DNA of 64,000 bases from contig OX597817.1 in assembly GCA_951406725.2 (NCBI GenBank), positions 129,208,001-129,272,000 on the forward strand, given 5' to 3'. The stretch is from Octopus vulgaris. Lineage: Eukaryota. The notes beneath the pieces are model-generated. The model ran no database searches. It had not been told where the DNA came from and was given only the letters and a program-made list of their open reading frames with translations. A program made the position numbers and the translations under genes. Shown one piece after another: positions 1-64,000 of this stretch. Each line of letters opens with the position of its first letter. Position 1 is the first letter of the stretch.

Positions 1-74
1 AAAAAAAATCAATATATTGTAGAAAACAAGAAGCACACACATGCGCCCATTCATTACTTTTTTTTAAAGATTAA

Positions 75-862
75 ACGGCGCCATTATATCTTATTAAAAG
101 AAAAAATTTAGCTTTAACTTTTTTTTAAAATATTATCTAAAAATAAATCTTTCAGATCTCAAAGAGCGTAGTTTTTTGTGAATCCACCATTTTCTCACCC
201 CTTCATCTGGTCAATACCGTAATTCCGTGAACTGCCTCCTGGTGACATTCCAAACTTCGAACTTAAATAGTACCCTTCCATAAAAATGTTTTTGATTTGT
301 GGCTAAGTTTGAAACCAAATATAAATTCTTCATCCTCCATGGCTGTGTGGTTAAGAAGCTCGGTTCGGACCCACGTGTTTTCGGATTCGAATATACCAAC
401 ATTATTAACTCACAGCCGCAAGCCAATGGAGGAATTTACGTCATTTTCCCGCGATCTGCTAGAAACAGCATATATTTATTTTCCTCAAAATAAAGCAGCT
501 ATTCTAGCAGTTAGAGAGACCAACCACATTACAGAAAAAAAATGTCAATATATTGTTGAAAACGAAGTAACAGGCGTAGACATGATTATGGCTGAAGTCT
601 GAACTCTGCAAACATGAAGCGTAACACAGACTGAAATAAAGACAGTGAAAGACAGACTGCAGAGGTAACGGGAGTGTAAGGAATGAGCATAAAACTGTAC
701 ATAATATGGTGGTTAACGAGAGAGAAGCGATACAATGAAGGGGAGAGAAAATAGTGGGTGCATAAAGAACTACGCGATTAGAGATCTGAGAGATTTCTTT
801 TTAGATAATATCAAAAAAAAATTGGCTAAATTTATTCATTTCAAAAGACGTAATGGTGCCGT
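75..862. mobile_element. Non-autonomous TIR element (MITE/foldback) with ~130-bp imperfect terminal inverted repeats
   Basis: 75-206 (acggcgccatta...ttttctcacccccttcat) is the degenerate reverse complement of 735-862 (atgaaggggagagaaaa...taatggtgccgt). No recognisable transposase inside. Confidence 0.7.
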
Positions 863-1227
863 ACTTTCACGCATGAGTGTGTCCATGTGAATACTTCTTG
901 TGTGCATGCGGTGTGCAGCATGTATGTGGAAGATAGCAGGGATGTGGAGGTGAAGAGTAAAAGAGAGGGATGAAGGGAGAGGGGGCAGTTAGTGTGTGTG
1001 CATAGGAGAATTTTAAGCTATACATTTGATACAAAATATCTGTGTATGTATGTGTGTGTGTGCGCGCGTGTGTGTATATGCGTCTCTCTGTATGCATGGA
1101 TATATATATATATCAGGTGGCGCTATTAAGTTAGACACGGTCTGAGCCAATCTTTGGTCGAAACATATCTTAATTATACATACATATAAATATATATATA
1201 TATATAATCATATTATATTATATATGT

Positions 1228-1440
1228 CTTTACAGACTACAGAGTCTGCGTGTGCATTTTTTAAAAATCTTTCTCTCCTTCCCCCTTTTCTCGTTGCCCT
1301 ATTTTTTTATGTAAGCCCCACACAATTTTTAACCTGTGTTTGCAATGCAGTACCTTATCGGACGCCCATACTGTAAAATAAATCATCATTATTATCGTCA
1401 TCGTCGTAGTAGTAGTAATCGTCGTCATCATCATCATCAT
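1228..1440 (+). repeat. ~213-bp direct duplication, copy 1
   Basis: ctttacagactacagagtctgcg...atcgtcgtcatcatcat is near-identical to 4916-5128. The paired ORFs 1261-1455 and 4851-5129 are almost identical. Confidence 0.9.
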
Positions 1441-1853
1441 CACACACGCAAACACTGTTAGACTTACTACGAAACAATGGTGGCGTTGTAAGTAATCTTA
1501 TATATCATATTCATATTTTCTTCATCCAGCTACGTCAGGTAAATGTACTAAGTACTCAGAATGAAATTGAAATACATTGAGATATAGGCTTTGAGGGCAC
1601 TCACTACATACCGTGAATAATAAAATATAGTGTACTGTTTCAGTATATTCGCGAATTAATAAAACATGGAGACTTCTTATTTTGTCCACTAGAAATTGGG
1701 GCTTTGTATGTGTTGCCACCTACTGAAAGTGGAAAGCACAGCCGCACAGAGGTGTATGCTCATGAGTGTGTGAGTGCGCTTGTATAATAGATATAACTAC
1801 CTACCTACCTACCTGTCTATATACCTACCTACCTATATACATACATACATACC

Positions 1854-1924
<71 letters not shown>

Positions 1925-1950
1925 ATATATTTATATAGGCATATATATAG

Positions 1951-2087
1951 GCGGCGCTCCAGCATGGCCGCAGTCAAATGACTGAAACAGAAAATAGAAA
2001 TATATATATTTTTATATAATTTTTTTTCCTTATTTTTTTTTTACTTGTTTCAGTTATTTGACTGCAGCCATGCTGGAGCACCGCCTT
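1951..2087. mobile_element. Two SINE family A 3' ends in tail-to-tail inverted orientation
   Basis: ggcggcgctccagcatggccgcagtcaaatgactgaaaca (+, 1951-1990) and its reverse complement at ~2046-2085 match the 3' end of the full SINE A copies. Confidence 0.8.
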
Positions 2088-2324
2088 TGGTCGGCCGGAG
2101 GGTATAGCAGAAAACATATTCTTTAACATATACACGCTCACACAGGACCCGCATTAGACTCCTCACTCGTATTGCTACCGAGAGTCTAACTACCGCCTTC
2201 TTGTAGCACTTACATAGCCTTACCTATCATCTTGGGTCTTCTGGATACCAATATCTCATCACCTCATCACCAAATTTAAGTGAATCAGTCACTAACTCCA
2301 ACAACTGAATGTTGAAACAGTGAG

Positions 2325-2752
2325 CCAGTAAGCTAACCAGACTAATAATTTTAGCTAACCAATAACGCGAGCAGCCAAGAATTCCATCAGCCAGTCTTTT
2401 AAGTAACCAATAAATAATTCCGGTATTGAAGAATTTCAGCAGCCAATCATTTTAGCACCAAATAATTCTAGTAGCAAAGAATTTCAGCAACTAGCTATAT
2501 CAGCAGCCTTGGATTTCAGCAGTCAGTAATTTCTGTAGCCAACTATATCAGCAACAACTAATTTCAGCAGCTAAAAGGAATCAATAATTTCATCAGCCAA
2601 GAATTTCAGCAGTCAGCTATTTCAGTAACGAATAAAAAAATTCTATCTCCATCGCTTAAGAATATCAGTAGCCAATTCCAGCAGCCCGTCATTCCCACAG
2701 CCAACCCATTCTAGCAGCCATTTTCTGTAGCTATCAGTTTCAGCAGCCAGTA
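2325..2752. repeat. Degenerate ~17-bp minisatellite (consensus approx. AAGAATTTCAGCAGCC)
   Basis: Recurrent aatttcagcagcc, tatatcagcagcc and attctagcagcc units across ~430 bp. Confidence 0.75.
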
Positions 2753-2994
2753 AAAATAACTCAAGCGCTTCGCTTATCCATTCTAATAAGCCAAACTCGT
2801 CAGCCCAAGGGATGTACGTAATTTGTCAGAAAACCACGCCTCTGTGAGACTAGTATTTTTCCGTGTAAAATTGCGGGTCAAAACAGACGATGTATATCAC
2901 CCAGAAATAGCAGCTAAATCTAGAAATGGAATCAAAAGGAGATCTCGAAACAGTCGCTTGATTTACGAGAAATAATTAGTAAGTGTTCTTCAGA

Positions 2995-3150
2995 CACGGT
3001 TGTGTGATTGAGAAGTTAGCTTCGCAACCACAGGGTTTCGAGCTCAATCTTACCGCGCAGCGCCTTAGGCAGAAGTCTTCTACTATAGTCCGGGGGGTAA
3101 CCAATGCCTTGTGAGTGAACTTGGTAGACATGGAAACTACGTGAAAGCCT
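2995..3150 (+). mobile_element. SINE family A, decayed 5' half
   Basis: Matches the head of family A (gtgtg..agaagttagcttcgcaaccac...ccttgtgagtgaacttggtagac..ggaaact). Confidence 0.7.
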
Positions 3151-3278
3151 TTTGTTTATATATATTTTTATTTCTATTATCATTCTCTTATTTCCCCCTA
3201 TATTCCCTATCTCCTCCTTTTCCATAATAATTCCTTATTTCGGACTCAAATATTTACCTCTATTTAACCATCTCACAT

Positions 3279-3320
3279 CGTCTCTGATGAAGGGATATCT
3301 ATAATATCCCAGAAGAGACT
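3279..3320 (+). ncRNA. Degenerate hammerhead ribozyme motif (PLE-type remnant)
   Basis: gtct-CTGATGA(3284-3290)-a-gggatat/ctata/atatccc-a-GAAg-agac. Stem II and a stem I match are present, but stem III and the cleavage triplet appear deleted. Confidence 0.45.
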
Positions 3321-3393
3321 ATAACTATATCGTTTTCCTTATAAATGTCCTGAAAAATCCTCACGTCCTTGGCTTTATCTCATTTTGTCTAAT

Positions 3394-3465
<72 letters not shown>

Positions 3466-4094
3466 GTATACAAACATACACAGAGTAGGTGAAAAGTAAG
3501 TAGGCATTAAAAATGTACGCACTATTACCTTATTTGATTTGAGATTCAGCGTTCCTAAACAGATTTGGCCAAGCCATACTCTGCCCAATGATTCCTGAAG
3601 TTGACAATTTTCCTTTCAAATAATCTCTTTATTTGCATTCTCATTCATGCAAACAGTTGGTTGAAAGAAATATGTCTAAAAAAAGAAAATGCCAACAAAA
3701 CTGATTTTCATGAATAGCTAAATATTTTCTTGGAACTATTTCCATTGGTTCTAACTCACCCGATGTAATAAACTACAATGACACTACAGATACAAAGGAA
3801 CAATGTGGTATACAAGTTTGTTTGTATGTGTAAAAGCTAATTTACTCTCTTTTGATGCAAAAGTTTGCTCTGGTGGTTGGTTCGATACGTGAGATATATT
3901 GCTTTCGTTATTTTCGGTAAAGTTATTTAGTTACGGTCCTTTAAGTTCCGATTTCAGATCTCAATGAGGTCAACTTTGATTTCCCTCCTTTCGAAATCGC
4001 TAAAATAAAAAACCGGTCACATACTGGGGTTCGTGTCTGAGCTGACTTCCCTCAAAATTGCGGTCCTTGCATCTGAATAAGAAGCCCATCGCCA

Positions 4095-4720
4095 TTTGAC
4101 AGCAGCCCCCAATACAGTCAGTCTCAGACCGTTTTCAGAGGTAGGACTGCAGCAATGTACAATAGCGCTTTCTCAATTGTCAAAGTGAACATCCACCTGT
4201 TGGAAACTTTTCATATTGCTCGCCCGGTCTGTCTGGACTATCCTTCTCGTCTCTTTTATACATACTGGCTCTCGAGCCATTGCTTCAGTAATTAGAACCT
4301 TTTGGATATATTCTCTTCAACCTGGAATGCAGGAGAGCTGTGTTAGTTTATGCGAATGTCTTCATCATTGTGGCGTCGGACGCCACAGAAATGGAGGTAT
4401 TCGGTTCTATTCTAAAGCGAATTCCTACACCACTCACATCATCATTTAGAATATGACTATCGTACCTTCTTCCAGTTTCTAATTGCCCAGCATTACTATC
4501 GAAGAGCCTTATCAGTTCGAAATAAACTCAACAGGTGTTGAAATGCCCTTAGACAGGACTGTCCGAGACTCACCCAGAGCGACAAAATGGCACTACATGC
4601 ATTCGTACGGTGTTCAATAATCGGGAATTTTTGGAGTTAATTCGAACAGCTGTTATCATGTGTGTGACGGATCCAGATATCCACCTTGAATATCACCCAA
4701 CCGCTCTCCTTAGATGATGT
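4095..4720 (+). pseudogene. Old, internally deleted Tx1/L1-clade LINE ORF2 fragment (RT + zf-RVT)
   Basis: Manual translation gives LYILALEPLLQ*LE, VLVYANVFIIVASD (YADD position) and YYRRALSVRNKLNR...DCPR...LHAFVRC...W...EQLLS. These align to the LINE at 7.6-12 kb (EPLL; AYADNITIIVTD; CYRGDLPVRDKL..CPRC..LHAIVQC). Confidence 0.75.
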
Positions 4721-4915
4721 GTGGTCCATGAAGCTAAAAGGTGTGAGGGCAGGTATCTTCCCCTTCACTTAAGAACTCATTGGCATTTTGGATGTATAAT
4801 GGAGGGGAAGGCACTGGCTTTTGATGTGTGATCCTGAATCTGAGTTGTTTCTAAACTAGTCCTATTTGGTGAATCTCCTGTCTCAGGAAGGCTGCTTCAT
4901 CTAAGCATTCACGTA

Positions 4916-5128
4916 CTTTACAGACTACAGAGTCTGCGTGTGCATTTAAAAAAAATCTTTCTCTCCTTCTCCCTTTTCTCGTTGCCCTATTTTTTTTATG
5001 TAAGCTCCACACAATTTTTAACCTGTGTTTGCAATGCACTACCTTATCGGACGCCCATGCTGTAAAATAAATCATCATTATTATCGTCATCGTCGTAGTA
5101 GTAGTAATCGTCGTCATCATCATCATCA
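4916..5128 (+). repeat. ~213-bp direct duplication, copy 2
   Basis: Near-identical to 1228-1440, including the compound (ATC/GTC/GTA)n tail. Confidence 0.9.
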
Positions 5129-5495
5129 TTTGTTGCGGGCATCGAGCTGAAGATGCTTACATTAAACATCAACCACATCAGTTTCACCTGTCTCGAAGAT
5201 CTTACGGAGGTAGTGCACGCTACTCATTCTTTCATTTCTCCAGTCTGCTCAAAAAATTTTTTTAAATTCTTAATTTCCTTCCTGTCGGGAACTCTCTCAT
5301 CTGACGATAGGCTTCTCTGAGGTGGGGGAGAAATTAGAAAACAAGAATAGTTTTTCAATTTACACAAGACGAAGAAAGGGGATGAAGGAGGATGATGAAA
5401 CAGAGGGGGAGGCTTTATAATACGATGAAAAAGTAAAGATAAGAAATAATAATATAGACTACTACCACCACCACCACCACTACGGCCATCGTCAT

Positions 5496-5620
<125 letters not shown>

Positions 5621-5935
5621 AAAGGAGGAGACGAAAAAATGAAGATAAAAAAAACTACAAGAATAAAAGAAGCGAGAGAGAAGGACAGTGAGGGAGAAGA
5701 AAGTATCTGAAAGATGGACAGGGAATGTGTTGGAAGAAGAGGCGTGTGGTCGGGTGGGATGAGAATGGTGGGGTAGGGTTAGGGTATTGCCAACTAACCA
5801 GCAGGTGCTTCACTTTAGTGACAGGCTGAAATAGACAAAAGCACCTGCCATTATCTTAAGCTTGTCCGTCACCAAGACATTTTTATATCTCTTGGAACTC
5901 GTGCTTGCTTATTTACATATCTATCTATCTATCTA

Positions 5936-5997
<62 letters not shown>

Positions 5998-6310
5998 GCA
6001 CACACACATATATATATAACCTATATATACATATATATATATAAATCTATATATATATACTTTATCTGTCTATCTATCTATTTACCTCTCTGTTTATTAG
6101 TCCATCCATCTATCTACCGAGCTAGCTATCTGTTTATCAATCCATCTGTCTATCTATTTACCTATCTATATATTTTTCTACCTCCCCGACATGCATACAT
6201 ACCACAACAAACACTACCACAGTCGTCAGCCAACCAGCATAACAACCTCTATTAACATCAACACAACATTTCGATGTATCTTGGAATTATATTTACCTAT
6301 CTACCTACAT

Positions 6311-6376
<66 letters not shown>

Positions 6377-7411
6377 GCACACTTGCTTGAAATAGTAGTC
6401 GAATCTTCTCAAATTATAACTTACTGTATTGAAAAGGATATATGGTGTAATATGATCTTTAGGTCAATAACATAAGAAAAAGATGGGATGATCATGGATG
6501 GAATGACTTTTGACATTGATCCGGTTGATTTTGATTGATATAAAGCTAAACAGTAACAGCAACATTCACGATTTGCATAGCCCCGCCACCGTTACCACCT
6601 GAACCACCATCATCTCAACCACAAACAGTGCTATCTCCCAACCTCAATTCAATCTAGCTGGAAGAAAGAGCAGTTAAATCTCCTACCAATAAGAAACGAT
6701 TTTATAATCGACAATGTGCTCTTACGTATAGTCTACACGAAACAAAAGACCAAATGGTAACAACCGGAATACTTTAGAGTGATAGAAAGGCCTGCGTTAA
6801 ACAGTGAAAGGTATCGACAACGCTGCAGCATTATCAACCACAACAGGGCCACTGTTTTCAATAATATCATTCCTAAAATATTCACCATCAAGGTCACGAC
6901 ATACGCCATGACCACTTACACAAACACCACACCACCTAAGAACACATCTGTCTTCTTCATCGCCATCAAATCCATAGTAACATCAAAGCCAAGTACATTG
7001 TCTCAGTTGCTGTCCAAGAGGTTACTAACTCCCATAGTAACCATATTGAAGACCACCCACTTTCAAATAACAATTAAAATATCCTGAGCCGCGTGCATTC
7101 ACTCACCTGTGACAACCTTTATTCTCTCATTTTTTACCACACATCTTCTGTTTGTCTGTCTGTGTATTTCTCTCTCTTCTTTCAAACACACACACGCACA
7201 CACACTCACTTCCTCTTCCCATCTCTCACGCACATAAGATATAACATACATATGTTTAGAAGCACAAACACATACAAGCGTACACATACACACAAACAAA
7301 TATATTATTACATTTACCTTATAATATTGTATTTTCCGTTTGTTTGTACTTTTATGTATAATTTTTCCTCCACACACACATAACACACACACACACAAAC
7401 ACACACACACA

Positions 7412-7467
<56 letters not shown>

Positions 7468-7611
7468 AGAAGAGAGAGAGAGAAAGAGAGAAAGAGACAG
7501 ATAAATAGGTAAATTATTTCTCTGCAAGATATAATTTGTCGTTATGTCATATGTTACGGTTACTGTAGACAAGGAAACTATTCCCAATCCAAAGTCGGGC
7601 CGAAGTTTTAA

Positions 7612-10600
7612 ATTTTTTATTACCCACTAGGGGGCCAACATAGAGGGGACAATACAACCTGGTTTGGGATCAGATACACAAATATGAAAAAACAAAAATG
7701 AATGTTAAAATTTCAACAAATATAATTCGAATGATATAACAATACTGTAAGACAAGACAAATAGAGTGGAGAGACGGGTACGGCTTGGACCCCACAAACC
7801 CCATTTCGCCACTGATAACTGATGCAAGTCATTTGTCGTATTCATGCTGTTACTTTCATACGCAACATCCGTACTACATTATTCCATCGACTATCAAACA
7901 TTTTCGCCAACAGGCATCTTTTCTCTAGCTCTATTTTTCTTTTCAGGTGAAACCTAAAGAAATTCACAAGTTCAGAGCCAGAGCTGCAGATACTTGTCTT
8001 TAGTCCTTTCATTCTAGTCTTTCAAATCACCTCCTTCGCAATTGCTATTACTGATAGAAAGCAATTCTTACCTTTTTTCGATAAGGAAACAGCTGGGTCA
8101 TTTTTTATAATTGACTCAGCAACAGCTTTACACTTCCTACACTCGACAACGGTTGTTCAGCACAAACCCACACGCCTGACACCTCTGAGCACTGAACAAT
8201 AGCATGCAGGACTGTTTCCCTACCCTGCCCGCATCTTGGACAGGTCGATGGGCCGGGGCAACCGTGTCTTGTTAGCTTGTCACGAACAGGCAAGTCTCCT
8301 CGGTAACACTGCCAAGCCAGAGACTTCTGAAAATTATCCAGGGTCTTCGGCCCGAATGTACGCTGGAACAGACTGGCCAGCTGATTATCATCGAGACCTA
8401 GGGCTTCCCCTAAGGTGTCGTCACATTCCAACTACCATCCCTCTGTAGAAAGATGCGGTTGAACCCCCACCGCTGGCATTACCCGAGCGACAGAATAGCA
8501 GGAGAGCCATGCGGCACTCCGTAAACCATGCACCGAACTTTGATCTATGATAGAACTAGGTTTCCCATCCACTGAAACTAGTGAACCTGTGAAACATCTG
8601 TTTCGCCAGCGGAGACCACACCCGTTCAACGTCCAAGTGGAGCCACAGATGTTTCAACCTCAGCGCATGTCTGCGCATCAATAGCCAAGGCATCCCTAGT
8701 CCACCCTTTAACGCTTGCTGGCAGCAAATAGAGCGTTTCACAAGTAGTTTCGAGTTCTTCCACAGGAAGCAGAAGAGTTGTCTTTCCAGCTTGATTAACC
8801 ACGAATCAAGGCAAGGAACGACGGTTAGGTGGTAAATGATGACCGATGCGATACGGCCATCCCTTTCAAGGATAACCACAAACTCGATAGTTCACCTTGC
8901 TCGATACATCAGCCCAGTTATTCTCTATTTGGAGGTCCGGACCAAACCAGACCCCTAACAACTTAATCGGACCCTCCGTCCAACGTCCTACGACGCTGTC
9001 GGGAGGCATTGACTTGCCTCTCCAGATGCCGAGCTGCAAGCCGACTGATATTTCACGATTAGTCTTTGCTCCTGCCACCGTCTCGTACGCCTTAATGACC
9101 ACGCCTATCTTCTGTAGGTGTCCCATGTCGGTTACGATAATGGTGATGTTGTCCGCATATGCTGAAACCGACTTTCCACAACCTGGTTCCCTCGGGATGC
9201 CACTCAACCTTCACAGCAATGGCTCAAGAACCATCACATTACAAAAGCGGGGAGAGTGGACAACCTTGGCGAACCGAGCGTTTGACACGGAACGGCTTTG
9301 ACAAAAAACTGTTCATCCGAACAATCTAGTCGATGTTATCATAAATTCATATGATCCATCTAAGGAAACCAAGGCCCAGGCCGAACTGCGCGAGAACGGG
9401 CACTAGGTAACGATAGTCAACCCTATCGAATGCTTTTGCTTGATCCAAATGGACTAATGCCCCATCCTTGCCAGGTTTACTATTGAATTCCTTTAAGGTG
9501 TAGCGCAGAAGGTGGAGATTATCCTGTATGGCTCTGTCAGGGACGGCACAAGTTTGTGCCTCTCCGACCAAACCATCCGCGACACGCGCCAACCTTTTCG
9601 CTAACACATTGGCCAAAATCTTCAGTTCTGTATTTAGCAGAGTGATGGGCCTAAAATTATCAACTGAATCCCCCTTTTCCGAGTCCTTTCTGACTAGCGT
9701 CACCACTCCCCTGCGCACCCGCTAGTAGTTGCCCGAACAAATCTGGCATACTCATATAACTCTTAGGGTAAACCATCCAGTCCTGGCGCCTTACTCACGC
9801 CACAGCCCCTACCACTTTCTCAGGTATGATCGGCCTCTCACAGCACTCCGCATCCTGCTCTGAAAGGCGCGGCAGCTCGGCGAGGAAGGTCGTTAGGTCC
9901 CTCCTACTCTCTGGTCCGTCGCTTCCTCCGAAAAGCTGGGTAAAGTGCTCCTGAAAGGCCTTGCACATCTCCTCGGGCTCGGTGTCAACTTACCTTGTTG
10001 GATCACTAAAGATCGAATTGCGGCATCATTACCACGTTAGGCTTCGACCACCCGGGCCCATCTCGCGGCCTTGGTTCCCTGCAACCCACTGGACGAAGTC
10101 TAGCTCTGACAATGCACCCTATGTGTTTGGCTTCGAAGTGCTGGCTTAATTCCAGTCTCTTAGCCTTCACTTGGGATGCAGAGCCAGTCCTCATCGCCTC
10201 CTCTAGATCCTTAACTAGGTCTAATTCCCTCCTAGTCTCTCTAGCCACTAAACCTATTCTATATCTAATCGACTCAAATTTAATGGCTCATTTGAGGGCA
10301 TACCACCATTTGTCAATAATAGCTCCGGTTAATGCCCTCTGTATTATCAACTTAATCCGGTTTCTGTACTCTTCAATCGCCAAAAAAGGACGTATTGAGT
10401 TTCCAGTAGCCAGAACCTCTACTATGTAGTTTATCTATGTCAAACTTACAAGTGACCATCTTGTGATCATTGTAGCTGACTAGGTGTAACTGTGAACACT
10501 TAGCTATATTTCTATCTGTTTTTCTAATCAATATTCTAACTAAATATAACCTAGAACATCCGTAGCTGCTTGACCATGTCCACAATGGAGCGTTCGGAAA

Positions 10601-12060
10601 TTCCAGTCTATATAGATCTGCTAGTTGAAAGCAACTTAGCAGACCCTGGAGGCAAGAGTTGTCCTACCTATCTGTGTACGAGCCAACATAATCCACGCGT
10701 GTATCGCAGATTCTGTTATAGTCTCCTACCAACGCTAGTGAATGTGACGTAACCAAGAAATTTTCCAGGTCACGAAAATACTCACTTTGCCCTACTGAAA
10801 TGGGTGCATAAATTGCAACCAGTCAGATAGTCTTACCACAACTGAACGTCAAATCCACGACAACCAGCCAACCGTCTGGGTCAGAAAAAATCAGCTTCTT
10901 CCCTGAAACCCAGTTTCTTTTTATTAGGACCAACACCCCACCTCCTCCCATTGGACGGTCTGGAAAAATGAATTTCTCGTAGCCGCCCAGGAGAGGGAGC
11001 AGGTCTCTTGGTCTATTAAACCAGGTTTCAGTAGCAACAATAACATCCAAATCACGTGACCTGATGTCATTTAGGAAGCTCCCTTGCTTCCTGCTCGACG
11101 TCAGGCCACGCACATTCAAACAACCAACATGAATACTCAAACGACCTACCTTACTCAGTGGTGAGAGGTGGATTCTCAAACACCTCTTTTTCTTTGACGC
11201 GGGCTTGCCCGAACTGAAGCTTTAAGCCTTCAAACCACTCTATTCTCTTCCTTGCTGCTGCTGTTTTCTTCCTGTGTTTCTATAGACGATAGTACTTCTG
11301 TTGCTGTTTCTTCCTCTTCTTCTGTATCTGTTTCTTCCTGAGGAGGGTCATATTCCGTCTTTATGTGGCCTTTCTTGCCACACTTGAAACATCTTGGCTT
11401 TCTTCCCTCTACTGCAACCACCAATCTGGTTTCTCCTACATGAATTATTCTGGAATCTCTTCCAGTTTGAGGGGCTCTGCTTGTATTAAAATAATCAGGT
11501 TTTGCCCCAGCAGTTTTTGTTTTTCTGTTACTGTCGCCTACAGTATCGTTTTTTTTTCTTCCAGAATCATAGTTATGGTTGCCACCAACCAAGTAGCATC
11601 CATTTCCGGCGGGATATTTGTTCTTTTCCCCATATAGATGGGGAGGAGAACTATTTCTTCCGTTTTGAGTGATCTGGTTGAATGGTACGCTTTTTCTTGT
11701 TAAAAGTCTCACCTCTATCGCTGCAAATTTTCTCGCTCTTGTTATACACGTTATATCTGGTCAAAGTTCTTTTAGACATTTTTCTACAGCTTCTTCTGAA
11801 ACTTTATCAATTCTTCATATCAACTTTTCATACAATATGATTTATATATGATTGTTTTCGTATTTGTATCTTCAGTTAACTTGGCGGGGTGGGCGGGCAC
11901 CTTAACCTCTGAACCCTCCTTTTTCAATATCACTTTGTAATTCTTCAGTTTTGTTTTATCAGTGTTCAAATCTTTTTTTCCCCAGCTGCCGCTGCAAAAC
12001 TAATTTTTACTGTCGATACTGCTGTTGAAGTTTTCTTTCCACTTGTCACACGAAGATGAA
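7612..12060 (-). mobile_element. Near-full-length decayed Tx1-like (L1 clade) non-LTR retrotransposon
   Basis: Collinear on the minus strand: ORF1 remnant with zinc knuckle CFKCGKKGH (11230-11712); APE endonuclease (GCLNVRGL, ATETW, SYNDHKMV, GYWKLN); RT (NFRPITLLN, LDQAKAFDRVD, RQGCPLSPLL, AYADN, GGLGMP); C-terminal zf-RVT (CPRCGQGRETVLHAIVQC). Many stops and frameshifts. 3' end ...gtgggtaataaaaaa at ~7612. Confidence 0.93.
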
Positions 12061-13092
12061 CTAAACATTTATGAAGATATACATACTTATATGTAGCACA
12101 CGCGCATACACTCACATGCACACACACACACACAGATATATATAATATGCATATATTTAAATTTATATTTATATTCACATAATTACATACTTATATAGAT
12201 ATTATATTTATATACGCATATTATGATTATGCATATATACACACACTTACACACAGATAGATAGATAGATAGATAGATACTCACAAATATACATATATAC
12301 TATACATACATACATACATTTATATATATATATATACTAAGCAATAAAGGGTTTGGCAACGAATTGCCTTACCACATACCGAATTTAGAAATAGCAGTCA
12401 AAGAGTTATAGCTATATATATATATACACACATACAAATAAAATACATGAAAGCGCACATATATCAATGCATGCATATATATATACATGTATGTACGCAT
12501 GTATGTATGTATGTATGTATGTATGTATGTATGTATGTATGTATGTATGTATGTATGTATGCGCGTATGTATGTATGCGCGTATGTATGTATGTATGCTA
12601 CACATTATAAATTCAATTTACTCACCACTCACATTCAGAAACACAGCAAATTCTTAAAAAAAAAAGAACAATGAATTCATACGCACACGCAAACACATAT
12701 ACATACACTTTAGCAGATAAATATGCAGACACATGCACACGCATGCAAATTATAAACATACACACACACTTAATCAACGCACCAGGCAAAATGATCTTAA
12801 TGTTAGTTCTATAAAAAAACACCTCCCCCTCCACAGCCTTCACCATCACTATTACGCTTTCTCTTTTCCTACGTGTACTTGCATAATGGATGATGGTAGT
12901 GATTCTGTAGGTAGTGGGGATTGTTGTGGCAGTTGCTGTGGTAGGTGCTCAAAGGAGGAAGGGCTTTCAATAGGTATGGGTAGGGATAATAAGTGTGATG
13001 GAAGTGGCTGCGTGGGTAGGGGTAACACTATTCTATTGCTCCCCAAGCCATTCACTTACATGTCGTAAAGAATATGAATTCTACTTATAATG

Positions 13093-13127
<35 letters not shown>

Positions 13128-13137
13128 ATCTATCTAT

Positions 13138-13173
<36 letters not shown>

Positions 13174-13220
13174 GTATATATGTATATGTATATACACACA
13201 CATATATAGTTTATATATAG

Positions 13221-13252
<32 letters not shown>

Positions 13253-13292
13253 TGTATGTATGTATATGTATATATATATATATATATATATA

Positions 13293-13426
13293 GGTGCAGG
13301 CGTGGCTGTGTGGTAGGAAGCTTGCTTCCCAACCACATGGTTCCGGGCAAGTGTCTTCTACTATAGCCTCGGGCCAATCAAAGCCTTGCGAGTGGATTTT
13401 GGTAGACGGAAACTGAAAGAAGCCCG

Positions 13427-13470
<44 letters not shown>

Positions 13471-13697
13471 TTATTTGTATTCCTTTTTGTCTGTGTTTTC
13501 CCACCACCACCACCATCACTTGACAACCGATGTTGGTGTGTTTACGTCTCAGTGACCTAGCTGCTCGGTAAAAAGACACCGATAGAATAAGTACTAGGCT
13601 TACAAAGAATAAGTCCTTGGGTTGATTTCTTCGACTGAAAAACCATTTAGGGCGGTGCTGCAGCACGGCCAAGTCAAATGACTGAAACAAGTAAAAT
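13293..13697 (+). mobile_element. tRNA-derived SINE family A (internal microsatellite)
   Basis: Head ggtgcaggcgtggctgtgtggtag, internal (TA)n, tail gtcaaatgactgaaacaagtaaaa. Multi-copy in this window. Confidence 0.9.
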
Positions 13698-14182
13698 AAT
13701 ATATATTTTTATGTGTAACGTAACAGCTTAGAAAAAAGCCATTGTTTTCATATCTAGCGTGAACTAAACATCTCTCCAGTTTCTCTAAACTATAACTGTT
13801 CTCTGAAAAGAATGTTTTTTTTTTAACATAAGAACGTCGATGATAGCTCAAGAAATATTCCTCTTAAAATTTATGGGCGGGCGAGTTATCTTCCTTCGCT
13901 TGATAGTTAGGTTTTCCAAATTTGAAGTAAAAATTTCCGAAAATGTGGACAACTCCCCACGGCTTCCGTCCTGGAGTTCAGGTAGCCTCCTGGTTCATGT
14001 GAGTTCATAAGGATTATATATATTTTTGCCATACACAATTTATATAGTCTTGTTCCATTGCAATGGGATCCACAAATATATTTGTAGAAAAAAGGTATGG
14101 GTAAAAAGTGACAAAAATCTGACGTTTAATTGATTGATTTGTTTATTTACAAACAATTATATATAAAAAAAAATGTGAAATT

Positions 14183-14248
14183 GCGTGGCTTAATGATTAG
14201 GGTATTCGGCTCACGATCGTAAGGTCGCTAGTTCGATTCCCGGCGACC
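14183..14248 (+). mobile_element. SINE family B tRNA-like head only
   Basis: gcgtggcttaatgattaggg...ctcacgatcg...gttcgattccc has A and B boxes and matches the heads at 48446 and 61665. Confidence 0.7.
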
Positions 14249-15148
14249 TTCTCCTAATCAAAAGAGCTCATTTCAGTTTGACAATTTTACAATGGTTTAG
14301 TTCTTATCTCAATAATAAAATATTTAACCTAAAAAGTTAAAAGCCAAACAAAAAGGTGCCCCAGCGTGTTGAAATAAATAAAACAAAAATGTTTGAATAA
14401 TTTGAATCAAATTGGTGTATTTCTTGTTTTTTGCTTCTTTTAGTTACTAATTAATGATTGAATACTAAATTAAACTTACAATTATAATTCTCATAATTAA
14501 TCAACTTTTTAGTTTGAATGATTGTTTGATTGACTAAAATATTGATTGTCTATATCTTGTATTTAGGTAGTTTAAATCAATATTTAGCATCTTCGGTACA
14601 GCAATTAGTGTTTTTTAATTACTACAAGGGACAAAGTTGCAGATTCACCAGTCACCGATTTTTTTTTGATTTTTTAATTTTTTTTTATTTTTGTATGATC
14701 TAACAAACTAGCACTTATTTACAAATTAACTAATATGTTAGCAATCTAACACTGCTTGAAGTCTAGCATCAAGTTGTAAATACGCACCACCTTTCTGGCA
14801 TAAATCTATTTCTTTTAATTTATTCTAGTAATTTTCTCTACAAAGGTGATGGGTGTTCTACAATGAGAGCATGGCCCTACTTTCCGCAGAGTGGATGCAT
14901 CCGCTCTTAGTTACAATTTACGATTTTATCGTGAGCCAGTATAACTAAAGTGCTCTTACATTTCATTTTATATTTATTTAGATTAATACTTCTTCTTATC
15001 TTAATTCAATCATCAAACATGAAAAATAATTGAAAAATTATTTAACAAAAGTATTAAGTAAAATGAAAAAATTTAATCAGGTAAAAATATAAATTATTAA
15101 TTGTCACTATTATTAATCTAATTGCATTGCCTGAAAAAAAGTGGATTT

Positions 15149-15445
15149 CAATGAAAAAATGCAGACGCATGGGGGTTAATATTCTTAAGTTAGTAAACCT
15201 GGAAAAGTATATGACAAATTATTACACCTGGAAAAGTATAGGACAGGCATATCTATACTTAAAACATTACTGCAATATTTTAAGTATAAATTACTGCTAC
15301 AATATTTTTAGTATAAACTATAGCTGCAATACTTTAATATAAATATGCTTGTCCTGTACTTTTCCAGATATAATAACTTTTCCTGTACTTTTCTAGGATT
15401 AATAACTTAAGAAGATTAACTTCCTTGCGTCCGAATTTTTCATTG
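15149..15445. mobile_element. Foldback MITE-like element with ~120-bp inverted arms
   Basis: caatgaaaaaatgcagacgca...ctggaaaagtataggacaggcatat pairs with atatgcttgtcctgtacttttccag...tgcgtccgaatttttcattg. Internal short subrepeats. Confidence 0.75.
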
Positions 15446-15657
15446 TAGTATATAGGTTTTTGTATATGTATGTGTACGTATATATTCATATATATTTCTC
15501 TGATAAATCCGATAACGGAAGAAAGAGCTAAAAATGTAAATAAAATGTAAATAAAAAAAAATAAATATATATATAATCAGCCAGCATTCTCAATACCTTA
15601 TTATTCTAAATATACAATATCTGTATTTCACTTCAAAAACTCTCTCTCTCTCTCTCG

Positions 15658-15688
<31 letters not shown>

Positions 15689-15723
15689 TACATACATACA
15701 TACATATATATGTGAGTGATCAC

Positions 15724-15778
<55 letters not shown>

Positions 15779-18346
15779 GTATATATATGTATATAAATAC
15801 ATATATATACATATATATATACATATATACATACATATATATATATATATACGTGATCACTCACATTTTATTTATAAGCGTAAATGTATATGTATGTGTG
15901 TGTATATGAATATATATATATATACACACACGTACGCACACACATACACACAGATACACAGTTGCACATCATAGGTTAATTTTTCATATATAATAACATA
16001 TGTAGGTTAAGTGTACGACTTATTTCTTTATAAGAGCAGATAATTACCACTTGTCTTAGAGATAGATGATATAGGTTAGCAAATATAGAAGAAAAGCACA
16101 CTACTAAGATTAATTATGTTTATTATTTCAGCTAGTTAAGTGATAATGGAAATTGAATGGCATAGAAACGAGGAGAAGTCTTTAGAACAAAGCAAACCTG
16201 AAAAAGATACATTGTTTAGTAAAATTTAATGCCTCGTTGATTTTCCCATCAGTGGAAAACAAATAGCTACGAAATACTAAGCGATAGAAAATATTAATAG
16301 TCTTATTTATGAGAAGAGAGGGGAAGGTGGGGGAAGGGTGAGGATGAGGGACGGGTGATAGAGTGAGAAAGTGATAAAGAAAGAAAGAGAGAAAGAAAGA
16401 AAGAAAGGAAGAAAGAAGTGGAATACTCCCGATTGGAACTCGTTTGATCAGAAAGAGTTGTCTTCCGTTTTGCGTCTTCTCCAGATGATTATCAATATAG
16501 CGAGATGTGTTTCGTTCTGCATTATCGCTTGACATCTACTACAATAATACTCTTGTATTTTTCTCCGTCACAACAAGTGTATGAGAAAGGAAGGGGTGAT
16601 AGATGAGTAAGCAAGGAAGGAGTGATGGCAAGCTGGTAGTAGGAGAGTTTCAACTCTATGTGAGTATATGTGTGTGTTTGTGTAAAAGGGAGACGTATGA
16701 ATTTGTGTGTGTGTGTGTGTGTGTGTGTGTCAGTGTCTGTACAATGGAAGTGGAATGGTGAGCATTCAACGCTGAAACGAAAAACCAAACAGCGTTTCAA
16801 CTCTGTGTGAGTATATGTGTATATGTGTGTGTGCGTGAAAGTTTGTATGTGTGAAACAGCGTTCTCTCAATAACAAAAGTTGATCGATGTCACATTTCAA
16901 AAGACAACCACTAGATAACATTGACAAGTGTATTAATTTGATTTTCCATCTATATTTATATATAAAATACCACTATTAGCCAGCTAGTATAATAATAATA
17001 GATTGAGTGGCGTTTCGTTCTACGCCTTCTCCATAAATATTGTAAGAAATGCGTGAAACTGTATGTATGGGTGATAGAGTGAAAGAGGAGGATAGAAGGA
17101 GTTAGTGAGAGTGAGAGAGTAAAAGGTGTTTGTTCAATGCCTTTTCCTGATGTATAGGGTTGCGTTTCGTTTTGCGTATTCTCCTGACGAACTGAAACGA
17201 GTGAGTTAGTAAGAGAGGGAGAGACAGACAGTGAGAAAGAAAGGGAAGGAAATTCGCTTCATTATATCTTTTCGAAATGTATAGTAACACGAGAAAGTTC
17301 TTATATTCAAAATAGTATTAATATGTGAGGTATACTTGCCATCTCAATATGGCTAACCACCAAGGGTGGGTGTTACTGTAGCTTGTAGCCCTAGGAGAAC
17401 ATCGTCTCCAGCTGGCTTTAGGCACACTTTCTGTGCCCTTATGGTATTTGCAAAGGGAGGTCACCCCTCCCTCGTCAACCTAAGTGATACGCTCGGACTG
17501 CAGTTTCTCGGTATTGACCTGTTGTCGGCGTACGACAATCACCGGTTTTCGATGAAGGGATGTCCCAATATGAAGTATTAATATGAAGGAGTAAGAATGA
17601 GTAATAAGAATGAGAACATGAGCGGGGAAAGAGAATGAAAGAGAATGAAAGCGAGAGAGAGAGAGAGAGGACAGCGAGCTAGAGTGAGAGAGATACAGCT
17701 ATATATACGTGTGTGTGTATACATATATACACATACGCACACACATATATAAAGAGAGAAAGAGAGATGGTGGGGAGAGAACTAGAGCGAAAGAAATATG
17801 TGTGTGTGTGGAGAAAGAGAGAGAGAGAGAGAGAGAGACAGAGACAGACAGACAGACGGACAGACAAACAGAAAGAGTCGTGTCTTGTTTAGTACCTTTC
17901 CTAGATGTAACGGAATACTTGAGCTCAGGATTAGAATCTGGCGAAAAAAGAAATCATAAACCGACAGTTTAGTTGTTCTAATTGCAGTCGTTATTGTTTA
18001 AACTCAAGTCAAACTTGATTACGCAAACCTATTATCCAAACCAATCCAACCTTGACTCTCCTATCTTTTATTCAAACTATCTAGCCCCCACATTATCTAA
18101 TATATTGCTTTAAAAGTTTGTGGAATATGATTGAAAGGAGATTTGGTTGCTATTACTACCAATTAGAGTTTTTGTTTTTTTAGTAGAGAGTCTCCTTTGT
18201 TAACTCAGCGTCGTTTCAGTTCCCTGAAAGGATATCCGTGAATTAACTAACCGAGTAGATATGGTGTTGGAGTACAAAATTTATACCTGCTTCAATAGAA
18301 GCAACACACTCATATTTGTGTTTTTAATTTTATTTCCTTATCTGTG

Positions 18347-18423
<77 letters not shown>

Positions 18424-18493
18424 TTTCGAGAGACAGTCGGACTGAACAGATTATTCTAAATAATCCTAGTCTCATAACTATTGGTAATATGTA

Positions 18494-19035
18494 CAGGGTG
18501 TTCCGAAAGTCTTGTTACCCACTACTATAATAATAAACTATTGTTTATTATTGTCATTATTATCATTATTTTTTTTTTGTTTTAGTAACATATGTGCCCC
18601 ACTCCACTATGCTATCACTGTCTGGGAATACCCAAATTAAGTCTTTCGGGATAGATGGATAGGGCGAGGATCGCAACAACTATCAGTACTTGTCGATTGG
18701 CCTCCCAGAAGTCCAGACCTCACATCTTGCGATAACGCTCTGTGGGATTATCAAGGAGAGAGTTTCACATAAACGATACCAGAATAGCCATCAGTTGAAG
18801 GACGCCGTTCGGAGAGCCTTTGCAACAATCACCAAAGCACAGCTTCCAGAAATATCACACATGGCATGGCGACGCATAATTTTGTGCCACGAAAATGATG
18901 GCTTTCATACAGACCTTCTCGATGTGTGACAGCGTCAATGAAAGTGAATAAACTAAATCCAGTTTGTGCTTCGGATTACTGCATTACTTGTTCTTCTATT
19001 GTTCTCATTACTTTTTGGTAGAGGAGACCACCCTG
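18494..19035 (+). mobile_element. Internally deleted mariner-like (IS630-Tc1-mariner, DDxD type) transposon
   Basis: TA|cagggtg...caccctg|TA ends. The remnant encodes WPPRSPDLTSCD...GIIKERV...LKDAVRRAF...WRRIILCHENDGFH. Confidence 0.85.
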
Positions 19036-19207
19036 TAGAATATTGACCTACCACGTAGTGCTGTCTTACCCAAATTGTTGTTTATCCCGTCTCTGATTAA
19101 AACTATTAAACAAGAATTAAAGCACTGCATGTCTCGCTACTCTCCAATACTTATTACTCTTTTGATGTGTTATTGTTGTAGTCATCGTCGTCGTTGTTAT
19201 TTTTGTT

Positions 19208-19420
19208 GACGGCAGCAAGCTGGCAGAATCGCTAGCGCGGTAGACAAAATGCTTATCGGCATTTTTCTGACTCTTTGCAATTCTGAGTTCAATTTCCGCT
19301 TAGGTCGAGTTTGATTTTCATCCTTTCGGGGTCGATAAACTAAAGTGCCAAATGAACACTGATATCGAGGTATCGATTTCTTCCCTCTCCACCAAATTAC
19401 TGACCTTGTACTTGCAATTT
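19208..19420 (+). mobile_element. SINE family C
   Basis: ggcagcaagctggcagaatcg head, ttctgagttcaa B-box region, tttcatcctttcggggtcgataaa core. Confidence 0.85.
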
Positions 19421-19745
19421 GGTGGAAGAGGGGTCGGAGATTCAGTCTCCTATCAGTCCCACAATCCAAACGGTAACCCTCCTTTCATAATATATAGCAC
19501 TATCCTCTTGTCTTTTGACAATGAGGATTGAGGATACAACTGAAGTGCAGGAAGTATTTTTAAAATGGACGTATATATCCCTGTGTATATGGAGATATGT
19601 AAAAGTATACACACACACACATATATATATACAAACACATAATCATACATATGCATATGTATATATATATGTGTATACACATATACATATATGTATACAT
19701 ACATAAATAAATATACATATATATATATATGTACATATATAGAAT

Positions 19746-20330
19746 GTGTATGTGTATAATATAGAGGGACAGAAATTCAAGATCAAATCTAATTTTACTT
19801 GTGCCTCTGAAAACATAATTTATGTCATAAAGTGCTCGGGCTGCCACCAAGACTACGTGGGATCCACGGGACTATCACTCAGACGTAGATGCACACTGCA
19901 TCGACAACAGATTGCATTCCCTGAATACAGAATAATACCCTTTAGTGAGCACATTGAGAAATGCGCAAAGCAACTACTACCACAATTTTTAATCTTTCCA
20001 TTCTACCAATGTCCTATCGGAACACCAACACAAATTAGACTAAACAAGGAAACATTCTTCATTGAAAAATACAAGCCCAAACTTAACCATTCCAACATAC
20101 TTATACAAAGAAACTCAGTCCAAAAGAAAGGCAAATAATTTTAAGCGATTGTCTCCCTTACACCGGAAGAAATCACTTATTATCTAGATCTCCGCTCAAC
20201 GTAAACATAACGATTTAAGAAATTTGAAAAGCTGAACGCGAAACCGGTCGTTTCTTCTAAATTATGTCATTGTATGAAAAAAATTTATAACATTCTTCAG
20301 ACAAATTGACTCAAATATATATTTTTTAAC
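19746..20330 (+). mobile_element. 5'-truncated Penelope-like element: GIY-YIG endonuclease and 3' UTR
   Basis: ORF 19746-20138: FTCASENIIYVIKCSGCHQDYVGSTG...R...H...EH...RLNKETFFIEKYKPKLN, the PLE GIY-YIG pattern. Downstream GAAACCGGTC (20240-20249) resembles a hammerhead 3' half. Confidence 0.88.
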
Positions 20331-20371
20331 CTTTTAAAACAAGCCTTCTGTAGTTTTTTCACTTTTTACTA

Positions 20372-20444
<73 letters not shown>

Positions 20445-20792
20445 AATGAGATAGGGGTTGAAAATTCAACCCACCATGGGATAATATATATCCAATATAC
20501 TGCCAGATAGGTACCCAACAAGATTAATACATAGATGTTAAAAATTGTCAAACAATCAGTTCATCAAATGTATTATATGGGTAAAGGTAATAATATTACC
20601 GTAAATTAATACTACAAAATTAGAGAATGGAGAAACATACTTAAATCAATAAAACATCAACTATCCGATGATACCCAATCAATACTTTAATACACCATTA
20701 CATATGAGTAGAGGCATTATACAAAAAGAGATATACATTAATAGTAAAAAGATAAAGAGATATAAGTAAAAAATTTCAAATATGATATGCAA

Positions 20793-20921
20793 TTAATCAA
20801 AACTGACAGCTGTTTCGGCAGTGAGGGCAGTCATACCTCATTTAACCTATAAGCCATAAAGGCAGGTATAAATGAGGCATTAACAAGGATGCCCCACGGC
20901 CTCTTCAGAGAATTAAATTAA
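20793..20921 (-). ncRNA. Type I hammerhead ribozyme (mirror copy)
   Basis: Reverse complement of the motif at 21441-21569. CTGAAGA at 20908-20902; predicted cleavage after C at 20805. Confidence 0.75.
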
Positions 20922-21043
20922 ATTTGTTATAATTGTGAAAAATATTATATAATCATATACATATAAATATAAAAATATAAAAATGTAAAATATAATATAT
21001 TTCGTTCTTGAAAGGATGGACTTTGTGCAAACTTAACTGTATC

Positions 21044-21098
<55 letters not shown>

Positions 21099-21440
21099 AG
21101 TAATTTTTATTAACTTTTATAGCTTTAGAATTTTATGAACTGAACCATGGTTTTAATTATTATTTTTCATCTCCCTATGTGTTAGGTTTTTTAAAAAAAA
21201 AAAAAAAAAAATATTAGCCAAATATGTATAATATCGGTACTTATTAATATTAATATTAATATATACACTGATATATATTTTGTTTTATTTTGTTCTGTTT
21301 ACCTTCCTTTATTGTACCAATGTGTATTATATTATATAAGTGTAGCATTATGATGTATAAGTTTTTTTATATTTTACATTTTTATATTTTTATATTTATA
21401 TGTATATGATTATATAATATTTTTCACAATTATAACAAAT

Positions 21441-21569
21441 TTAATTTAATTCTCTGAAGAGGCCGTGGGGCATCCTTGTTAATGCCTCATTTATACCTGC
21501 CTTTATGGCTTATAGGTTAAATGAGGTATGACTGCCCTCACTGCCGAAACAGCTGTCAGTTTTGATTAA
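21441..21569 (+). ncRNA. Type I hammerhead ribozyme with extended stem II
   Basis: CTGAAGA (21454-21460); stem II GGC/GCC extended by gggca/tgccc and tgcctcattta/taaatgaggta; GAAAC (21546-21550); palindromic stem III ACAGCTGT; GTC cleavage triplet (21555-21557); imperfect stem I. Confidence 0.78.
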
Positions 21570-21750
21570 TTGCATATCATATTTGAAATTTTTTACTTAT
21601 ATCTCTTTATCTTTTTACTATTAATGTATATCTCTTTTTGTATAATGCCTCTACTCATATGTAATGGTGTATTAAAGTATTGATTGGGTATCATCGGATA
21701 GTTGATGTTTTATTGATTTAAGTATGTTTCTCCATTCTCTAATTTTGTAG

Positions 21751-21844
<94 letters not shown>

Positions 21845-21845
<1 letters not shown>

Positions 21846-22776
21846 GGAGATAAATAAAAATATATGCATACATACAAACATATATGTACGTACCTACATC
21901 CACATGTATATATACATGCATATATAAATAATTATACGGGAGTACAGGACATCACAAAAAGACGTAGAAACGGAAAAAGCCCAAAAAACAAAAAACAAGA
22001 AAACGGAAAACGAAGAACAAGAAAACGAAAAACAAATACAGGACGAGCTACACAAGGACAAAACCCCCGTCATCAGCTGTCGCTAGAGGAGTCAGGCATG
22101 TTTCGAAGGCATAACAGAACACTAATCCAATAGGCCTTCCTGCGAGAGAATTAAAATAAAATTTCAAGCAGCGGGGCAAAATGAGTACGAACACAAACAA
22201 GACGTAACAATAAGACTGCAAAATTAAAATACATGTACAAAAACAAACACAAGAGGACGAACGAAAAAGCCTTTTTTCTGGCATAGACAAACGATAAAAC
22301 TGCAAAAATAAAAATACATGTACAAAAAGTACAATTAGTTACAAAACGAGAAAATAACAAGAATACTATACAGGAAATCAACCACACAAGGGGACGAACG
22401 AAGAAGCCTTTTGCTGGCAAGGACGAAAGTGTAGTAGCAGCGCGTGGAGGCAGTCTTTTCAATAGTGGGAACCACGTGTTAAGGAATTTTGTTTTATAGG
22501 CAAGGAAGAGGAAAGGAGGAGGGGGACACGCGGCGAAGAGAGAGGAGGAGTGGGAGGGAGAAAGATTGAAGAGGTTAAAGCAAAGGGAGAGAGTACCGCA
22601 TCTTCAATATAATAATATAAATATAAAAAAAGGGAACCAAGAAGTGGATCGAAACGACGAATCGGAACGAACCTGATGCGGGGCGCTGTCAGACAATAAG
22701 GAGATAAATAAAAATATATGCATACATACAAACATATATGTACGTACCTACATCTACATGTATATATACATGCATA
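21845..22776. repeat. ~780-bp repeat segment bracketed by 78-bp direct repeats
   Basis: 21845-21922 and 22699-22776 (aggagataaataaaaatatatgcatac...catgcata) differ at one position that I can see. The interior has internal duplications and resembles 59050-59380. Confidence 0.8.
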
Positions 22777-23939
22777 CAGGGGTTGGACAAAATAATGGAA
22801 ACACCTTAACATTTCAAACAAATTTATTTTGATATGGGAAAGGACAGCCTTTGGCAGTAATTACAGCTTGACTTCTACGAGGTATGGACTCGTTCAAAGT
22901 TTGAATTGTTTCCAAAGGAATTTTTGTCCATTTTTTAGCTAAAACACTCTCTAGTTCTTGTAGTAATGATGGGGAACGATATCAACTCCTTACATGTTTT
23001 TCCAAAATGCACCATAAATGTTCAATACTATTGCGATCTGAGGACTGTGGTGGCCAGATAAGATGTTCAACTTCACTAGAATGCTCCTTGTACCATTCAC
23101 TAACAACTTTAGCTGTGTGAATTGGTGCATGATCATCCTGAAAGATTGCGTTTCCCTCCGGAAACAGTTTTGCAACTATGGGATGAATTTGATCAGATAA
23201 AATGATCAGAAGGCAGTCTGGGTCAAATGCTTCTTTGGTTGTCTCCACACGTATACTCTGCCGGTGGTCGGAAATAAGGTAAAGGACGATTCGTCCGAGA
23301 AAATAACATTCTTCCACTGCTCTAGGGACCAATTCTGTAGGTTTTTACTCCTTTCTGAATGCTTTGCAACGTTTGGTTTGAAAGTAGTGCTTCTCTGATT
23401 GCAGCCCTCCCGTGAAATCCGGCTTTGTACAACTTCAGGCGAACAGTTTTTGTGGAAACTGGATGCTCGAGGTGGTAATTAAGCTTTGCGGTGATTTTGA
23501 GAGTTGTACTTTCATGATCCTTTCTAACAATTCACTTCAGTGTCCGACGGTTCCTGTCTGAAAGTTTTGGTTTTCTTCTAGAGTTTTGTTTCGACGAGGA
23601 GGTTTTTCCCTCTTTCTCAAAGGCTGTCATTAATTTCGAGACAGTGATTCTTGATACACCAAACATTTCGGCTGTTTCCGTTACACTAGCGACTGCCACA
23701 TGAGCACCAACAATTTGACCTCTTTGAAAGTCTAATAGATCTGTCATTTTAATGAATTTTAATTACCCGTTTCTGATGATATCTGAAAAAAAACCCAGCA
23801 AGTTTAACAAAGCATATTAAGCAACACCAATAATAAATCAAAAACCATAAAAATAAACAAGCTTTTGACGGTTTTATAGTTATTTCAAAATTATGATGCT
23901 ATGATGCTAGGTGTTTCCAACTTTTTTGTCCAACCCCTG
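22777..23939 (-). mobile_element. Tc1-family DNA transposon, decayed transposase
   Basis: TA|caggggttggacaaaa...ttttgtccaacccctg|TA TIRs. Minus-strand remnants MTDLLDFQRGQIVG (HTH), WKNVIFSDES, IFQDDHAPIH and WPPQSSDRNSIEHLW (DD34E type). Frameshifts and an internal deletion. Confidence 0.95.
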
Positions 23940-24152
23940 TATATATAAAGAAGAGCAAAAGGTGGTTATAAGAAATATAAGCGTAAAAACAATGAACGTT
24001 TCTATTTCATAGCGTCAGATATTCTAATGATTTTATTAGCAGTAACTACGAAGTCACTGTCAATAATTTTTGAAATTATATACATTTATACCTGTGTGTG
24101 TGTTTGTGTGTGTGTGTACGCGCGCGTGTGGGTGCATGTGTGTGTGTGATGT

Positions 24153-24200
<48 letters not shown>

Positions 24201-24629
24201 CTGGAGTCGTTTGTTAGTAAAAACAGGCTTAGGCACTATCAATTAAAAGAAATAATACGCACGAAATGTAGAAATGGAATATCATCTTTAATAGGTAAAA
24301 GCTCTTACAAGAAAGGTTAATTGTTTCATTAAAAGAATATGAAAGCGCGAGCTTATTGAAGTTGGTTTCAAATATATCACTATGCGCCACGTGAATAAAC
24401 AAATAGTAATGGTTATCAATTGGGAAACAATTGTTAATGAAATAAAGATAATGGGCGGAGCGTGTGTCAAAAAAAAGGCGCGAAACATACTTAACGAAGA
24501 TAAAATTATACAATGTGCTTGTGTAGAAAGATACATGTGTGTATGTGTGTGCGTGTGTGTATATATGGGTGTTTGTAAATATATTGAGAAAATAAAAAAA
24601 ATGGGAACAAACTCGAATTATTAAATAAT

Positions 24630-26310
24630 ACTTCTCAGGCACTCATCTCAAACAGCCTCGACGTCTTGAAGCGAATTACTTTCTGAATTCGTTGTAACTG
24701 ACTACACTGAGAGGAGAAAGGTGTAGGCGGGTGCTGACACCATAAGAGCTGTGCTTCAGGAAGAAGATGAAACTTGACCTGCTTGAAATAAAACAGACTG
24801 CGGAAATCGCTGAAAGAGATTCTCAGTTTGACATGATCTTGGACAGTTACAAGGAAAATTTTAAAATCAAAGACAATCACTTTACGCCGCTTTCCGTAAA
24901 GGCCCCTGATCTTAAGAAAAAACGGCCTGTTCAAAATACTTCCTATAAGTTGTTTTTCGAGACTATTAATGATTGTCATCCCATTCCAAAAAAGCATTAA
25001 AAATGGCGTAATTTAGTATTATGGAATTTCCTCGGAAGCCTTTAGCTTCCTTAGAGGAGTGAAAGCAGCAATGCGTGCCTGTCCATCCCATCTTGATAAT
25101 CTTCTACACAATAATGCTAAAGCATGCTTGTTAAGCATAAATAAAAAATTTTTACTGCTAAACTTGAAAAAAGTAAAGGTATAAATAATAGCATGTAAAT
25201 ATTGCGTTAAAACCCCTTTTGGATGGGAAAAATGTCGAAGGCTGCCTGTAGCTGACGTACTCAACTGATAAATTTTACTTTCACACAGATCGGACCGGTA
25301 ATTGCTCAGTCTATCTCGACTGAGGGCGAATACCAAAATATGCAAAGTAATCATCAGAGACATGCTGTTTGTATACAATGTAGCACTGACCGAATATTTG
25401 TAGCATCAATTGCAACACCGTGTGAGAACCTCTCAATAACTTGTCAAGTTTCCAGCTTAAACTGTGCCAAGATGTAAAATATTTCTTTGCTATTACTATC
25501 AATAGAAGCGAGCAGGAGGTAATCGACAAGTTCACATAAATGGATCCATCATTGCGGATAAACTCACCCCAGAATGTCAGATCAACAGGCGCATTGGAAG
25601 AGCATCTTCAACACTGGCTATGCAGACAACCAGAGCCAAGTATTAGTGAGGTAATAGTGCAGGTTTACAGTCTATAGGTCTTGCGACTTCAGCATATGAC
25701 TTTTGAAGAATGAGGCCTGGACCATCAAATCTAGAAAGCTGCAGTGTTTCAACAGCTTCTATCTGCATAACCTAAGATAAATTATGAATATAGAGAAAAC
25801 TGTTAGAGTAATCGACAATGAGGTTCTAGCCCATTGCCAGACGTGAAACTTCTTTTTCTACACCAACAAAGATCTTTCCTCTGGTTTGGTCGCATAAGCA
25901 GCTTGTCAGTTGGGAGGAACTTTAAAGACCCCCCTATTAGAGTAGTTGGCTCCCTCTAAGGTAGCACAAGATTGACCCATATCTTTGACTCAAGGGTTTC
26001 TGCAACGCAAATATGAAGTCTCAAAATGCGAACGTTGAAAGATGGGAGATAATTAACAAGGGATCTCTCATTCTTCAGACTGAAATTAGGCAAAGGATTA
26101 AAAAGACGAAAGAAGTACCTGATATTTCTTGCTGAAAAGTGGGCCCAAGAAAAGAAACAACACCAAAACAAAACTGGCAGTCGCAGCCTTGAAACGCATT
26201 TAAGGCACTCGGGTTTGTCACTCCGTTGTGAACCTTTACAGCTGCGACATACACTGGTATTCCAGTAAGATTTTCCATACGCAGATCCATAAACTAGGAG
26301 ACATACGGAG
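24630..26310 (+). mobile_element. Highly decayed RTE-clade (BovB-like) LINE
   Basis: Manual translation gives LSRLRANTKICKVIIRDMLFVYNVAL (RT FADD region), VIDKFT...QINRRIGRASST and NEVLAHC, typical of RTE ORF2. The 5' boundary is uncertain. Confidence 0.7.
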
Positions 26311-26936
26311 AAGTAGTGTGTGTGTTTGTGTGTGTGTATGAATATATACGCATATTATGGGGAGTGCATCTTTTGATTCAGATGATATTGGAAAAGAGGG
26401 GAGTGACAATCTGAAAGTTGGTGGGAGAGGCAAAAAATGCGGAGAATTGTTATAGTAGACTCGTGGGGATGAGGCTTTCATCTATGCGGCGTATATAATA
26501 AGTATATATAGACACACACACACACACATGATAGATTCTCTTGTCGCGACAGACAAATGAGGGCTCTGTAAAATAAAGCTTTAATCATGTTCTATGGACA
26601 CGAATGTGTCACTTGAGGCCTGCTGGCTCTTTGCAAACCTTTTGGGCAAATGGAACAAGTCGAGGACCCAATTTGCTTGAGTACTTCTGGATTAATTACT
26701 ATGTATTTTGTTGAGCGAACGGCGAGGCCTGGTTTGCTTTGTGCCACAAAACCACAATGACAGGTAAGGTTTCCATTTAGAGTAGCAGTTTATGCCAGCG
26801 TGCCTTCATGACCATATATATAACTATATATGTATGTATGTATGTGTGTATGTATGTATGTATGTATGTATGTATGTATGTATGTATGTATGTATGTATG
26901 TATGTATGTATGTATGTATGTATGTATGTATGTATG

Positions 26937-26967
<31 letters not shown>

Positions 26968-26991
26968 GCATGAATGTATATATATATATAT

Positions 26992-27178
26992 AACGGGAAA
27001 GTTTACGAAAATAAACAAAAGACGAAGGCAGGTGGAGTACAAACAAACAAATGTATTAGTATAGCGCTCAGGAATAGAAATAGAAAAAGTCTTTTACGTT
27101 TCGAGCCTACGCTCTTCGACAGAAAGATACACAGAAAAAAACAAGGAGAGAAAAAAATGCGTGTAGGAGCTAACGATA
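26992..27178 (-). mobile_element. Short PLE pseudo-LTR-like fragment ending in (TA)n
   Basis: Non-microsatellite island between microsatellites that contains a minimal hammerhead motif. Confidence 0.55.
27091..27126 (-). ncRNA. Minimal hammerhead ribozyme variant
   Basis: Minus strand cttt-CTGTCGA-a-gagc-gtag-gctc-GAAAC-GTA-aaag: stem I cttt/aaag, 4-bp stem II, palindromic ACGT in place of stem III. Core position 6 is U rather than A. Confidence 0.62.
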
Positions 27179-27705
27179 TACAGAGACAGACAGACAGACA
27201 GACAGACAGACTGACGGAGACACACAAAGAGAAAGAATGAGTGACAGAGAGGGGGAGAGACTTGCTATACATACACTAAATTTGATATCTTATATATATA
27301 TTTTCCCTCTCTTTTTGCCTCAATATATTTTACTTCTTTTAGGAAAAGGGCATAATCCAAAACTCCAGAACCTCAGCTGTTTATTCAGTTGGCGTCATTT
27401 ATCTAAATGAAAACTTCTTTCATTGGTTTTTCGCTTTATATCTCTAAGATTTTTCTCTAACATCTGTTCGCTTGTCTAATTTCATTTTTAGTTTTTTTCA
27501 GTTTAGCTACGTTCTCTGCGGGAAGTAAATCAGATTGAAATTCACAAATTGTTAAGAGATGTTTCTCGGATACAAAATATTACAGGGAGAGCTATTCCAA
27601 GTTTGCATTTGCATAATGAATATTACACACAGATATTCTAATCCGAGGCTGTTTTAAGTTCGAATTATTCAAACACACACACACACATACACACACACAC
27701 ACACG

Positions 27706-27767
<62 letters not shown>

Positions 27768-27770
27768 GTG

Positions 27771-27935
27771 GAGGCGCATGGCCTAGTGGTTAGAATCTCA
27801 GACTGGCCGATGTGTGCTCCGACAGAAGGAATTGCGAACTGCTGCTGACTCTTTCGCCACAACTTTCTCTCACTCTTTCCTCCTGCATCACCGGGAAACC
27901 GACCCTTATGAGCCAGGAATGACTTGAGTAGGAGC
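27771..27935 (+). mobile_element. SINE family B-like head, deleted or variant copy
   Basis: ggcgcatggcctagtggttaga A-box head as at 48446. The 3' part resembles 61860-61900. Confidence 0.65.
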
Positions 27936-27936
27936 A

Positions 27937-27987
<51 letters not shown>

Positions 27988-28315
27988 CTATATATGTATC
28001 TATGTATGTATGTATGTATGTATGTATATGCGTATGCATATGTATATATATATATATTTACATTTGTATATGTGTATATATATTGCGTTGTTGATATATT
28101 TTCTGCGTCATCTATGTGTTTCTTTATATGTAATAAGATATACAGTAATTACGAATTTATATGCACACTCACGCACAAACACGCGTGCATGTGTATATGT
28201 ACAACAGTGTCTATGGGAGGGTGTTTATAAAGTTACATTAATTGTATTAAACTTCTGACTTGACACGCATTCTGTGTGTGTTGTGAGTGTGCGTGTGCGT
28301 CATATGTGTGTGTGT

Positions 28316-28364
<49 letters not shown>

Positions 28365-28544
28365 TGTATGTGTGCGTGCGTGTATTTTTGCGTCTGTGTA
28401 CGCGCGCACGCGATTCTGGCAGCATATTTAACTTTCCTTCGGAAGTTATCTTTCTAAAAGATAAGATATTTCAGCCAGAAGTTTATGTATGTGTGTATAA
28501 CGTATCTTTAAAAATGCGACATATATATATATGTCGCATATTTC

Positions 28545-28750
28545 CTCAAATACCGATTGAGGAAAATGTACTCCAAATTTTTCAAATGTTTGCCTTTGAG
28601 CCTTATTAATTGTCATTGAATATGCAAGTCGAAGTGGAAACTGAAGTCTGTTTAGTGTGAATGGAATATTTGCATCACTTGGGCTAAATTTAATTCTGCG
28701 AATGTTTTTTTCCATTTCTTCTGGCGTGCAGTTGCTGAAAATTTCTGGGT
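28545..28750 (-). pseudogene. Helitron RepHel (PIF1-like helicase) C-terminal fragment
   Basis: RIKFSPSDANIPFTLNRLQFPLRLAYSMTINKAQRQTFEKFGV...VF matches the PIF1-type helicase motif (QFPLRLAyAMTINKsQGQT). Isolated fragment. Confidence 0.85.
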
Positions 28751-28889
28751 AAAAATGTACAAATTGAAATGCAAAAGAACGAAATAATTAATGGATTTAT
28801 GAATGAAAGTTTGGAAATTGCGTTTATTTCCACCACGCGACACTTGTTGCAAACATGTTTTAACTAACCTATACACACACGCAAATACA

Positions 28890-28971
<82 letters not shown>

Positions 28972-28975
28972 TGTG

Positions 28976-29010
<35 letters not shown>

Positions 29011-29276
29011 AGTTGTAGCTGTGGATTACTCAGCCATTTGTGAGTTAATTTTATTCTCGTATGATAATGAAAAGCGAAACTGGCAGCCAATATTTGCTAA
29101 GTCTCTCACACACTTTCTCTTTCACTGCCTTTGTGTCCTTCTCTCCCGCTTTTGATCAAACAATGTGCATATGTATCTATGTATCTACTTCTCTTGCGAT
29201 GTGATACACATTTAAAAACACAAAACGAACGCCGTCACCACTCACTGTCTCTTTCATTCTCTCACACTCTCTCATT

Positions 29277-29309
<33 letters not shown>

Positions 29310-29683
29310 CTCTCTTACTTCCTCTCTGAAACATTTAAAAGCACAAAACGAACGCCGTCACCACTGATGTCTCTCTCTTTCTCTCTCACGAACTCTCCCT
29401 TTCTCTCTTATTTCCTTTCTCTCCTCTGCTCTCTCGCTTTGCCACTCCAAAGAAGTAAGTGTGACGCACACAACAGGTACGTACAAAAACAAAATGTTAG
29501 CGTATTAATATTATTGATAAGTGACTTCCCTTTTATTCAACAGTTTTTCATAGCGTCTATTGCTATTAATAGCCGAAGAGAAGGCATCATGGCACTTCGC
29601 TCCGACATTCGAAACTCCGAGTAATATAATGACAATTTACTGTTTGTTCTAAATTATATACATACACACACACACACACGTAC

Positions 29684-29757
<74 letters not shown>

Positions 29758-29969
29758 GCGCGTGTGTGTGTATTCGTGTATGTATACTTAATGCACACAC
29801 ATTTATAAACATGAGTATTTATATGTATGCATTTCTTTATGTACGAGTATATATGCATATATGTATATATATATGTATATATATGTATGTATAAATAAAT
29901 AAATATATATATATATATGCTTATATATATATGCATATATACATAGATACTGTATTCACACATATATAA

Positions 29970-30650
29970 ACTTCCTCTCCTTCCTCCCCCTCTTCAGATA
30001 TTTCCAGAAAGTTCTTCCTCCCCTTCCTCTCGCTCCTCGGACTTTTCCAGGAAGTCCTTCCTCTCATCCCATTCCTCCCTTTCCTATTCCTTCTCGGTCT
30101 TTTCCAGGAGGTCCTTGCTCCACTTGCCCCCCTCCTCGAACTTTTCCACGAAGTCCTTCCTCCCCTTCGTCCCCAAGTCTGAGGAGAGGAAGGAGGACTT
30201 CCTGGAAAAGTCCGGGAGGGACAAGAAGGGAAGGAAGGGGAGGGGAATCTTCCTGGAAATGTTCGAGGAGGGGGTGGAAGGAGAGTAAGGTGAAGAAGGA
30301 CTTTCTGGAAAAGTCTAAGAAGGTGGAGGAAGGGGAAAGGAGAGGAATGACTTCCTAGAGAAGTCCTCTCCTTCCTCTCATCCTTGGTCTTTTCCACGAA
30401 GTCCTTCCTCCCCTTCCTTCTCCTCCTCGCACTTTTCCAGAAGATCCTTCCTCCCCTCCTTGGAATTTTTCAGGAAGTCCCACTCACTCCTCCTCGGACT
30501 TTTCCAGGATGTACCACTCACCCCATCCTCGGATTTTTCCAGGAAGTACTCACCTTCTCCTCGGAATCTTCTAGAAAGTCATTCCTCCCCTTTCTTCCTT
30601 CCTCCCCTTCCTACTCCTCTTCCTCCCCTCCTTTCCCTTACTCCCCTTTA
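29970..30650. repeat. Repeat-spacer array of 14 near-palindromic cores (TCGGACTTTTCCAGGAAGTCC) with a central inversion
   Basis: Cores near 29994, 30037, 30094, 30136 (+); 30195, 30244, 30298, 30348 (inverted); 30384, 30427, 30460, 30494, 30529, 30561 (+). Spacers are variable and C/T-rich. Confidence 0.85.
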
Positions 30651-31114
30651 GTAATGCAGGAGAGTCTTCAATTAATAAACACTGGATATTCGCAAATAAC
30701 ATAATATAGTTAGTTTACACAGACATACATAGATTTACATATACATATGTAAACATACATACTCACTAATATAGAAATAGGTACACGTATACTAAATTGT
30801 ATATATACCAATACACATATTCTTATGTGTATATATATAGATATATCATACACCCATATATATATACATATATATATATGCACCCATATATATATATATA
30901 GAGAGAGAGAGAGACACACACACACACACACACGTACACCCATACACATGCGTGTACATTCCTACATACACATCCTTATATACACAGATATATATACACA
31001 TTCATTAGATACTTAATTCTATTTACGTTTGTGTAACCGAGACATTTTGGTTGGATTATATAGTCATTGGTATTACGTTACTTTCTATATTCTGTAACTG
31101 TCACAATATACATT

Positions 31115-31285
31115 TCTAGGCCTGAAATCTTTGTTGGGAGGGGCCCAGTTGTTATATCGACCCTAGCACACAACTGGTACTTAATTTATCGACCCCGACA
31201 AGACGAAAGGTAAAGTCGACCTCGAAAGAATTTCAACTCGGAGCGTTAAGACAGACGGTCATAATATGCAAACATTTCTCTTGGC
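31115..31285 (-). mobile_element. SINE family C
   Basis: ctggtacttaatttatcgacccc...aaaggtaaagtcgacctcg is the reverse complement of the family C core. Confidence 0.8.
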
Positions 31286-31610
31286 ACTAGTACACTGTTT
31301 ACAGATGCTTACATTTTTTGTTTTCAGTGAATTTTTCACGGGTCCAGCTAGTTATTATTATTTTTATAATAAAAATAATTATTATTATTATAATATATAT
31401 ATATATATAATTTTTCACGGGTCCACCTAGTTATTATTATTTTTATAATAATAATAATTATTATTATTATAATATATATATATATATATATGTATATAGT
31501 AAGAAAGCTAGATAGATACATACATACATACATGCGCCATATATACGCAGGGAGACAGCCAGATAGATGGATAGATACATAGATACGTATATACACAGAC
31601 AGACAGACAG

Positions 31611-31657
<47 letters not shown>

Positions 31658-31688
31658 AATATTTGTTGTGCAAGATTTTTTATGTGAA

Positions 31689-31740
<52 letters not shown>

Positions 31741-31793
31741 CAGTCATGAATGATAACAAACCATTCTGAACTACATTAGATCATTTGGCAACA

Positions 31794-31841
<48 letters not shown>

Positions 31842-32268
31842 ATGAGTGTTTGTGTTCGTGCGTGTGCGTAAGTAAATAAAACGAAAGATAATTGAAGAAA
31901 CGACACAAAAATAATAACAAAAAAACACAAGTTTATCTAAAATGAAATAAAAACACAAATAAAAACATTCGAAATAAACTAAAAAAAGAAGGAAAAGCAA
32001 AAGTATACATTTACTTTGTTGTTGCTAAGATGCCGAAACAACAAAACCTCTGCGTGTATGCGTGTGTGTGTGTATGTGCGTGTGCGTATGTGCACGCGCG
32101 CGCGTTCGTCTGTGTTGTGTAGAGGCTCCGTTGGCATGCTGCACATTTAGTCTTTTGTTCCATAAGATGTGACATATTAATAAATCAGCGTATCTTCACA
32201 AAGGTGTCATATTTCATGTGACACTTTCCCAGTCTACATTCATACATATATACTCACATTCGTACACT

Positions 32269-32335
<67 letters not shown>

Positions 32336-32360
32336 TTGTAAATATATATATATATATATA

Positions 32361-32583
32361 TAAAATGAGATAGGGGTTGTAAATACAACCCTCCATGGGA
32401 TAACATATATCCAATATACTGCTCGAGAGGTACCCAACAAGACTAATACATAAATGTTAAAAATTGCGGTGCAATTAATTCATCTACTGTATTATGTGGG
32501 CAAGGGTAAAATTATTACCGTAAATTAATAATACAAAATGAGAAAATGGAGAAACATACCTATGTTTCTCCATTTTCTCATTT

Positions 32584-32588
<5 letters not shown>
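32361..32588. mobile_element. Collapsed sister copy of the 20441-21753 element (tail plus 28-bp hairpin)
   Basis: taaaatgagataggggttg...attaccgtaaattaata matches 20442-20608. It is followed by atacaaaatgagaaaatggagaaacata-cc-tatgtttctccattttctcattttgtat, with (TA)n on both sides. Confidence 0.82.
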
Positions 32589-32666
<78 letters not shown>

Positions 32667-32709
32667 GTATATATATGTATATATATATATGTATATATAC
32701 ATATATGTA

Positions 32710-32781
<72 letters not shown>

Positions 32782-32784
<3 letters not shown>

Positions 32785-32986
32785 TCTTTTACTCTTTTAC
32801 TTGTTTCAGTCATTTGACTGCGGCCATGCTGGAGCACCGCCTTTAATCGAGCAACTCGACCCCGGGACTTATTCTTTTTGTAAGCCCAGTACTTATTCTA
32901 TCGGTTTCTTTTGCCGAACCGCTAAGTAACGGGGACATAAACACACAAGCAATGCTAGGGGGACAAATACAGACACAAAAACACAC

Positions 32987-33020
<34 letters not shown>

Positions 33021-33182
33021 GACAGGCTTCCTTCAGTTTCTGTCTAACAAATCCACTCACAAGGCATTGGTCGGGCCGGGACTATAGCAGAAGACACTTG
33101 CCCAAGATGCCACGCAGTGGGACTGAACCCAGAACCATGTGGTTGGTTAACTAGCTACTTACCACACAGCCACTCCTGCGCC
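32782..33182 (-). mobile_element. SINE family A
   Basis: Near-full copy with a (TAAAAGAG)n-type tail and head ggcgcaggagtggctgtgtggtaag. Confidence 0.92.
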
Positions 33183-34302
33183 TATATATATACATATATA
33201 TTGTATGTGTGTGTATATATACACATACAGATACGTATGTATGTATGCACATGCACACATGCATGAATGTATGCACGTATGTATATCTGTATGTGTGTGT
33301 ATGTATGTGTGCGTGCGTGCGTGTGTGTGTATGTGTGTGTGTGTATGCCAAAACAGAAAAACAGCATATTCCCGGACAAAGAAATCTCTACATAGTGCTT
33401 GATCTAAAAGAAATGGCAGACGATTTTCTTCAAAACATACAGTAAACCTTCTAAAATTGAAGGTCACATTCGACCAAAATATAAAATAAATGATGAAGTT
33501 TTAATGGAATATGGGAACAGATTTTAGTAGTTTATTCCAGTGGTCGTCTCTTCCAGGATCCCAAGGCCACGGTACGCTTCTCGGAATGTACTGAACCGAT
33601 TTTCTCTTCCTATGTTCAGAGATTCAAATAGGGTTGGAATAGTCGCTTATAAAAACATACACTTGCAGAAGACAGGAGTGATGGATGAATAGCACGTGTG
33701 CGTGTGTATGTGTGTACTGTTTACTTAGACGCAGCAAATGAATTTAGGTCAAATGCTGGGATTTCATTGGTTAAAATTCGAAGAATTAAACTACGTAAAA
33801 GTTACAAAATACAATTTTCTCAAAAAATCTAGTTGAAATTAATGTTTTCTTTTGACACATTCTACCAGTATACGAATTTTCAAATTGTTTAGTTAACTAG
33901 AAAATTCTGTCCATCTTTTAGAAAAGATCCGTAATCTCATTATGACGGATTGAGTCTGGAACTTGGGCTGAGAAAACCGCTTGACCACTCTTTTTTTTCT
34001 TTCTTTTTTATCTATTTGCAAACTTACATAAGATTGAACTACATAAATCAGCATTAATGTGTGCTTTAAAGTGCTTTGAAAGTAATGGGGGTGGGGAATA
34101 ATAAACGTATTTATCGGTTGTACGCTTCAATAGCAGAATTTCCGACTAGAAATGTTAAGTCACTTGTATATATCGAGTAGGGAACAAACGGAAGAAAATA
34201 TTTCTCAACATATTTTGTCGGAGTTCCAATTATTTAATAGTATTTAAAAGTATTTGATATAAAGATACAGGCGCACACACGCGCCTATATCGTTATATAC
34301 AC

Positions 34303-34349
<47 letters not shown>

Positions 34350-34351
<2 letters not shown>

Positions 34352-34662
34352 GGGGAGGGGCTCACAATCATGAAGTAGTGAGTTCGATTCCCGGACCGGG
34401 CTGTGTGTTGTGTTCTTGAGCAAGACAGTTTATTTCACGTTGCTCCAATTAAGGCAGCTGTAGAAATTAGTTGCAATATCACTGGTGCCAAGCTGTATCG
34501 GCCTTTACCTTTCCCTTGGATAAAATCAGTGGCGTGGAGTGGGGAGGCTGGTTTGCATGGGTGACTACTGGTCTTCCATAAACAACCTTCCCCGGACTTG
34601 TGTCTCGGAGGGTAACTTTGTAGGTGCAATCCCATGGCCAGACTGAAGTGGGCCTTTACCCT
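34350..34662 (+). mobile_element. SINE family B
   Basis: gagttcgattcccggaccgggctg...gcaagacagtttatttcacgttg...ggtgcaatcccatgg matches 48446-48782. Confidence 0.85.
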
Positions 34663-34789
34663 TTTATATATATATATATGTGTGTGTTTACAGAGGGAGA
34701 GAGAGAGAGAGAGGGAAAGTTTCTTCATTCATATTTGAGATTTTAAATTTACTAATTTTCATTCATAGAAGGTACACATTAAAATACAG

Positions 34790-34828
<39 letters not shown>

Positions 34829-35723
34829 CCAATTTCCTATATCTACATACAAACAAAACCGTCTCGTGAAACGAAGTACAAGCTATGATTGGTTGGAACT
34901 GTTATCGAGCCATCATTACCACCTCTACCCCACCGTCACCTTACGACCACTGAATTTTTTTCCCTTTCTTGTGACGAAAATAATTTCCTTCTAATATTAA
35001 TAAATTTATATTCTTTTAATCTAGGAAACTAAAAATGTCCCTCATCCTAAGATTTCCTCCTAGCAAATGCGGTGCTATTATGCAAAACTGTGGTGATCAA
35101 GATACTTTGATTTATATTTGTTAAAATTTTCATGGACAAAAATAAAAGAAAGAAACAGGAAGATAAGAAGTTCAGTCTTGTTAGGAATTCATCAGTGGCT
35201 CCGTATCCTCTATAACTCCTCTGAGAGACAGTTTAGAAATCCAAGATTACTAAAACTTTACATAAACTGGAAAACCCAGTTTGCATACATAACGCATACT
35301 TGCTTTCTGGTGCGATTGCTAAACTACAGGTGAGGCAATAATACTTTGTCTCAATATTATAACACAATAAAATATATCTGTTGATTTTTAGCCAATTGTC
35401 TATAGGCAAATTTGCCGATAAAGACAATGCTTTGTAGGCAGATGTAAAAACCGCCTTTGTATAGACAATATTTTCATAAACAATAAAAAAGGGTTAAATT
35501 GGACTGGTTTTAATTTTGCGTTGGGAATTCATCTGTGACTGAGTACTTTTTGGAACTGTCTCTGGGGTTACTATGAGGTTATAAAACTACGTTTATAACG
35601 ATACTTGACTACCCGTGACCCGTTTTGTTTTATGGGTTTCTTTTCTTTTCCAAGTTATTTCGCATGCTTTCAGCGAATGTGACATCGAAATCACGGGTAA
35701 ACGGCTCCTTTCCACGGAAAAGG

Positions 35724-35842
35724 AAAGATTTGGCTGCTATTTCTTACACGACCTGCTACCATGTAACAGGTATTTGGGGTCCTTTATCGCAAATAGCTGT
35801 TACCTGGTAGCAGGGCGTGCTAGAAATAGCAGCCAAATCTTT
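35724..35842. repeat. ~119-bp hairpin (approx. 51-53-bp arms, short loop)
   Basis: aaagatttggctgctatttcttacacgacctgctaccatgtaacaggtatttg pairs with caaatagctgttacctggtagcagggcgtgctagaaatagcagccaaatcttt. Confidence 0.85.
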
Positions 35843-37274
35843 GTAGCTGAGATACGTTGAATGCACTCGAAAAATTTTCGTAACGGTGTTCACTTGAAAA
35901 TAATTAAAAAAAAACATTAAAATATCGTCTGTTTAAAGAAAGCTAAAATATATAAAATTCGACGTTTTTGTTTTCTTTCTTAAATAGTGATAGAGAGCGC
36001 GAAGACTATGTGTGCGCATATGTCTCACATAGCGGACGTGTATTTGTGTTGATTCACACGCCATGACACACATTATGTATATGTGTATTCGGTATGTTTG
36101 TATGTGTGTTGACGTCACGGAAGCCATGATTATTTTTCAGGAATAACAAACAAAAATTGTTTTTAATCGTTTTCATTAATAGAGGTCCAAATACCACAAA
36201 AAATTTGTACTGCACTGCATAAGGTAAGTATCAAAATATATATGCCAAAAAATTAAGATGAAATATTGTATTTCTGAGATATTTCGAGTACAAACAAACA
36301 TCTTCTAGAGTTTTAGTATTATTAAAATTAAGCTAATGGCATTGGCAAATCTGCATATACCATCGAAACAAAATACTGTTAATGTAACAGTAATCTATTA
36401 ATCGAATGAGCTTCAAAGACTGCGTCAAAGAGTGAGAAGGTAGAAAGAAAGAGGGAACGCTAAGTGACCTTTTCTCGAAATATCACTCAGCGGCCTTTCT
36501 TAATTTGTGGTAAACTCTTTTAAATGCATTTCTAAGGTTGATTATTATCAGAATGTTGGTGATCATAATGATTTCCTACAAGAATTATAGGAAGAATTCT
36601 TTGCGGCTCAGGAAGAATTAGTTGCCCAACTAAATGTGGAACCATGTGGAAATTTTGAAATTCTGGGCTTATGCTGTGTGAGGGATGAATGGGATATATA
36701 TTAAGCAAAATGGCTTCTATCAAATGCTTATGTGTCTTATGTGAGAAATATGGTCGTTTCTTCGAATAAGCTACGTACAAGTAGAGTTCTAATGACTTAT
36801 CTGATTGACATGCTTGTCTTTTGGAGAAGAAACGTTTGCTGTTAAATAATCTAATGCAAAGATGAACTTCATCAGGCATTGTATATCTGGGTCTGCATTA
36901 TCTAATGTCGTTTTTGCTTTGTCTTTTTGGTTTTGTTTTGTGTCTTTTTAAGACAAGTGTTTATGGTTTGATAGATATTTGGATGCTACTCCTAAAAAAT
37001 GGCTTTGTGATTTAAAAATTGTTTCGCTGCTACAAGGTGATGGACTCAATCCGTCTACGTAGCGTTTTGAACAAGTGGCTTCAACCATGGGCTTAAATCG
37101 AATAAAGTCTGGCGATAAATATTTAGCGGGCATAAACTATATGGAAGCCTATTGAAAGAACTGTTTCTTTTCTTGGCTCGTTGACTTAATCCATCAAAAG
37201 ATTTAACACCAACAACTCATACTGGGGTTTTCAAACATTTGCAGTTTGAGTATAATACTCACTTTTCCTTTCAG

Positions 37275-37580
37275 ACGTTTGGAGAACCTGAGCAAGATCA
37301 AGGGCGCAGCCCGAGTTCCACTGAATAATTAAAAATAAGAATTAATAAATAAACGTTAAGTAACCATAAATAGGCACGTTCGATGTCTGTGAAGAGGTAG
37401 GTAGAATACACGTTGTCAATGAAGAACGGCAGATATATGAATAACCTAAGTAGATTGGAAAAAAGTTTTGATGGGGTTAAGGAAAGTAGTACAGAAATTG
37501 GGGAGAGAAACTTTGCACCTGAAAAAAAAATAAAGGAAGTTTTTGTTGCCACAGGCCTTTTGTAATAGCTGAATGGCATG
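37275..37580 (+). other. Candidate spliced exon (non-coding or 5' UTR ending in ATG)
   Basis: Acceptor ctcacttttcctttcag| and donor atggcatg|gtaagt in non-repetitive sequence. No recognisable protein. Confidence 0.3.
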
Positions 37581-37863
37581 GTAAGTGAATTCTATATAAG
37601 TACAACTAACATTATTACGAAAGAAGTCAGTACCAGTGTGTGCTGTGTATTGATGGTTACGGACGTACTACAAAGATACGGATTGGACCACCCTCTGTAG
37701 TGTTGTTACTGTGACTATTTACGACACCCATACAGTATAAACAATATGCAAACATCGATTGACTTTACGCTTAAAAACTCTCCCCTTTTTTTTCACTTTT
37801 CATTTTGTATGAACGTATGCATATATTTATACATGCACATGCGTATGTATGTATATATATATA

Positions 37864-37994
<131 letters not shown>

Positions 37995-38188
37995 TGTGTA
38001 TGTGGATATTGTCGTTAACGTTGTCCTTGTTATTAGTATAGATATTGGCAACCATATTGTAAATGAGGTGGTGATAGGGTTGGCGATGATATTAGTAATG
38101 GTGACAAATAGGTTATTTCAAGTTGTTTATAAATAATAGCTGTCTACTGTTTATACATATATACAGGTATACATATAGTTCCCACCCC

Positions 38189-38272
<84 letters not shown>

Positions 38273-38577
38273 TGTATATATATACACACACATACATATG
38301 TGTGTGTGTTTGTGAATGTACGTATGTGTATTTAGGGTTATTGTTTATCATTTCAAATGTAAGTTGTCTTTTCTTTTAGTTTTAAATCCGAGTAGTGTTA
38401 GCGACAATGTGTTAAAAGTAAAGAGTTCGTGTTGTTCAGACGTTTAATGTTGTGTACACAGTATGTAAAGAAAAAAAGGAGATTGTGAAGAAGTGAGAAA
38501 GGAGGTAGGGAGTCATGTCCTCATTTTCTATCAGCTTATGTATATATGTATGCATATAACTATGTATGCATGCATGC

Positions 38578-38665
<88 letters not shown>

Positions 38666-38736
38666 GTACCACCTTCCACTCACCATCCCTTCCTCTCCCT
38701 TTCTCTCATGTTACTCTGAATGTGTGTGTGTGTATG

Positions 38737-38770
<34 letters not shown>

Positions 38771-38899
38771 TACGTATATATATATATATACATATATATA
38801 CATATACATATATATATACGTATACACACACATACACATAATTATATATATATATATATATATACATATATATACATATACATAAAGATATATATACAC

Positions 38900-38992
<93 letters not shown>

Positions 38993-39667
38993 TGTGTGTC
39001 AGAATTGCTAACGGTGACAAGTGAATGAGTATGATATATTTTTAAGTCTATGTGTGTTTAGGTGTGTATGTGTTACTCTTTTATGAGTAAGTGTATGTGC
39101 TTGTGTGTCGGTGTGGGACTGTGTACGTTTGTGCGTGTGCGTGCGTTTTGAAGTGGTTATAGATAAAATAGTGATAAATTACATAGCCAACCCTCTGTTT
39201 TATCTAATCTTCTATAGATACCTACTTATAAAAAACTTTGGTGCTTCCCTACGCAAATCTGTACAGATGAATGAGTAACATATCAAATACATCTCTGGGA
39301 TATGACGCTAGGATATCGCCGAAAGTAAAGTAAACTCTCCCGCATTGTATGCAAAATTTTCCATTCTATTACGTAAAGTAATTGAGACACTCAGAAAGTT
39401 TTGGAAACGCGAATAGCTGACAAACATGTAAATATGTTCGAATTCTGCTTGGATTGGGAATCGACAGCGAACGAAATTGTGCAAACAGAATTATGAGCCT
39501 TCATCGTATATTGAGTATAGAAAATAGTCTAATATTAAAGTATACAAGCCCCGTAACGGAAAAAATTAATTGGCATCGATTTCTACTCAGGATTCGAGAA
39601 GCATTTTCCCCTCTTTATGCATTGTTAAAATCCAGTGCAGTCTATGTCTCGTTATAATATGTAAAAA

Positions 39668-40620
39668 GCCGGTGAGCTGGCAGAATCGTTAGCACGCTAG
39701 ACGATTTACTTAGCGGTATTTCGTCTGCCGCTACGTTCTGAGTTCAAATTCCGCCGAGGTCGTCTTTGCTTTTCATCCTTTCGGGGTCGATTAAATAAGT
39801 ACCAGTTACTCACTGGGGTTGATATAATCGACTTAATCCGTTTGTCGGTTCTTGATTGTCCTCTCTGTGTTTAGCCCCTTGTTGGTAGTAAAGAAATAGG
39901 TATTTCGTCTACCGCTACGTTCTGAGTTCAAATTCCGCCGAGGTCGACTTTGCCTTTCATCCTCTCGGAGTCGATTAAATAAGTACCAGTTACGCACTGC
40001 GGTCGTTATAATCGACTTAATCCGTTTGTCTGTACTTGTTTGTCCCCTCTGTGTTTAGCACCTTGTGGGTAGTAAAGAAATAGGTATTTCGTCTACCGCT
40101 ACATTCTGAGTTCAAATTCCGCCGAGGTCGACTTTGCCTTTCATCCTTTCGGGGTCGATTAAATAAGTATCAGTTAGGCACTGGGGTCGATATAATCGAC
40201 TTAATCCGTTTGTCTGTCCTTGTTTGTCCTCTCTGTGTTTAGCCCCTTGTGGGTAGAAAAGAAATAGGTATTTCGTCTGCCGTTACGTTCTGAGTTCAAA
40301 TTCCGCCGAGGTCAGCTTTGCCTTTCATCCTTTCGAGGTCAATTAAATAAGTACCAGTTACGCACTGGGGTCGATATGATCGATTTAATTCGTTTGTCTG
40401 TCCTTGTTTGTCCCCTCTGTGTGTAGACCCTTGTGGGCAGTAAAGAAATAAGTATTTCGTCTGCCTCTGCGTTCTGAGTTCAGTTCCACCGGAGTCGGCT
40501 TTGCCTTTTATCCTTTCGTGGTTGATAAATTAAGTACCACTGAAACATTGGAGTCGATTACATTGACTAGTCCCCACCCATTCAGAATTTCAAGGCCGTG
40601 TGCCTTTAGTAGAAAGGATT
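39668..40620 (+). repeat. Tandem array of SINE family C, 184-bp period
   Basis: ggtatttcgtct recurs at 39715, 39899, 40083, 40267 and 40451 (agtatttcgtct). One head at 39668; the last unit is more diverged and has a different tail. Confidence 0.93.
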
Positions 40621-41145
40621 ATATGATAGTATGTAAGGCGACGAGCTGGTAGAATCGTTATTATGTCGGACGAAATGCTTAAAGGTATTTCGTCCATCTT
40701 TATATTGTGTTCAAATTTCGCCGAGGTCGACTTTACCTTTCGTCTGTCCGAGATCGATAAAATAATTACAAGGCAAGCATGGGGGTCGATGTAATTGACT
40801 ATCCCCCTCCCCTTCAGATTTTGTTCCTATAGTAGAAAGGATTATTTTTATATCATGTTAGACGGCGAGCTGGCAGAATTGTTAGCTTCCCGGACGAAAT
40901 GTTTGGCGGCATCTTGTCTTTCTTTACTTTCTGAGTTCAAATTCCGCCGAGGTCGACTTCGCCTTTCATCCTTTCAGGGACGATAAAATAAGTACCATTT
41001 GAGCACTGGGGTCGATGTAAACGACTTATCCCACCTATCACTGAAACTGCTGACCTTGTGCCAAAACTTGAAACCATTATACTATGGTATGTATTCTTAG
41101 TTCACAAAAATGTCCATTACAGTGCAATGATCTTATTGAGTACCA

Positions 41146-41496
41146 AAGTGGTTCTCAACAGGGATTCGTATGACCTCTGAGGATCTATATAAGTTGTTTG
41201 GGGATCCATGCAACAAAATAGTAAATTCGGAATTTATAATAGTATTTTAAGGGCCCCTAGAAAAGTTTTATGTTAGATGTATGTATTGGTATGTATTGCA
41301 AGAGACAGCTAGGTCTCTTTCTCTAATATCTTACGTAGATCAACCTACACAAGTTAATGTGTCAAAAACAAAATAGGAATTTTGAGAGAAGTTTCGATAA
41401 AACTAGTTTGTAAACATCGAATGGCTCTGAGGGTCCACCAGAATAAAATATTAATCACAGGGGTCTATAGATAAAAAAAATGGCTGAGAACCCCTG
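41146..41496. mobile_element. hAT (Charlie-like) MITE
   Basis: Ends aagtggttctcaac... and ...gctgagaacccctg resemble CAGGGGTTCTCAAC hAT TIRs; subterminal ggg(t/a)c(c/t)a motifs. Confidence 0.7.
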
Positions 41497-43913
41497 AGCA
41501 ATTTCTGATCTCGGACTGGTGGATTTATTTTGGGTGATAGTGAGATAGGTTTGTTTCCGTATGTGAGTCCTAAACGAGTTTAAAGATCTGTTCCATAAAT
41601 AGTCTTAATGGAACTTTTAGACATATACGGTCGCTTGAATTGCTTGAAATAACAGCCAAATTTTCCTTAACTTCCTATCGTTTGAAAAAAGAAAGGCCGT
41701 GTGGATAATATATTTCTAGATAAGTGGTGAATTGGTAACAGAGTTCAAATCTCACCGAGATCAACTTTACTTTTCATTCTTTCAGGTTCAATAAAACAAT
41801 GTACCAGAATAGTGAGGTGAATTTATGGAAATATTAGTTTGGATAAAATACATGACATTTGTTTTGGTTCTTTTCGTTCTAAATTCGCCTGTGATAATTG
41901 GGGTTGCCAAGCTATTTCTGCCCTCCTTTTCTCTTTGAACAAAGAGAGTGGAGACTTCTAAACATTAAAAAAGAATGAAAATGCAGCTATTGTGTAGTAC
42001 TGTAGCCTGAGAAGGAACTTTTCAAGTGCAAACATCTGGTCGATTTAGACGACAAAATTTAGGAGATACAATGTATATCTGAAAAAAAAGAAAAATTAGC
42101 GTGGGTGTGAACAGTACCTTTTTTTATATCATAGGTGTGTCAATTAAGGTTGATTTGATGCCAAACAACACCATCAAGAATGTGTTGCGTATTAGTGGCT
42201 CTTTTACTGTCAGTCGAATTATTAGGTCAAGGCTGTTTGTGCAGAAAGTCACATACGCAAGCACACTTTATTCACTGGAAAGGTGAAAAGGGCAGATCAG
42301 CTCCTCTAATTGACTGTAAACTTCGCGAAAATGTATGGTATGATTCATGTAAAAATTCAAAAAGTCGATTAATAGCAAAATTGAGAGCTGGACAAAATGC
42401 TCTGCAGTTAGAATTTCGCTGAAATCAATATTGCATTTCAATTTTCCAGTGATCGATGAAATTGAATAAAATATTAAAGAAATACAACGTTTCAGTAATC
42501 GAAGGCTGGCGTTTCACAAAATGTTTTACCTTATATTTAAGTTACAAATCATCATCATCTTTATAATTTCTTGTTTCATCTGTTTCAATAGAAGTTAAAT
42601 TTTTCCAGGGCAAAGTAGTCAATGAGGTTATATTCTTAAAGCAAATGTGGTAAAAGACAAAAGGAAGAGGATATCAAACTCGGTTGATTGTCGGTCAAAT
42701 TACTTTGCTATTATGCCATTTTGTTTGCTAATTTCAAAACTCGATTCAGTTGATTATGTCTTTAATCATTCTAGAATTGCTAAAATAAACTGCAGTCAAG
42801 TACATTACTCTGTAATCACCTTATAATATCTTTCCAAATGCTGTCACCTTTCTACTTACAAATCACTTTTATTGTTAATTACAGTGTAGTGAATTGTTAG
42901 AAACTGGAACATAATTTGTTGTGGTATTTGATTCCGCTCTTTACGTTCTGGGTTCAAAATCTTACCGAAGTCATCTTTACTTTTCAAAATTTCTACATCT
43001 ATAAAAGAAAGTGGCAGTCAAGTACCACTAAGGTCTATGCAAGGTCGGTAGATTGAGAAAATCTTAAGAGCGCGAGATAAAGTGCCTTAGATGTTAATGG
43101 CGACTCTTTACGTTGTGAGATCAATTTCCAACGAGATCGTTTATCCGCGGTGAATTAAATAAAGTACCAGTAAAGTATTGGTATTACTTTAATCGGCTAA
43201 GTACCATCCGATCGTACAAAATTTCTGGCATGGGGGTATTTAAGGTAGAGTGTTGGCAGAAACGTTACAGAAGGCGGCGATCTGGCGAAATGCTTAGCGG
43301 TTACGTTCCGAGTTCAACTTCCGCCGAGGTCAACTTTGCCTTTCAGCATTTCGGGGTCGATAAATTAAGTACCAGTTACGCATTGGGCTCGATTTAATCG
43401 ACTTAATTCCTTTGTCTGTCCTTGTTTGTCCCTTCTATGTTTAGCTCCTTGTGAGCAATAAAGAAATAAGAAACGTGAGCACGCCGGGCGAAGAGCTTAG
43501 CGGCATTTCGTCTGTCTATATATGTTCTGAGTTCAAATTTCGCCGAGGTCGACTTTGCCTTTCATCCTTTCGGGGTCGATAAATTAAATATCAGTTGCGT
43601 ACTGGGGTCGATCTAATCGACTTAATCCCTTTGTCTGTCCTTGTTTGCCCTCTCTAGATTTAGCCCCTTGTGGGCAATAAAGAAATAAGAAACGTTATAG
43701 TATCTGCGACATTTTAGCTGTGGTCCATTACATTTTGAGTTCAAATCTCACTCTGATCAGACATTTTCTTTTAGGGCGGTGGGTTGGCAAAGTCTTTTTT
43801 TACTTTCTGAGTTCATTTCCTACTGAAGTCAACTTTTTCTTTTCAGGGTCGATAACAAAGAACAATTCAAATATGGATGTCGATTAAATCTCCCTATTTC
43901 TCAAGAACTGTGC

Positions 43914-44169
43914 TTATTCTTTTATTCTTTTAGTTCTTTCAGTCATTTGACTGCGGCCATGCCGGAGCACCATCTTTAGTCGAACAAATTGATTTATTCT
44001 TCGTAAGCCAAGTACTTATTCTATCGGGGTTTTTTTTTTGCTGAGCCGCTCAGATACTGGAACGTAAACACACTACATCGGTTGTCAAGCGATGGTGGGG
44101 TGTCAAATACAGACATACATTGACATACATACATACATACATACATACATACATACATACATACATACA

Positions 44170-44201
<32 letters not shown>

Positions 44202-44358
44202 CAACATGCTTCTTTCAGTTTCCGTCTACCAAATCCATTTACAAGGTTTTGGTCGGCCCGAGGTTAACGTAGAAGATTCTTACCCAAGGTGCCACGCAGT
44301 GGGACTGAATCCAGAACCATGTGCTTGTGAAGGAATCTTCTTACCACACTACCACTCC
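43914..44358 (-). mobile_element. SINE family A (older copy, internal (TACA)n)
   Basis: Aligns with the other family A copies. Confidence 0.85.
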
Positions 44359-45716
44359 TCTGACTTTTTTCTTTCTTTTTTTTTTTTTGATAGTGAATAG
44401 GTTAATGATACAGAATTGTTAGAGTATCGAAAAAATATGTTACAATAGTTTTTCCGGCTCTTTGAATTCTACCGAGGACGACCTTACCTTTCATCCTTCC
44501 GGAGTCGATAAAATAAGGACCAGTTGAGCACTGGAGGTGATGTATCTGAATTACCCCCTCCCACAAACTAGCTGGTCTTGTGCCAAAATTCGAAACCAAT
44601 ATTTTTCTAGTCCCTCACGTTCTGAATTCAAATCCCACCGAGGCCAACTTTACTTCTCACCTCGCCATGTTTGATAAAATAAAATAAAAAAATAAAATGA
44701 AATAAAATCAACTAGTGGTTGATTCAATCGTCTAACACCCTCCCAGAAAATTTCAGACCATGTGGCTATGAGAGACAATTAAGGGCAGTGCATTAGCAGA
44801 ATTGTTAGGGCGTGGGGATAAATTCCTTGAGGCATTTCTTTCGTTTCTTTACAATCTGGGTTCAAATCTTCTCCAGATCAACTTCGCCTTTCATCCCCCT
44901 GAGTCTCAAAATATAGCTGCAATCAGGTGGTGGGGTTCATTCAATGAACATTTAACCCACTCCTCCATAAATTGAAAGTCTAGTGCTTCTGTAAGCTGTA
45001 TTTAAGAGTTGTGGAGTGACAACTAAATACCTTGCAGTATTTTGTTCTGAGTTCAAATCCTGCGGAGGACAACTTTGTCCGTTTTCCTCCTGGTTTAATT
45101 ATAAAAATAAGTACCAGTTCACTACTAGAATCGATTTAATCGACGATCCCGCTCTATTTTTATTAAGACTAACCATCAGATAGCACTGATCTTTGTGGCT
45201 CACTTTCTTTCTTGTAGTCGTTCTTTAATGACAGTTGTTAAGATATTGAGCAACACGCCTCAATCGGTTCTACTTCAAAAAAGTTTAGCGATATAGTTCT
45301 AATTCAGCCTTAATTTTAATCTCTGATGCATATCATTCTAGTAGTGGTGGGAATAAATAAATAAGAATCAGAATATATTACAATGCAGATGAAAAATAAT
45401 AACGGTCTTAATTAGGTTAAAAATTATTATTATTTACTCAATACAAACGTGGACTTATAAGTATAATAAACAAGGGAGGTAACTTTCACATTCAAGGAAA
45501 TTAACTATGAAATTAAAAGAACCATGTACATAGTTATTTCCCTTGGATTGTCAAGCTATTTTTTTTTCCTGAAATAATTTGATGAATCAAAACTACACAT
45601 ATTGCACACAAACATGTATGCATACATACATACATACATACATACATACATACATACATACATACATACATAATATCTATATCTTTATATATAGAATATA
45701 TAAACATATAGTAATA

Positions 45717-45945
45717 CAGTGTATTCCCACTTATTCACGGTTCGGTATTCGCGGTCCTGGTTATTCGCGGAATTAATAATTATTCACGGAAACCACCGCT
45801 TATTTGCGGAATCGTAGATATCGTCCGCAATTTTTTTATGGCTTCTTACGTGGAAATATATATATATTTTCACATTTTTTAAGGCTAAATTATTAATAAC
45901 AATATACCGTATTTGCCGGCATACTGGACGTCCATTCGCAGTTGA
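45717..45945 (+). mobile_element. Probable Tigger/pogo-type left end
   Basis: TA|cagtgtattcccacttattcacggtt with repeated tattcgcgg motifs, typical of Tigger-like termini. Confidence 0.5.
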
Positions 45946-45950
45946 AGCTC

Positions 45951-46181
45951 CCTGTCGTATATATGTATATATATATATATGTGTATGTGTTTGTGTGTCT
46001 GTGTTTGTCCCCCTAGCATTGCTTGACAACCGATGCTGGTGTGTTTACGTCCCCATCACTTAGCGGTTCGGCAAAAGAGACCGATAGAATAAGTACTGGG
46101 CTTACAAAGAATAAGTCCCGGGGTCGAATTGCTCGACTAAAGGCGGTGCTCCAGCATGGCCGCAGTCAAATGACTGAAACA
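45951..46181 (+). mobile_element. SINE family A 3' half; inverted duplicate of 46617-46847
   Basis: 231 bp with no net indel and no mismatch seen. The paired ORF translations are identical over the shared stretch. Confidence 0.92.
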
Positions 46182-46266
46182 CCATATAGATTTCCGGTGC
46201 ATCCTAGTTAATGACCATATTCATGTGAATTCATTAGAACTCACTTGAATCTCAATTACTTAAACC

Positions 46267-46350
<84 letters not shown>

Positions 46351-46587
46351 TATATACACAGTGTATCGAACCAGTATTACTTGGGCAGATCATAGATATA
46401 CAACACGAGGCAGAACGTTAATCGCTACGTTTGATCATACAAATTGTTTATTTCAACAGGATAATTTTTAAGGTCGTGAGCCAATATGGCCCAACTGAAA
46501 TTAAGTTACTTGAAGGTCTCTCTCTCTCTCTCTCTCCCTCTCTCTCTTTCTCTCCTCTCTCTCCCTCTTTCTCCCTCTCAATCCCCA

Positions 46588-47002
46588 TACTCTTTACTCT
46601 CTTTTACTCTTTTACTTGTTTCAGTCATTTGACTGCGGCCATGCTGGAGCACCGCCTTTAGTCGAGCAATTCGACCCCGGGACTTATTCTTTGTAAGCCC
46701 AGTACTTATTCTATCGGTCTCTTTTGCCGAACCGCTAAGTGATGGGGACGTAAACACACCAGCATCGGTTGTCAAGCAATGCTAGGGGGACAAACACAGA
46801 CACACAAACACATACACATATATATATATATACATATATACGACAGGCTTCTTTCAGTTTCCGTCTACCAAATCCACTTACAAGGCATTGGTCGGCCCGA
46901 GGCAACAGTAGAAGACACTTGCCCAAGATGCCAGGCAGTGGGACTGAACCCGGAACCATGTGGTTGGTAAGCAAGCTACTTACCACACAGCCACTCCGGC
47001 GC
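46588..47002 (-). mobile_element. SINE family A, full-length young copy
   Basis: Complete head (A/B boxes), body, microsatellite and (taaaagag)n tail. It abuts the 3' TAA tail of the Dong-like LINE. Confidence 0.93.
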
Positions 47003-48336
47003 TTATTATTATTTATTCTATGTTTGACTTTTGCTTTATATTTGTACAAGTTGGCTCCAAGTCTCACCCAGAGACCTCAAGAGACAACAGGGTTGGAAGT
47101 TCATGTTGTTGTTATGCCTAGTGTGCCATATATTTGTGGGGTGGGGGTGTTGTACTAATGAAAGTCTAAAAAAAGTTGTTTTTTTTTTTTTTTTAAACCG
47201 AAAATTATGTTTGTTTTAAACCTTGAGATTACATAGAAAGTATTTTGCGTAGGATATGAGCAGTTCCCATGAGCACTATCTTTTGAATTTCTGCCATTTT
47301 TGGGTTTCCTGGTATCTGAGTTAGGTAGTTATCAGCCCCTTTTGCTATCATTCCCAGGGCACCTATGACAACAGGTATTGTTTTAGTCTTCAGGTTCCAC
47401 ATTTTGCTGATTTCTATTTCAAGATCTTTATATTTGCTCAGTTTTGGTAGGTCTTGACAGACACGTTTATATCGATTGGGACAGTCATATCAATGAGGAG
47501 GCATGTTCTTTGTTTGAAGTCTTTCAATATGATGTCTGGCCTATTTGCATCTATCTTTCTGTCAGTTTGAATGGTGAAGTTCCAGAGGAGTGAGCTGTGG
47601 TCATTTTCAAGCACTGGGGGTGGTTTGTGTTCCCACCAGTTTTTTTCATGGGGCCAATCCAGATTTTTACAGATTACCCAGTGAATATATTGTGCAGCTC
47701 TATCGTGCCTGTTGAGATACTCTGTAGGCGCTAGAAGACTGCACTTGGAGACCACATGGTCAATGGTTTCATTTTGTTGCTTGCATACACGACACGTTGG
47801 ACTGCTTCTGATCTTTAATATGTTGGCCTGGTAGTTTCTTGTTGGTAGGCATTGATCTTGAGCTGCTATGATAAACACTTCTGTTTCAGATTTTAAGCCA
47901 GAGGCCATTAGCCATTGATGGGTCAGGGCTTTGTCAACATCTGCATTATTTGCTCTCTTTGGGTATTTGCCATAGAGAGGTTTTTCTTGCCATTTATCAT
48001 TCAGAATATCTAAGGCCGCAGATTTAGCGCGGGTTTTCATGCGCTTAGCTTTTTCTGTGCCTGTTTCTTGTATGTCTATCTCTAATTCCGAAATTTGTTG
48101 TATTCGGAATTCACTTAGATATTCCTTTGCCTGTTTTGTTACTGAGTATGATGCTTTCTTGTTTTCATGTTTTGAGACAAGTTTTAACATCCAGTCCTCA
48201 GAGTTTTTCAGGTAGGTGTCTAGGCCAATTGTAGCAATCTTCATTGTTATTGCCAGTTGTAAAAGTCCACGGCCTCCCTCTTTTCTTGGCAGATAAAGTC
48301 GTTCTGTATCTGCCTTAGGGTGGTGCATTCTATGCA

Positions 48337-48337
<1 letters not shown>
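47003..48337 (-). mobile_element. 5'-truncated R4/Dong-type non-LTR retrotransposon (RLE endonuclease) in a (TAA)n tract
   Basis: RLYLPRKEGGRGL; CRVCKQQNETIDHVVSKC zinc knuckle; RHD; NRPDIIL...LIDMTVP...KYKDL (PD-(D/E)xK). One frameshift near 47440; ORF ends ~47230. TAA repeats at both junctions. Confidence 0.92.
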
Positions 48338-48421
<84 letters not shown>

Positions 48422-48445
48422 GTATAGATTACTGTATCTAGTGAA

Positions 48446-48782
48446 GGCGCATGGCTCAGTGGTTAGAGCGTCGAGCTTACGATCGTGAGGTTGTGAGTTC
48501 GATGCCCGGACCGGGCTGCATGTTTTCTTATTGAGCAAGACACTTTATTTCACGTTGAACCAGTTAACTCTACTATAGAAATGAGTTGCGACATCACTAG
48601 TGCCAAGCTGTATCGGCATTTGCCTTTCCCTTAGATAACATCACTGATGTGGAGAGGGGAGGCTTGTATGCATGGGTGATGGCTGGCCTTCCATAAACAA
48701 CCTTGCCTGGACTTGTACCTCGGAGGATAACTTTCTAGGTACAATCCCATGGTCATTTATAACCGAAGCGGGTATCCCAGTA
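48446..48782 (+). mobile_element. SINE family B, full-length, with 9-bp TSD
   Basis: Head ggcgcatggctcagtggttagagcg...gagttcgatgccc; tatctagtg is duplicated immediately before the head (~48434) and at 48783. Confidence 0.9.
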
Positions 48783-48980
48783 TATCTAGTGGTAATACAA
48801 ACTAAAGTTTTCAAAACCATGATTATTTTTAATCTTTGCTCGATCTCCCATTGGTGGTATACGCATATTAGACGAAAGGAAGATTTTGCTGGGTTTTTTG
48901 AAAAAAACTGTATCCAGTAGCTATCTCGAGTATTTTGATGATGCTGTGTTTTTCATAGCGTGTTATTAAAACCCTAAGAT

Positions 48981-49820
48981 GCTGTCCAAACGCCCTACAC
49001 CTTCTAAGGTTTCTGGTAGTGAACCTTAGTGCCAGAAAAAAGACATGACGCTCCATGAGAAGGTACAACTGCTGGATATGTTTCGGGAAGGTAAAGCTAT
49101 GCTGCAGTAGGTCGCTATTATGTTATCAACGAAAGCACGCTACATAAAGAAGAACGAGGTGACGATCAGGACTAGCATAGCAGTAAGTTTCTGTGTAAGT
49201 GCCAAAAAGACAAATTTAGTGAGAAATAAGCACTTCGTCAGGATAGAATATGTCTTGGCATTGTGGGTCAGTGACTGCAAGAAGGAAAAAACATCCCCTT
49301 GAACGATAACATCGTTTGCGAAAAAGCGTTGAAATTATACCAGCAGTTCGACAGAGGAGATGGAGCAGAAGGCACTGAAGAACCGCAACCAAGACCATTG
49401 ACAGCACCGGAGCCCAAAGATTTTCAAGCCAGGAAGGGATTGTTTGACCATTTCCAGAAACGGTTTAAAATAAAGTGTGTTTCCCTGCACGGAGAGACAG
49501 CATCAGCGGACAAAGAAGCCACCGAGAAGTACCTAGAGACCTTCAGGGAGATCATCGAAGACGAGGGATACAAACCGGAACAGGTTTTCAAATTGGACAA
49601 GACTGGCTTGTTCTGGAAGAAGATGCCTTCCAGAACGTACATCAAGAAGGACGAAGCCAAAGCCCCAGGATTTAAGGTACAGAAAGACAAAGTGACGCTA
49701 ATTATGTGGCAATGCTGCTGGCTTTATGATGAAACCAGGATTTATCTACAAGTCCGCGAACCCGAGGGCATTCAAAAATAAGAATAAAAACCTGCTGCCT
49801 GTCCACTGAATGCACAACCC
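48981..49820 (+). pseudogene. Tigger/pogo (TIGD1-like) transposase remnant
   Basis: MTLHEKVQLLDM (psq HTH), YVLALWV..C...IVCEKALKLY, FQARKGLFDHFQKRF (CENP-B HTH), YKPEQVFKLDKTGLFWKKMPSRTYI, APGFKVQKDKVTL. Frameshifted and 3'-truncated by a SINE C. Confidence 0.92.
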
Positions 49821-50429
49821 CAATCGACCCCAGTGCTCAACTGATATTTATCTTATCGATACCGAACGGGATGAAAGGCTAAGTCGACCTCGGCGAAATG
49901 CTGCTAAGCATTTTGCCCGGCGAACTAACGAGTCTACCCGCTTGCCATCTTAATAAATAGTAATGAACGTTTACACACACACACACACACACACTTACAT
50001 ACATTCACTCACTCACTCACTCATTCACTTATTCACACACATACAAGCACATACACGCATACACACACACACACACACTGTCGTATTTCCAAATTTGGCA
50101 AAACGCGTTGTTTTCAATATTTATTTTTGCTTGCAGTAGCCGGTTCTTTTGGTCAAACTATCGTATCTCCAGCTGCTTCATCTGCCAAGATATCAAAAAC
50201 TGTCAAAGTTTAGTACAACGGTTTTGCTATAGAATGGTGGAATTATTTTTTCTTTTTCTGAAAAGCAACGTATATATATATGTGTAATTATCTACAACTA
50301 TCTAACTATATATATGAATATGCATACATCTATCGATATGTGTGTGTATTTGTGAAAGTGTGTGTGAGTGTATATTTTATTTTTTGTCTTTCAGCTCAAA
50401 GTCTGTGGCCATGCTGGGGCACCACCAAT

Positions 50430-51130
50430 ATGTTGCAATAAAGATATTTTTTCAGTGACCACTCTTTTGTAATAGACTTTTAGTGAGGGAGGGTTTGAAT
50501 TTCTTACACTAATATAGTTTAGTCTGGGGCCTTGCGAACAGAAGGTCAAGTTGTTGTTTGAAAACATTTATCCCACTGAATGTAGATTCTCCGATATTTT
50601 GGCAAGACCTTTGAGTCCCAAGCTATATAGTAACTTGGCCTTCACTTTTGGCAAGATGGATGGGTCCTTTGGATCCGTACAGTGACGTCCATTTCGGGGA
50701 CTGATATAACTTTCGATTCCAACGTTTGGTGCCAACTCTTCTAGGATCTTCCATATATCACCGCATATCTCTCACGTCTCCGTTTCAGGGAGTAGAATTG
50801 TATTTCTGTCAGTCTCTCCACTGATGCAATCTTCCTGGTGTATCACGACAGAACTGCCTCAAGTTCTGCTATTAATTTGACACTGTAAGGTAGCCACAGT
50901 TGAAAGTTGTAGTCCAGACAGCTGAAACAAATGTCTTCCATAGAACCAGCATAGTTTTCTACTCATTTGATTTGAAAGTTCTCAGAATCCATCTGGCTAC
51001 TCGTCTACACATTTCCACCATCTTGGTGATATGTCCGTGAAACGAAGCATCGTTGCCCATATCAATTCCCAGATCACGCACTTGTTTGACCCTTGGATTG
51101 CCATTCCTTTTGGTTCAAAATGTTTTTATT
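50430..51130 (-). mobile_element. CR1/L2-group LINE 3' fragment
   Basis: Manual translation gives WILRTFKS..TMLVLWKTF..LDYNFQLW.P...ELEAV...YSLKRRRERYAVIY..WKIL. Confidence 0.8.
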
Positions 51131-51169
51131 ATGGCATGTACCTAGTACCTACAGTAAAAAAAAAAGCAG

Positions 51170-51545
51170 AAAACATTGACAGAACAAATGTAAGCCGTGC
51201 AAAACCAAGACTGAAGATAAAAACAAGATTATTGCCAACTGCAACAAAATGTCGTCCTGATATTATCTACCTAGGAGGCATGATATGGTGGCCAGAACTG
51301 TCTGGAACATGATGAAAAAAAGAAGAAACACTAACAGACGAAGTTGACTACATCGAGACCGAGGGGCCAAAAGAGTATTGGTGGAACTTAAAAACTAAAA
51401 CAGTAATCACTAAAATGAAACACAACCGATCAGATATCGTTTTGTGGGACCACAAAAAAAAAGATGCTCTTTTGTGAAAATCATCTGTTCTCTGAAGACA
51501 TCTATGGACCATTGATAAGGAGTTTGCAAATCGAGTAGCCAAAAT
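51170..51545 (+). mobile_element. Decayed RLE-type (R4-like) LINE C-terminal fragment
   Basis: CKTKTED..IIANCNKMSS*YYLPRRHDMVARTVW...EYWWN...KMKHNRSDIVLWD: a zinc knuckle, RHD and PD-region pattern. Confidence 0.7.
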
Positions 51546-52267
51546 ACACATTCAGCTTGAAACGTATCAAGTACCAGTTGAGTAATGGTGTCGATGTAAT
51601 CGACTTAACTTTTCCCACAAAATGTTTCAGGCCTTGTACTTATAGCAGAAAGAATTACTGGAGTAACAGGATAAGTACCCACCTGTATGGAGAAAGTATG
51701 GCTGAACTTGTGTTCTTGGAGAGAGAACGCAATACCTTAATTCATACACTACAAAAGATTACGAAATCTTGAACTATAAAAAATCTGAAAGGCCTTCTTA
51801 AGAGTTAAAGGATGAACAAAACAAGATGCTTTTATTCCCAGCCTTAGTACCAGGTAGATAACCGGTTAAAATTAGCTCTAAATTACAAAGAGAAAAAGGA
51901 CATACGAGTATTATGTGTAAGGTGGACAGAAGTAGCTTGTACGTATTCCCCGCTAATCTCACTTGAAACGCACGATATGACAATTGATGAGCAAGCAGAA
52001 GGAAAGAAGGCATTCTGGGGTTCTGATCCACTTCCTCTAAATACAATCGATTGATGATAGAGCGAACATTTATAAAACAGTTCTGGAATTCTCTATTTTA
52101 GTAATTCTGGTTTGAATGTATGTAAATAATTACATGTACTTACACTGACAGACACACACGTGAGAAAGACAAACAGTAATGAAATAAACACATTTGTGCA
52201 CTGAAATGACATGCAATCCTACTAAATATTATTCATTCCACATATCATGAAAAGAGGCACGATTAGA

Positions 52268-52436
52268 TGCCAGTCTGATGAAGTACCACTCCGATTTAAT
52301 CGTCTATACAAATTAGTTCACACAAAAATAAATACTTCTTCACACAAATATATACATATTATGTAGTTTTTCACACAAAATAATTTACATGCAATATCGT
52401 TAAAGTTGGAGTGCTACAGAAACAATTGTAACGAGT
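52268..52436 (+). ncRNA. Type I hammerhead ribozyme motif with very long stem II insertion
   Basis: CTGATGA (52275-52281); gta.cactcc..tttaa pairs with ttaaa...ggagtg.tac; GAAAC (52419-52423); palindromic ACAATTGT; GTA triplet (52428-52430). Stem I is weak. Confidence 0.6.
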
Positions 52437-52499
52437 TTTAAAGTTTTAATAAATTCCTTCTTCGTTTTCTTTATATGTTACTCTTCGAGGAAACCTTGG

Positions 52500-54167
52500 C
52501 TATTTCTGTTCCAGTAAACAAATAAGAGGTAGCCCGCCTACCATCACCTCAGTGACCAAGAAGACCTCTATAGAAAGATGGACTGGGTGAATCGGAGCAT
52601 ACGGACCCGCGAAAATTATGACCATATGTGAAAAAGGTCGCACATGTGATGAGCATGGGTGCCAAAAGTTACTCAAAGTGCCACGTCTTTAAGCTCAATA
52701 ACAAAATATTCGCTCAGGAAGAAGTGGGGCAAGCATCGATGCTAGTATCGCCGGCGATGTGGCCAACCTCTTTATGATATGGTGGGACAGGAGACTCAAA
52801 GAATGTTTAATAAGGAGCTCCGTAGCTCCCTACTAAGTAGTAGTAGACAATATATAATAACCTGAACTAGAAGCTAGCAACATGAGAAGCATCCAGCACG
52901 TAGCTAACTCTATCCACCCCAATATTAAAGTAAAAATACTTACTGTTTTAGACAATGAACTCTGGCTGGAAACTAAGAATAACAAAACCCAAATTATCCA
53001 CTCGCACAATGTCAAACCCAATGCAGCGGTTAATACTAAGTTCAATATCTTGAGTGTGGGATTTATAAGGGTAATGGAGAAACGTGTCCCGTATCGAACA
53101 GAATTAGACCGAACGGAATTAGAGAAACACATACAGCACTTCATCAGCCGCATGCAGTTCTCTGGATGCAGCCGAAGGGTGTACAAAGGAGCCATAACAA
53201 AAATCGAAACCATCACAGAGACTGACGCAAATGAAATCTGCCGGCTATGCAAAAGTAAACCATGGAATAGTATAGAAAGGACTAAGAGGAAGATTGTTAG
53301 TGCCAGTTCATGGTATGATAGGCAAAAGTACCAGAGTTTCATGTTTATCGATGCACACCTAGTGGCAAACTAGCTTATCATTTTAGAAAAGCCCTAGGTA
53401 AGCTGAATCTAAAGATTAAAGTAGTAGAAAGGCCAGCAACTCCCATAAAATCCCTGATTTGTAGAACAGAACATAGCCATTTTAAAGAATCCCCCTGTAC
53501 TGATAGGGACTGTATAGTGTGTAGGGTAAGCAGACAGTTAAACTGCAAAACTAGGAATGCAGTCTGTAGTATAAGGTGTACAGAGCGACGGTGCAGATAC
53601 AAGACAACGATATGCATTGAAAAGGCAACCCATAACATTGGAGGGATAATTAGTGAGCACTGGTGGGTACTCAAAGAGGAGAAAAGCTAGTTAGTGTTAT
53701 ATCAACATGCTAAATTATAACATGGACCCTGTTTATACATAGAACGAACGCAGTACTCAGGCAGATTACGAAGCCACACACATGATAGAAAATAGACTGA
53801 GCCTCAACAAAAAACGCAAATTGAATAATAGCACCACCCTTACTACATCCCATCCCGCAACTTGAAGAATGAAGACAGAATAAAAATAATTAATGAATAA
53901 ACAGATAAAAGACATGGATACTGACAGTGGAAAAATCACCCCTGTATACATGCAGACAAGACACACGTACACATGCAAATCAGATAGACACACATACAAT
54001 GATACAGAAACAAGCACGTGCAGGTAGAAATACATACTGCAGAAAGACAACATGGAACAGACAGGATGAGATCACAAAAAGGGGGAGACATGGAGAAGAA
54101 CAGATCCTCATTGAAGAAATCACATAATGTGTGACGGAAGAACTCTGACAAGTAAACTAGCAATCCT
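52500..54167 (+). mobile_element. Decayed Penelope-like element (Neptune-like): RT, Cys-rich linker, GIY-YIG remnant, 3' UTR
   Basis: HVFKLNNKIFAQEE..., IAGDVANLFMIWWDR, ANSIHPNIKV...LDNELW, FISRMQFSG, PCTDRDCIVC...NCKTRNAVCSIRC..C. Ends in (TA)n, with a degenerate hammerhead-like motif near 54110-54145. Confidence 0.8.
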
Positions 54168-54183
54168 ATATTTATATATATAT

Positions 54184-54265
<82 letters not shown>

Positions 54266-54278
54266 GTACGTGTGTGTT

Positions 54279-54353
<75 letters not shown>

Positions 54354-54498
54354 GTATACGGTTATGTATTTGTTTTGCAAGATTCTTGTTGCGAAATGTG
54401 TACTGAAACAGATATTGTTATATTTGGGGAGGGTCAGTTTGTCAGTAAACAAACTCACGATTTATTTGATCTTCACTATAGCTTTATTGTTTAATACA

Positions 54499-54612
54499 GG
54501 CGCAGGCGTGGCCATGTGATAAGAAGCTTGCTTCTAACCACATGGTTCCAGGTTCAGTCCCTTTGCGCGTCCTTCTGAATGAATTTGGTTAACGGAAAGG
54601 AGAAGCCCGTCG
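54499..54612 (+). mobile_element. SINE family A, deleted 5' fragment
   Basis: ggcgcaggcgtggccatgtgataagaagcttgcttctaaccacatggttccaggttcagtccc head. Confidence 0.8.
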
Positions 54613-55484
54613 CATATAATTGTATATACGCTTCTTACCACATAGCTATATAAAAGGATATAAAGGATATAAAAGGTATGAAAGGTGCTTCTCTTCTGAC
54701 GATTAGTTAACAAATTGGAAAGCAAGTCAAAACAATTTCCCGTATTTTCCTGTATGTTTCGAGAGAGCAAGTTGCATTATACATCTGTTTAGTGTTTCTC
54801 AGGAAAAGGCCTAAAGCTGAAATTTCATTCTTACATGAGTAAGGTTGGATGTAAATATACGTTGTTTCTGATGCTATATGTAATTCGTAAATGTCGTTTT
54901 TGATGCAATAATATACTGTAGTATAAACGTACAGAATTTTTATAACGTTTCACGGGGTATATTAATTCATCCGATTTAATACACTGGGCAGCTGTAAACG
55001 ACTGTCGTTTCAAACAATCTGATTGTAGACTGAAAAAGGAGATGGGTCACTTAGACAAGTTTCCATCTTTATTGAGGTTTCCTCAGTAATTAATTACCGT
55101 GATTTTCTATTGCGAACCATTATTAAGGGTTTTATAATCTTCCATATATCGATTTACACAAATAACGCAACTACTTCGATTAATAAATTCCTGAAGCGTT
55201 CGCAATTTTCATTTTTGGTGCTATAAAAACACTATTGAATAAATTTATAGATTTCAGCCACTCTTGCTCCGTAATTATATTTAATGAAATACGTTGTCGA
55301 GTCGTAAACGACCACCATTTTTGTACGATCTCTCTACTGGTAGAAAAGAAAATAGTTGATCAGAAAAACTATCATTTTATTATTTGGATCAGTTCCAATA
55401 TTTGTTGAGATTATATCATCAACTTACTGTATTTTTCTAACTGTATATGGTGACGGTGTATATATAGCCACAGCGAAGAAAGTA

Positions 55485-55744
55485 TAAAAAAGAAAGAAAG
55501 AATGAAAGAAAGAAGGAAGGAAGGACGGAAATAAAGTAAGAAAGAAAGAAAAATAATAAAGGAAAGAAAGAAAGAAAGAAAAAGGAAAGAAAGAAAGATA
55601 GATAGAAAGAAAGAAAGATAGATAGAAAGAAAGAAAAAGGAAAGAAAGAAAGATAGATAGAAAGAAAGAAAAAGGAAAGAAAGAAAGATAGATAGAAAGA
55701 AAGAAAAAGGAAAGAAAGAAAGATAGATAGAAAGAAAGAAAAAG

Positions 55745-55806
<62 letters not shown>

Positions 55807-55835
55807 ATGAGAGAAAGAAAATAGAAAGAAAGAAA
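55485..55835. repeat. Purine-rich higher-order (GAAA/GATA) satellite, ~35-bp unit
   Basis: Repeating gaaagaaagaaaaaggaaagaaagaaagatagata, grading into (GATA)n. Confidence 0.9.
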
Positions 55836-56937
55836 CAAACAAAAATAAGGGAGGGAAAGCATAAAAAGAAAGTGATGAAAACAGCATTTTGTTTTCATAA
55901 ATTTAGCTTAGTAATCATTGATAAAACACAGTGATTTGAGTTACTTTCTCCGGCAATTTTCTTTGAGAAACCTACCAGAGCGGCAAATATTCGGGTAATC
56001 AATCAACCAAATAAACCGTGGAACAGTGGGGAGCTTAAAAAAATATAAATCAAATTAAACAAATAAAGAAGGGCACCTAAGTTTTTGATGGCTAACTATG
56101 GACTACGTATAATGTGGTGGGAGTGTAGTGATGAACTACATAATATATACAGAAATATATATATGTATATATATATATATATTTATTTCTGAAACCTGTC
56201 ATCGATCTGGTGGCACCAGTTAATCTACTGTACACTTTTGTATCATTCAATAGAACACGAAAAGAGAGGTAGGAGCGACAGAGACAGAGATAGATATATA
56301 TATATGTAGAGTAACAGAAAGGGAGAGTGAGAGTAGAAGGTGGCTTAATAGTTCATTGTTAATTAATATATAACTATAAACGAATGAATAAATGAAAAAA
56401 AAAAGAAAAGAAAAGACGGGGGTAGAAGGGGAGAGAGTAAGTGAGAAAGAAAGAAAGAAAAAAATCAAAGAAATAGAATATATTAATAAATATACGTCAC
56501 TTAATCATTGTTGAGTTGTTTTTCACTGATCTTAATAAAGCTATTTAATGGCTGTTTATACTGAACCAAACAAACACAAGCAAAGATCAATGTCAATATA
56601 ATTAGCTGTATTTACACAGCATGAGGCCAAGTGGTCTGTACCTGCACCACCTTCTATCGCTTGTTCTCGCCCCCCACTCTCTTTCTCTCGTTAATTTTCT
56701 CTTCACCCCTCACTCTCATAATATATATATATAATATATGTATGTATGTACATACGTATGTATGTATGTACGTACGTATGTATGTATGTACGTACGTATG
56801 TATGTATGTATGTATTTCTGTGCAATTCTCCGTGCATAATCTTGCCTTCTCTATCACTTTCTCTTCATCTCACTCTCTTCCTTTCCATCCTCTTTTACAT
56901 GCCATCAATCTTATAAATACACGTGCATATACGTATC

Positions 56938-57016
<79 letters not shown>

Positions 57017-57229
57017 CTTTTCTACTCTAGGAACAAGGCCTGACATTTTGGGGAGGGAGAAGTCGATTACATCGAAACCAGTATTTCGCTGGTACTTAAT
57101 TTATCGACCCCGGAAGGATGAAAAGCAAAGTCAACCTCGGCGGAATTTGACCCAAGAACGTAAAGAGAGACGAAATGCCGCTAAGTATTTTCCCCAGCAT
57201 GCTAACGATTCCTCGAGCTCGCTGCCTTA

Positions 57230-57282
<53 letters not shown>

Positions 57283-57289
57283 AATGATG

Positions 57290-57346
<57 letters not shown>

Positions 57347-57910
57347 GTCCTTTCTACTATAGGCACAATTGAAATTTTAGGGGAAAAAGTTGATCGAATC
57401 CATTGATCCCAAAGCTAGCTGGTGCTTACTTTACTGACCCTGAAAGAATGAAAGGCAAAGTCCACCTCAGCGACATTTGAACTCAGAACGCAAAACCGAA
57501 AGAAATGTGTCGCTGAACATTTTGTCCGGAGTTTTAAAGATTTTACCAGCTCGCTGCACCTAACAGTCTATAGCTACAAAGCCTTAAATTTTGTGGGAAG
57601 GACCTGACTGATTACCTCGATCCTCAGTGTTCAACTAGTACTTATTTCATAGACCCCGAAACGATGAAAGGTAAATTAATCATGGTGGGATCTGGACTCG
57701 GAACGTGAAGCGCCGCAAGAAATACTACAGAGCATTCAGCCCGATGGATTAACGATTCTGCTATCTTAAAAACACTCAAAATTTAGTACAAGGTCAGCAG
57801 ATCTTTATTTCATCAATCTCAAAAGGATAAAAAGACAAGTTGACCTCGACTGGTTTTAACTCAAAGGCTAGAATAAATACCACAAGGCATTTGTACACGC
57901 TAATAATTAT
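57017..57910 (-). mobile_element. Four head-to-tail SINE family C copies
   Basis: Reverse-complement core near 57100, 57440, 57650 and 57820; (ATT)n and (ATC)n tails adjoin the first two copies. Confidence 0.8.
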
Positions 57911-57916
57911 GAGAAG

Positions 57917-58235
57917 GATTTCTTTTATTTACCACAGGGGCCTCAAATGAAGGAACGTTACAAAGCAGGTTACATGAAATGGTGGGATTTACATAAAATA
58001 AGCGGAGTAAAGAAATGGGGAAAATATATACGTTTTACAAATTCAAGGATGACATAGTCCCCCTAACGTAAGCTGACCTCTAGCTAGTATTAATCAAAGG
58101 AGCTCACAAATTCAAGATCACTCTGACCATCATGAACATGTACCCTTGTTCACCGAACTGCAAACGCATGTTAAGTGTAGTTCCATCTACTGTAAGCATT
58201 TTCGCAATAATTAACAACCTTCTGATAAATTCGCC
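57917..58235 (-). mobile_element. 3' end of another Tx1-like LINE
   Basis: C-terminal FIRRLLIIAKMLTVDGTTLNMRL is weakly similar to the ORF2 end of the 7.6-12 kb LINE. Tail ggcccctgtggtaaataaaaagaaat. Confidence 0.5.
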
Positions 58236-58872
58236 AGTGGAAGTGCACAGAGGTGCAAAAATTATCGAAGTGTGCTCCTGACTGTATACACCGCACTTTA
58301 GTGCCCGAATTATTTGATAATGAACTACAGCGCATTTTTTGATCATTCTAAATGCATTTATGATATACTATTTTTAACCTTAGTCTTTAAATCACATTGC
58401 GAAAAATAAAACAAAGTTGTTGCATAACAAATTTTTACTCCTCTTTGAACAAAAATAGCAACTCCGTTCTGATACGTTTCAAGTTTTCTAAGACCTTTAT
58501 CAGAGAAAGATTGCCCATCTTCCGTTCACGGACAGATTAGTAACTTACATCTAAGAAGACTAGAGATTCGGCAGATTGAGTCCATTTTTTTCTGCTAAAG
58601 TGTTCACAGCTAATTATTTTTTTATTTTTCATGTTAAGGAAACAGATTGTATGTTTGTAAAATGAACACAAGAGTATACGTTTCATTTCAATTCATCGAA
58701 AAAAAAAAAAAAAAGCAACGTGTATTATTTATAAGTTACTATCCCGTTATCTGTGTATGTGAACTATTATGTGGATAAGATGGGCCACTTTAGCTGTGCT
58801 TGAGTTTGTATATGGAAGAAATAGCTAAGATACTACTACTATATCTATAATGTATATCCGTATCTATATCTA

Positions 58873-58990
<118 letters not shown>

Positions 58991-59049
58991 ATAAATAATA
59001 TATATATGCATATATACACACATACATGTACATACCTACATATATATGT

Positions 59050-59380
59050 AGAGGAAGTAAAAAAATCGTGAACAACATGAAAAACAAGAACATGAAAAAA
59101 CAGAAACATAGAAGACGAACTTTTTATCGAACAACGAAAGAAATAAATAGAGAATCGAAACAGGCAACATGAAAAACAATCCCTTCATCAGTTGTCCCCT
59201 GTTTTATCAACTCCTCATTTCGAACGTTTGGACAAGATGCGTCTTCGTCAAACAGCCGTTCTGGCAAAGCAAATTAAATAAAGTTCCTGCTTTGCGGAGG
59301 GTTAAAGTGATAACAAAAACAGGTCAGTAAAAACAAACGGTAAGGGTTGTTAAGCTATAACGAGGTGAAGTGGTGAACGC
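59050..59380 (-). repeat. Dispersed repeat related to 21930-22200 (possible PLE pLTR relic)
   Basis: Shared layout: A-rich tract, ccc(g/t)tcatcag(c/t)tgtc, tttcgaa, aattaaa(a)taaa...gcgg. Confidence 0.5.
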
Positions 59381-59567
59381 TACACATACACACACACACA
59401 CACACAAACATTGAGAGAGGTGAAGGAGAAATAGGTAGACAATAAATAGATTGATATTTTCTTACAAAGACAAGATTGATGATGACTTCGATGCTTCAGT
59501 TCAAATGCTTTCGTCACACAGTCTGATGAAATTTTGTCAAAATATTAGTGTGGTAGTATGATCCTTC

Positions 59568-59665
<98 letters not shown>

Positions 59666-59825
59666 CTATAAACACAAACACTCAAACGTGTTTGTGTGCG
59701 TGCGAGTGTGTGTGTATACACATTCATCGACTTTCTTTTAAAGTATGTTTTTCTCTGACTTATGGATTACTTACACACTCACACACACATAACATATACA
59801 CACACACATTATATATATATATATA

Positions 59826-60693
59826 CGAAATGACCCAGAAGTCACTGAGGGTTTTAATTTTTAATAACTCCTTCATTTTTTCAAATAGCTGTATGAAATT
59901 TTAATTCAATAAAAATGAGATAACGGAAATTAATTTGCATTAGTTATTTTCATTATCTCTCTGTATTACGTATGAAAAATGACATCTTTTAAATGATGTC
60001 CGTGGTCAGCTTCACACTTTATGGGGTGTAATTCTCCTTGATGTAGTGCTCTCGGATTTTCAGAGCCCCAAAACCGGCAACTTTGTCTCTTGATGAACCC
60101 ATTCGAATGAAAGTGATCTTCATCAGACATGATCAATTTTTGTGTAAAATTTGGGTAATTTCGTGCCAATTCCGGTATTCTGACAGCGTATTGAAGCCTG
60201 TGTTCATAGTCCTGGACCTTCAATAGTTGAACCAACTGTATCTTGTATGAAAAATGGTTAAGGATGCAGAGAACTCTTTGCAATGAAGTTTTTGAAATCA
60301 TAAGCTGTCTGGAGCGCCTTCGAGTTGACGTGCCCAGATTCTGTCCAATACTCATTCCCTTACCTCATCAGTTCTGATAGATCGTCTCGCAGATCGTGGG
60401 AGATCACTTACTGCCCCTTGTTCTTCAAAATAAGGAACCAAGTTCCTAATTGTGTTTTTACTTGGTGTATCTCTCACTTGAATGTGTCAACGATATGCTG
60501 TCTGGGTTTGAATAACTGACCCCTGATTTTGATAGAACAATTTCACCACTTGGGTGCGTTGTGCGGTGCTATATTTTTCCTTAAGTAATTTTCCACACCT
60601 GGTCCATAAAATCCCTGAAAAGAAAAGAAAAATGTAAAAAAATAAAAGAATTATCAAAAATTGCAATCCCTCAATGACATTTGGGCCACCCTG
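59826..60693 (-). mobile_element. Internally deleted mariner-like (DDxD, maT/rosa-type) transposon
   Basis: ~45-bp imperfect TIRs (cagggtggcccaaatgtcattgaggg / cgaaatgacccagaagtcactgaggg). Remnant YSTAQRTQVVKLFY...STRRRSRQL..YKIQLVQLL..IMSDEDHFHSNG...RFWGSENP is joined directly to the C-terminal GHHLKDVIF. Confidence 0.88.
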
Positions 60694-61664
60694 TATGTAT
60701 GTATGTATGTATGTATGTATGTATGTATGTATGTATGTATGTATGTATGTATGCATGTATGTATTTATGTGCTTAAATATATGTTATATGTATATACAAG
60801 CATACAACACAATACATGTAATGATATATATGTTGGTATATATGTTTTCTATGCGATATTTCAAGTTTGTCCTAAAATTGAAGCCGGTCATTAATAAAGA
60901 GTTAAGTTTAATTTTTGCCTCTTTTTTTTGTTTGTTTCAGTCATTTGTGAATATTTAAATGAGTCAGTGTGCGCGTATCTGAAGGGGCATATGTGATATA
61001 TGGATATATACTTGTACTCATGTAATGTGTATGCTATGTACGCTATGCTATGTGATTGTGTACAAAGGTTCATTCTAAAACATTAAAATGGAAAATCTTC
61101 GGAATGTTTTGGAAATTGGTATAATCTTCGACAGTATATGGAAGACACAAGTCTTTTTATTTTTATTTTTATTTATTTATTTTTATTATTATTATTATTT
61201 TTTTTTTTGAAAATCACAGTATTACGAGGCATTTATGCAAGTTTGTTGTTCCATGGTCCAGTACACCCATTCTAGATTAAATTTAATAGCCTTGATACAC
61301 GAGCTGTCATTTCTTTGTTAATTCGGCATAGATAGTCTCGCTTTTATTTTTATCGGGACATTCAAATCCGCTGTGCACTTGACCTGTTCAGTGGTGTATA
61401 ATGTTTTACCTTTTCTCTTAGAATAGTAGCAGCACTAATACACATAGTGTAACCCTGGTGGTTAGCTATCAAAGGGGAGACAACCCCTTCTAGATTAAGT
61501 TAAGTATTAGTACATTAACTTAATTTAATATCTAGAAAGGATAAGAAGTTCGTATACACATTTTTTTCTTAACACATTATAAAAGTTTCCAGTAGTTGGT
61601 AGCCACATATAGTATCATTTTATCCTTCTTTGGAATCGCCAGCATGGCAAAACCCAGAGCATGC

Positions 61665-61918
61665 AGGCGCATAAGTTAGTGGCTAGGGTGTTGGACTCAT
61701 GATCGCAAGATTGTGGTTTCGATTCCTGCACCGGGCAGCGCGTTGTATTCATGAGCAAAACACTTCATTTCACGTTGTTCTAGTTCTCTCAGCTAGCAAA
61801 AATGAGTAATCCAGAGATGGTCAGCCGTCCCTTCCAGGTGGGAAATATATACTCCATGAAACCGTGAAACAGGCACTTATGAGTCAGTATGACTCCAGAA
61901 GATAACTTTTACCTTTAC
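61665..61918 (+). mobile_element. SINE family B-like (variant tail)
   Basis: ggcgcataagttagtggctaggg...ggtttcgattcc...gagcaaaacacttcatttcacgttg. Confidence 0.8.
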
Positions 61919-62044
61919 CATAACACAAAGCAGAGTGTTGTATTTGTACAAAATTCCTGGCTTTATTTGGAAGTTCCACCGTTATATATGACCATGTAGC
62001 TATACACTATCAAACGATAACCTAAATAGGCTTACAAGTCCATA

Positions 62045-62663
<619 letters not shown>

Positions 62664-62716
62664 GGCATACATCTATATGCATATATATACTGAAACACGT
62701 ACACGTGTGTATATAT

Positions 62717-63030
62717 CTTTTATCTTTTACTTGTTTCAGTCATTAGACGGCGGGCATATTAGATCACCATCTTGAAGAATTTTAATCGAACGAATCGACC
62801 CCAGTCCATTTCTTTTAGTTTGGTACTTATTCTATCGGTCTCTAGTGGAGGGACAAACACATACGCGCGCACGTGCATACAGACACAGACACACACACAC
62901 AAACACATGACTGGCTTCTTTTAGGTTTTGTCTACCAAATCCATTCACTCACAAGGCTTTGATTAACCTGAGGCTATGATAGAAGACTCTATGACGCAAG
63001 GTGCCACGCAGCGGGACTGAACTTGGAAAC
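62717..63030 (-). mobile_element. SINE family A, older copy
   Basis: Diverged match to the family A tail and body. Confidence 0.75.
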
Positions 63031-63265
63031 CTATGCCTATATGTGTGTGTGTGTAAATAAATATATATTTATATATAAATAGATGAGTGTATTTTTACCT
63101 TGTTACCAATTAACACGGAAAAAAAATAGTTACCAGGGCAGCAAAAATCTCACTAGTAAAGGTGTTGTAACTCCTTGTTTATAAAGGTAGAAACTTACGA
63201 TTTTTAAGCCCATTCTACTAAAAAAATTAACTAAACTATTCTTAACTTTTTGTACCTTTTGTTTG

Positions 63266-64000
63266 GAAATATTTTTATTCATCTATCAATCCAATAGTAC
63301 TTAATAAGGCACTTTGGCTTGCTCATAACAAAGCTGGTCTCACTCGAGAAGAAATTAATGTTGTGTTGGCAGCCAGAAGATCTATTATTAAATTTGATGA
63401 TAAGTTGTGGGTCCGTAAAGACACACCAGATAGTTTCGATATACCAATGGGAAGTTCTGATTCAGCACAGATAGCTGATTTGGTATGTATATATATTCTT
63501 TTTGAAATGGCTGAAGAGTTCCCTAACATTTATGGAGGTCTATATCGTGATGATTGTTTACTTTATCTCCAAAAAAGTAAATATGACACCTTCAAAAGTA
63601 ATTACGCTATGAATACTAGTAAAAATATTTGGTTAATAATTCCTTACGGGAGACAAATTAAATCTAATCTCCCACTGCTGTTTCGTCAAGCTATTGCTAG
63701 GAATTTTCCAAACAATTCTAGATATTACTCTATTATCAATTCACATAAGGTTAGGATATGTTTTTCAAACACAAAAAATCTCTTGCAAATTATCTCTTCT
63801 CATAATAACAAACTGTTAAATATTAATACATTTACTAATACTAACATTAATTTAGCTAACACCATCCAACCCTCTAGAAATATTAATAACAAGGTTATTG
63901 TATCTGAAGTCAATTCCAATAGAATTAAGTTTATACCAGTGTATAATCAGTACTCGTAATAAAGTACGATTTTACATTGGAAGCACATCGTTAGAGTTAT
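63266..64000 (+). mobile_element. Penelope-like element RT fragment (Naiad-like), runs off the window
   Basis: FYSSINP..LNKAL; WVRK...FDIPMGSSDSAQIADLV..YIL; GGLYRDDCL; then NIWLIIPY...NFP...IINSHKVRICFS..NLLQIISSHNNKLL. The segment normally between YRDD and the thumb region looks deleted in frame. Confidence 0.85.

What the first reader, a model, noticed from the sequence alone, without database searches (positions are those of the whole stretch)
43245..43760. Self-targeting: SINE C inserted into the A-box of older SINE C copies, with a TSD
Seen: agaaacgtta is duplicated at 43258-43267 and 43688-43697, splitting an older head (ttggc|agaaacgtta...). The inner tail at ~43468 again joins agaaacgtgagcacgcc, the same head position. 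The Tx1-like end at ~57917 also lands a few bases upstream of the equivalent site of a SINE C on the same strand. Established: many Tx1-clade LINEs are sequence-specific for multicopy small-RNA genes or repeats. Inference: a Tx1/SINE system that uses the SINE's own tRNA-like head as a safe-harbour target, which would also disrupt the resident Pol III promoter.
Basis: partly seen in the sequence, partly recalled or inferred. Interest (0 to 1): 0.75.

Follow-up and report, generated by a model that had tools for sequence, protein, structure and literature searches.

The report
Octopus SINE homing into SINE heads
A very abundant short jumping element, likely from an octopus, lands in other copies of the same kind of element at two exact positions; this locus shows the rarer one, and a long retrotransposon that likely supplies the enzymes uses the commoner one.

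Summary
Real, but the A-box is the minor site. At 43258-43700 a tRNA-type SINE with a LINE-like tail sits in an older, sister-family SINE head between 13-bp target duplications (one mismatch); a second copy joins the same A-box nucleotide. Genome-wide, 2,776 of 117,398 exact tails join this A-box site and 34,373 join a second site 33 bp downstream, between the A and B boxes. In 188 unselected tails: 7 A-box, 79 second site, 98 outside SINEs. A LINE family ends at the second site in 80 of 100 listed copies; I found no A-box-specific LINE. A two-base tail variant predicts the site (87 versus 9 of 100). Most junctions are seamless, so the promoter is rebuilt, not destroyed. Most likely mechanism: loose nicking, primer pairing with RNA read-through, and homologous 5' joining; endonuclease-only targeting remains possible. 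Closest known: crocodilian Tx1-Mar/SINEU in Mariner-N4. This scan noted the system before in other windows of this genome.

The parts
43250..43257 (+). 5' part of the old host SINE head, up to the A-box cut (ends TGGC)
43258..43270 (+). Left target-site duplication (13 bp, one C/T difference from the right copy)
   Evidence: present in a related species about 8% diverged in the flank
43271..43286 (+). First 16 bases of the inserted LINE-tailed SINE (its own head start)
43287..43468 (+). Unit A: likely a second, 5'-truncated insertion at the A-box cut of the first, joined by a GGC microhomology without duplication; LINE-like tail 43403-43468
   Evidence: truncated LINE copies at the second site also show 0-2 bp duplications; order of events inferred
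43469..43687 (+). Unit B: rest of the first inserted SINE from the A-box cut; body carries sister-family diagnostic bases; LINE-like tail 43622-43687
43688..43700 (+). Right target-site duplication
43701..43890 (+). Remainder of the old, decayed host (B-box-like stretch near 43737; further body match 43800-43890), no LINE-type tail
39671..40630 (+). Second array: four tails (ending 39898, 40082, 40266, 40450) joined to the main site between A and B boxes; last unit has a sister-family tail
7612..12060 (-). Decayed L1/Tx1-type LINE with a similar tail, not inserted in a SINE head; 5' end approximate
57890..57960 (-). Tail-like stretch ending at 57918, a few bases upstream of the A-box site of a decayed SINE; weak

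Best explanation
The locus is a SINE inserted into the A box of an older SINE with a 13-bp target duplication, likely by target-primed reverse transcription using an L1/Tx1-type LINE's enzymes, and likely followed by a second insertion at the same base. Shown: two fixed landing sites in the shared head (A box, minor; 33 bp downstream, major), a LINE family specific for the major site, tail variants tied to site, and mostly seamless 5' joins. Inferred: the endonuclease nicks loosely (N-R-T-A-T or AGAA-like). The SINE has no T4 terminator and the LINE ends just after AATAAA, so their RNAs would run a few bases into the host they sit in. That read-through would pair with the nicked primer and favour the same site again. 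The cDNA would then anneal to the homologous head, giving head-to-tail arrays with a rebuilt promoter.
For: Counts. Independent insertion: head-after-site patterns occur 55 times (A box) and 186 times (major site) against 4 behind the B box; matching duplications in 11 of 30 and 22 of 30 fetched loci. Sister-family hosts are more diverged than the inserted unit (6.4% vs 3.5%, n=22, p=0.018) and as diverged as solo copies (7.2-7.5% vs 7.4%). LINE at the major site: 28 of 30, 80 of 100 listed, 18 off-target, 2 unclear. Its off-targets and the SINE's non-SINE targets share N-R-T-A-T. Tail variant predicts site: C variant in 87 of 100 A-box rows vs 9 of 100 major-site rows; outside SINEs 16 of 19 AG-starting vs 8 of 60 GG-starting flanks. 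First base after the tail: the young LINE subfamily sits in the minority C-type host in 6 of 6 fetched copies, two of them 5'-truncated; C is 49 of 80 at LINE junctions, 1 of 87 at SINE junctions, 29 of 165 in intact heads. The endonuclease hairpin region is the same length as L1's and nearly identical among families with different targets. No T4 run in the SINE consensus; match to the major site in non-SINE flanks fades to background by base 8. Precedent for RNA-target pairing in SART1Bm and R1Bm: PMC7265360, passages.
Against: The test for RNA-templated bases at the junction weakened on a stricter, larger set: 13 toward vs 1 away but 13 vs 5, p=0.096. Two full-length major-site insertions kept the host's non-consensus first base on both sides (L247, L257). 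No significant long overwriting of hosts at the major site (8 of 30 vs 5 of 38 solo copies with the inserted-family alleles). Site-tail coupling could reflect different LINE partners at different times. No A-box-specific LINE was found: 1 of 30, 2 of 30 and 1-2 of 30 ends in three families, and two of those queries were themselves A-box copies. No RNA ends were observed.
Confidence: 0.58

Rival explanations
1. Endonuclease-only targeting: several Tx1-type LINEs, each with its own nicking specificity, mobilised different SINE subfamilies at different times; one nicks the major site, another (unfound or extinct) the A box.
For: A LINE family is 80-93% specific for the major site and shares the N-R-T-A-T off-target motif with the SINE. 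PMC4494074 (passages) states that target choice is mainly set by the endonuclease. LINE-like ends of at least five tail types occur at the A-box site (7 of 30 loci).
Against: No A-box-specific family found in three families examined. The hairpin region barely differs between families with different targets. Flank motifs track close relatives within one LINE family (nearest-neighbour match 3.0 vs 2.46 shuffled, p=0.005). Seamless junctions outnumber duplication-plus-head junctions about 50- to 180-fold, which nicking alone does not explain.
Confidence: 0.28
2. Most junctions are not targeted insertions but copies of pre-formed dimers (read-through transcripts, template jumps in one event, unequal crossing-over or segmental duplication).
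For: Same-family junctions are in excess among seamless ones (52 same vs 19 sister) compared with duplication-flanked ones (9 vs 11) and LINE ends (12 vs 13), and both units are equally diverged (2.9% vs 3.0%). Neighbouring units share rare alleles above control. 5' template-jump-like head duplications exist. Four A-box loci were copies of one larger segment.
Against: Cannot explain duplication-flanked insertions with locus-private bases, LINE insertions at the same base, or older, heterogeneous hosts. It probably explains part of the same-family arrays, so the share of insertion events that hit a SINE is nearer one third than one half (my estimate).
Confidence: 0.08
3. Tethering: a LINE protein binds the Pol III machinery on SINE heads (as recalled for Ty3 and Dictyostelium TRE elements) and directs nicking to fixed offsets.
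For: Both sites lie inside the internal promoter, and A-box junctions exceed what the AGAA(A/T) motif alone predicts (628 motifs vs 11 heads in the window).
Against: Insertion recurs at sites whose upstream head has been replaced by a tail or a whole LINE. Half of the insertions are outside SINEs with the same short motifs. tRNA-gene targets were not looked for.
Confidence: 0.06

Closest known systems
Crocodilian Tx1-Mar LINEs with SINEU passengers in Mariner-N4_AMi (Kojima 2015, PMC4494074; passages read)
   Same: LINE and passenger SINE share a target inside another mobile element; tandem insertions around a target duplication; passenger specificity varies (13-90% there).
   Different: Here the target is the passenger's own tRNA-type head and that of its sister SINEs; two sites tied to tail variants; joins mostly seamless through homology.
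Xenopus Tx1 in Tx1D; Keno in U2 snRNA; Kibi/Koshi in microsatellites (as summarised in PMC4494074)
   Same: APE-type LINEs with a fixed site in a multicopy sequence.
   Different: None of the targets named in the passages read is a SINE; clade membership of the octopus LINE was not tested by phylogeny.
SART1Bm and R1Bm primer pairing with target-like RNA 3' ends (PMC7265360, passages); R2 co-transcription with target (mentioned in PMC4494074)
   Same: Target-like bases at the RNA 3' end improve accurate priming; likely what read-through does here.
   Different: Shown experimentally there, only inferred here; there it refines a site set by the endonuclease, here it may help choose the site.
Octopus OR1/OR2 CORE-type tRNA SINEs (Ohshima and Okada 1994, as cited in PMC4824008 and PMC4758252) and SINE-derived satellites of squamates (PMC10702118, passages)
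   Same: Probably the same SINE stock (CORE-like body recalled, not compared); short head-to-tail SINE arrays.
   Different: No sequence comparison was possible; the squamate arrays are attributed mainly to unequal recombination, not to a LINE-tail-defined junction.

Membership tests
tRNA-derived SINE (SINE2) | Internal Pol III A and B boxes | tested here: inconclusive
   A relaxed A-box pattern (recalled consensus) matches at consensus position 13; the B-box-like stretch has one extra base and fails the strict pattern. ARAGORN finds no tRNA in the window; no tRNA Rfam match in a locus holding a young copy.
tRNA-derived SINE (SINE2) | Short, non-coding, dispersed, high copy, flanked by target duplications | tested here: met
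   233 bp; 117,398 exact tail matches; duplications mostly 12-18 bp in 53 of 136 full-length non-SINE insertions.
LINE-SINE pair with shared 3' tail | Last 40-60 bases homologous to a LINE 3' end | tested here: met
   About 45 terminal bases align to several LINE families including the major-site one; similarity does not single out one partner.
L1/Tx1-group LINE | ORF1 zinc knuckle; ORF2 APE endonuclease, RT, C-terminal zinc motif | tested here: met
   Pfam on intact relative L069; human L1 ORF2p is the best solved-structure match; major-site LINE aligns along ORF2, mostly 55-77% identity.
Tx1 clade (strict) | RT phylogeny grouping with named Tx1 elements | not testable with these tools
   No named Tx1 references returned; best hits are unnamed or fish hypothetical proteins at 25-30% identity.
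Target-specific non-LTR element (over 20% of flanks in one repeat, criterion of PMC4494074) | Major site between A and B boxes | tested here: met
   SINE 79 of 188; LINE 28 of 30 and 80 of 100.
Target-specific non-LTR element (over 20% of flanks in one repeat, criterion of PMC4494074) | A-box site | tested here: not met
   7 of 188 overall; 7 of 54 for the C tail variant; no LINE family above 2 of 30.
Endonuclease-determined specificity | Endonuclease nicks the target in vitro | not testable with these tools
   Needs a bench assay.

The most novel reading that the evidence does not exclude
Target memory written in RNA: each source copy reads through into the site it occupies, and that flank programs where its daughters land, so LINE and SINE sub-lineages inherit and switch targets (A box, inter-box site, C- versus G-type hosts) without changing the endonuclease. 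A truncated daughter regains a promoter from the head it lands in, making self-homing self-reinforcing.
Probability: 0.35. Interest if true: 0.82.

Novelty: new variant of a known kind. Interest (0 to 1): 0.56.

Why it matters
SINEs are the largest repeat class in octopus genomes (PMC8967140, passages), and this family places a third to a half of its copies inside SINE heads, which changes copy-number, age and insertion-site estimates. It offers thousands of natural events, plus young near-intact LINE copies (98-99% alike), to test how much of a non-LTR element's target choice comes from the endonuclease and how much from RNA-primer pairing. That question bears on programmable retrotransposon insertion.

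Tried and rejected
Empty-site search in public runs: contigs of four runs of a species about 8% diverged carry the left junction, so the insertion is old and no empty allele was seen; laying the whole locus was swamped by repeats. The first partner candidate (L069 family) was rejected as the main targeting LINE: 0 of 30 ends at the major site. Two further LINE-like families found at the A box were not specific. Four A-box loci with identical flanks were segmental copies, not evidence of RNA guidance. Long overwriting of hosts by read-through RNA was not significant. The allele test used wrong positions and was redone. The pattern had a one-base slip, so its zero means nothing. One search listed mostly SINE-like tails and gave no A-box LINE family (no loci read). 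The control at 95-110 (37 matches) was largely partial-head duplications at 5' ends. Rfam on four loci gave nothing above a gathering score for the LINEs' other targets. Nine paper searches showed no report of a SINE or LINE targeting its own SINE head; Repbase, Kojima and Fujiwara 2004 and all supplements were not seen.

Full report
Setting. The window lies in a 2.80-Gb genome of 227 contigs. Genome size and repeat content suggest an octopus (inference). The element called SINE C is a 233-bp unit: tRNA-type head, a body shared with sister families, and a 66-bp tail whose last 45 or so bases align to the 3' ends of several L1/Tx1-type LINE families. Sister families share head and body, differ at five diagnostic positions and end in other tails.

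The locus. AGAAACGTTA stands at 43258 and 43688. The match runs to 13 bp with one C/T difference, within the 12-18 bp usual for this SINE. Both copies lack a consensus G, so the duplication arose at this locus. Inside are the head start (43271-43286), a unit lacking consensus positions 17-37 and ending in a tail at 43468, and a second unit running from the A-box cut to a tail at 43687. The simplest reading (inferred) is two events: a full-length insertion into an old host, then a 5'-truncated insertion at the same base of the new head, joined by GGC microhomology. A dimer inserted at once cannot be excluded from this locus alone. The host shows no LINE-type tail. Contigs of a species about 8% diverged carry the left junction, so the outer event is old. 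The 57918 end is off by 6-7 bases and has no LINE body behind it among my loci.

How general. Exact 22-base tails number 117,398; 2,776 are followed by the A-box sequence and 34,373 by the sequence 33 bp further on, between A and B boxes. These are lower bounds. In 188 tails from loci not chosen by flank (start of contig 1 plus 30 near-consensus copies genome-wide), 79 joined the second site, 7 the A box, 4 other SINE positions and 98 no SINE.

Insertion or duplication. The anatomy seen here (site, short duplication, new head) is rare: 55 pattern matches at the A box, 186 at the second site, 4 behind the B box; some matches are tandem repeats at one locus. Of 30 loci fetched for each site, 11 and 22 had the duplication again after a tail; hosts were sister-family in 10 of 11 and 11 of 22. 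All other junctions are seamless head-to-tail joins. Where the downstream unit is a sister family it is more diverged than the upstream unit (6.4% vs 3.5%, n=22, p=0.018) and as diverged as solo copies, as expected for insertion into existing hosts. Same-family joins are equally diverged and in excess (52 vs 19), so part of them probably come from multimers or later duplication. At the A box, 8 of 14 typed upstream units switch from host-type to insert-type alleles along their length, which fits homologous 5' joining or chimeric sources.

The LINE. My first candidate family (intact ORF2 of 1,132 aa) had 1 of 30 ends at the A box and none at the second site. Notes from this scan pointed to a SINE-specific LINE, and I then found one: 28 of 30 ends fall on the second site. 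Of 109 exact tail matches, 100 were listed: 80 on site, 18 off site, 2 unclear (counted by hand). Full-length copies show the host head and a short duplication on the left, and a young subfamily has copies 98-99% alike. At the A box, 7 of 30 loci with a one-base-shifted junction had LINE-like tails of at least five types, but the two families followed up were not specific (2 of 30 and 1-2 of 30, query included).

What sets the site. Pre-insertion sites outside SINEs read N-R-T-A-T with G avoided just before the cut, like the LINE's off-targets, which points to a loosely specific endonuclease. Several observations point to an added role of the RNA end. A tail variant predicts the site inside and outside SINEs (87 vs 9 of 100 rows, counted by hand; 16 of 19 vs 8 of 60). 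The SINE has no T4 terminator, and the match to the second site fades by base 8 in non-SINE flanks. The first base after the tail is C in 49 of 80 LINE junctions, 1 of 87 SINE junctions and 29 of 165 intact heads, and 6 of 6 young LINE copies sit in the C-type host. The hairpin region of the endonuclease, recalled as a specificity determinant, has L1's length and hardly differs among families with different targets. Against this, the junction-overwriting test fell from 13:1 (41 duplications) to 13:5, p=0.096 (53 duplications, microsatellite flanks dropped), long overwriting was not significant, and changes of partner over time could produce the same couplings. I put the combined model at 0.58 and endonuclease-only targeting at 0.28.

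Promoter. After an A-box insertion the duplication restores the A box on the upstream unit and the insert supplies a B box; only the downstream remnant loses its A box (what the sequence shows; activity untested). 'Disruption' is better described as capture of the host's 5' end.

Comparison. PMC4494074 (passages) describes Tx1-Mar and SINEU sharing a target in a Mariner element, with tandem insertions. PMC7265360 (passages) describes target-like RNA ends improving priming. PMC3747384, PMC8967140, PMC10702118, PMC4824008 and PMC4758252 were read as passages. Nine searches showed no SINE targeted in its own head; Repbase and supplements were not seen. The system works like Tx1-Mar/SINEU. Strict Tx1 membership is untested, and the A-box site alone fails the 20% criterion for target specificity.

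Verdict. A real, clear example of a minor landing site in a larger self-homing LINE/SINE system that this scan has noted before. New variant of a known kind; interest 0.56.

Noticed in passing
G000 C30:10.43-10.45 Mb, C22:14.18-14.25 Mb, C27:32.95-32.99 Mb, C58 (L061-L066, L079, L080): Head-to-tail arrays of young LINEs with open 1,132-aa ORF2 (period about 5.28 kb); many related families end within one shared leader-like repeat that resembles their own 5' ends.
   Followed up: partly
L530, L531, L533, L534 (first 130 bases): Four full-length young LINE copies begin with a near-identical C-type SINE head, two sharing a rare base; the head may be part of the LINE transcript.
   Followed up: partly
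L342-L371: Partial SINE heads ending at CCTTT are fused in front of full-length copies, sometimes repeated up to six times; suggests template jumps onto prematurely terminated Pol III RNAs.
   Followed up: partly
L117; L418: Internally deleted LINEs (ORF1, start of ORF2, then the 3' end) inserted at the A-box site and the major site.
   Followed up: no
L206/L395 (C16:43228160): A LINE of one family inserted at the A box of the SINE head that fronts a major-site LINE.
   Followed up: no
L041, L048: Two LINE ends of another tail type fall about 15-20 bases upstream of the major site; possibly a third site.
   Followed up: no
L039/L053, L050/L051/L060, L194/L196, L504-L521: Small groups of LINE copies share other fixed flanks, i.e. 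further repeat targets; no Rfam match at gathering score for those tested.
   Followed up: partly
L376, L377, L386, L390: A stretch of over 2 kb holding a SINE array is copied on four contigs at 95-97% identity, likely carried by a larger element.
   Followed up: partly
window 47438-48544 (-): 368-aa frame with a zf-RVT match, a fragment of another LINE; further transposon-like frames at 19743, 22982, 49275, 53322, 59966 and 63246.
   Followed up: no
window 43900-44360: Copies of other abundant short repeats directly downstream of the locus.
   Followed up: no
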